Assembly: GCA_964016885.1 (NCBI GenBank)
Contig: OZ024750.1
Span: forward strand, 7,440,001 to 7,504,000
From: Eledone cirrhosa
Lineage: Eukaryota
Reading direction: 5' to 3'
DNA length: 64,000 nt
Shown: positions 1 through 64,000 of the stretch, in pieces
Layout: the number at the start of each line of letters is the position of its first letter
How positions within the stretch are numbered: position 1 is the stretch's first letter
Translations under genes and position numbers: made by a program
The notes under the pieces: generated by a model
Told to the model about the DNA's origin: nothing
The model's input: the letters and a program-made list of their open reading frames with translations, nothing else
The model's database searches: none

Positions 1-164
1 TCGTACATGGAACTATCAATCATATATTTGCTTCCTTCTCAGGAGACTAATATCTTAAAACAATCTTAACTGGCTTCAAGTTATTTTTAACGCTTCATTG
101 ATGTCTTCTGTCTCTCTTAGAAATTTTGAACTACCCCCCACACACATCCCCTACCCCCCCCCAC

Positions 165-772
165 CCTAAACAACAACAACACAACAACACCTAAATGAAA
201 ACCATCAACACCTAATTTAAAAAAAACAGCAACAACATCTAAATAAAAAACCCACCACCAACAACAACACCTATACAAAAAACAGCAACAAAACAACTGC
301 AACAAAAAACAGCAACATCTATACAAAAAAAAACACCTATACAAAAAAAAACAAAAACAGCAAAATTTAAACAAAAAACAAGAACAACAGCAACATCTAA
401 ACAACAACAACAACAACAACATTTAAACAAAAAAAACAGCAACAACAACAACAACATTTAAACAAAAAAAACAGTAACAACAACAACAGCAACATCTAAA
501 CAGCAACAACATTTAAACAAAAAAACAGCAACAACATCTAAACAACAACAGCAGCAACAACATTTAAACAAAAAAAAAACCCAGCAACATCTAAACAACA
601 ACAACATTTAAACCAAAAAAACAGTAACAACAACAACACCAACATCTAAACAACAACAACATTTAAACAAAAAAAAAACAGCAACAACAACAACAGCAAC
701 ATCTAAACAACAACAACAACAACAACAACATTTAAACAAAAAAACAAACAAAAAAAACCCAGCAACAAACAA
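165..772. repeat. Degenerate AAC/A-rich tandem repeat
   Basis: Recurring aaacagcaacaacatctaaacaacaac units. Confidence 0.85.
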
Positions 773-1006
773 CGATAGAAAATTAGAAAACAGCAATGAA
801 ATTAAAGATAACATTTGTGGAAATAATGTTACGACTCCGGGTGGATTTAGGAAACTGTAATGGATTGTAGCAGCCATTTATCAAGTAATTCAGTTGCAAG
901 AGAAATGGCTACAGACTTTAAAATGTTTATTGTTTTAAATTGATTCATAGCATTTCAGTTTTCTTATTACTTTTTTAAATAAAAAAAAATGCAATGGCAA
1001 TGAATT

Positions 1007-1580
<574 letters not shown>

Positions 1581-1649
1581 ATATGGTATAATGTAAATGT
1601 AGGCGGTTCTTTTTTAAAATTTATATATCATATGTTGTGCATGTAAATG

Positions 1650-1696
<47 letters not shown>

Positions 1697-1726
1697 ATCA
1701 AATTATATATAATATATATATATTAT

Positions 1727-1763
<37 letters not shown>

Positions 1764-2130
1764 AAAAGAATCAGGACCCCGACGGCTGAGCTCGGCCGTT
1801 TTCGACAGCTAGATCCAAACAGTTCGGATCTAGCTGTCGAAACAGCCAGAGCTCAGCCGTCGGGGTCCTGACTCTTTTCCTATTACCCACTCTACTACCC
1901 TAAGCATTGAGTACTCTGGTGCATTATGGTCCACCTGGTATCTTACCACACCCTCTTTGTTATATATATATATATATACATATATATATTACTATATATA
2001 TATATATATATATAGTAATAATAATAAATTTGAAGACTAAAATCCAAAGAGGGCTCGATAAGGATAAATATATATCAAATATATAAGAACCGTAGAGCAA
2101 ATATTTATTATTAAATAATCTGTTATTTTA

Positions 2131-2171
<41 letters not shown>

Positions 2172-2297
2172 AAGTTTTATTTAAATTGTTGGGTTACAAC
2201 GAGTAAATATTTATAACTGATATAAAAGCACTCAACAAGTATTTGGAGTATATTTACGATATTAAATAAATGGAAACTATATTTATAAAACCATATT

Positions 2298-2363
2298 TAT
2301 TTCATTATATATATTTCAGGGATATCATATTAAAAATATGGTATGCCTTCTTCAGACAAAATA
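2298..2363 (-). ncRNA. Type I hammerhead motif, family H-A variant
   Basis: TATTTTGT-CTGAAGA-AGG..CATATT-ttt-AATATG..CCT-GAA-ATATATAT-A-ATGAAATA; stem II differs in sequence but still pairs. Confidence 0.65.
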
Positions 2364-2433
2364 CAATATAAACAGTCTTATAAATAGATAGATTTGACAT
2401 ACCTTACAACTTCAACTTCCATTTAAAAAGTTG

Positions 2434-2510
<77 letters not shown>

Positions 2511-4295
2511 CATAAAACTTGTGGCCTCATAAAGATAGTCACCTCCATGTAATGATTCTGTAGGTGTATTTAAAATAGTTTTTTTTTCAAATAATAATTT
2601 CTTTATTTATTATACATTTAAACTGGCTGTATCCGGCTAGAATTCTCTCACCTCTTTCTGTTCAAACCGGCCATAACTTGCTACTCATACCGATGTTAAG
2701 GTATTGTTCTCAAAATAAATAATATCAAAATCTCATAGATTCGATATTATGTGAGATAATTATGTGAGGTAAAGCCTTTACCATGAAAATACAATAGTAT
2801 ATATAGAGTAATGTAAATGATAAAGCATTAACATATCTAACAAAAGGCCACCATGTTTGTATGTGTAGGCCCATAGTTGGGGTGGATGGCTGTTGACTCT
2901 GACTTTGAAGAGTTATCCGCTCTTTTCATAGATCTTGTTTTTTTTTGTGCTGTTGGAGTTTCACTTACCTTCCTCAGGGTCTGGTGGGGCAACAGGTTTA
3001 GTTGCTCACAGGTACAACTCATTTTACCAGCTGAGTGGGACTGGAGCAACATAAAATAAAGTGTCTTGCTCAAGGATACATCTCACAGCTGAGAATCGAA
3101 CTTACAACCCTACAATAAGGAACTGAACACCCTATCTACCAGGTCATGTGCCTTCAAGGATGTTCTTGTTGTACTTCTGAAGGGCCAAGACAGAGAGTGT
3201 AGCAGATGTGGTGAGATATGAACCTTGTCACATCTGTAACTCTCAATCAACTTGTCTATCATAAACAAACAAAACATTAATTATATTTCACATTTTCATC
3301 ACAGCAGCTTCTTAATAAACACAAGTTCTTCTTTTCAATTCCCATCAAGGAATAAACGCATAAATAAATAAATAAATAAATAAATAATGATCACCTCCTC
3401 CCCCCAACCACCACCAGCAGCAGCACCAGCACCACCACCACCACCACTAGCACCAGAACTACCCACCACCACCAGCACTAGCACCAGAACTACCCACCAC
3501 TACCACCACTAGCACCAGAACTACCCATAATTTTATTATCTCATTCGATGTATTTTGATGCGGAATTTCTAACAAACAAAACATAAAAAAGAACAAAAAA
3601 TACCCCCCCCCCCCCAACAAAAGAACCCCACAAAAAAGATTTATATTCATTAATCTAATAATATTAATTAAATAAGGAAAGTGTGGAAACTAAACAAAAT
3701 ATATTTCCAAGACATACCTGTTAATATTTTGAAAGAGTGAGTTTAATTAATTGCGCTCTGACCAGGTGTAGTTAGTTTGTAAATTAAATCTTCCAACAAA
3801 GTTGATAATCTATTTATTGTTTCAATTGATTTTTTAGTTTTGTGATGTTTATTGATGAAGTGAAGTGATCAATGATTAAGTAGTTGGGATAAGATAGGTT
3901 ACTAGTTTCTATTTGGATGGTGACTTATAAGGGCCAGTAGCTAGGATATGTGGGTTGTAGGTTTTAGGTGACCAATGGCTGGGGTATAGAATATGTGGGT
4001 TGTAGGTGACCAAGCTTGAAACTAGTTCAGCGTTCCTTTGTCAGTGTTGAACAAACGAGCAACGGTGGTTGCTAGACACTACGGCTTAATACGGGATGCT
4101 TGTTTACAAACACACCGAGCATTATAATAAATGTTCGGTGAATCCATACGTGCATATATATATGTGTGCATGTATGTATATATATATACATACTACTGTG
4201 CATCTGTATACATATATGTATGTACGTGTACATACTTATATTTAAGTAACAGCCGTACTAAGAGTGGGAAATGAAATATCGTTTCATTTTTTCCG

Positions 4296-4385
<90 letters not shown>

Positions 4386-5117
4386 TATAAATATATATAC
4401 ATATCTATCTATATCTATCTATCTATCTATCTATATATGTATATAATATATATAATATATATGTATATATATAGATATATGATACAATAAATGCCGTATT
4501 CTTCTAGTTTAGACACCTCAAGAATGATTTAATAATCACCTCTTTTTATTCACCATTTTTTCCTTTCATTGTCGCCCATGGAAAAATATTTAGATTGATT
4601 TTAGCTGCATTAATTGATACCACATATATATAATGTACACACTCACACACACACATATATCATCATCATCATCATCGTTTAACGTCCATCTTCCACGCTT
4701 GCATATATATATATATGTATATACATATATATATGTATATATATATATATTTAAACTTATATATATGTATATATATCATCAACATCATCATCATCATCAT
4801 CACCGTTTTACGTTCGTTCTTCCATGCTAGCATGGGTTAGACGGGTTGTCCTGTTGTGGGCAGTGTCTGGTCAGCTGACCATGCCTTGCTCATACAGGAA
4901 CTGATTTTGGCCTGATTTCTACAGCTGGATGCCCTTCCTAATACCAACCTCATTTACAGTGAGTGCTGGGTGCTTTTTCCGTGGCGCCTACACGTCCACT
5001 TTACAGTGTGGGCTGGGTGCTTTTTTGCCGTGGCACCTCCACGACCACCTTGCAGTGGGAGGGTGTGGGGGCATATTGTCTACATGCTTCAGCTTGTACC
5101 CATGGGAGGTCGGGTAT

Positions 5118-5312
5118 TCTGATCACAGATGTTCCAGATGTTATCTAGAGCTAGAGAGAATCTGACCACAGATGTTCCAGATGTTATCTAGGGTTAGAGA
5201 GATTCTGACCACAGATGTCCCAGATGTTATCTAGGGTTAGAGAGATTCTGACCACAGATGTTCCAGATGTTATCTAGAGTTAGAGAGATTCTGACCACAG
5301 ATGTTCCAGATG
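5118..5312. repeat. 43-bp minisatellite, about 4.5 copies
   Basis: Unit ctgaccacagatgttccagatgttatctagggttagagagatt. Confidence 0.9.
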
Positions 5313-6289
5313 ACTAAAGATGTTCTAAATGTTGCCTTGTTCTAGAAATCCTTCAATGAAAGACTTTGCAGACGTTACTTAGATTAAGACAATCTCTCCA
5401 CAGAAACATTCCAGATGTTGCTTAGATCTTCAGAATTGCTGATCAGGGCTTGTTTAGGTTTTATGAAGCCATATTTCTAAGAAAATGTCATGAAAGTAGT
5501 TTCCATTTAATAACAATACATACATACACCCCTCCATCCATCCATCCATCTAACCATCCAACCATCCAACCATCCAACCATCCAGTCAGCCAGTCAGCTG
5601 GGTAGATAGACACACATGCACCTATTTTGCCCATCATCCCTACATCCATCCCACCATACATCTAACCATCCAACCATCCCCCCAACCAGCCATCTAACCA
5701 GCCAGCCAGCCAGACACAACCAACATTCTATTAAATATCACTAAGCTACACCCTTGCTTCCTCACTCTGGTTCTCCCCTCCTCCCACACCTCTTGCTCTT
5801 ACTTTAATGTGAAATATTGAGATTGATTTTTTTCCTATTGGAGTAAAACTACAGTCCTTTGTAAGTTAATTGTCGTCTGTTTTAGAATGTATATATAATT
5901 TGGTTTGTAGGACATGATGTAGCTGTGTATATATAATTTGTACTTCACCGTGTAGCAATGTATATATAGTTTAGATTTAGCAATAGTCTGTACAAGATGA
6001 TGTATTTCAAGTAGTAAAACATGTAGTGGGCTAAGTTTGTTTGTTCTATTTTATCGTTGTTGTTGTTGTTATTGTTGTTGTTGTTGTATTATATTTTATT
6101 CTGTGATGATTCAGTCTGGCTAAATACTTAGGAACTATTCACAACTCAAAGTATGTCGTTTTTATTTATATTAGTTTTTTTCTAGTGTTAAAACAAATGT
6201 TTTTTGTTCCTTTTAAGAGAGAAACATTTCCATCTATATTTTATGTAACGACCATTTGATTCCAATAACCATTGATCCATTTGATTGCT

Positions 6290-7528
6290 TTGTGACCGTC
6301 AAAGGTTCTACTGGTCAATTTGATTGAAATACCTGATTTTATGACTGCCAAAGGCTGCATTGTTCCATATGATTGCAATAACCGGCTTTATGACTGTCAA
6401 AGGCTGTATTGTTCCATATGATTACTATAACCAGCTTTATGACTGCCAAAGGCTGTATTGTTCCATATGATTACTATAACTGGTTTTATGACTGTCAAAA
6501 GCTTTGTTCAATATGATTACAATAACCGGATTTATGACTGTCAAAGGCTGTATTGTTCCATATGATTACTATAACCAGCTTTATGACTGCCAAAGGCTGT
6601 ATTGTTCCATATGATTGCAATAACTGGTTTTATGACTGTCAAAAGCTTTGTTCAATATGATTGCAATAACCGGATTTATGACTGTCAAAGGCTGTATTGT
6701 TCCATATGATTACTATAACCAGCTTTATGACTGCCAAAGGCTGTATTGTTCCATATGATTGCAATAACTGGCTTTAAGACTGTCAAAGACTGTATTGTTC
6801 AATATGATTACTATAACTGGTTTTATGACTGTCAAAAGCTTTGTTCAATATGATTACAATAACCGGATTTATGACTGTCAAAGGCTGTATTATTCAATAT
6901 GATTGCAATAACCGGCTTTATGACTGTCAAAGACTGTATTATTCAATATGATTGCAATAACCGGCTTTATGCCTGTCAAAGACTGTATTATTCAATATGA
7001 TTGCAATAACCGGCTTTATGCCTGTCAAAGACTGTATTGTTCAATATGATTGCAATAACCGGCTTTATGACTGTCAAAGACTGAATTGTAAAATATGATT
7101 GCAATAACCGGCTTTATGACTGTCAAAGACTGTATTGTTCAATATGATTGCAATAACCGGCTTTATGACTGTCAAAGACTGAATTGTAAAATATGATTGC
7201 AATAACCGGCTTTATGACTGTCAAAGACTGTATTGTTCAATATGATTGCAATAACCGGCTTTATGACTGTCAAAGACTGTATTGTTCAATATGATTGCAA
7301 TAACCGGCTTTATGACAGTCAAAGACTGTATTATTCAATATGATTGCAATAACCGGCTTTATGACTGTCAAAGACTGTATTGTTCAATATGATTGCAATA
7401 ACCGGCTTTAAGACTGTCAAAGACTGTATTGTTCAATATGATTGCAATAACCAGCTTTATGACAGTCAAAGACTGTATTATTCAATATGATTGCAATAAC
7501 CGGCTTTAAGACTGTCAAAGACTGTATT
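6290..7528. repeat. 49-bp minisatellite, about 25 copies
   Basis: Unit atgactgtcaaagactgtattgttcaatatgattgcaataaccggcttt. Confidence 0.95.
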
Positions 7529-7636
7529 TATATATACAGTGATATTAACAAACCTTTAACAACTGCCAGGCATATTTTTCTATCTCACTCTGAACAGAAG
7601 AAGAAACCTGTTTTGTTGTCTTACCACTGTATTGAC

Positions 7637-7990
7637 ATCATCATCATCATCATCATTTTACGTCCGCTTTTCCCTGCTTGCAAGGGTGGGATGGGTCCTA
7701 TTCAGCACAGCATCTCTCCACTTGTCACGGTCCTTCCTCATCTCCACCGTGAGCTTCAGCGATCTGAGGTCTGCTCTCACCACCTCCGCCCATATTTTTC
7801 GTGGTCTACCTCTACCACATCTTCCTTCAACTGGCATTTCTTGGCACTTCTTCACTCATCGGTCATTCTCCATGCGCATCACATGTCCATACCATCGCAG
7901 TCTCCTCTTCCGCACACTACAATTTATCCCTCTCAGACACAGTTTCTCTCTCAACACATCCATGCTCGGTCGTTCACGCACATTGACATC
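7637..7990 (-). mobile_element. RTE-like LINE 3' fragment with (GAT)n tail
   Basis: VEGRCGRGRPRKIWAEVVRADLR...DRDKWR motif, upstream RLRWYGHV-like segment, ending in ggacgtaaaatgatgatgatg. Confidence 0.8.
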
Positions 7991-8578
7991 GACATATGTA
8001 TATAAAATACAGTTTGGTAAGTTTATTATAGTTAATGTTTACTTTGGAAGTTTATATAAAAAGTTCCAGTGCAAAGAACAGCTTATTGGAAAATAGTTCG
8101 TAGTCATTTTCTAAAAAAATATATTATTAGACATCTCCATTATCCAAAATACACAACAGGGGGCATAATTAATTAATTGGGAAACCATTCCTCCACCCTC
8201 CCTTCACTTAAAGTTATTAAATACAGAACCATTCAAAGACTTTATGAGGTGACTATTGCTGTATTAATCTCTTCTATTCCATATTTTCTCTCCATTTCCA
8301 TTCTTTCTATTTATTTCATATTTTACTTATTTCATATTCTTCATTTCTTTCTTTCTTTTCTTTTTCCTTCCATTTTTCTTTCTCTCCCCTTTCGTTTCTT
8401 TCTTCTTTCTTCTTTCTCTTTTTTCTTTCTCTCTTTTTCCTTTCTTTTTTCTTTTCTATTTCCTTTCTTTCATTCTGCCCGTCTCTCTTTTCTTTCATTC
8501 TTTCTTTCTTTCTTTCCTTCTTTTTTTCTTCCTTCCATTTCAATTTACCATCTCCTAACTTCTATTTAATATATATTC

Positions 8579-8972
8579 AACCAGTCAACCAACCAACCAA
8601 CCAACCAACCAACCAACCAACCAACCAACCAACCAACCAACCAACCAACCAACCAACCAACCAACCAACCAACCAACCAGCCAACCAACCAATCAGCCAA
8701 CCAACCAACCAACCAACCAGCCAGCCACCCTACCACCCTACCAACCAACCAACCAACCAGCCAGCCACCCTACCAACCAACCAACCAACCAACCAACCAA
8801 CCAACCAACCAACCAACCAACCAACCAACCAACCAACCAACCAACCAACCAACCAACCAACCAACCAACCAACCAACCAGCCAGCCTACCAACCTACCAA
8901 CTTACCTACCAACCAGCCGACCTACCAACCAGCCTACCACCCTACCAACCAGCCAGTCAGCCAACTAACCAA
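8579..8972. repeat. (CCAA)n microsatellite
   Basis: Direct inspection. Confidence 0.95.
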
Positions 8973-9607
8973 ACTTTCTCGATTTGTCTTTGGCGTATTT
9001 TCTTAATTTCTTTCTCAGGAATTATCTCGGTATCTAAATGTAATAATCGTTCATTTAAAGACACTTTTGAATTCTGTTAAAATAAAACAAAGTGACAAAA
9101 AGTAGAAGATTCTATTTCAGCTGCTCCCTGTTTTTCTCAAACAGTTATCAATATAACTTCTTCACCTGCTGAAACGAAATATTTCATTTTCCCTTCTCCA
9201 TTCTCTTTTTTGTTGTCTCTTATTTTAAAACCTTTAATAATTTTTAACTCATATTAATTTCTTTTTCGTTTTTCGTATTATGAAGTTTAGGGAAATATTT
9301 TGGTGAACAGAAACATAACATTACAGAGGGAAGCAACGTTGTGTGATAGGGAAAAATACTTAGAGCGTTGGACAAAATACCGTGCATATTCGGTCCGGAT
9401 CTTACAGAGTTCAAGCCTCACCCAAACAATTTTATCTTTCATTTTTCAGGATCATTAAAATATAGTTCCAGTTAAGAGCGGTAGATTGACAGAATTATCA
9501 GAACGTGGGGCAACATGCCTTGCTCTATTCGTTTCAATTCTTTGCGTTCGGGTTTTAAATCCTACCGTAGACTTAATCCATCATCTAGGCTAAGCGGTAC
9601 TTTGGAT

Positions 9608-10300
9608 CAGGCATATCAAATATGCGGCCCGCGGCTCTTTACAAGCACACCTGCGACCCGCGGCTCTTTACAAGTACACCTGCGGCCCGCGGCCCTCTAC
9701 AAGCACACCTGCGGCCCGCGGCTCTTTACAAGCACACCTGCGGCTCTTTACAAGCACACCTGCGGCCCGCGGCCCTCTACAAGCACACCTGCGGCCCGCG
9801 GCTCTTTACAAGCACACCTGCGGCCCGCGGCTCTTTACAAGTACACCTGCGGCCCGCGGCCCTTTACAAGCACACCTGCGGCCCGCGGCTCTTTACAAGC
9901 ACACCTGCGGCTCTTTACAAGCACACCTGCGGCCCGCGGCCCTCTACAAGCACACCTGCGGCCCGCGGCTCTTTACAAGCACACCTGCGGCCCGCGGCTC
10001 TTTACAAGCACACCTGCGGCCCGCGGCTCTTTACAAGCACACCTGCGGCCCGCGGCTCTTTACAAGCACACCTGCGGCCCGCACAAAGGTTTTTACAACA
10101 CGAGCATGTTTCATCTTCGTAATATAAAATAAAAAAAATTAGTTGTAATGTGCGCAATTAGTTGTCGTGTGTGGTGGCCTTCAGAAAACACATATGTGAC
10201 ACATGTGGCCTTCAGACAACACATATGTGACACATGTGGCCTTCAGACAACACATATGTGACACATGTGGCCCTCGGGGGAGCCTCAGTTTGACAGCCTG
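9608..10300. mobile_element. hAT-type MITE inflated by internal minisatellites
   Basis: Termini CAGGCATATCAAA / TTTGACAGCCTG; 8-bp TSD ctttggat / ctttagat; subterminal GCGGCCC motifs. Confidence 0.78.
9623..10083. repeat. 29-bp GC-rich minisatellite, about 16 copies, inside the hAT MITE
   Basis: Unit tgcggcccgcggctctttacaagcacacc. Confidence 0.95.
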
Positions 10301-10616
10301 CTTTAGATGATATTATTCTGTTGCAAACACACGGTACAGGAATCTGGTCGAAAGAGATACTTCTCTCACTACTTCTGGTAATTTCTTTAGTTTGGTAAAA
10401 GTAAGGATATTAAACATTAGAAACAGTAAGAAACTCTCAGGAGAGCTGAACAGCAGAAGGTTTTCAGAGAAGAAACGGGAGGTAATCGATTAAATCGAAT
10501 GCAGTTTATAAATTACATTTATTTATCGACCTTCCGATATGTAGCTTGCAAACGTACTCTAAACTATGATCTGCTTTATCCGCATTGAATACTCTTTCTT
10601 TCGTTTGTCAACACCA

Positions 10617-10669
<53 letters not shown>

Positions 10670-10750
10670 ATTGTAGTAAGGTTGCTTGGATGCGTCCATA
10701 GGCAGTGTGCCGGTTGAGCACTCTATGCTCCTTCGGACCAGAGTATAATA

Positions 10751-10984
10751 GTATGGAAAACGAAGAATCAGTGATGCATCGGAACACAATATATTACGTA
10801 TTACAATTAATCCTCCGGCGAACAGCTCGGAGTTCCTCAGACACGTCTAGTGATTTCGAAGAAAGAGGATTTGCTTCGAAATCACTGGACGTATCTGAGG
10901 AACTCCGAGCTGTTCGCCGGAGAAACAATTGTAATACGTAATAAATTGTGTTCCGATTCATCACTGATTCCTCGTTTTCCATAT
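10751..10984. repeat. Imperfect inverted repeat, arms about 110 bp
   Basis: atggaaaacga...ttcgaa / ttcgaa...tcgttttccat; explains the paired ORFs on the two strands. Confidence 0.9.
10889..10939 (+). ncRNA. Hammerhead-like motif in the right arm of a 230-bp palindrome
   Basis: ACGTAT-CTGAGGA-ac-TCCG..CGGA-GAA-ACAATTGT-A-ATACGT: 6-bp stem I, palindromic stem III, GUA triplet, 2-nt core insertion. Confidence 0.6.
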
Positions 10985-10988
10985 ATAT

Positions 10989-11240
10989 ATGGCTTAGTGG
11001 TTAGAGCATTGGGCTTGCAATCGAAAGGTTGTGAGTTCAATTCTCGGACCGAGTGATGTGTTGTTTCCTTGAGCAAGACACTTTATTTCACGTTGCTCCA
11101 GTTTGCTCAGCTGTAGAAATGAGATGAAGAGGTACCGGCCTGCCCGCCCAGCCAGTGGGATGGCGTTATCTTATCGCTAAAACAGCACGACGTGGTGTGA
11201 CCAGCGGCGCCGAATGGACGCTCGACAGACTGGTCGGTCA
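10989..11240 (+). mobile_element. tRNA-derived SINE, family S2 (CORE-like)
   Basis: A box TGGCTTAGTGG, B box GAGTTCAATTC, core ccttgagcaagacactttatttcacgttgctccag. Relatives at about 3010-3150 (-), 24757-25020 (+), 27860-27990 (-), 37201-37400 (+), 15735-15835 (-). Confidence 0.75.
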
Positions 11241-11327
11241 AGGTGATCAAGGTGATATATATACACAGAAACAAAATGGCGTAGGATAGAAGAAAGGAAA
11301 GGCACAGAAACAAAGAAAGGAATCCCC

Positions 11328-11372
11328 AGTCACTGAAGAGGTCACAGAGTGTGTGACGAAAGGACTATGACT
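11328..11372 (+). ncRNA. Minimal type I hammerhead ribozyme motif
   Basis: AGTCA-CTGAAGA-G-GTCACA-gagtg-TGTGAC-GAA-AG-ga-CT-A-TGACT: stem I 5 bp, stem II 6 bp, stem III 2 bp, CUA cleavage triplet (after 11367). Followed by TA repeats. Confidence 0.72.
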
Positions 11373-11530
11373 ATATATAAATAACTATCTGGTTGTGGAA
11401 CCAACCAACCAACCAGAAATTTATAAGTTTGTAGATTTGTAAATTTATAAATTTATAAATATATAATAAATTGAAGTGAAAGCAACTGGTGCGTGTGTTT
11501 CTTATTGGCAACATGACCCTCCCAAAGTAT

Positions 11531-11576
<46 letters not shown>

Positions 11577-11849
11577 ATATTATAAAGATCCCGTTAAGGG
11601 TGAAAGTAGCGATTCAGTACGGCTGGTTTAGTTCGGATCTAGCTGTCGAAACAGCTAGAGCTCATCCGTCGGGGTCCTGACTCTTTTCCTATTACTCACT
11701 CTACTACCCTAAGTATCGAGTACTCTGGTGCGTTGTGGTCCATCTGGTTCCTTACCACACTTCCTTCGTTATATATATATATGAGTGTGTGTGAGTGTGC
11801 GTGTCTAGTGTCTTGCTCTGACACACATGCACACAGATATATATATTTA

Positions 11850-12040
11850 ATAATTGTTTCTACTCTTGGCACAAGGCCAGCAATTACCCAGTGCATTACT
11901 GGTACTTTATTTCATCGACCCCATGAGGATGAAAGGCAAAGTTAACCTCGGCGGGCTTTGAACTCAGAATGGCAAGGGACGTAACTCTATGCGTCAAAGC
12001 ATGGCGTCCGACCCTCTACCGATACTGCCAATCCACCGCC
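11850..12040 (-). mobile_element. tRNA-derived SINE, family S1 (full length)
   Basis: A box TGGCAGTATCGG, B-box-like GAGTTCAAA, core GCCTTTCATCCT..GGGGTCGAT..AAAGTACCAG resembling conserved metazoan SINE central domains, (ATT)n tail. At least 12 copies in the window. Confidence 0.85.
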
Positions 12041-12675
12041 ATATATATATTTAATAATAAAGTCGACAAAGTCTTTTAATTTATAGTGTATCAGGTTAAT
12101 TTCCTTATACACACATATTGTAAATATATATACCAACGGATGATTAATTTCGGATATCATGAGATAAAATGTTTATACATCACAATATCTCACAGAAGAG
12201 TGTATCGTTAAGATAGCAGTGAAGCGGAACGGTGTCTAATTTAACCAAAATGTGATACTTTGTTTTGTTAGACAAAACACGGAAATTATTTTATTGCGAC
12301 ACTAAAAATATATAAAATTAATGGTTTCTGGTTTAGATACAAAGCTATCAATTTCTGGTCGGAGGAGGGGAAAGTCGATTAAATCGACCCCAGTACAATA
12401 CTGGTACATTATTCTATTTTATCGATATATTAATAATTTGATTAATGCATTAAAATTATTTATCATATTTTCTGGAAATTCAATCACTTAATTATCGATT
12501 TTCTCATTAAATGTTTAATATTTTTAATATTACTATTTGGGTTACAGATACTGCCAAACCACCGCCCAAAATAAAGCACCAGTAATGCACTGGGGTCGAT
12601 TTAATCGACTTTCCCCTCCCCCAAAATTGTTGGCTTTGTGCCTAAAGTAGAAACAATATTATTATTTGAGTTATT

Positions 12676-12872
12676 TGGGCAGTGAATTGGATTATCGGTA
12701 GAGGGTCGGACGCCATGCTTTGTAGCATAGAGCTACGTCCCTTTACAGTCTGTGTTCAAATCCCACCGAGGTTAACTTTGCCTTTCATCCTTTCGGGGTC
12801 GATAAAATAAAGTACCAGTAATACACAGGGATAATTGCTGGCCTTGTGCCAAAAGTAGAAACAATTATTATT
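12676..12872 (+). mobile_element. SINE S1 copy (further fragments at about 12320-12425 and 12545-12660)
   Basis: Direct similarity to the other S1 copies. Confidence 0.85.
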
Positions 12873-13977
12873 ATTTGGGTTATTTATTTAATGGTGAGTG
12901 TTTAGCATCTTTTCTTATGGTTTATATGTTATGGCTGACATGACTAGGTGCTACGGCTGTTATGGCGGGGTTTGTTGTTGGACCTGCGTGGAAAGGGGAG
13001 GAGATTGGGGTGTGAGTAAGAATTCTAGCTCGGTGGGAAGAGATGAAAGGGACGGGTGAGTTGTTACCAGGGGTGGAAACTGACAGGTTTAGCGGCCCAG
13101 GCGTCGGTCGACCTCTTCTGCTTTGAAGTACGCCCAGTCTCTCATAACCATTTCTATAAGTCCAAGTCTAAAGTTTCTCTCAAGCCACGAGGCTCGTCAG
13201 GTTGGTATTTAGCTCGGTTTTGTGACGTTAAGCCACTGAGAGTACAAGACTCCCGCCTGGACAGGACAGGGTTAAAGCCTGTCTCAAGCCAGGAGGCTTC
13301 TCAGACCGGCGTTTATCCCGGTTTCATGACGTGAAGTGACCGAGACTACAAGACTCCCGCTTGGACAAACTGAAAATTTCGTTAGACTGCGTATACGTAC
13401 TTAATATTCAAGTGAGATGTTATTTCAATATTTTTTTTTTACCATTAACACTTTGCTAAGTTTTATACTTTGTCAGGCCGCTTTCTCTTCGCATTGGTCG
13501 CCGTCGAAACCTCTGGCGTACTTGTACCTCGTACCGCTGAGCTCCTCTGCAAGATCGGGACGTCAGCAGCCCGTCTGAGTAAGGTTCCCGCGAGGTGGGG
13601 TGGCTGTTGCAGCGTGTGTCACCGGCCATTGTTCGTGGAAATGCTTTTGCGGTGTTGTCCGCGAGGTGAAGCCCCAACACTCTCTAGGCCCACAGCCCAT
13701 CACACTCCTTCCTCCTTTATTTGATTTTAAAGTTCCTTCCTCCTTTATTTGAGTTTAGAGTAGATTTGTTTAAGATCTATTGTCAGTGGTCGGTAAGGAG
13801 GCCGCAGAAGAGATCAAGTTTCAGAGCTCCAAAAGCAAAAAGTATTTTTTCCAACACTGCATGTATTATCCAATAATAACTGCTACACACCAACAAACAA
13901 AATTATTACAAAGAGAAAAAAATAGTTGAAAAAGACAAACAAAAAGACACATTGTCGATGATTGGTTGATTTTGCTT

Positions 13978-14054
<77 letters not shown>

Positions 14055-14066
14055 AATATAGCAAAT

Positions 14067-14072
14067 TTTATT
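14067..14072 (-). terminator. Candidate polyadenylation signal AATAAA for the allatotropin mRNA
   Basis: First AATAAA seen on the minus strand after the stop, about 400 nt downstream. The hexamer is common in AT-rich DNA. Confidence 0.3.
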
Positions 14073-14365
14073 GGGTATTTTTGTGTACATAGAGAAAAAT
14101 ATCAAAGTTTATGGACAACAGAGAGCGAAAGAATCGCTTGGTTCTGTAATTCCACGATGTCTGAAGTGGAATCGGATATATTTCATTTTAAAAGTTATAT
14201 CACTGTTATATATATTCATTGATTGGTTGGTGAGCCAAACTTCTTTTGCCACAACATCAGCATCTGCAATGATGGTAGAGTGCTGGGGGTATATATATAT
14301 ATATATATATACACAATCACATATGTATGTATGTATCATGTATGTGTGTGTTATATAAATGTATG

Positions 14366-14420
<55 letters not shown>

Positions 14421-14474
14421 CATATATATGTTGGGTAAAGAAGTCAGATCAGCTGTTATGATGGTGGGCGGTGT

Positions 14475-14536
14475 CTAAGCCGTGTCACGCCCACGTAAAC
14501 CACCTACAAATTCATCCATTGAAATCACTCCATCAC
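14475..14536 (-). CDS. AT: Allatotropin-like precursor, last coding exon (62 nt including TAG)
   Basis: Acceptor ttttttttctttcag. The phase-1 entry gives (G)DGVISMDEFVGGLRGRDTA*, completing DTNGDGVISMDEF. Total CDS 224+98+62 = 384 nt = 127 aa plus stop. Confidence 0.9.
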
Positions 14537-14564
14537 CTGAAAGAAAAAAAAAAAGTCATGAAAT

Positions 14565-14617
<53 letters not shown>

Positions 14618-14734
14618 CACTCGATGACGTAGGTGAAACATTATGTCAGAAGCATAAAAATATTTTGATATAACGATTTGCGACTCCTACATTTATTCAT
14701 TTTGTGTGTACACACACACACACACACAGATACA

Positions 14735-14788
<54 letters not shown>

Positions 14789-14806
14789 TACAGACACACA
14801 CACACG

Positions 14807-14839
<33 letters not shown>

Positions 14840-14930
14840 TGGAAAATGTGTGAAATCCTTGGTACAGTTAGGTATATTTGAAAAAAGGAAAATAATGATT
14901 TCAACAATTTGATTTAATTTGATAATATTA

Positions 14931-15564
14931 TCTATATATATAAAACTGAGGTTGTCTGCCTGTCTATCGATTTTTGGCACACATCTCCTCTTAGAATCTC
15001 TCACGGAATTGCACCGAAATTGCTATACTTGTACATTGAGCCCTAGCGAAGACATCGGAAAAAAAATATTTCAAATTGACCCGCCCTATCTGACGAAATC
15101 GAATATAATGTATCGATTTTTGAGCGTAAGTGATCAGTTATTTCCCTTTGTTCTGTTTACATTGAGCGTCTGCGTGCAAAAATTAAAAAAATTACGCTGG
15201 CTTTCTCAGCGTTTAAAATGACATTAACACAATACACGAACAGTTGTCGAGCCAGCAAAATTTTGACCTGCAAAATTCATCAGTTCGAACATTAAGCTTC
15301 CGTTTTGCTTCATTTCCATTTAAATGCCTTTTAAAACAATATTTTTACTTGAAAACAATTTAAAGACTACGTAAAACAAGCAAATATTTCGTAAAAAAAA
15401 GCAAAAATTATATAAGTTTATTTAAAATATATGCATCTGTAAATTTCCTTAGGCGTGCAGACAGACAGTCGTGCAGACAGACTTTAAGCCAAAAAAGAAA
15501 CTTAACATTGTAACTTTAACACAGCCACTGAGCGACCCCGAGCAACGCCGGGCTTTACTGCTAG
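14931..15564 (+). mobile_element. Non-autonomous Helitron in the last allatotropin intron
   Basis: 5' TCTATATATATAAAA, subterminal hairpin CCCGAGCAACGCCGGG, 3' CTAG, inserted between A and T with no TSD. Confidence 0.8.
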
Positions 15565-16344
15565 TATTATTATAAAATTAAATCAAATTGTTTAGAACTA
15601 CAAGTAAAATCATTCTTTTCCTTTTTTAAAATATATATATATACATATATATATATATGATGATTTCTAAAGAATGAAACAGTTCTAGTCCTGTAGAATC
15701 TCATCTATATTAAAACTATATATATATATATAGACAGTCGATCGACAAGATCCCAGACCTCATTCGTTTAATGTGTGAGTGGAGCTCGTCAAATCGGACC
15801 GAGGAAACGATGTTTCCATTGGTCTTTCCAATTGCTAATACTATATACCACTTTTGTGCTTCCATATATATCACATTGATAGTTCCATACATATCACTTT
15901 TAAGCTTCCATATATATCAGTTTGAAGTTTCCATATTTATCACATTCTTTTTATTCTATTCAGTCGTGCGAATGTATCTAAGCAATGACAGCCATTGATA
16001 TGATTTATGGATGAAATAGAAATGCTGCCATCCGTGTATGGTTGGGTTGTTTGTGACATTTTGAAATCCAGTTCCGCTGATGTTTGTTTTACATTATATT
16101 CCATAATTCTACCAGTGTGTACTAAGTGACCCGTAACTCTTATAAACATGCACAGTGATGTTCAATGAGTTACAAAATTCAATGAGTTACAAAGTTTCTT
16201 AAATACTATAACTATAATATCTAATCATACGCATCTATATTCATGTCATTCTGTAGAACAAAGGTGACGTAAACAATCAAAATCCTTGGAAATATTGATT
16301 TATTACAAAAACACAAGGACACATAGACATGTTATGACTGATTT

Positions 16345-16560
16345 TACAAATCCCAGTACTTGATTAATACATCATCTTATCGACCCATTAAGGAAGAAAG
16401 TTAAAGTCAATTTGTATAAGATTTGAATTCAGAGCGTAAAGTAATTGTTTCTACTTTAGGAACAAGGCCAGCAATTACCCAGTACATTACTGGTACTTTA
16501 TTTTATCGACCCCGTAAGGATGAAAGGCAAAGTTAACCTCGGCGGGATTTGAACTCAGGT
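16345..16560 (-). mobile_element. Two tandem partial SINE S1 copies
   Basis: ctggtactttattttatcgaccccgtaaggatgaaaggcaaagttaacc core. Confidence 0.8.
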
Positions 16561-18451
16561 AATGTTACGAAATACCACAAGGCATGTACAAACTGAATTT
16601 ATGCTTGACTTTCATCTTTCTTTAGACGGCAAATGTTTCTTGTACATCAGTTTTAAGAGTTTCAATGTTAATATTTCGCTGAAAACAAAAGCATTTAAAA
16701 TGGCGTGCTCCTTATCTTTATTTAGAAAATTTTATGGGTGAGCAATAAATCTTCCACTTAACTATTGATGTGTTAGTAGTGTGTAGATTGTAGCCGACCT
16801 TTTTCAAGAATGTTTTATGGCATATTCAGGAGAGAAAGGACAGCAGCCATGACACATTTATTGGGTCTCCGATATAGGTGGGAAAGAAGGAGGAACTTAT
16901 TTCAAAATCAGAGATCTGATCTAAATTGTTGCAACAGTGTGATGTTCTGCTAAAGACACCCAAGAAACAGGCGGTAGTGTTAAACTGGACAAGGGGTTAA
17001 GTCTACCTGCCAAGAACCAAATGTTGGTATTAAAGTGGGTGTGTGATTAAGTCATTCACACAGGGACTAGTTGGTGGCATTCAGCTGCGCGAGGGATTAA
17101 TTCTACAACACAGAGACCAAGTCATAGTGTTAAACTGGGTAAGGGATTACAGCTACCATACAGGGACCAAGTGTTTGTGTTAAATTGAGCGAGAGATTAA
17201 GACTATTACATAAGAACCATAACGGTCCCTCCGTCTACTCAACCCCACGCAGAAGGCTTTGGTCAGCTTGAGTCATGGTAGAAGGCACTTGGAGCAAATC
17301 CGACAGTACGTGGTTACAAATTGTACTTCTTAACTGCACAGATATGCAGGAGCCACATTTTAGAAACATTTGTATAATGAAAATCATGGAAGAAGGTAAT
17401 AATTCAATTTATGGATACTTCAGAAATTAATTATTAATTTACAAAGTCTGTAACCGAATCTTGCTATCTATAATAATTAGATTGTAAATTTAATCTTTAC
17501 ATATTCTATTGACGCCATAATATTCGGTGTAATGGAAATCAAGGACCAATGCTATATTATGAGTGTTAGAGAAGACCGAATAATTATTTGTCTCAAAACA
17601 TCGGAGGATTGAATGATCAGAGTCTTCTCCGTCTCCAATGTCCAGATAAATCATAATTTAGTCAGTAATCCCTGATATTGGAATTATATAAATAATCTAT
17701 AGTTTGATGAATAAGCAGTTGGTTCAATTGTGATAACACTATTCAAATGGAATTAGTTAATTATTATGGCATTGTTTTGTTGTATAGATGAGAATAATGA
17801 TGATGATGACGATGGGGATGGTTGTGGTGTATATCTTCTTTCATTTTTCGTCTTACTAAGTTATACTGTTATATTTGTGGAGGGTCATGTTGGCCTAATA
17901 TTGCCAAAAATAATAATAAAACACACTCATTGGTTTGGATACTTTATGCATCATATTTATGGGGTTGTTTTTCTTTTCTATATTATATTTATTATATAAA
18001 TTGTGCTTATGCTATACTATAAACGATTTTTATTTGTTTGTAAAGATAATAAATAAGAAAAGAGAAATGGAGGAAAAAGATTTAAAAAGGGAAAGCGGTG
18101 AAAACTGCACGCCATTGGCTGGACAGTTCATTTCAGCTGCGTCATGCAAACAAGATGGCGGAAGCATTGTTACGGAAAACTGGCAGTAGCACACGCTGTT
18201 TCAGCCATTCCACCAGACGCGGCTCTTTCTTCAAGCAAGATACACTCTTCACGATTTCGTAAAAGAAAACAGCAGTTCGGAGACCAAGGACACCGGATGT
18301 CTCGTTGGCAACCTGCACAAAACGGAAGCAGTTAGCCAAATCTAGGCATTTTATTACTTTTCGTTCTTCTGCGTGCGTTATGGCCGACGGTGTCCGGATT
18401 TGTAGTTAATGAATAATTCTGAACTACAGTTTCAAATAAAAAGATATTTAC

Positions 18452-18549
18452 CGTTAGTGTCCAATTCAAGTGCTACTCTGTATGCCAAATCACTGTCGTA
18501 TGTCATAAGTTCAGCCAAGTCTTTCGGGGTCATCCAATTTCTGGCGCCT
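18452..18549 (-). CDS. AT: Allatotropin-like precursor, coding exon 2 (98 nt)
   Basis: Acceptor tttttttctattacag and donor G|GTAAAT. The phase-2 entry continues exon 1 in frame: (T)GARNWMTPKDLAELMTYDSDLAYRVALELDTN(G), resembling the acidic helical C-terminal region of allatotropin precursors. Not in the ORF track. Confidence 0.9.
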
Positions 18550-18930
18550 CTGTAATAGAAAAAAAACAAACATTTTCATATACACATAGTATATATAGAT
18601 AGATTGGTATATATATATATATATAAATTTTATTAGTATTAAAACTCTAATTCGGTATTGAGTACTCTTTACTCTCAGCCGTCAAACACATACGTATATA
18701 TATATATAGATGGGAAAAATAGCTAAAACCTAAATATAAACGCATGTGAATGTGTGGGCGCGCTTTTGTGTATGCATATGCAAGTATTTGTGTGTGCATT
18801 TGTGCATATGCAAGTATGTGTATGCGCGTGTGCCTGTGTGTATATGTGGTTCTATGCAAACATGATGTGTTTGTATATGTGTGTATGTCTCTGTGTGTAT
18901 ATGTGGTTATATGCAAACATGATGTGTTTG

Positions 18931-18962
<32 letters not shown>

Positions 18963-19480
18963 TGTATGTATGTATGTATGTATGTATGTATGTATGTATG
19001 TATGTATGTGCGTGTGTATGTTTGTACATATGCAAACATGATGTATATCTACGTGTTTGTGTATGTGTGTTGTAAAATTTCCTGTCGCCATTTTCCTATT
19101 GTAGAGTTGTTGATAAGGCTCTGGCTAATTTCGATGGTTCTGTCTGTCTCACCGCACACAGAAATAAATAAATCAGAGAGATTTTACTTTCATTTCAAAC
19201 ATCGATTCGATATCAGCGTTCTGTATGTAGTTAATTGCTGTTTACTTTATTTTCTTTGACTTAATCAAAGTCCGTTGTAGATATTTAAGTATGTGTTTAT
19301 GTTGGTCAGTTAATGTTTGCTCTATATATTTGTCATTACATTATAAAAACCAGTTCTGCAGTTCTACTTTCCTACCTTCCAAACTATTATAGAACCGTAG
19401 CCAGCTCGTTAAATCAATAGTGTTCCGCTATTATCAGCTGAATAGCCAACAGTTCGTATTTCATTAACTATAGTTTACAG

Positions 19481-19765
19481 CAGGCATGGGCAACCTTTCT
19501 TCGAGCAGTGGGCCGCATAGGATGTGGCTCATCATAAGGCGGGCCGCATAGGATGTGGCTCATCATAAGGTGGGCCACATAAGATGTGGCTCATATGGTG
19601 GGCTGCATAGGATGTGGATCATCATAAGGTGGGCCACATAAGATGTCACTCATCATAAGACGAGCCGCACAACTTGAAAAATTCAAGGAGTTTTGAAATT
19701 AGGTGTGGCATTCAGAAAGCCAAACAGGCGCATGTGGCTCGTGGGCCACAGTTTGTCCATGGCCT
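19481..19765. mobile_element. hAT-type MITE with about 5 internal 31-bp repeats, in allatotropin intron
   Basis: Termini CAGGCATGGGCAAC / GTTTGTCCATGGCCT; degenerate 8-bp TSD gtttacag / ttttagag; unit gggccgcataggatgtggctcatcataagg(c/t). Confidence 0.65.
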
Positions 19766-21124
19766 TTTTAGAGGGGGGGGGGGGGGTCAGCTTAATCTAT
19801 CGCTCTATTTAATACCACCACCTGGCCCATGGGTGCCTTTAATCGAGTCCGCTCTCATGTTAGTATTTAGGCCACATGTTCGGTCTGAAGTTATTTTCGT
19901 CACTCTTATCAGTCTCAGAGACCCTGAAAGGGTCATATGTACTCTTCACTCTCTGACTGAACAGCAAAAGAAACAAAAAACAAAGCAAAATAATACTAAT
20001 GATAATGATAATCATAATAATTCCACGGTTCGGTCCAACTCACTGTAAACAATGATTGTGTTAAGGTAGAGTTTAGTACTAGATATAGTAGGACTAAAAT
20101 ATTCTTTAGATTGCAGTATTGGGTGTAATGTTTATTAGTAGGATGCTGAAGAAGAGATAAATATATTCCCCTTCTCCCTGAAGTCAATTGATAAATAATG
20201 TAGATGAGGAAATGTCATATAATCGATTCTGCTTAATACATTTCTATGATATCTTATATCGAATGATTGACTCACAATGATGGCTAACGACATGGCTGCA
20301 GAAAGTTAGCAGCTTTATTTTCCGTTAATAGAAGAAATAATTATATCATTTTGTTATAGTTTACTATCTAATTACATTTTGTGTTTTTGCTTCCATCATA
20401 GTTTTATTTCAATTCTAATAGATCGAAACGTCTAATAAGATTTCTAAAATTTTATTTTCTTTGAGATGAAATTTTGAAAGAAATTATTTAAACAGTGATT
20501 CGGTAATTATTAAAGTTAGACTATAAGCTACTGAAGTGAAACAGTAGAATCAGTGGGAAAATAGCGATGGTTTGTATCTATAAATAGTAAATATAAAATG
20601 TTCACTGTGCAGAATAATTCAGTTTGTAGTAAGGAAGAGGGGAAATTTGATTGTAAACTAGTTTATTTCAGTTTCTGAACTTTATGAATTATTGGACACG
20701 TCTGAAAGTAATGGCGGAGTGGTTAAAGTGTTATAATATCCCACAGTGATATTATATTGTGTGAGTGCTAGAAAAGGGACTGTACATGTATTAATAATGT
20801 TAGATTCATCATAAATATTATTAGGCTCATTCAATAATATAATCATGGATGATCCAAATGAGAAACTATTTTCAGAGTCGTCTGTTATGGAATAGCATGT
20901 TAGTTATTTAGGTATTCTGCGATAACTCTTCACAACAAAACAGCTAGTTGTATTATAATATAACCCTGGGCAGATGAGAGAATAATAATTGTTACTACTT
21001 TTGGTACAAGGCCAGCAGGCAGTTACCCCAGTGCATTACTGGTACTTTATTTTATCGACCCCGTCGAATAGAAAATATACAGCTATAGATTGCATGAATA
21101 AAGAAGCAAAACAAAGAAAGCCAG

Positions 21125-21213
<89 letters not shown>

Positions 21214-21467
21214 TAAATTTAGCGAGAATCGCATTTCGGCGGGTAGAAATTAGCGAAACGCAACTTCCGTATTGTGCAGACAAGCGCTCCATGGATTTGA
21301 AGAAGATACCAGAGTTATAAACATAAGTTAAAAAGGTCATACAAACTGAGACGATGGTTCAGAAGCCATTAACCACCATAGCCCCAAAAAAGCGAACAAG
21401 CTAAGTGGGTAAAAAAAGGTGAATGTTAAGACTAAAGGAAAACTAAACAAAATAACTAAGTACGTAC

Positions 21468-21691
21468 GTTTCGGCAATTGACGGTGCCATGTCGTATGTA
21501 TCTTCAATTGTTCTTTTGCCAAAGCCATGAGCCATGCGATCAAGTATGTTGTTTTTGAATCCGTTTCCTACCCGCTTGTTACCTAATCGCTTAGGTTGAG
21601 ATTTTGTTGCATCAACTTCACAGCAACAGAGAAAAAGGATCAAGGACACACAACTTAATACACACAGGTTCCGGCTTTGTGACGTCTTCAT
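21468..21691 (-). CDS. AT: Allatotropin-like (allatotropin/orexin family) neuropeptide precursor, coding exon 1: signal peptide and mature peptide
   Basis: Encodes MKTSQSRNLCVLSCVSLILFLCCCEVDA-TKSQP-KR-LGN-KR-VGNGFKNNILDRMAHGF-G-KR-TIEDTYDMAPSIAE: hydrophobic signal ending VDA, dibasic sites, amide-donor Gly. The peptide fits the mollusc/annelid allatotropin pattern GF(K/R)...R(I/V)(A/S)HG(F/Y)amide. Start context accATGa; upstream acceptor ttttctttgtag ends at 21727; phase-2 donor AC|GTACGT at 21467. Confidence 0.93.
21521..21571 (-). other. Predicted mature peptide VGNGFKNNILDRMAHGF-amide (17 aa)
   Basis: Flanked by KR upstream and G-KR downstream in the precursor. Confidence 0.85.
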
Positions 21692-21876
21692 GGTCTTTGT
21701 GTTGGGGAGAATTGCAATTTAAAAATCTACAAAGAAAACAAACAAACAAACAAAAATAAAATCCAGATAAAAAGACGAATTCATTTATATAGACATGCAA
21801 ACATATACAAATACTTATACCGACACGGTATGTAAAATCTAAGATAAATTTAATGTGTATATATACATACATACAT

Positions 21877-21990
<114 letters not shown>

Positions 21991-22126
21991 CGTAAAATAA
22001 GAAAATTATAAAATTAACTTACTTACTAAAATTTCACTCCCAACTAATTAGTTTCTGAAAGGGAATAAACATACTTTCCGAAGAAGTGTACAGAGAAGCC
22101 TTTCGTCATCAGGGAATATACTAATT

Positions 22127-22177
<51 letters not shown>

Positions 22178-22664
22178 TATTACTTCAAAATATTAATATT
22201 TTGAAGTAATATTAATAACTCCAGAAAACCTCACTGTAGAGTGCTTATAATCTGTTGTGAAACTTTATTCATTGATGAATTCATTGAACCTTGTGAAACT
22301 TTTAATTATATATATATATACATATATATATAACAAAGGAATGAATGAAGGAGTTACAAGCCGTTAAAACAAGTTCTTTATATAAATCTTACATATGTTT
22401 CGCCCACACGGGTTCCCCTATTTCCTCCTCTCTTACGATACTTATACCCTATTATATATATATAATAATATATATATATATGAAAAGATTCAGCTCCGGT
22501 TGAGCTCCGGCCGTTTTAACAGCTAGTTAGGATCTAGCTGTCGAAACGACCGGAGTTCAGCCATCCAGTTCCTGAATCTTTTCATATTACCCACTCTACT
22601 TCCGCAAGTATCGAGTACTCTGGTGGGTTATTGTCCACCTGGTTTTTTTTTTACCACACCTAGC

Positions 22665-22930
22665 ATGTTGTTCGACGCTCTACTGATTCTCCTGCCAAAC
22701 CACCGCCTATAAGTCTATAATATTGGTTTCTTATATAGGCACAAGGCCAGCAATTTTGGGGGAGGGGAAAGTCGATTAAATCGATCCCAATGCGTAACTG
22801 GTACTTTATTTTATCAACCCCGTAAGGATGAAAGGCAATGTTAACCTACCTCGATGGGATTTGAACTCAGATCATAAAGGGCCGTAACTCTATGCTGCAA
22901 GCATAGCGTCTGACTCTCTACCGATACTAA
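22665..22930 (-). mobile_element. SINE S1 copy, long-tail subfamily
   Basis: Core plus the ggggaggggaaagtcgattaaatcgacccc insert. Confidence 0.8.
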
Positions 22931-23147
22931 CAAATGATAATTCGTCAGCTTGGAAATTCTGAACTTTATTGAAAGTATTCATATCATTTACAGATACTTT
23001 CTCCAGTTTTTACAAAAGTTGAAAGATTTCCGACTTTAGAGTTTGAAGTATTTTATATTTTTATTAACAGTTTCATTTTTGTTAAAACTAATTTTTCTCT
23101 TTCCCTTATAGCTCGAAAGAATTCTGAACGTAACAGTACAGTAGTAA

Positions 23148-23198
<51 letters not shown>

Positions 23199-23405
23199 CA
23201 GTAACAGTCGTAGCAGTAGCAGTAGTAGTAGCAGTAGTAGTAGTGATAGCAGCAGTGGTAGTAGTAGTAGCAAGAGCAGCAGCAGCAGTAGTAGTAGTAG
23301 TAGTAGTATTTAATAGATCGTTTGAAAGTTTACCATTTTTAAATGTTAAAACTTTTTTAAAATGTTAAACGCTGTTAAATGCTACATTTTCTAACAACAA
23401 CAACA

Positions 23406-23462
<57 letters not shown>

Positions 23463-23478
23463 GCTGCTACTGCTGCTG

Positions 23479-23545
<67 letters not shown>

Positions 23546-23830
23546 CAATACTTCTACTACTACCACTACTACTACTTCAAATATTATGTCGTAGATTTTT
23601 ACATAAGAATATGAAATAACGAATAAAATTAAACTAAAATAAATTGAAATTTCAAAATCAAATCTTTCATCAAATATAAAGAAATATATTAAAACATGCA
23701 GAGATTCAGAAGGGAAGTAAACATTCAAAAACGTGTTTTTAGATGTCAGAAATCTACTTTCAATGAACTTCATATATATATATATATATAATATATTAAC
23801 AAATGGAAACTATATTTATAAAACCATATT

Positions 23831-23896
23831 TATTTTATTATAGATATTTCAAGGGCCACCAAGGCAAATTATGGTGCGCTTTCATCAGATAAAATA
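23831..23896 (-). ncRNA. Type I hammerhead motif, family H-A
   Basis: TATTTTAT-CTGATGA-(AAGCGCACCA...TGGTGGCCCTT)-GAA-ATA-tc-TAT-A-ATAAAATA: 8-bp stem I. Confidence 0.68.
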
Positions 23897-24038
23897 CAAT
23901 ACAGATTAGTTTTATAAATAAATATTGACATACCCTGAAAAAAGACAACCTTAACGGTTGGAGTTTCCTGGATAGTGCTTTATATCAGTTATAAAAAATT
24001 TTAAGCTTGTTGAATTCCAACAAATTAAATATAACCTC

Positions 24039-24116
<78 letters not shown>

Positions 24117-24366
24117 TATATATAAATATATATATATATAAATACATATATATATATAATATATATATATAACGAAGGAATTGTGGTAAGGAACCAGATG
24201 GACTATAACGCACCAAAGTACTCAATACTTAGTGTAGTAGAGTTGGTAATAGGAACAAGTATGACCCCGACGACAGAGCTCAAACCGTTTCGACGGCTAT
24301 TTCTGCACTCAGTCCATAAATAGCCGTCGAAACGGCTAGAGCTCTGTCGTCGGGGTCATACTTGTT

Positions 24367-24431
<65 letters not shown>

Positions 24432-25930
24432 GGAGATAACTAATCTACAGTAAAGAAAAATATATTCATATTTTACTATTCTATAATTTTTCATCATTCT
24501 TATAAATGTTTCAAAGTCATTCTATAATTTATTGATCTCAGTTAGTTCAGTGTATTTTGACCTTTCTTATAAATGTTTAGACGTTATTTAATTTTTTTTT
24601 TAGTTTCCCTTTCATATATCACAACTTTATAACTTACGATCTTTCTTATAAATGCCACAAAGATATTTTAATTTATTTGTTTTTCATCTCAAAAATGTTT
24701 AAGAAAAAAAAATGAGACGGACATGGATATGTGAGTTGATATAAGTTATTTCACTATGTGGCTTAGCAGTTAGAGAATAGGATTCGCAATCTTAAAGTTA
24801 CGAGTTTGATTCTCAGCCTGGGCGATATGTTGTGTCCCTGAGTAGGACACTTTCACTTTATTTCACCTCGCTCCTTCTGCCAGGAGGTACGACGGGTAGA
24901 TATTATCAGCAATTGAAAGACCAATGGAGACATTATTTTTTTTAGTTCGATTTGACGAAGTCGATACGACTCGGTAAGCGAATAAGGTCTGGGATCATGT
25001 CCATCGACATTGCTATCTAGAATTTATAAATGTTTAAAAGTTATTTAAAACTTTTTTTCGCTGCTATATTTTTTGGAGACGTTTAACAAATACAGACCTA
25101 TCAACTCTCCCCGTCCGACGGGGAGATCTCCCACCCACTTTGGGGTGGATGAGAGATTTCTTCTCTTGTGAAAATGGGTATAGCTTTCATTATGTAAAAT
25201 CTCCCCATTTTGCCTCAATTCTTACCGTTTTGGGGCTCTTTTTTTCATGGCATTATTCGTTTGGGTTTTTAGAGGTTGGCAGGTCTGCGCATTGGTTTGA
25301 GGGGAAGTGACTACGTATATACCATTTATAGAGGGAACTTTCGCTACACTGTGTTATTACACACATGCTTTGTAGTTTTATGCAATTTTTAGTATGGTCA
25401 TGGACAAGGCAACATCCTTAATGCCGGTTTCATGAAAATATGCAACCGGTGAGGTGAACGTATGAAGACGATATATCGAAAACAGTTCTATCTACTGAAG
25501 ACAAAACAAATCTCTTTAGTGTTGATACTGCGATAAAATCCACCCAGTACATTCTGTAAAGTAGTTCACATTAAAAAGGGCATACAGCAGTAAGGACCTT
25601 GCCAAAAATGGAACGTACGAACAAGACGTGATTCCTTATTTATCTTTGAAGGAAATAACTTGGAACAAAAATTGACTCGGATCGTAACGACCTGTCTAAC
25701 CCACGCCAACACAGAAAGCAGAATCAGATGATGATTATGATGATGATAATGATATGATGACTGTAATGATAATGATGGGGCTTCAATCGTCAACAAAGCC
25801 ACATACTTTACGCAAGATTCTGAATATATTCTATCAAATTAAACTCTATGATATGAATCCTTTCAAAGAAAAAATACTCTCTCATCCATAACAGCATAAC
25901 CAACTGCATTAATAATAGTCGTTTCTTTAT

Positions 25931-26001
<71 letters not shown>

Positions 26002-26387
26002 GTAAGATTATTGTTATTATTATTGTTATTGCGATAGTTTATTTATTTATATAAACTGCGATAATAACTTCTCCTTCTCAATCACTGTTTAATCGGAAGT
26101 TTGCTGAAGAAGGTTTAGCAGCACTTGTTACATCAAAACCGACTGATTGTCATTGCCGAATTTAATTAAAGCAAACGATAACGGATGCCACAGCTTCAAC
26201 ATTTATTCCTCATTGTCATATGTCATATGGTATCTTTGTAATCTTGTAAATAGATAAATAAATAAAGAAACAAATCATTAGATAGATGCTGACATTCTTT
26301 CTTCTCTTCAAACTGATTCAGTCTGGCAAAAGTTCTCACCGTCAACATCTATAACAAACATGTCTTCGTTTGCTGTCGTTGTTTCTC

Positions 26388-26742
26388 TTGTTGTTGTGGT
26401 TGTTGTTGTGGTTGTTGTTGTGGTTGTTGTTGTGGTTGTTGTAGTTGTTGTGGTTGTTGTAATTGTTGCGGTTGTTTTTGTTGTTGTTATTTTTGTTGCC
26501 TTTGTTGTGGTTGTTGTGGTTGTTATGGTTGTTGTGGTTGTTTTTGTTGTTGCGGTTATTGTTGTTACTTTTGTTGTTGTGGTTGTTGTTGCGGTTATTT
26601 TTCTTACTTTTGTTGTGGTTGTTTTTGTTGTTGTTGTTGCGGTTATTGTTGTTACTTTTGTTGTTGTGGTTGTTTGTGTTGTTGTTGAGGTTGTTTATGT
26701 TGTTGTGGTTGTTTTCATTATCGTGGTTGCTTTTCTTGTTGA

Positions 26743-26792
<50 letters not shown>

Positions 26793-26805
26793 TTGTGTTT
26801 GTTTT
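26388..26805. repeat. (GTT)n-derived low-complexity tract
   Basis: Direct inspection. Confidence 0.92.
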
Positions 26806-27247
26806 TAATATCCTTTCTTTTATAATAACAGGAAAAATGTAAAAACCACATCAATGTTGTCCATTTATTAACCACTTGAGATTTGTTTTGTTGAGTGGGA
26901 GGAGAAATCAAACAAACCGCAAGATTGTTGTGATTGTTGCTGTTGTTGTGTATTTACAAGTGGTGTATTTGTAGAATTACTAGAGCGCTGGACAAAATGC
27001 CTTGTGGTATTTCTTCCAAAACTTTACGTCCTGCGTTCAAATCTCAACATATCTCCGAGGTCGATAAAATAAAGTACCAGATTATTAGCAGAATAGGAAG
27101 AGCGTTTGACAAAATACCCTGTGATATGTGTGGGGTCAATTTAATCGATTAAAACTTCCCTTCAAAAGTGTACATTATAGAACATTTTATTAAATATAGT
27201 GGAAGTCGTTGCTTGCTGACTCAGTTTGTCAGGAACTACACATCTCT

Positions 27248-27319
<72 letters not shown>

Positions 27320-27480
27320 AAGAAAGTCAGTTTCGACAGCTAGTTCAGAAATAGCTGTCGAAACGGCCGGAGCTCAGCCGTCGGGGCCCTGGATCTCTTC
27401 CTATTACCCACTCTACTACCCATAGTATCGAGTACTCTGGTGCGTTATGGTCCACCTGGTTCCTTACCACACTTCCTTCG

Positions 27481-27524
<44 letters not shown>

Positions 27525-29541
27525 TTGGATAATAATATTTTTATATTTAGTGGTTAATAATTGTTGTTATATTGTTTCTTGGGAAATTTTTAGAGTTATA
27601 AAATTATTTGTAGAATTAGATGTTTTATTTGATTGAGTAAGATGTAGATTTAGAAGATGTGTGTGATGATCATCCGTTGGTTGCGACGCTGAGTGATACA
27701 GTTCTTTGAACAGCGGAACAGGAAACAGGCTACTTGTCAGGGAACAGACTACCGTACAAGTGGCTTAACATTTCATAGATATGTATACACACTTCAATTT
27801 AATTCCCCGGGAAATCTAAACATCACAAAATCTAGTTCTTTGAATCACAGATACAACTCATTTTTTTCAAACTGAGCGAACTGGAAAAACGAAGAACATT
27901 TTTTTGCTTACTCAAGGATACAACGCGCCACCGTGAATCGAACTCAAGACTTTACGATCGTGAGTCGAAAACTCTAATCACTGAGCTACTCTACATTAGT
28001 TGTCAGCAGTAAGAAATTAATATGAAATCAATTAATGAGTTATGATGTATGACATTTTAAGATTGGTTTTTATCAAAGCTAGGTCTTCGTCATTTCGTCA
28101 TTGACTTGTTTCAAGAGATTAGCATCGATGAAATACAATCGGTGGTTCCTCTTGGGAATGAAAGAATATTCTGGTTATATCCAACCGTAACTGAGGTTAG
28201 ATGACAAAGTAATTAATTGAATGCAACTGAAGCTTTCAATACAGAGAAACAGAACAAAAAATATCGATGTTATTTTTTTCCTCTGCAGGCGATGTCATGT
28301 GACTAAAATAGGAAAGATCAGGGGTCGCGTTTGCCTTAAGAAAATGAAGGGGACAAACCAACATTTGTTGATTCTTAAAGGAGCATAAATTGCTTATGGT
28401 GCCTTTCTGGGACCCTATCACATAAGTAAAATTTTACGTTAATTAAATTTTATATATTCAAATGATATAAAAAAAACAAGCTTAAAAAGAATTTATTATA
28501 TCAAATAAACAAAAAATAAAACAGAGGCTTGAAAAAATGGGGGACTTGTTCCCTGGTAACCCCCTGAAACAAGGTCCTTGGGAAAGATGGAAACATTTTG
28601 CAATGTCGTCGAATGGATTGTATCTGTAATCCAAAGGTCTAAATTTGTCATACTGTGCCATGCAGCATGTCCCTGATAATTACGTTAAGAAGGATACACG
28701 TGTCTGTGGAATCCTGATCCATTTTGCACGTTAGAATCTCTGTTGTTCAGTGGTTCGACTGAGTATAGAAAGCTGTGTCTTGACTTTAGAGTCTTTGCCG
28801 TTGGTTCACACATACATACATACGTACACACATATATTCATACATATATGATGACTGCCCCCTCGTTATCGAGTATGGCCATTGCACGATATAACATTAT
28901 TAATAATTATCAATTAATGCCATCGTGAAGAATTTTTTATAAAGTAAGGAAAGACTGTGCACTGAGCCAATCCCACTCTATGAACGACAGTAGCTATAAC
29001 CTGAAAAGAAGAAAAGATCAACATCATCGGTAACTTCTGAGCCGCAGGTTTTATGTCGGAATTATCCCAGTTTCCTGAGTTGCCTTCTCCTAGAAGAATA
29101 CCCTGACAAAGGCTAGGGGTCCTTCACTCAGATATATACATACATACATGCATGCATACATACGTATATACATACACACATACATACACACACACATACA
29201 TACACACATACATACACACACATACTTACATACACACATACATACACCCCCCTCCTCACAAAAGCATTTTATAATATTCTCTTTTTATTTTCGAAAAAAA
29301 GTCATATGTCTCGGAGAACTATATTGGTAAAACCCAATAATTTATGCTTATATTAATGTCAAACTTATCAAGCGATTCATTAAGTATTCATTGCTTTTCC
29401 AATAAAATAATATCAATATAAATTTTCTAGAAGTTATATTAAAGTATATCAAATTTATATCACCTTTGATTTACTGGCATTTATTGATATATTAAATTAC
29501 TACTTGTCATAACAAGTATCTATTATATAGAGAGGTCTGCA

Positions 29542-29543
<2 letters not shown>

Positions 29544-29601
<58 letters not shown>

Positions 29602-29935
29602 TTATTATTATTATTCTCTCTCTCGAGAGAGGGTCGTTGGGGAGGCAGAGTCCACAAACACTCCTTCCAGCGGGACCTGTCAGAAGCAATCGTCTCCAAC
29701 TGATCCGACTGGGTCCTCCAAGCAAGGACAGCTGAACTCATGAATGTTATCCAGCCATCTTGCTCGGGGGGTCTTCCCCTGGGTTTCCTGCCTGTTGGCA
29801 TTTGCCCGTAAAATCTATCCAGCGGTTATTTCCTGAGACATTCTAACCACATGCCCCCTATAGTATCGGAGCTGTGATCTCTCAATTCGGAGAAGTAGTG
29901 GTTCTACCTGGAGTGACTCTCTGATCTCCATTTTG
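29544..29935 (-). mobile_element. Decayed RTE-like LINE 3' fragment with (AAT)n(AAG)n tail
   Basis: Frameshifted LLLRIERSQLRY..GHVVRM, PTGRKPRGRP and DRSRWKECL segments. Confidence 0.7.
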
Positions 29936-30154
29936 GGTTGACATGAATACCGAATCGAAGACAGCGAGTTTGGCTTTTACGCCTACCTCCCTTCTTCTGA
30001 TTACCAAATGCTAAAATATTTAATTCAACAACTAATATTTGGTATAAATTTAGCTCCTTTTCCCCCCTCTTTCTTTTACCCTGTTTTAACCCTTAGACCC
30101 TCCCTCCCTATACACCCTTACTCTTTTTACTTTAAACTCTCACCATCTCTCATA

Positions 30155-30430
30155 TTGGTAGAGGGTCGGACACCATGCTTTGACGTATTGAGTTACGGCC
30201 CATGCCATTCTGAGTTCAAATCCCGCCGAGGTTAACTTTGCCTTTCATCCTTACGGGGTCGATAAAATAAAGTACCAGTAATACACTGGGTAATTTGCTG
30301 GCCTTGTGCCAAAAGTAGAAACAATTATGTATAAATTTAGCTCCTTTTTCCCCCTCAATAATGGTTTCTGATTTAGGCACAAGGCCAACCATTTAGGGAG
30401 TGGAAAGTTAATTAAATCGACCCCATTGTG
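30155..30430 (+). mobile_element. SINE S1 copy plus inverted 3' fragment
   Basis: Similarity to other S1 copies. Confidence 0.8.
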
Positions 30431-31853
30431 CACATGTGTATGTGTATGGCATAAGACTGCCAGAACTGATGAACCAGAACTGATGAACCAGAAATAAACG
30501 ACTAAACTCACCCCATATTTCATTAATGCTTAAACATTCAATGACTTATAATATCGATCTTATTCAATAAACTAATTCAATAAATAGGAAAGACATAATA
30601 ATAATAACATCAAGAATAAGAATAAAAATAATAACTTATAAATACGCATACATATATATGTGAGTCTGTGTGTATGTGTGGGCGAACTCGTGTGTGTGAG
30701 CTCATGTGTGTGTATTAGTGAGCTCGTGTGTGAGCTCGTGTGTGTGTGTGTGAAACTGTCTTTCCGTGTGTGTGTGTGAGCTCGTGTGTGTGAGTGTGAG
30801 CTCGTCTGTGTGTGTGTGTGTGTGAGACTCTCTCTCTCTCTCCGTGTGTGTGTGTGAGCTCGTCTGTGTGTGAGTAAGTCTGTCTTTCCGCATGTGTATG
30901 TGAGCTAGTATGTGTGTATGTGTGTGAGTCTCTCTCTCCGCATGGATGTGAGCTCGTCTGTGTATAGAAATTGGAAGAAAAATATGAACAAAACAATTGG
31001 AACAAAACAATTGACTGATGTATAATAAAAACTGAAGTAGCAGTTTGATTACGACTTGTATTGGAATTCATTACAGAAAATATAATATAAAATGTCCCTA
31101 AATAATTTGATTTACCAAATTCCATTCTAGTTTTATCCCAGACTCTTTCTCACCTTAAGTGCTACTAAAACCAAACTGTTAAAGAATGGCAGAAATTGAA
31201 ACTTTTTAAACATGTTTTTTTCTTCTCGTTTTTAAGTTTTTCTAGAATTAATGACGGATAAAAAGATATTAAAAAGATATAAAAATGTAAAAATAATATT
31301 TTAAATTCTCTTTTGAAAAGATTTTTTGATTGAAAATTTTTAGGGAAATTTTCGTTGCTTTCGTTAAATGCGGATGGTTTTATAGATTGGGGGTGGGGTC
31401 GGATGGTATGTTTAGGTGAAAATCTGACTTATTGAACTATTGAAGTAAACCAATTCAATCAATCCTTCTTTCTTTCTTTCTATCTTTCTTTCATTCTTTC
31501 TTTCCTTCTTTCTTTCTTTCTTTCTTTCCTTCGCCATCCACCCCCAGTAATGAGAGACATATCGTGAGAATATAAATCTCATGGAAATTCCCCCAACGCA
31601 GTTTTCGTTTTAATCACCGGTGGAGATCTCCCCCACAACTCAAGACACGCCCAGTGGGGGAGGGTCTTATTATAATCTCATAATATATATATATATTATA
31701 TATATATTTATATATATATATGTAAATATGATAATAATGGAGCTGCGGCGCTGCAAATGGGTTACATATGAAAAAGTTTGTCCTCATCAGTGGCCTTCCA
31801 ACCGTCGTAGGCATTTCTACGACGGTTGGAAGGCCACTGATGAGGACAAACTT

Positions 31854-31900
<47 letters not shown>

Positions 31901-32480
31901 CACACTTCTGCGCTTCTTTGATATTTTAATGGGTTTCTTTTTTATTTTTATTGGTTACCATTTTATTAATTTAATATTTTATTTATGTATATGTAAACAC
32001 ACACACACACACACGCACACGCACACGCACACGCACACACACACACGCACACGCACACGCACACGCACACACACACACACGAACACACACAGATATATAT
32101 ATATTTCTATATATTTTCTATCTATTCTGACAAGAAAAAAATATATTGTGGTCAAGAAATATGTTTGGAAACAGTGACTAGTGTGTACTGAGTATCTCTC
32201 TGTCAGAGTGTCTGTCTGACTGTTTGACTGTTTGACTGTCTGTTTGATTGACTGTCTGTTTGTTTGACTGTCTGTCTGTCTGTCTGTCAGAGTGGTTGAT
32301 AGCTTGTCTGACGAAGTAGAGACCGAGACCACATTTAACATATTACCAAAAGCATTTAAACGGAAATATTCTTATCCAAAAACATTCATATATTATGAAC
32401 TAGCTACGTTTGCTGACATACACACACTCACACCCACACTCACACCCACACACCCACCCACACACGCACATATATGTATA

Positions 32481-32565
<85 letters not shown>

Positions 32566-32577
32566 ATATAAATATAT

Positions 32578-32629
<52 letters not shown>

Positions 32630-32777
32630 TAATAAATGAACAGAGAACAAAAAAAAAGAGAGGCAGGGGGGGGGAGGGTAACCACAGTAAGTAAGTTACT
32701 CAATACAAAGCAGAGTATAAATGTTTTCATTCAGGAAATGATTTCTCCCGAATGAAATAGTTCTAGTCCTGTAGAAG

Positions 32778-32845
<68 letters not shown>

Positions 32846-33171
32846 TTATATATATATGTGTGTGTGTGTGTGGCTGCTATCTTTCTGAGAGAACACCTAA
32901 AAGATACCAGTTGTATACGCGGTCCTTAAATAACTTGACAGAAGCAAACCAAAACGGATAACAACACTAGAAAAACAACCACCAACAATCACCATTGCGT
33001 TGCCCAACAGATAATCTAAATAGCATGATGAGGTCTAAGATGTAGAATACGTTTATAGCACACTAACAACATCTGATGAAAATATTGACAGAAATATTTG
33101 TAGAATCTATTGACTAAAAACCCTTGTGGGGGAAATTAATAAATTAGTGACTTAAAGATCATCTGAGAAAA

Positions 33172-33392
33172 TATTGTTTCTTATATAGGCACAAGGCCAG
33201 CAATTTTTTCTGGGGAGGGGAAAGTCGATTAAATCGACCCCAGTGCGTGACTGGTACTTTATTTTATCGACCCCGTAAGGATGAAAGGCAAAGTTAACCT
33301 CGGCAGGATTTGAACTCAGATCATAAGGGGACGTAACTCTATGCGCCAAAGCATGGCGTCCGGCCCTCTACCGATACTGCCAATCCACCGCC
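33172..33392 (-). mobile_element. SINE S1 full-length copy with TSD
   Basis: Complete head to tail, flanked by the direct repeat atcatctgagaaaata. Confidence 0.88.
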
Positions 33393-33900
33393 CTATCATC
33401 TGAGAAAATACGAGAGAAGAATTGTCTTATACAGATTCGGTAACCTTTCAATCCGTAAACAGAGATGGAGACGAGGTTGTTTCTTAAAGCTGTGATCTTT
33501 AATGTGTATTATAAACTCTATCGAACTGGTACTTCTTCATAGGTCAATATTTTCTGATACCTCCATGTGATGTTATTTTATCATGCTACATGTAATTGTA
33601 AGTCATTTACACTGAATATCTATCATATGGATAACGTTTGCATAATTACCCAAACACAGACTATATATTAACAGAGATTTATTAATATATATATATATAT
33701 ATAGGAAAAAGTATGACCCCGACGGCAGAGCTCAAGCCGTTTCGACGGCTATTTCTGGAGTCCAGAAATATCCGTCGAAACGGCTTGAGCTCTGCCGTCG
33801 GGGTCATACTTTTTCTTTTCCTATTACCCACTCTACTACCCTAAGTATTGAGTACTCTGGTGCGTTATGGTCCATCTGGTTCCTTACCACAACTCCTTCG

Positions 33901-33982
<82 letters not shown>

Positions 33983-34099
33983 GTTACCCCTTCCAGTATT
34001 CCGATGATTTGATCAGAGACACACACTGTATTTAAGGTCGAGTGACGCAACTTCGAATGATCAGTGGCCTTTGGACCATGGTATTCTTCACTCATTCAC

Positions 34100-34162
<63 letters not shown>

Positions 34163-34842
34163 TATATACATATATGTGTTCAAATCATAAGGGACCAAAT
34201 TCGCTAGGGTGAATAAGAAAGTTTTTTTCCTTGAGCTATTTTAATTGTAAGGGACTATTCTGAGTTTCTAACTCAATATATACTACATATATATATATAC
34301 TATACAGAATGACCAGTTCTATCCAGTGGTGAACCAACAAACCTAAATAAATAAATATATATATATATATATATATACAGTTTATATATAAACTGGTTTT
34401 CACTTGTTTATAGTGGGGCCATTATTGTTAGAACTAAATACGGCCTTGAAGAGATGGTTTCAGCAAGATTTGGCGGCGAGTGTTATAGTTTTTGTAGTAT
34501 GCATCTCATCATATCATTGGTAAAATACAATAGAAGAGGACCATTTAATTATGGTTTTATTCAACATATATATATTCCAGAGTCTGGTTCAATGATTAAT
34601 AGATCGTTCCTCGAGCTGATCGACAGTGAAACATATATAATATGTAATAAATATGTATATATATATTTTGGCTTGGGTGGTTAATGCTTTCTTGACCACC
34701 TTTTCAGTTTTGCATGGCTTCTTAACACTTTGTTTAGCTCTGGTTTTTAACTATTGAGCACTTTGCCAGTATCATTTCTGATTTTTGCGTTTCGCTTCGC
34801 TTTTCCTGCCCGCCGAAATGCGATTCTCGCTGAATCTTTATT

Positions 34843-34899
<57 letters not shown>

Positions 34900-34913
34900 C
34901 TGTGTGTGTGTGT

Positions 34914-34952
<39 letters not shown>

Positions 34953-35094
34953 AAGAGGTGTTTGTGTGGCATTTTTATTGCAGGAGTACGAGAGATAAAT
35001 TTTAAATGACCACTCAGAACAAATTACTGGAGAATATATGTCTTAACCTCACCTGGCGAGAACCTGTGTTTTCTCTTTGTAAGGAGTGAATGAT

Positions 35095-35171
<77 letters not shown>

Positions 35172-35227
35172 TGAGTATATATATTTATATGTCCGCAACC
35201 ATGTCAACAAATCGATTTAAATTTCTC

Positions 35228-35286
<59 letters not shown>

Positions 35287-35318
35287 AGTGTGCGTGTGTG
35301 TGTGTGTGTGTGTGTACG

Positions 35319-35354
<36 letters not shown>

Positions 35355-35456
35355 GGAGGGGGGAAACAAAAGAAAAGGAAAGGAATTTGTTACCAAAACA
35401 GGAAGGCAGATAATGGACCCTTGGGCAACATTACTTAGTAGTTCTTACTGCCGTCG

Positions 35457-35980
35457 TTATTATTATCATCATCATCAACACCACCACCACCACCACCACC
35501 ACCACCACCACCACCACCACCACCACCACCATCACCACCACCACCACCACCACCATCACCATCACCGCCATCAACACCACCACCACCACCATCAACACCA
35601 CCACCATCACCACCACCACCATCACCATCACCGCCATCAACACCACCACCACCACCAGCACCACCACCACCATCACCATCACCACCACCACCAGCACCAC
35701 CACCATCAACATCACCATCACCATCACCACCACCACCACCACTATCACCACCATCACCATCACCAACACCACCACCACCACCACCACCACCACCACCACC
35801 ATCACCATCACCACCACCACCAGCACCACCACCATCAACATCACCATCACCATCACCACCACCACCACTACTATCACCACCACCCCTATCACCACCACCA
35901 CCACCACCAACACCACCATCACCACCACCACCACCACCACCACCACCACCACCACCACCACCACCACCACCACCATCATC
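35457..35980. repeat. (CAC/CAT)n compound microsatellite
   Basis: Direct inspection; source of the poly-His, poly-Gly and poly-Val pseudo-ORFs. Confidence 0.95.
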
Positions 35981-36712
35981 AAGACAAACAACATAAACTA
36001 TATACAACTCTATTGTTCTATTTTGAAGACCATCCATTCTACCCTTACTTTCCAATACGTTGTCCCTTTAGATTGTTAATTAGATGCTAACCGGAAGTAG
36101 TGTTTTACCCCCCCCCCCCCCCTCCCACTACTTCCTTTCTCCAATATCCTCTCTCTATCAACCATACAACTATATCTTATTTACGTGTGTTTCTTTCTTA
36201 TATTTTATTTTTTATTGTATATTATTTTGTAGATGTTTTTATTATGTTGTTATTTGTAATGGACACGTCTTTGATCTGCTATCATCAATGCTGTGTCTTT
36301 CTCTATATGTATGTGTGTATGTGTGTATGTGTGTATGTATGTATGTATGTGTGTATGTGTGTATGTATGTATGTGTATGTGTGTATGTATGTATGTATGT
36401 GTGTATGTATGTATGTATGTATGTATGTATGTATGTATGTGTGTATGTGTGTATGTGTGTATGTGTGTATGCATGTGTGTATGTGTGTATGTGTGTATGT
36501 ATGTGTGTATGCATGTATGTATGTATGTATGTATGTATGTATGTATGTATGTATGTATGTATGTATGTATATGTATGTATGTGTATGTATGTGTATGTAT
36601 CTGTATGTATGTATGTATCTATCTATCTAGCTCTATCCCTCCCACGTCTCTCTCTCTCTCTCTATATATATATATACATATATACATATATGTATAAAGA
36701 TGTATGTGCATG

Positions 36713-36758
<46 letters not shown>

Positions 36759-36793
36759 TATATACGTACATTTTATATACATACATATGCATC

Positions 36794-36827
<34 letters not shown>

Positions 36828-37430
36828 AATATAAATATATATGTATATGTGTGTGTATGTATGTATGTGTGTGTATATATTCACCCACACACATACTGTA
36901 TGTATATACATATAATCCTATATATATGTATATATATATTCATATATCATCATTGATGTTATATTTGGCTCTAGTTTATAGTATGTAACCATCATAACCT
37001 TACACCTTCTCTCTCGGCCTCCACCTTCTCCCCAATCTCCCCCTCTCTCTCTACCCCTTCCTCTCCGTTCCTTGACCTTTACTCTCTCTCTCTATATATC
37101 TATGTATATCATCTACAGCTATAAAAATGTCCCGTGTCAGACACAGCCTATTGTAATGTAGGATCTTCTCTTCTCTACTGTGCTTTGTATTGTGTTTTGG
37201 TGTGGCTTAGTGGTTAGAGAGTTGGACTCGCAATGCTGAGATTGCGAGTTCGATCTCTGACCCTTGGGCAAGACTCCTTATTTTAAGTTGCATCCAGTAC
37301 ATAGTATCAGCAATGGAAAGACCAATGAAAACATTGTCTCCTTGGTCCGATATGACGAGATCCACTCCACTTGGTAAGCAAGTGAAGTCTGGAATCTTGT
37401 CAAGCTATTCCTCTTTAACGACCCCCCCCC

Positions 37431-37490
<60 letters not shown>

Positions 37491-37575
37491 TTGTTATTGT
37501 AATGAAATCAGCCGTCGGGCAGTAACTCATCAGAATGTATATATATATATACATACATACATATATATACATATA

Positions 37576-37613
<38 letters not shown>

Positions 37614-37903
37614 TATATATATGAGTGTTTATGCATATATATATATATATATATATACATCAAAATTGGCAACAGGTCAAGGATTCCACAGTTAGTGGCC
37701 GTCGAAATGGGCGCACACACACACACACATACACATATATATATATATATACACATACATACATACATACATTCTAACACACATATACCCGCGCGCACAC
37801 ACCTATATACACACACACACGTGTGGTAAGATATTTTGACATTTGGACCTGTATTTGACATTTCAGTGCTTCAATAGAGATAGTAGTAGTAGTAGCGGTA
37901 GTG

Positions 37904-37939
<36 letters not shown>

Positions 37940-38888
37940 GAATTTATTGTTGTTTTATAGCCCCAAATCATCTCTAATTCAACAAACCTCTGATAAAAAA
38001 AGTGTCATTCATGTCTATCCTATCTGTTAGTCAGGCACCGTGTATCTAGGATCACACTACCCAATGTGTGGGAAGAAGAGAATGCTATTGGAGGCTTATC
38101 CGGCTGCTATTTCTAACAGATCGATTGAACATGTAACGTTCTATTTCACTCATCGATATAATCTAGATGTGATGATCTGAGATTTACAAAGATTCTGATG
38201 TCTAGCTCAAGTGGTATTTTATCACTGACCTATTGAGCGATAACAATATCTGTCAATTAAATCAACCCCAGCCTGGGCCGGATTTTATGGGGTGGTGGTG
38301 GCGGTGGTGGTGGTGGCTAATTGCCCCGGGTCCCCTGCAGTAGAGACCCCACCAACGACGGCCTTAGTAATTTATTTGTGTCCTTAGCTAGGCTTACTTA
38401 GTTTTAGGATGGTTAGAATTTTTGAACTTAATACCTGTATGTATAACTTTTCATTTCCAATTACTTGAGCCAAGCTGACTTTGATATTTAAAATTAGGGG
38501 GTTTGGTGTATATTTTAATTATTTGTGTATGAGTGTACCCCGAGCCCCCAAGGTCTAAATCTAGTCCTGATTTCAGCAGTTAGCTGGTACTTTATCAACC
38601 ACGACAAAAAAAAAAAAAAATGAGAATGATGAAGGACATTGAGATATGATTAAGATTTGAATCCAGAATGTAAAGATCAAGACGAAATGACACACGGATC
38701 AGTGTTACATTGTAATGTCTCTGTCAATTCACTGACAATTACGACAGACACGGACTTAATGAAATATAAATCCGGAGATAATCGGGAGATTGAAGTGATT
38801 CTAATATCAAGGGAAATCCCGCCCATTATCCCCACATAAAGACAGACAAATAAATATATAGATATACATTACATATACATGTCACTAG

Positions 38889-38920
<32 letters not shown>

Positions 38921-39014
38921 GCGTACATATATATATATATCCATATGCATATGTGTGTATAAGTTTGAAGATATATATGCATATATGTAGGTCTATATAT
39001 ATGTATGTATATAT

Positions 39015-39059
<45 letters not shown>

Positions 39060-39226
39060 CAGGTACATTAATACAATTGCTTATGTATAAATGTGATATG
39101 TATTTATATTTAGATATACATGCTAGACACGGGTGACGTGTGCGTGTTATGTGGGTATTTAAATAAGTATGTATTCTATTACAGTATATTTCGAAGCTGA
39201 TTACACTATATATATATAGTAATCAG

Positions 39227-39267
<41 letters not shown>

Positions 39268-39610
39268 CCTTATCGAGCCCTCTTCGGATTTTAGTCTTCA
39301 CATTTATTATTACTATATATATATATATATATGTGTGTGTAATTATATATATATGTATGTATAACCAAAGATTAGTATGGTTCGTTGATTACTCAATGAA
39401 TACCATTTTACAATAGACTAGAAGCACTCAACAGTTAAGTTTTCCTGGAGTTTTTAATATTATTCAAAATATTAACAAATGAAAATATGATTTGATATAT
39501 GACATTCCGCTACGGTGTTGATTATTCAATTCCAGTATTGGAATTTCAGAAGTGCCAATACTGGAATTGAATAATCAAGACCGTAGCGGTATGTCATATA
39601 TCAAATCATA

Positions 39611-39676
39611 TATTTTGTCTGATGAGGACGTACTGAAAAAACAACACAGTACCTTTGAAATATATATAATAAAGTA
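39611..39676 (+). ncRNA. Type I hammerhead motif, family H-A variant
   Basis: TATTTTGT-CTGATGA-GGAcGTACTG..CAGTACcTTT-GAA-ATATATAT-A-ATAAAGTA; lies in one arm of a fold-back element (about 39455-39727). Confidence 0.6.
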
Positions 39677-39723
39677 TATATTTTGATTATGAGAATACTT
39701 TTCATTTGTTAATATTTTGAATA

Positions 39724-39813
<90 letters not shown>

Positions 39814-40863
39814 CGAAGGAAATGTGGTAAGGAACCAGGTGGACCATTTTAGTCCAGAATTAGCCGTCGAAACGGCTTGAGCTCAGCCGTCGGGGTCCTA
39901 CTCGTTCCTATATATATATATATATATACATATGTATGTAATTATGTATGTATGTATGTATGTATGTATGTATGTATGTATGTATGTATGTATGTATGTA
40001 TGTATGTATGTATATAAGCATGTATGTATATACATATGTGTAGATTAAGATGTATATATAGTTTCTATATCAATAACGACTTTGATCTTAAGCCCGTCTA
40101 TTCACCTTGATCGATATCATAGATTCTTAAAATAGGTTTCCCTTCATTGGAACCGTTATATAGAGAGGGTGGTGACGTGTGTGTATCTGGATGTATGTGT
40201 GTGTATCTGGATGTGTGTGTGTGTGTGTGTGTCTGTACGTGTATGTATATATATATGTGTGTGTCAGTGTGCGTGGTTGTGTATATGTGTAATTGTGTAA
40301 TTTTGTATGTGTTTGTGTGTTAGTGTGAGTGGATGGGTGTGTGTGTAGTTGTATTTGTGTATGTATGTGTGTGTGTGTGTGTGTGTCTCAGCGTGAGTGG
40401 GTGCGTACGTGTGTAGTTGTGCATATGTATATCTGTATATGTACGTGTGTGTGTCTGTGTGTGTGTCTGTATGTGTGTGTGTCGCAATGTCCTCGTGTCT
40501 GTGTGTTCGTGGGAATGCGTGTGTACTTGTGTGGTTGTGCATGTGTATATATCTCTATATGTAGTTGTGTGTGTATATGTGTCTGTGCATGTCTGTAAGT
40601 CTCTGCCGATATGTGTGTGTGTGTGTGCGTGTGTGTGTGTATGCATATGTGTATATCTCTACCTGTGTATGTGTTGTATTTATATCTATACAGATCATGT
40701 AATATTATATATCTATTGGCAGTATCGGTAGAGGATCGGACGCCATGCTTTGACGCATAGAGTTACGGCCCTTTCCATTCTGAGTTCAAATCCCGCCAAG
40801 GTCAACTTTGCCTTTCATCCTTACGGGGTCGATAAAATAAAGTACCAGAAATGTACTGTCTTG

Positions 40864-40929
40864 TATTTTATCTGATGAAAGCGCACTATAATTTGCCTTG
40901 GTGGCCCTTGAAATATGTATAATAAAATA
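40864..40929 (+). ncRNA. Type I hammerhead motif, family H-A
   Basis: TATTTTAT-CTGATGA-stem II-GAA-ATA-tg-TAT-A-ATAAAATA; near-identical to the 23831 copy. Confidence 0.65.
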
Positions 40930-40969
40930 ATTATGGTTTTATAAATATAGTTTCCATTTATTAATATAT

Positions 40970-41009
<40 letters not shown>

Positions 41010-41232
41010 CGTACATATATATATACACATACGTACATATATATATATACGTACATATATATATATATACATATACGTACATATATATATATATATGTAC
41101 GTATGTGTATGTCTTTATCTATGTATGTGTTCTATATCTACACAGATCCTATAATATTACGATGTTTCCATTTGCAGGAATATTTCTGTTGTTATTTATA
41201 AAATGTCAAAGTCTAAAGTTTGAAGCTGCATA

Positions 41233-41287
<55 letters not shown>

Positions 41288-41292
41288 ATATA

Positions 41293-41336
<44 letters not shown>

Positions 41337-41343
41337 TATATAT

Positions 41344-41385
<42 letters not shown>

Positions 41386-41392
41386 ATATATA

Positions 41393-41423
<31 letters not shown>

Positions 41424-41544
41424 GTGTGTATATATATATACATATGTGTGTATATATATACATATGTGTGTGTGTGTATATATATACATGTGTGTGTATA
41501 TATATATATGTGTGTGTGTGTATATATATACATATGTGTATATG

Positions 41545-41577
<33 letters not shown>

Positions 41578-41668
41578 CTACATACATACATATATACAGT
41601 ATATATATATACATACATACATACATATATATATATATAAATATAAATAAACGTATATATAAATATGG

Positions 41669-41712
<44 letters not shown>

Positions 41713-42197
41713 TTTAATAAGTAAGTATATGTGTACATACACACACACATATATGCATATTTATATAAATATATATGTGTGTGTCTGTGTGTATATGTGA
41801 GTGTGTTAAATACATATACTCACACACACACATACAAATATATATATTTATATATACAGACATACTTCAGCAGGAGTCATGTAAGCAATATTTCTATTTG
41901 CAAACTTGAATTTCAAAACAAAACCAGTAAATAAAAAAATAAATAAATATAAAAATACAAAAAAAAAAAAAATAACTGCTTTGACACTAAGGAATTATTG
42001 GTTCGGTTGTGTGGAATATTAATGGTTGAGTAATAATAATTGTTTCTACTTTTGGCACAAGGCCAGCAATTCCCAGTGTATTACTGGTACTTTATTTTAT
42101 CGACCCCGTAAGGATGAAAGGCAAAGTTAACCTCGGCGGGATTTGAACTCAGAATGGTTGAGTAATAATAATGGTAATATATATATATATATATATG

Positions 42198-42400
42198 TAG
42201 GAACGAGTAGGACCCCGACGGCTGAGCTCAAGCCGTTTCGACGGCTAATTCTGGACTAAATTTAGTCCAGAATTAGCCGTCGAAACGGCTTGAGCTCAGC
42301 CGTCGGGGTCCTACTCGTTCCTATTACCCACTCTACTACCCTAAGTATTGAGTACTTTGGTGCGTTATGGTCCACCTGGTTCCTTACCACATTTCCTTCG

Positions 42401-42402
<2 letters not shown>
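42198..42402. mobile_element. (TA)n-embedded fold-back element, family F1 (perfect 126-bp palindrome plus 80-bp tail)
   Basis: Arms 42198-42260 and 42261-42323 are exact reverse complements. Other copies at about 1760-1962, 11620-11770, 22480-22660, 24170-24370, 27317-27482, 33703-33902, 39811-39910, 43750-43905, 49154-49205, 55003-55062. Confidence 0.85.
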
Positions 42403-42438
<36 letters not shown>

Positions 42439-42506
42439 GTTATTCCGGGTTGAATCGGAGGTAACCACAGTAAGTAAGGTACTCAATACATAGCAGAGTA
42501 TAACAG

Positions 42507-42689
42507 TTTTAATATAGATGAGATTCTACAGGAGTAGAACTGTTTCATTCATTAGAAATCATCAGGAATCTGGAGATTCCTGATGATTTCTAATGAATGA
42601 AACAGTTCTAGTCCTGTAGAATCTGGAGATTCCTGATGATTTCTAATGAATGAAACAGTTCTAGTCCTGTAGAATCTCATCTATATTAA

Positions 42690-42746
<57 letters not shown>

Positions 42747-42801
42747 ATATTGAAAAGGCTTCTACAGGACTAGAACTGTTTCATTCGGGAGAAATCATCA
42801 G

Positions 42802-42810
<9 letters not shown>
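42507..42810. mobile_element. (TA)n-associated family F4 with CTGATGA...GAAAC hammerhead-like remnants
   Basis: Unit ctgatgatttctNNNgaatgaaacagttctagtcctgtagaa in inverted and tandem copies; also at about 15659-15717, 32730-32782 and 61162-61242. Confidence 0.65.
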
Positions 42811-42867
<57 letters not shown>

Positions 42868-43197
42868 ATAACCAAAATTAAATTAAGGATGTCATGTCTG
42901 ACAAACATGCGCCATACCCTCTGTAGAATATGCTCAAAGATACCAATGAATAGATCCGAAATTTGACTACTGTGATTTACCGATTGATGGTGAAATATAT
43001 TTCTTTATTTAATGAAATATATACAAAGGAGATTAATCATTTTAAAAAGGTATCTATATTTGAAGTTCTCATTAAACTTTAATTAGTTACCTACCTAGCT
43101 ATGTGTGCTTGCACTCTTTACAAATTATCCCCTGTGATTTTTTCATATGTTTATTTTATATATATATATATATATATATGTCAATCGATATTTTAGT

Positions 43198-43238
<41 letters not shown>

Positions 43239-43245
<7 letters not shown>

Positions 43246-43540
43246 GTGAGGTTTTCTTTTACAAAATGAAAAATAACTGAGGTGTCCTACACGAGTGAAA
43301 GTATAAAGAAAAAAAGATGAAATCGAAAATGCAACTGGAGTCTTATTTAAAAAAAGATATATTTATTTATTTGATTCCTTTACCGGTTTCGCAGATGTGA
43401 GAAAAACCACAGACCCTCCATCTCAACTCTACTTTTGAAAAGCAGAAGAACTGCGAAAACGGTAAAGGAACCAAATAAATATATATATTTAAAAAAAATA
43501 AGACTCCAGTTGCATTTTCGATTTCATCTTTTTTTCTTTA
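43239..43540. mobile_element. (TA)n-embedded fold-back element, family F2
   Basis: Arms of about 90 bp around a spacer of about 55 bp; second copy at 60436-60736. Confidence 0.8.
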
Positions 43541-44679
43541 TATATATATATATATGTAAATCGATATTTTAGTTGATATATATATATATGCAGTTCTTTC
43601 ATCCGAATGTTGTTGTAGTTATACGAATAAAGAAGTCTGTTCTATATCATTGTTTTCCTTCATCTTGAACTAGACTTGAACCCTTTCAAGTCTAAAGTAA
43701 ATTCATTCCTATCGATGGATTCAGTTTGAAACTGGTTAGACCATTACTCAACAGAGTACTCAATACTTGGGGTAGTAGAATATGGTTATATTATCATGAG
43801 TCGGGCCCCGACGTCTGAGCTCTTGCCATTTCAACAACTAGTTCCAGACTCTAGAACTTGCAGTTGAAACGACAGGAGCTCAGCCGTCGAGGTCTCAACT
43901 TTTTATTATATAGCTAGCTAGATAGATAAATAGGAATCAGGTTTTTTGTTTTGGAGAAATATATAAAGCGCTCAATGCACTTCAGGATGTAGTGATTGGG
44001 TTCGCAACTTTATCTTGCGCCATCGCTCCCTTTCACTCGGAAAAATTTTCATTGTGTGGAAAATATTGAAAAAAACATCCGAAAAATGTCCGGTAAAATT
44101 TGTTATTGCTTCGTAAACTGACTTTTTATGTTGTCAAAAATACTAAAACAATTATGCGGCTGCTGTTGCTACTACCGTTTAAAGAACAATTAAAAGAAAA
44201 CTTGACTATTTTAGATTGTATTTTATATTACGTATATATTTATAAAGGATATCATTTAGTTTTATGATTAGGGTTGGGTTTAGGGTTAGCCTAAGTGATG
44301 ACAATAAAATTAAACAAGTTTTCATCATAATTATAACATTAGAAAGACTATACACTACAAGCAATTAATAAAAAAAAATCGGCGGATATTTTGTTTTTAT
44401 GTCTAATACATTTTTGGCGCTGTTACTTTCGCACCTGCAAAAAATATAACTATCGTTGAAATCTCTCACTTGATGTTAAAAATAGTGAACAACTTTTGTT
44501 GGCTGTTTTAACATCGAGTGTGTGGAACATTCATAAAAGAGATAAACAGAAGTTTATACGCGAGATGCTGCTGTTTTCGAGAGAACTTCTTCAATAACAG
44601 GTCTAAAGAAAGTTTCTTCTTTAATGTGCGACCAATAACTCAATATTATACAACACAATTATCCTGTTATCTGGCTACA

Positions 44680-44828
44680 TAATTGTTTCTACTTTTGGCA
44701 CAAGGCCAGCAATTACCCAGTACATTACTGGTACTTTATTTTATCGACCCCGTAAGGATGAAAGGCAAAGTTAACCTCGGCGAGATTTGAACTCAGATCA
44801 TAAAAGGCCGTAACTCTATGCGTCAAAG
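44680..44828 (-). mobile_element. SINE S1 partial copy (others at about 20985-21065, 40716-40850, 42037-42157)
   Basis: Similarity to other S1 copies. Confidence 0.8.
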
Positions 44829-45124
44829 TTATCTGACTACTTAATGCCCTGCGAAATTCTGAGTTTAACGTTTCCCGCTTTTTAAATGAGGTTTTAAGTT
44901 GTAAAAAAAAATATGACAAAGGTTTTTTTCCTTCTGGTCAGCATGCTTAAAATATAAATTATACTTTAAGCATGAAGGCTTCATGGCTTCGTTGGTTAAA
45001 GTTTGATTGCACATAAGACACATAAGATGAATAAACAATACTGTATTGACGACACATTTTCTTAAATGGAGACATTGGGTGTTTAACATATATATATACA
45101 TATATTTAACATATATATATATAT

Positions 45125-45155
<31 letters not shown>

Positions 45156-45276
45156 GATATATTACTCTGGAGGTTCTTCTGTGTAGTCTCAGGGTCATTG
45201 GACAAGTTGAGTAAATAACACACTAATATTAGGACACTGAGTAATCATTCCGGTACACATATATACATATGTACAT

Positions 45277-45448
<172 letters not shown>

Positions 45449-45449
45449 G

Positions 45450-45532
<83 letters not shown>

Positions 45533-45602
45533 AGAGAGAGAATCTAAAAGAGAAGGTGACGCAAAGCATGATGCAGATGTCAATAACACGAACTCGTATA
45601 TA

Positions 45603-45673
<71 letters not shown>

Positions 45674-45722
45674 TTGTGTGTGTGTGTGCGCGTGTGTTTG
45701 TGTGAGTATTCATGCATAAATA

Positions 45723-45774
<52 letters not shown>

Positions 45775-46210
45775 AATGCATGCCTTCAAGTGTGTGTACA
45801 TATGATACATACATATATATATATATTCACACACACATACACACGTAGAGATAGATAGATTACACACATACACACAGACAAACACACAGACACAGTAACA
45901 GATATTTCGAAGTAAAACGTAAATATTTTTATTTTATTTGTTTTCCTAATCTCTAGTTTCACTTTCGCTTTTAAACACTAACTTTTTCTTCGTTTATTTA
46001 CATATTTTTTAAACAACAAAAAACAAATAACCATAAACAAGAACAACAACAAGAAGAAGAACAGCAACAGATATATGTTATATACAATATAAAGATGTAT
46101 ATTCTTTTTTTTCTTTTTCTATTAAAATGTTTTTTTACTATTATAAACATCAATTTACTACTGTACATAACAACCTAACAGATTTTACTAAATTAAAAAT
46201 AACCTTGTTA

Positions 46211-46436
46211 ATAATTGTTTCTATTTTTAGCACAAGGGCAGCAAATACCCCAGTACATTACTGGTACTTTATTTTATCGACCCCGTAAGGATGAAAGACA
46301 AAGTTAACCTCGGCGGGATTTGAACTCAGAATGGCAAGGTTAACTTTGCCTTTCATTCTTACGGGGTCGATAAAATAAAGTACCAGTAATGTACTCGGTA
46401 ATTTGCTGGCCTTGTGCCAAAAGTAGAAACAATTAT
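46211..46436. mobile_element. Head-to-head inverted pair of SINE S1 3' halves
   Basis: Arms of about 100 bp, ataattgtttcta...gttaacct / aggttaac...tagaaacaattat. Confidence 0.85.
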
Positions 46437-46534
46437 TATTATTACGATTATTATTAATTTAGTAAAATCTGTATATAACAACCTAACAGACATACGTACA
46501 CGTATAATATTAACAAGAGAAAACTTTTCCTTAC

Positions 46535-47055
46535 CTAGTTTGACTTGAGAGTTCCTTTCGTTAGTTTGCGTAGAGAGTTCGGAACTATTCGGCAGTGATC
46601 GGCAGAATGCCTTTACTAGAACTAGTTTTGGGAATATATATACCTATATATATATGTATATATAGAGAGAGATCTATAGAATGTGTGGTCGTGTTTTTAT
46701 CTATTATGGATGTATGTGTGTATGTGTATGCGTATGTGTGTTTGTGTCTGCTTTGTGTGGGTAGATAAAGATGTGGCTATATGTGTGTTCGTATTTGTTT
46801 GTGTGTGTATGTGTGTTTTGTTTTGCGTGTTTATAAGTCAGGTGTAACTTTGCTCAAGCGATGATGCTGCTGCTCTTGTTGCTGTTGCTTCTTCTGCTGC
46901 TGATGTTGTTGTTATGGTAATGTAATGTAATTCTTCTTCTTCTTCTTCTTCTTCTTCTTCTTCTTCTTCTTCTTCTTCTTCTTCTTCTTCTTCTTCTTCT
47001 TCTTCTTCTTCTTCTTCTTCTTCTTCTTCTTCTTCTCTGTTTTTACTGGTCAACT
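46535..47055 (-). other. Candidate non-coding first exon (5' UTR) of the allatotropin gene
   Basis: Starts at an Inr-like ACAGTT 30 nt below TATAAAG and ends at a strong TAG|GTAAGG donor. No minus-strand ATG found over 521 nt. The acceptor 35 nt before the ATG implies an upstream exon exists; the link across about 24.8 kb is inferred. Confidence 0.5.
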
Positions 47056-47085
47056 GTTACAAGGGATTCGTATTACTGCTTTATA
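47052..47085 (-). promoter_or_regulatory. Candidate TATA box (TATAAAG, 47085-47079) and initiator (ACAGTT, +1 near 47055)
   Basis: Canonical -30 spacing in a short unique island between a (GAA)n tract and a (CCA)n tract. Confidence 0.5.
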
Positions 47086-47096
47086 CCACTGACTGA

Positions 47097-48804
47097 TGGC
47101 GGCGGTGGTGGTGGTGGTGGTGGGAGCAGTAGTAGAAGTAGAGATGGTGGTGGTGGTGGTCGTGGAAGTTGTAGTGGAAGTAGAGATGGTGGTGGCGGCG
47201 GCGGCGGTGGTTGTGGTCGTGGTGGTGGTGGGAGTAGTAGTAGTAGTAGTAGAAGTAGAGATGGTGGTGGCAGTGGTGGTAGTGGTGGTGGTGGTGGTGG
47301 TAGTGCGAAGTGTTGGGATAACGGAGTAGCAGGCGTTATGTTAGAGGGTAGTGCTCTGTTGATGTCAGTGGTAGTGGTGGTGGTGGTGGTTGTGGTGGTG
47401 GTGGTGGTGGTGGTATTGGTAGTGGTGATGGTGGTGTTGTAAAAGTGGGTGTTGGTGGTGATGGTTGTGGTGGTGATGGTGGTGTTGCTGGTTGTGGTGG
47501 TAGTGATGGTTGTGGTGATGTTTGCGGTGATGGTTGTGGTGGTAGTTGTGGTGATGGTGGTGGTGATGGTGGTAGTGATGGTTATGGTGGTAGTTGTGGT
47601 TGTGGTGATGTTTGCGGTGATGGTTGTGGTAGTAGTTGTGGTGATGGTTGTGGTGATGGTGGTAGTGATGGTTGTGGTGGTAGTGATGGTTGTGGTGGTA
47701 GTTGTGGTGGTGGTTGTGGTGATGGTGGTAGTGATGGTTGTGGTGATAGTTGTGGTGGTGGTTGTGGTGATGGTGGTAGTGATGGTGGTGGTGGCAGTTG
47801 TGGTGGTGGTGGCAGTAGTAGTGGTAGTGATGTAAAAGTGGGTGTTGTAGTGAGACTAACTAATGGTAGAGATGTGGGTGATGATCTTTTGACTGTGGGA
47901 GTTGTGGTTTTTATATTGTTAGTGATGTTGGTGTAGAGGTAGTGGTGGTGGTGGTGGTGGTGGTGATGGTGGTGATGGCGGTGGTGGTGGTGGTGGTGGT
48001 AGTAGAGATGGTGGTAGGGGTAGTGGTGGTGGTGGTGGTGGTGATGGCGGTGATGGTGGTGATGTTAGTAGTAGAGATGGTGGTAGGGGTAGTGGTGGTG
48101 GTGGTGATGGCGGTGATGGTGGTGATGGTGGTAGTAGAGATGGTGGTAGGGGTAGTGGTGGTGGTGGTGGTGGTGATGGCGGTGATGGTGGTGATGGTGG
48201 TAGTAGAGATGGTGGTAGGGGTAGTGGTGGTGGTTGCGGTGATGGCGGTGATGGTGGTGGTGGTGGTGATGATAATGATGAGACAGTGGTGGTGTCGGTG
48301 GCGGCGGCGGTGATGAATGAGTAGTAGGCTAAGGCGCAAGAATATGTGTTGAAGGAGGGGGGGGAGGAGACACACATATTTGATGCGATAGAGGAGAAGG
48401 AGGAGGAACGGGAGGTGGGTGAGGATATGGCACAGTGTGAAGGGAGGAAGGGGAGGAGGAAGGGGATGGGCGGGGCAGTGTGAAGGGGGAGGTGGCAGCG
48501 TGACGACATGATAATGAGGAGGGCGGCGGTGGTGGCATGAATGGAGAAGGAGGAGTAGGTAGTGGTGGTGGCGGTGGTGGTGTGAAGAGAGGAGAAGGAG
48601 GTGGTGGTGGTGGCGGTGGTGGTGTGAAGAGGTAGTGGTGGTGGCGGTGGTGGTAGTAATGGTGGGGTGTAGTAATAGAAGGACTGACGTGGGAGTAGTA
48701 GTCACTGATTGGTGGTGGTGGTGGTGGTAGTTAATGATAGCAATGATTGTGATGATGATGATGGTGATGATTGTGGTAGTCGTAGTACCGGTAGCAGCAG
48801 CAGC

Positions 48805-48854
<50 letters not shown>

Positions 48855-48903
48855 CAACAGTAGTAGTAGTAATAGTAGTAGCAGTAGTAGCTGCAGCAGC
48901 AGC

Positions 48904-48949
<46 letters not shown>

Positions 48950-49023
48950 ATAGTAGTAGCAGTAGTAGCTGCAGCAGCAGTAGTAGTAGTAGTAGTAGTA
49001 GCAGTAGTAGCTGCAGCAGCAGC

Positions 49024-49063
<40 letters not shown>

Positions 49064-49070
49064 ATAGTAG
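47097..49070. repeat. About 2 kb (GGT)n/(AGT)n compound low-complexity region
   Basis: Direct inspection; lies immediately upstream of the candidate promoter. Confidence 0.92.
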
Positions 49071-49977
49071 TTATTATTTTTATTGTAGTTATTTAGTGTC
49101 AAATCACTCCACCAGGCCACCTTACTCCCGTTTTCTTATATATATATATATATGAACAAGTATGACCCCGACGGCAGAGCTCAAGCCGTTTCTACGGCTA
49201 TTTCTTACTATATACGTATATATACGTATATAGTAAGGTCTATTGTCTAGTGTGTCTGTCCTACATCAAAAGGATTGGGTGTGCTTTGAGGGCGAATTTT
49301 AGCAGGTCGAGTGACCTCGTAATGGCTACCTCAGTGTTGTTGTTGTTACTGTTGTTGTTGCTGTTGTTGTTGTTGCTGTTGTTGCTGTTGTTGCTGTTGT
49401 TGTTGTTGTTGCTGTTGTTGTTGTTGTTGTTGCTGTTGTTGCTTTGTCCCAGACCAAACCTGATTCAGTAGACCAATGATGAAAGGAGTTCCAGCCATGA
49501 CATAACCAACAGAATAAGTACTTTAAAGTTGTTTATATTTTATCTCTTAGAGGAGACTGCGGACGCAACCTGGTGGAATAGTTAAGAGGTTCGCTTCACA
49601 ACGATTAGGGCCCGAGTTCGATACCTCTGCGCGGGATCTTGCTTAATTATCATTCACCATAGCCTGTTGTTGGCTCATGCCTTACGACCGAAATTGGGAA
49701 GACGGAAAATGTTTGGAAGCCCACCGGATGGAGTGTACCTGTACTCTAAAAGGCCGGCCTTGTCACATACTCAGTCACGCTGAATCTTCTTGATAATTAG
49801 GTTAAGGGTACATGTATTTGTGGAATGCTCAGCCACTTACGCATTAATTTCAAGCGCAGGCTTTTTCGTTGATCGAATAATTGGAATACTGATTGTCGAA
49901 ACTGACGAGGGCCCATCGATCGAATTAAGAGGAAAGGCATGGATGTGTGCTTTGGAAACCATAAACAGTTACTAATA

Positions 49978-50120
49978 ACAGGGGGCACAAGCTCTCCTAT
50001 CCCGATGTCATCTCCAGAGATTCTGGTATTGAAATCCAGGACTTGGCAACGGCAATGAACGACAGACCCACGTGGAGATCAATTGTTGAGTCCATTTCGA
50101 CTGAGGCCTCCGGATGATGA
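49978..50120 (+). mobile_element. Short LINE (RTE-X-like) 3' end
   Basis: Reads KLSYPDVISRDSGIEIQDLATAMNDRPTWRSIV, parallel to the C-terminus of the 51773 ORF; ends in gatgatga. Confidence 0.6.
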
Positions 50121-50331
50121 AAACTAATTGCAGTGGGAAGGAAAGTATCCCTAAACCAGAGACCCCGTCTAAATGTTTACAATAAAATATACTCTACCAA
50201 ACACACAAGGTGATGATGGTAATGATGATGATAATCACCATGATTATCATCATTACATTGTGTTCAAAACACGTTAATATATATTAATAAATAAGAGAGA
50301 CGGTTTTATTCGTACCTCTTTATTTTATCAA

Positions 50332-50403
50332 GTTCGTTATACGTATTTCGAAGATGTAAGGTAGTTATATTATAACCACCTTACACGGTCTCTCCAGACA
50401 AAC
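50332..50403 (-). ncRNA. Degenerate hammerhead motif (core CTGGAGA)
   Basis: GTTTGT-CTGGAGA-long stem II (TGTAAGGTGGTTAT/ATAACTACCTTACA)-GAA-ATACGTAT-A-ACGAAC; A6 of the core is replaced by G. Confidence 0.5.
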
Positions 50404-50722
50404 GAGATGTAATTTTCCATTGATATGCTACTAGTACTTATATATATATATATTTATATATGTATCACCAACACACATATATATATATATATGTATATAC
50501 TATAAGAATAAAGGAACAAAGAAGTCAGTGCTGCATCATAACATATTTAACAACATATTACATATGTTTCACTATCGATCAGCTCGAGGAAAGACCTATT
50601 ATTGACCGAACCTGACTCTGTAATCGAAAGATCATCAGATATGGTTTCTCTATATCATCTCGTCTCTGAGTGCTCACCCGGCATACCGCCTACGGATGCA
50701 GTTTTTCTTGCAACCATACACC

Positions 50723-50793
<71 letters not shown>

Positions 50794-50867
50794 TAAAAAG
50801 AAAAAAACAAAAACCAATAACGAAGAGTGCAGTACAAACAGTGTTGGTATTAGAGTAGGGGGCGGGG

Positions 50868-50902
50868 GACGATGTTTCGGGCATAAGCCCTTCATCAGGA
50901 GA
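50868..50902 (-). ncRNA. Degenerate Penelope-type hammerhead core
   Basis: CTGATGAA-GGGC-ttat-GCCC-GAAACATC; core and stem II intact, stem I pairs poorly. Confidence 0.45.
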
Positions 50903-51358
50903 AAAGTGGGAAGGAAAAGAGTTCCGAGTATGTGAGGGGGAGTAGTGGAAAGACATTAAAAGGGGAGAAAAAATTAAAGGGAAGGAAAAAAATTAAAATG
51001 AGGGTAAAAAAATGAAAATGAAAACAAGTGGTGAACGGGTGTGAGGTGTGCAACGATATATATCGCTGCACACCAGGATAAATATTTGAAGAATTGAGAT
51101 GAATTATTGTTTATAAGGTGAAACTCCTCTGGACTAATACTCATAACTTTAGTGTAAACATTAAAAAAATATTTACTACTAACGATGTAAACATTTCCAC
51201 GTATTTTAATATTTTTTTAAAATAAAAAAATATGTTGTTTTTTAATCTTCAAAAATAAAAATAATTGAGTGAAAAATTATAATTATCTCTCTTTGAATAA
51301 ACTTTGACTTTTTAAATGACGAGAGAAAGACACACATATATGTATAATATAGTCATAC

Positions 51359-51449
<91 letters not shown>

Positions 51450-51772
51450 GGGAGAGATAGAGAGATAGAGAGATAGAGAGAGAGAAACAAATACATATAT
51501 GTATAATACAGTCATTACACACACATATATATGTATATTACAGTCATACATACATACACACAGAAACACACATATAATATAGTCGTACGTACACACACAC
51601 ACACACAAACAGAGAGAAACACATACATATATGTATAATACAGTCATATATATACACCCAGGGAAACACACACATATGTGTATATTACTGTCATACATAC
51701 ATACCTAACTGTGGTTAGGTGTCATAGCCAAAGAAACCGCCACAACAACGAAAATACAATATATCTATCTAT

Positions 51773-52525
51773 CTAGGGCGGGTAAAATTCCCGAGATCCA
51801 TGGACGAGTTCTCTCCAGCGGTCTCTGTCCCTCATTATCGCTGCCATGTCTTGCGTCTCCAACAGACCAGTGTCTATCCTTAAGGCATTAACATACGTTA
51901 ACCTTGGTCTTCCTCTTCCAGTGTGTCCATGTAGGGGCTCCCACAGGAGCACTGAGTGCAATGTCAACTCTGGATGTCCGTGAGCATGTCCAGTTAACCT
52001 CAGTCTCCTCTGTGTCACTTTTGAGCTGACTTTTGGGAGGCTCCCATACAGCTCTGAGATTTTCATCCTCAGTGTATACTGATTAATGTTCAGAGCTTTC
52101 CTCAGCATTCTCGTGTAGCACCCATCCACCATCTGAGAGAGTTTCTTGGTCAGTGTCCAAGTCTCAGACCCGTACAGCAGTACAGACTCCACTACAGCAA
52201 TGAAGAGGCGAATTTTCAGGTCTTTACGAAGGTCCGACTTCCACACCGATCTCAAGCTGTGGCACGCCGCACAGGCTTTGCTCTTCCTCTCAACCACATC
52301 ATCTTCCATATTGCCAATCTTTGCTCCCAAATACAGGAAGCCCTCAACCAATTCTAGCGGCTTCCCGCCTACATTAGTAATTCCCTCTGGCTTCTCAATA
52401 TTCTCTACCAGATATTTTGTCTTAATCTCATTCATTCTCACCCCCACACTTATCGACACAGTCTCAACCTCCCGCATCAAATCCTCTGCCTCCTTCACTG
52501 TATTTGTCGTCAGCAAATTCAGCAT
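51773..52525 (-). mobile_element. 5'-truncated non-LTR retrotransposon (RTE/RTE-X-like), C-terminal part of the reverse-transcriptase ORF
   Basis: 250-aa open frame with FLYLG, SVLLYGSETWTLT, RLRLTGH, GRGRPRLTY and DRDRWRELV motifs; stop followed by a short (ATAG)n tail. Confidence 0.9.
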
Positions 52526-52689
52526 CTGATATCTTTCTCGCCTTAACTCTACTGCTCTGAGCCGTAATATATATGTATGGTCTCCGTTTATTTTTGAGAT
52601 TCGAAACCGATTCGGTAAAGGTAACTATAGAAAGTAAAGTCAATTTTTTAAAATTTATTTTGAAACTTTTTCATTATTTGCTAAACCTG

Positions 52690-52732
<43 letters not shown>

Positions 52733-52784
52733 TTTATGAATTTGTTTAGCAAGATTCTTTATCTGAAAACGTGTGTTGAAACCG

Positions 52785-52982
52785 ATATTGTTATACTTTG
52801 GGAGGGTCATGTTGCCAACAAGAAACACACGCACCAGTTGCTTTCACTCCAATTTCACATAAATTAAATTATAAATTTAAAAATTTTTAAATTTATAATT
52901 TAATTTATAATAAATTGGAGTGAGAGCTACTGGTGCGTGTGTTTCTTGTTGGCAACATGACCCTCCCAAAGTATAACAATAT
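52785..52982. mobile_element. (TA)n-associated fold-back element, family F3
   Basis: Arms attgttatactttgggagggtcatgttgccaac...; single arms at about 11465-11535, 17866-17945, 57971-58075 and 60870-60972. Confidence 0.75.
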
Positions 52983-52985
52983 ATA

Positions 52986-53157
<172 letters not shown>

Positions 53158-53403
53158 TATATATATATAATGAAAAATTGAACAGGGACAGAACAGAGAG
53201 GCACAAGTGGAAGCTTAGTAAAATCGAAGCATTGGCTGCGGCCAAGCAAAACCGACCTACAATTAGGAATGAGTAGCAAAGCACTCAATAAGGGTAGGCC
53301 CTCAGAGTAATAACATACGCTTAGATAGTTTCACAAATTGAAAATTGCGGCAGGCAAAACCCAGCCATACAATACCAAAACAACGAAAAAACTAATCAGG
53401 TTA

Positions 53404-53441
<38 letters not shown>

Positions 53442-53572
53442 GATAAATCTACCAAAAGTCTACGGTAGTGTCCAATCCGTATGAAGAACTCAATGTAATC
53501 CGGATATCATGGAAAGAAGAGATGCATTCAAAAATCACTTTCGGTGAAAGATAAACGGAATACAGAGTCAAG

Positions 53573-54086
53573 ATAAAATATTAAAAAAATAATGAATAAA
53601 ACAATGAAACAGTTCCTTATATTAAACAAAAAAAGTTCATTATTTAACGATCGTTTCTAGGACATATATGTGTTAGAATTGGCATTCATATTCAAAAGAT
53701 CTATGTACAAAATTATACAAAATTATACAAACTATCAAATAGAATATACATACCAACACATACATATGCCGTCTTCAGAAATAATGAAGTATATTTATTG
53801 ATAATAACAACAATTCAAAATTACAAACAGACCTGTAATTTTGAATTGTTGTTATTATCAATAAATATACTTCATTATTTCTGAAGACGGCATATGTATG
53901 TGTTGGTATGTATATTCTATTTGATAGTTTGTATAATTTTGTATAATTTTGTACATAGATCTTTTGAATATGCATGCCAATTCTAACACATATATGTCCT
54001 AGAAACGATCGTTAAATAATGAACTTTTTTTGTTTAATATAAGGAACTGTTTCATTGTTTTATTCATTATTTTTTTAATATTTTAT
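53573..54086. repeat. Near-perfect inverted repeat, arms about 253 bp, 8-nt loop
   Basis: Centre ttaca-aacagacc-tgtaa; part of a cluster of fold-back elements at 53439-54783. Confidence 0.92.
53871..54023 (+). ncRNA. Hammerhead-like motif with very long stem II (mirror copy on minus strand at 53636-53788)
   Basis: TTCATTATTT-CTGAAGA-(about 114-nt imperfect hairpin)-GAA-ACGATCGT-T-AAATAATGAA: perfect 10-bp stem I and palindromic stem III; imperfect base of stem II. Confidence 0.6.
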
Positions 54087-54337
54087 ATATATATATATAT
54101 AAATAAAATTAATAAAAACAATGAATAAAAACAAAGAACAAGTTCCTCATATTAAAAAAATTCATTATATAAGGAACTTGTTCTTTGTTTTTATTCATTG
54201 TTTTTATTAATTTATCTTAACTCTGTTTTCCTATGATTTTCATCGAACATTTTTGAATGCATCTTCTCTTTTCATGATATTTGGATTACATTGAGTTCTT
54301 CATACGGATTGGATACTACCGTATATTTTGGTAGATT

Positions 54338-54457
<120 letters not shown>

Positions 54458-54845
54458 TAAAAGGAATTCCAATTTTGTCTGATTTACTCGTTTTATTTAC
54501 AACCCTTTAAAACTATAATGATATTATAATGAAATAGTATGGTAGAATATTAAATGTTAAATGTTAATTGAACAAGTACTTTCATGATTTCACAATTTTC
54601 AGGCTCATATTCAGTGGTGACAGTCAAGTCGGCAATTTGAAAATTTGAAAGTATAAAAGTACTTGTTCAATTAATATTTAACATTTAATATTCTACCATA
54701 CTATTTCATTATAATATTATAAATTTAAAGAATTGTAAATAAAACGAGTAAATCAAAGAAAGTTGGAATTCCTTTTATTAATATAATCTTCTATAAACAA
54801 TCATACACACCCGTGTATATTTATTTATATATATCTATATATCTA

Positions 54846-54888
<43 letters not shown>

Positions 54889-55143
54889 ATATATATATAT
54901 GTGTGTGTGTGTGTATGTATATATATGTATAGTTCTTCTCTGATCAACGTGTGAGAAGCTGGTGAAACTACAGAGTAACAAGACTCACTCTTTAGCCTTA
55001 ATAAGTATCGAGTACTCTGGTGCGTTATGGTCCACCTGGTATCTTACCACACTTTCTTTGTTATATATACATATATATATATATGAAGGACCACTTTATT
55101 CATATGTAACCCATTTGCAACTCCGCAGCACGTTTATTCTCAT

Positions 55144-55261
<118 letters not shown>

Positions 55262-55512
55262 TGAAAATATAATAAGGACGATTGGTTACTCCTTCATTAC
55301 ATTTATTGGTAGGTGACACGCGTTTCGCCACTGATCAGCTCAAGGTTCGATCTGTATCGATCTTACCCGACTCAATAATCCGCAGCTCGACGGACCCCTT
55401 AAAACGCTCTACACCTCCTCGACACAGAAGTGAACCTAAACATCGAGTGCTCCCACGGGTGAACCTACAGTAACTCTAAGTTACACTCCCTATATATATA
55501 TATATATATACA

Positions 55513-55608
<96 letters not shown>

Positions 55609-55713
55609 GTATGTATGTAAAAGTATGTAAAAGGTAAACAGAAATAACAACACAATCGGTACAGTATATGGAAGGAATATATTAGGTTAACGCTTGCTAT
55701 AGCAGGAAGAAGG

Positions 55714-55749
55714 TCTTAACGTTTCGGACGCTATTCCTTCATCAGAAGA
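55714..55749 (-). ncRNA. Minimal type I hammerhead motif, Penelope-type
   Basis: TCTT-CTGATGA-A-GGA-atagcg-TCC-GAA-ACGT-T-AAGA: palindromic ACGT stem III, as in dimer-forming PLE hammerheads. Confidence 0.7.
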
Positions 55750-56068
55750 AAGAATGAGAAATCAAATAGATTGAGGAGACGGGCGGGTTGGAATTGGAAA
55801 AAATGTCTTTAGATAAAAATAACAGGTCCATTCAGGCAGAATAGACATTAGATAAAAATAACAGGTCCATTCAGGCAGAATAGACATTAGATAAAAATAA
55901 CAGGTCCATTATGGCAGTATAGACATTTTTGTATGTTATTCGTGTTAAAATACTCGTAAGTATTTGCCTGAAATGTTTATTTTCTGTCCAGTTACTTTGT
56001 TGTGTTGTTTTAAGCATATTTCTTGCCCCTAAAAGTTTTCTAAAGATGCTGTCCGGTCTGACTAAAAT

Positions 56069-56360
56069 AATGGTTTCTTATATAGGCACAAGGCCAGTAA
56101 TTTTGGGGGAGGGGAAAGTCGATTAAATCGACCCCAGTACATTACTGGTACTTTATTTTATCGATCCCGTAAGGATGAAAGGCAAAGTTAACCTCGGCGG
56201 GATTTGAACTCAGATCATAAAAGGCCGTAACTCTATGCTGCAAAGCATGGCGTCCGACCCTCTACCGATATTGTCAATCCACCACCCTTGGTCTTACTAA
56301 AATAATGATTTCTGATTTAGGCACAAGGCCAACAATTTTCAGGAGGGGTAAGTCGATTTA
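56069..56360 (-). mobile_element. SINE S1 full copy with TSD plus adjacent fragment
   Basis: Complete element flanked by ggtct(g/t)actaaaataatg duplications. Confidence 0.85.
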
Positions 56361-57051
56361 TCTTGAGTTAAGTGAAATTATTAATATAAATACTCAACTG
56401 CCATATTATCTATCTATTGTTTAGTAGTATTTCTACACCATCACGTTCTTATCGCCAGGGTGAAGTTGTTTAACTAATGTTTCTCTTTCTTCTGTCCTGT
56501 CCTGTATCGCAACGTTTTAATGTGGTCACCAAGAACTATGTTACCGTTAAAGCCATAATCATCGGATTAAACATCTCAAATGTGGTCTATATGTAATTTC
56601 CAGCAATGGATAATTCAATATAATATAAATGAGCTATTTTAGCATATTCATTTTTGCTTCTTATTTAGTCTTTTTGTAAAGCTTCCATTACCAAACGCCT
56701 AATCCTTCTTGAAATTTCTCTCTATGATCGTTGTGTTTACACCTAATGTTCGTTTTGTTCTATCTAGTGCTGTATATGGCGTTTGCTTGTATAAGCTCCT
56801 TACGCTGGTAACAACGACTTCATTTAAAAAAGATAAGACGTAGGTTTAGAAACATTAACCGACTTAAGAGCGTTGTTATTAGAGTTATTTAAAACTTTAG
56901 ATGAAAGAAAATCAAAGAAATATGAAATATTGTTAATAAAATAGATTAAATTCGAATATAGTTGAATCTAAAATATATCTACATACATACATACATACAT
57001 ATATATACATATATATACATATACATACATATACATACATACACACAGACG

Positions 57052-57085
<34 letters not shown>

Positions 57086-57156
57086 CATGTATACACATTT
57101 ATATAGATGCGCGTGTGTGCCTGTGTATATGCATATATACATATATTCATATATTC

Positions 57157-57281
<125 letters not shown>

Positions 57282-57305
57282 TATAACACATATATATATA
57301 TATAA

Positions 57306-57358
<53 letters not shown>

Positions 57359-57419
57359 ATGTGTGTGTACATATATATATATATATGAATCTATATAGAT
57401 ATATGTATATATATATGTG

Positions 57420-57460
<41 letters not shown>

Positions 57461-57464
57461 ATAT

Positions 57465-57557
<93 letters not shown>

Positions 57558-57566
57558 TATATATAT

Positions 57567-57611
<45 letters not shown>

Positions 57612-58148
57612 AGACGTAGGTGTGCCTGTGCGTATGTATATGTGTATATTTGTATATATGTCATACTGAGCACCCTTATAAATACTCCACATAATACCCT
57701 CACATTTACACACACAGGCACACATATCTATATATATAGACCACACACATCGAAGACTGATCAATGTCTTTTGATACCACACACATCGAAGACTGATCAA
57801 TGTCTTTTGATATTCTAAAATGTCACAATGCTAATAAAGAATAACGAAAAAAATATATATGTAAATACTAAAAACACACAAAAAAGTAGAGAGAACTAAG
57901 GATATTTGATTTCTTCTGTGTGTGATACTAAGATGGTATTTCACGTTTTTCTTGATATATGATATATAAGTATTGTTATATTTGGGGAGGGTCATATTGT
58001 TATAATATTGCCAGAAATAATAATAAAATACACTCACTGTTTGGTTTGGATTGGTTTTCGCTTCTGTATCTTTTATACCTCCATAGTTAATTTATCTGGC
58101 AATCAATGTTTATCATTGATTGACCAATGGTTAAAAATACAGATATAA

Positions 58149-58218
<70 letters not shown>

Positions 58219-58365
58219 TATCAAAGTTCATTCATCACACATCTGTGACATCATCAATGGTACTATTATGTTTCCTCCCGTTGTATTCTAATGTCTACGC
58301 CATTTTTATTTAATTTAAGTGATATATCTTTTGTATAAAGTTCGTTTAACTTAGACTCAACATAT

Positions 58366-58593
58366 TTAAGCCTTTAGCATTTAAACCGGCCATAACCGGC
58401 CATAATTCTCTCACTTCTTTCTGTTCAAACCGGTCATAACTGGTTGCTTATACTGATGTTAAGGAATTGTTCTCAAAATAAATAATATCAAAATCTCGTA
58501 GATTCGATTTTATGTAAGACAATTATGTGAGATAAAGCCTTTACTATGAAAATACAACAGTAAATATAGAGTAATGTAAATGAAAAATGGTTA
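58366..58593. mobile_element. Possible TTAA-flanked MITE (piggyBac-like); second copy at about 2612-2832
   Basis: Two similar copies of about 220 bp; degenerate termini ttaa-gcctttagcattta / taaatgaaaaatgg-ttaa. Confidence 0.45.
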
Positions 58594-60334
58594 AGGTACA
58601 TTTGGACGGCGTCACTGCCTTATTTATATTAGGTTTGGTAGTGATTCCATTATGTTCAGACCTAATACATATGTATATATATTTATTATAATATAATAAT
58701 CTATATTCGATTCGAATCCACGTGCTTATGATTGTAATTCAAACACCATTACCACTAGATTAGATCAATTCCAATCGTTTCATTACAATTTCTGTCTCTG
58801 TTTTCTTTACCCAATCTTACCTTCTTCTCTCTATCTTTGTTTCGTTCCCTTCCTCTCCACCCCTATCTCTATTTCGTTCCCTTCACCCTCTTACTCTCTC
58901 CCTGTTTCGTCTCCTGCCCCTCTTACTCTCTCGTCTCTTCTATGGAACAGAGCTTCAGAGCCTGAAGTAATTCACAGTAATTTAAAAGCTCAACGATTGT
59001 CATGTTTTTCTAGTGGAAACTTTTTATAATATTTTTATAGAATATAATAGATTAAGGGTTATTGAGGGGCCATACTTGTGATCTCTTATATATTTAGTTC
59101 ACGGCCAAATAAATACTAGAAAGAATGTGTGGTTAAATAGTTCATTTTAGATCGATGTGGTTTCCGGTTCGATCCCAATGCATGACACATGGGCAAGTGT
59201 ATTTTGACACAAAATCGGGGTCAACCAAAGATTTTTGAATGAGGTTTCGTAAACGGGGACTGGATTGAAATGAAAATCGGTCGGAAGGAGTGAAATGAAG
59301 AATCAGATCTTGGTAGATATATTTCATCCGTCTCCCTGTATAACACCACAACTTAACCCTTCGATGTCTTTAGTGAAGAGAAGTCCATTCTGGACACAGA
59401 ATAACTTTCTACGTTGAACCCTATCGGTTACCATGGATTATTGGTGGTGGTGGGGGTCTAGGGTAATTTCCCTTCTTTTACCAACTTTAGCCATTAAACA
59501 AGAAATATTTTCTACCATGTCAAATATTGCTGCTGAGAGTTGATAGAAAACCTTTCTGATGATATAACTTGGTAGCTTACTAACACCAAAGCTTGACAGA
59601 AGAATGTTAACGTCACTTAGGAATGATGCATTACTGAATATTGTGATTTCCAACTCCGACAAAATAAAACACACAAAATACGCCATTTTGTTTTGTATTT
59701 TTTTTACTTCAAAGAATACTTTAGCATATCACTCTATATCATATTATATGTATCACACTGCATTCCACTACATTACACTACATTACACTGCATTACAGTA
59801 TATTATATACTCAAATAAAATAAAATACTAGAATATATCCGATGGCTGTTACGATTATAGTGTAACAGTTGATCTTCATCTATTTCACAACAACAACAGC
59901 AGAAAATCACAATAATAGCAACAACAAACAGACAATTATCAACGCTGAAAGGTATCAACAACGACAGAAAGCAACACCACCACCACCAACAACAACAACA
60001 ACAACAACGAAGAGAAGAAAAATCAGAAACAATGGAAGCGATAAAACAAACCTTTAAAGCAGAAACATCAATTGTACGTTTAGTACAAATTGTAAGACGT
60101 TTAATAAAACAGGAACCAGAACCTATTGTAGATATTGACTACAGTTAACGTTCCCTGTAGATTAATATACTTATGTACTTATATACCTATATACTTAAAT
60201 ACACATACATACATACATAGATATATACACCATATATTATTCATATAAGTGTGTTTGTCTATGTATGTCCCTCTTTTGCTTTCACTCTCTCTCTCTCTCT
60301 CCCTATATATATATGTATATATATATATATGTCG

Positions 60335-60418
<84 letters not shown>

Positions 60419-60435
60419 ATATATATATATATATA

Positions 60436-60729
60436 TATAAAGAAAAAAAGATGAAATCGAAAATGCAACTGGAGTCTTATTTAAAAAAAAATATATATAT
60501 TTATCTGGTTCCTTTACCGGTTTCGCAGATGTGAGAAAAACCACAGACCCTCCATCTCAACTCTACTTTTGAAAAGCAGAAGAACTGCAAAACCGGTAAA
60601 GGAAGCAAATAAATATATATTTTGTTAAAAAATAAGACTCCAGTTGCATTTTCGATTTCATCTTTTTTCTTTATACTTTCACTCGTGTAGGACACCTCGG
60701 TTATTTTTCATTTTGTAAAAAAACCTCAC

Positions 60730-60736
<7 letters not shown>
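60436..60736. mobile_element. (TA)n-embedded fold-back element, family F2
   Basis: Highly similar to the 43239 copy. Confidence 0.8.
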
Positions 60737-60794
<58 letters not shown>

Positions 60795-60966
60795 ATCTGT
60801 ATTATTTTTGACCGCCGGTCAGTCAATGGCAACATTGAGGACCGAGTAAGTTAGATCGCAGATATATATATATAAAAGACAGCGAGAAGCGAAAACCAAC
60901 CAAACAGTGAGTGTGTTCTGTTATTAATTCTGGCAATATTACGCAAATATGACCCTCCCCAAATAT

Positions 60967-61055
<89 letters not shown>

Positions 61056-61466
61056 TATATATATATATTTGAGTGTGTGTATGTGCTTATCCCGGGTTCG
61101 ATCGGGGGTAACCACTGTAAGTTAGGTATTCAATACATACGAGAATATAAATATATAATATAGAAAAGGCTTCTACAGGAATAGAACTGTTTTCCTGATG
61201 ATTTCTCACGAATGAAACAGTTCTAGTCATGTAGAAGCCTTCTCTCTCGCTCTCTCTCGCTCTCTCACCCTCCCATCTCTCTCTCGCTCTCTCTCTCTGC
61301 ACACACCCACACATATATATATACCTACATATATACACACAGTGTAGTCAGCTTCTTTATATACAGTAATAAAATATATTACATACTTATGTAAATATCC
61401 ACATAACACGCACACGTGTCTAACATGTGGATATAAATATAATTCACACATTTATAGGTAAGTAAT

Positions 61467-61508
<42 letters not shown>

Positions 61509-61584
61509 CACACATATATGTATATATATATATATATATACACATATATATAGACATATATAAATATATATATATGTATATATG

Positions 61585-61667
<83 letters not shown>

Positions 61668-61849
61668 ATATACACACATATATATATATACACACATACA
61701 TATATACACACACGTGCAGACAAACGGACACACATATTGTTGAATTATTATGATTATGCGCATGTACAAATGTTTTAAAAATGGTAATATTTTCTGGATT
61801 TACACGGAAACATGGCATAACGTGGGTGAATATATAACAAGGAACATGC

Positions 61850-61918
<69 letters not shown>

Positions 61919-61979
61919 CATATGTATATATATAGATAGGATAGCTATATGTATGTATATGTATGTATCATCTATCAAT

Positions 61980-62012
<33 letters not shown>

Positions 62013-63484
62013 CCGTCATTAGTTATATATAAGCCCTGTGAATAGTTAGTGAAATAGTGGCAGTTTTCTCACGAATATATAATTATATATAGGCGGGATT
62101 TGTCACATGAGTACACACGCATTTAAGTGTATGTTTATGAGTGTGTATTGGCGTGTGTCTGTGATGTATTTCGTATCTCAGTATGTGTGTGTGTGTTTGG
62201 CATGTGTTATATCTTATATATGTGAATATAAATGCTGTATGCTGTACGCGTGTGTGTGTGTGGGTGTGTGGAGGGTGTGTGTTGCTTAGAGTTTATCTTT
62301 ATGTAGATATTTATAATCTCTTTCCAATCACATCGGATCGTACGTGTGAAATGCCTATGGTTATGTGCACAAAATGAAATGTTTTCAGGGACTTCTTTGC
62401 ATGTACATATACAAACAAGTACATACACATCCCATATACATATATATACACTCATAGCATTATAAATGTATATATATATTATATATATATTATATATTTA
62501 TGCAAATATAATTGTTATTGACCTCGAATCATTTTTCTTTCTACTGATCACCTGGTCCTTTTGTTTTCCCCCTTGAAACCAGTGACGTCAATAAAATGTA
62601 AGACAAAATAGTTTTATTTCTGTTCCCCGTGTTCTGTTTTGGAGTTTATTTTTATGTAGAAAATTTGAAAAGCAACGTTGACCGTGATCAACTTTGTTTT
62701 TCAAATTTTCGGTGTCGGTAAAATAATGGACCAGTCCAGTGAGATGGATTGGCAGAAATATATATATATTCAAAATAGGGAGCACACAGGGCAAAGACAA
62801 AAAACAAAACAAAACAACAACGGAAAGACAGACAGTCCCATATCCTCAGTCAGCCTCTGGAAATAACTACGGTTTCGGTATTTGTAAAGTCGATACTTTT
62901 CATTCCAGTCCGCATTAGCTAATTATATATATAGTAGTTAGTATCATCCAGCCAACAAATTCTGTTCAGTATCTGTTAATTCAACTTTAGAACTAATTTG
63001 CTTCTAGAATATTCCCTAATATCTACTGTCAACAAAATAATCCACTTATGTTTTGTACTTAACAAACTGATTTACATTCTCTAAAACCATTCACACTGGC
63101 CCTTTCACAATTTCATAGATTCCTAACAGATACCCACGCAATATTTCCATCTGGAATGCCAGCAGGTCAGTTTTAACCAGCTAAAGCTCATATCTCAATT
63201 TACCAATGTCGTTTGTCATTTTTGAGAGCGTGCTAACACTATAGTGTTAAGTCACACTGGAACATACTATGCATTGATATTAACATAAAGGCATGTTTGA
63301 TTGTAAATCATCACGCAAACTAAGAATATTTCATTTTAAGCTTGATTGGAAATTATTGCACGGTTTATCCGTCTATCTATACACATTATACATGCATAAA
63401 TACATACATACATACAATACATACCTGTTTGTCTACCTACCTACCTATCTTACTTCCTATCTACCTACATATATACTTATATAG

Positions 63485-63575
<91 letters not shown>

Positions 63576-63644
63576 CATACATATATGGTTATATACATAT
63601 GTATAATAAAATATCAAGTACACGTGTGTGTATTAACAATCTAA

Positions 63645-63734
<90 letters not shown>

Positions 63735-64000
63735 AGAAAACACAGGTAAGCATTAAGAGAAGGATTTTAGCCAGGTATTTACGAGCGTTTCGCTGGTAAG
63801 TGCAACCTTATAACCTCATACCACAGCCCATCCCACTAAATAACCTTAACCACCACCATATCATCACATCCACCCCCACATACTCTACACGCCAAGGCCA
63901 ACCCACCACCACCACACCACAGCCCACCTCATCCACAGACCGTCACCAACATCTCACCATCACACCCACCCCCATATACACAACAGGCCAGTACATCGCC

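Follow-up and report, generated by a model that had tools for sequence, protein, structure and literature searches.

Allatotropins and orexins are connected by a conserved domain of their precursors (PMC5818035). In Aplysia, the ATRP receptors signal through Gq and Gs, and the N-terminal Gly-Phe of ATRP is critical for its potency (PMC10089201; N-terminally extended peptides lie outside that study). The gastric ganglion of Octopus vulgaris expresses an orexin2-type receptor (PMC5736919), and proteins from O. vulgaris and O. bimaculoides stand among allatotropin precursors (PMC6425005, 2019, supplementary file 3, part 106). The locus considered here lies on the minus strand of a window of 64,000 nucleotides, which is the whole stretch of Eledone cirrhosa DNA that was analysed.

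The gene has three coding exons, which join into a 127-residue protein identical to the one predicted from the letters alone; the three minus-strand exons, GT-AG sites and phases (2, then 1) proposed in the sequence-only reading are thus borne out. Coding exon 1 (21468-21691, 224 nt, phase 2) carries the signal peptide, the cleavage sites, the mature peptide and the start of the C-terminal propeptide. Exon 2 (18452-18549) has 98 nt and a cumulative phase of 1. Exon 3 (14475-14536, 62 nt including the TAG stop) finishes the EF-hand-like loop (residues 105-116), which belongs to the conserved domain at the C-terminus. Both introns start with GT and end with a pyrimidine tract and AG. Intron 1 (18550-21467, 2918 nt, GT-AG, phase 2) contains microsatellites as well as a repeat of high copy number (about 21230-21414), and intron 2 (14537-18451, 3915 nt, GT-AG, phase 1) interrupts the EF-hand-like loop at Gly108.

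A single 643-nt contig from run X6 joins all three exons and spans both proposed junctions (21468/18549 and 18452/14536). It covers exon 1 at 21724-21468 with one mismatch and no gaps, and exon 2 at 18549-18450 with no mismatches; its 30-letter loose ends agree, letter for letter, with the beginnings of exons 2 and 3 and with the end of exon 1. X6 is taken to be RNA because the exons are joined in its contig. In runs X1 and X2, which come from another organism and a second study and are presumed to be RNA, the exons are joined at the same two places. The locus is a spliced gene, and its exon structure is not due to chance. No longer or fused form of exon 1 appears at E<=1 among 9 candidates, which is weak evidence.

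The first coding exon also includes a part of the 5' UTR (21692-21726), downstream of an AG acceptor at 21728-21727. In the X6 contig, 142 letters precede 21724, and about 140 of the contig's letters have no place on 21727-21850. The depth of X6 is nil at 21734-21850 (21725-21765 was skipped as a repeat). The acceptor and the unplaced letters suggest that another, non-coding exon lies upstream at the 5' end, so that the gene likely has at least four exons; two strict-consensus donors are present upstream of exon 1, at 31153 and 58820. The 3' UTR is predicted to extend over 14474-14072, to the first AATAAA at 14072, and the X6 contig, judged by length, would stop at about 14391, within a (TA)n run.

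The protein is identical to O. vulgaris ADK38661 (P0001) at 106 of 121 aligned residues (88%), and the same figures hold for O. bimaculoides LOC106873697 (P0003). The core GFKNNILDRMAHGF is identical in the three species. In a tree of 17 rows, with no outgroup from other families, the protein forms an octopod clade with O. vulgaris, O. bimaculoides and Argonauta (98/98), and this clade is sister to three squid/cuttlefish-like precursors (P0042, P0050 and P0167; 99/98). The tree, the peptide motif and the C-terminal domain agree with the family first proposed, and by these comparisons the gene is an allatotropin/orexin-family precursor and the octopod orthologue. There is nothing remarkable in the gene itself, since an allatotropin orthologue is expected in any further octopod. 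Its description as a hidden gene finds no support; octopus precursors with 88% identity have already been deposited. The label "sensorin" on ADK38661 in GenBank looks wrong, because the record has the allatotropin motif and stands among allatotropin precursors. Public records appear to mislabel octopus allatotropin as sensorin, as uncharacterized or as an EF-hand protein. A search of main texts for the peptide strings and five accessions returned no paper, and one supplement of Albertin 2022 gave no match; other papers and their tables may already cover the peptide or the candidate editing site discussed below.

Some molluscs (scaphopods, Deroceras) have second allatotropin genes, and the N-terminus of the present peptide is atypical. 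Both points favour the idea, raised in the sequence-only reading, of a derived cephalopod paralogue with a receptor preference or tissue use of its own; it would stand beside a gene for the canonical 14-mer. Five genome searches do not bear this out. With exon 1 as the query, one strong match was obtained among 9 candidates scored, the other three having E values of 1-3.4. The P0001 query gave three matches, which are the three exons of the locus, and the P0041 query gave two, both at the locus. Each of two degenerate patterns matched the genome once, at the locus, with 0 and 1 control matches. Only the best candidates were scored (for example, 104 of 291 in the receptor search), so a very divergent second precursor or receptor gene could escape, and the copy count is a lower bound. 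Within these limits, no second allatotropin gene was found and the gene is single-copy. A single receptor locus was also found, the tree fits simple orthology, and the precursor of Idiosepius has the same propeptide motif, TI(E/Q)DTY(D/E)L. The paralogue is thus largely refuted and is rejected as highly improbable. A single-copy orthologue identical to a described octopus precursor had been named as the result that would remove the novelty; this is essentially what is seen, with an identity to the deposited precursors of 88%, not 100%.

The precursor begins with a predicted signal peptide (residues 1-28, 21608-21691), whose hydrophobic core is seen from hydropathy alone (9-residue windows that begin at residues 9-18 score 2.5 or more); it would come off after Ala28, at the end of VDA. 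Residues 44-60, aligned with 16 relatives, show one peptide, GF(K/R)...R-x-x-HG(F/Y), followed by Gly-Lys-Arg. A prohormone convertase would cut after KR40 and at GKR58-60 (the amidation and cleavage signal, 21512-21520), and Gly58 would supply the C-terminal amide. The predicted mature peptide is VGNGFKNNILDRMAHGF-amide (residues 41-57, 21521-21571), with a calculated MH+ of 1888.96 if processed in this way. As a prediction, the dibasic cleavage into a 17-mer with a three-residue extension holds up, and an amidated 17-residue peptide is likely released by cuts at KR and GKR. Arg at P6 favours convertase cleavage, and the cut after KR40 is favoured because Arg35 occupies this position. If this second KR, a perfect site, were left uncut, a 22-mer starting with LGNKR and specific to this species would result (calculated MH+ 2457.30). 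The first KR sits where other octopods cut and internal dibasic sites can be skipped; given the Arg at P6, a preference known in general, such a product is nevertheless very unlikely.

The C-terminal D-x-(N/D)-x-D-G loop (residues 105-116) is identical in the O. vulgaris and O. bimaculoides orthologues, both of which match Pfam EF-hand_5 (E 9e-5, with a score below the curated cut-off). The loop is visible in most of the allatotropin precursors compared.

The canonical lophotrochozoan tetradecapeptide has 14 residues, with R-x-x-R abutting Gly1-Phe2, and this arrangement is absent here. In the alignment, R-x-x-R directly precedes the peptide in 13/13 non-octopod precursors and in 0/4 octopod ones. 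Ahead of (G/R)F, Arg occupies both -4 and -1 in all of the non-octopod rows (13/13), whereas the octopod rows have Arg at -1 in 0/4 and keep that at -4 in 3/4. With the usual cutting site lost in octopuses, the predicted peptide exceeds that of other molluscs by three residues, and the aligned rows indicate that the extension is octopod-wide. In an octopod ancestor, the last Arg of the R-x-(K/R/Q)-R site would have given way to the present Asn, and the former P4 Arg would likely have joined a new KR site, creating the extension. A later duplication of 15 nt in this species would have added a second KR and a discarded LGN tripeptide. The tandem copies, KRLGN and KRVGN (21563-21592), are alike at 12/15 nt; they were found by alignment and are absent from the automated repeat listing. 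O. vulgaris, O. bimaculoides and runs X1/X2 have a single unit, so that, of the species compared, only this one carries the duplication. As a consequence of the duplication, the predicted 17-mer departs from its orthologues at residue 1 only.

The same gene could instead yield the canonical 14-mer, GFKNNILDRMAHGF-amide (calculated MH+ 1618.83), through trimming by an aminopeptidase or through cleavage after Asn, the extended form being an intermediate and D-Phe2 being possible. Gly-Phe-Lys stands at the canonical start in 4/4 octopod rows, Aplysia ATRP needs an N-terminal Gly-Phe, and aminopeptidases are abundant in Aplysia membranes and haemolymph (PMC10089201). However, none of the four octopod rows has a basic residue before GFK, the X-G-N tripeptide is conserved in three species and in runs X1/X2, and no enzyme for so exact a cut was found. 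Trimming is therefore unlikely, and the 17-mer is the preferred product. In this 17-mer, Phe would be residue 5, given the predicted processing, versus position 2 in the D-Phe2 peptides (D2-ATRP, conomap-Vt). This shift would therefore remove the D-Phe receptor switch of Aplysia, and the octopod-wide loss of R-x-x-R offers a natural test of whether that switch is dispensable.

The X6 contig has an A>G change at 21545 (ATA>ATG, Ile49>Met, residue 9 of the peptide), which is a candidate A-to-I editing site or an allele; none of the DNA contigs of run X3 reaches this position. The position lies in a predicted imperfect RNA duplex of exon 1 (21515-21685), where about 21679-21630 pairs with 21570-21520. 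Tests of the duplex give mixed results. The fold of exon 1 as a whole does not stand out (z -1.08, 28 of 200 shuffles). The best 171-nt stretch of it, whose bounds were picked after viewing the fold, is unusual (2 of 300 dinucleotide shuffles), as it also is in best-window scoring (synonymous permutations, 0 of 120; mononucleotide shuffles, 0 of 120). The rest of the 64,000-nt window offers no better pairing partner (best 29 of 41). If the change is editing, a mature neuropeptide ligand would be recoded. A broader scenario can be imagined, in which octopods rebuilt allatotropin signalling: the shifted site would move Phe from position 2, abolish the L/D-Phe switch and leave one receptor, and in this species the ligand would be diversified by A-to-I editing instead, which, guided by the duplex between the signal-peptide and mature-peptide codons of exon 1, would recode Ile9 to Met. 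Taken as a whole, this scenario is quite improbable.

One allatotropin/orexin-type receptor locus was found (G000:C3:194.39-194.75 Mb). It is 95% identical to the "orexin receptor type 2" of O. bimaculoides, and the other receptor loci scored are at most 43-44% identical (104 of 291 candidates scored in one search). The DRWYAIC pattern has no match in the genome because the C3 receptor has ERWYAIC at this place; the receptor is matched by a shifted pattern, and six other loci inspected read DRY, DRF, DRL or ERY. None of the 37 matches to the C3 receptor is an Aplysia protein. The 17-mer likely acts through this one receptor as a modulator of nerve and muscle, with feeding and gut muscle as likely targets, and by analogy with the Aplysia receptors, coupling to Gq and Gs is likely. 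Cone-snail conomaps are allatotropin mimics (PMC13311285), and the Argonauta relative evolves fast (67% identity, HNF for HGF), which could suggest a venom or salivary "doppelganger" peptide acting on prey. Such a role is extremely doubtful: the gene is single-copy, the 14-residue core is invariant in three octopus species, and a survey of salivary glands in which a model for allatotropin was applied names, in the accessible part of its main text, stanniocalcin, luqin, myosuppressin, tachykinin and neurotensin mimics and no allatotropin (bioRxiv 10.64898/2026.02.02.703354). Overall, the evidence is very probably best explained by a single-copy octopus allatotropin orthologue, cleaved at KR and GKR into an amidated 17-mer that would modulate nerve and muscle through one allatotropin/orexin-type receptor. 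In tests of octopus orexin/allatotropin receptors, the 17-mer should be synthesised besides the 14-mer.

The closest known precursors are O. vulgaris ADK38661.1 / A0A1W5FUE7, whose record is labelled "sensorin", and O. bimaculoides Ocbimv22025246 / LOC106873697, entered as an uncharacterized or EF-hand protein. Both have an identical GNGFKNNILDRMAHGFGKR and the same C-terminal domain. The present precursor differs from them by five additional residues (the 15-nt duplication, with its second KR site), by a predicted peptide that starts with Val instead of Leu, and by one more Cys in the signal peptide. Argonauta hians GAB1602798.1 (P0041, a hypothetical protein) belongs to the octopod clade and is 67% identical to P0001. 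It has no Arg before GFK and no upstream KR; its peptide appears to follow the signal peptide, and its diverged core ends with MAHNF.

The decapodiform allatotropins (Idiosepius notoides 287482; P0042, P0050, P0167) share with this precursor the GFK start, the R-x-AHGF-GKR end, a similar propeptide and the LDxNxDG loop. Unlike here, they retain R-x-Q-R right before GFK, which predicts a 14-mer, and the middle of their peptide reads (D/N)NVSNRI. Aplysia ATRP, with its receptors ATRPR1 and ATRPR2, shares the precursor plan, a GF...R-x-AHG(F/Y)-amide peptide and an orexin-type GPCR. The Aplysia peptide is a 14-mer with L- and D-Phe2 forms and at least two receptors of opposite preference (PMC10089201), whereas here a 17-mer with Phe at position 5 is predicted and one receptor gene was found.

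The oyster allatotropins (GFRQSIVDRMGHGF-amide, which MS has confirmed for C. gigas) share the I-(V/L/I)-D-R-M-x-HGF core with octopus (PMC4200219), and the oyster peptide, unlike that of octopus, is a canonical 14-mer that follows RQKR or RSKR. The middle of the octopus peptide is therefore not unusual: the stretch NNILDRM, which had been called divergent, recurs unchanged in the two Octopus species and resembles SIVDRM of oyster.

The allatotropin/orexin-family precursor gene on the minus strand of the window is real and, as an orthologue, ordinary, with one minor change in predicted processing that octopods share. Coding exon 1 (21691-21468, 224 nt) opens with the ATG at 21691 and is followed by GT after 21468, while exon 2 (18549-18452, 98 nt) and exon 3 (14536-14475, 62 nt including the TAG) are each preceded by a pyrimidine tract and AG. 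The intron phases are 2, then 1, and the spliced product has 127 residues, so that the three-exon model of the sequence-only reading is correct to the base. A 643-nt contig from the public sequencing run X6 contains exons 1 and 2, the former with a single mismatch and the latter without any, and the letters of its loose ends are exactly those of the adjoining exons. The predicted joins are present in this contig, and they occur at the same places in contigs from X1 and X2, runs on another organism from another study. Since the library kind of X6 is unrecorded and the run shares its study with DNA runs that contain the stretch, it is X1 and X2 that give independent support for splicing. The first ~140 letters of the X6 contig do not run on into 21727-21850, and just upstream of coding exon 1 there is an AG acceptor (21728-21727, minus strand); an additional, non-coding first exon is therefore likely.

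Outside the gene, the window consists of microsatellites and repeats. By eye, no second gene was recognised among 75 frames of at least 120 aa, barring a probable piece of a retrotransposon (51773-52624, minus strand), whose open frame of 283 aa resembles the C-terminal portion of a LINE reverse transcriptase. Beside a (TA)n run, some 119 nt (24251-24369) form an almost perfect, MITE-like palindrome, with an apparent relative near 22350-22430. The first coding intron holds an interspersed repeat of very high copy (21230-21414; summed contig depth >10,000 in the DNA run X3), and some 4 kb past the 3' end of the gene a 29-nt unit is repeated in a GC-rich tandem array (~9590-10130).

A protein search with exon 1 gave one match, Octopus vulgaris ADK38661.1, whose cluster includes O. 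bimaculoides LOC106873697; the window protein is identical to each at 106 of 121 aligned residues. The allatotropin precursor block in supplementary file 3 of De Oliveira et al. 2019 (PMC6425005) contains both Octopus proteins and an Idiosepius precursor. ADK38661.1 (A0A1W5FUE7) is deposited as "sensorin", yet it has the allatotropin peptide, and studies treating it as sensorin may really have measured allatotropin. The same file holds a second Idiosepius transcript, idiosepiusNotoides.84677, whose sequence becomes different immediately past the peptide; squid allatotropin transcripts may thus be alternatively spliced or retain an intron.

A broader search yielded 126 matches, for the most part EF-hand proteins, 12 of which carry the motif [HR]G[FY]GK[RK]. 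The top match, Argonauta hians GAB1602798.1, has HNF replacing HGF; annotated as hypothetical, it is a fast-evolving allatotropin precursor devoid of the dibasic site before the peptide. A tree was built from 17 rows (the window protein, the two Octopus proteins, the Argonauta protein, the squid/cuttlefish-like precursor P0167 and the 12 motif-bearing matches; the other 113 matches were excluded). The window protein and the three named octopod proteins form one clade (98/98), sister to three precursors resembling that of Idiosepius (99/98).

The 3.0-Gb genome was searched with exon 1, ADK38661.1, the Argonauta protein and two degenerate peptide-end patterns, and this locus alone matched, a count which is a lower bound because such searches score the best candidates only. 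Any gene of the canonical form R-x-x-HG(F/Y)GKR would be expected to match both patterns, unless its motif is interrupted by an intron. The proposal of a derived cephalopod paralogue is therefore not supported. Database deposits and published lists already include the precursor of two congeners or relatives. No paper turned up in main-text literature searches with the peptide strings and the accessions, and none of the titles listed for allatotropin together with octopus or cephalopod dealt specifically with the octopus peptide; subscription papers lay outside the coverage.

The predicted product, VGNGFKNNILDRMAHGF-amide, differs from the two Octopus peptides at residue 1 only. In the alignment, Arg occupies positions -4 and -1 before the (G/R)F of the peptide in 13 of 13 rows from outside the octopods. 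None of the four octopod rows has Arg at -1, and three keep the Arg at -4, inside K-R-(L/V)-G-N. The simplest account of the octopod extension, judging from these sequences, would be that the final Arg of the R-x-x-R site disappeared in an octopod ancestor and that cleavage moved three residues upstream. In E. cirrhosa, the 15-nt KRLGN unit is duplicated (21592-21563; 12 of 15 nt alike); the duplication is present in the transcript and absent from both Octopus proteins and from X1/X2. Extended N-termini also occur in one chiton and one brachiopod precursor (PMC6425005, supplementary file 3) and in a mosquito (PMC9387463). The NNILDRM middle, previously regarded as divergent, is not unusual: its counterpart in oyster allatotropins is SIVDRMGHGF (PMC4200219).

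The signal peptide would be removed after Ala28, convertases would cleave after KR35, after KR40 and at GKR, and Gly58 would supply the amide. The C-terminal propeptide contains the conserved precursor domain of the family (PMC5818035), in which an EF-hand-like loop (Pfam E 9e-5, under the cut-off) is a putative calcium-binding feature; an EF-hand site is likewise noted in mosquito allatotropin (PMC9387463). One allatotropin/orexin-type receptor gene was found, on contig C3 of the E. cirrhosa genome, with two of its exons (194393921-194394262 and 194748120-194748503) about 354 kb apart. By analogy with Aplysia (PMC10089201), it would signal via Gq and Gs. Oesophagus and gut muscle are targets of the family (PMC13311285), and the O. 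vulgaris gastric ganglion expresses an orexin2-type receptor (PMC5736919).

Two side leads, a possible recoding and the D-Phe switch, are cheap to test. Over 357 exon letters the X6 contig departs from the genome only once, at 21545, where A>G on the mRNA strand changes Ile (ATA) to Met at residue 9 of the mature peptide; the evidence is one contig of depth 10.5, from a sample other than that of the DNA runs, which do not cover 21545. RNA editing and an allele are about equally probable. Coleoid neural transcripts are commonly recoded (PMC9068888), and the site lies inside a predicted imperfect duplex of ~50 bp that pairs signal-peptide with mature-peptide codons. The best 171-nt segment (-51.7 kcal/mol) folds better than 120 of 120 synonymous permutations, its length having been picked after viewing the fold; folding of the whole exon 1 is unremarkable (z -1.08). 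X1/X2 and the two Octopus proteins have A or Ile at this site; like the reliance on one contig of that depth from a different sample, this counts against editing.

In Aplysia, allatotropin-related peptide (ATRP) has L- or D-Phe at position 2, and each form prefers another receptor; ATRP minus its first two residues is nearly inactive at the receptor ATRPR2 (PMC10089201). The assay of the Aplysia isomerase covered position 2 (PMC11277431). Whereas Phe is at position 2 in Aplysia ATRP, it is residue 5 of the predicted E. cirrhosa 17-mer, and the Aplysia switch would therefore not apply. This predicted absence of an Aplysia-like D-Phe switch fits the single receptor gene; with a receptor count that covers E. 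cirrhosa, and a C3 gene that could be assigned to neither ATRPR1 nor ATRPR2, we offer the link between the two as a hypothesis.
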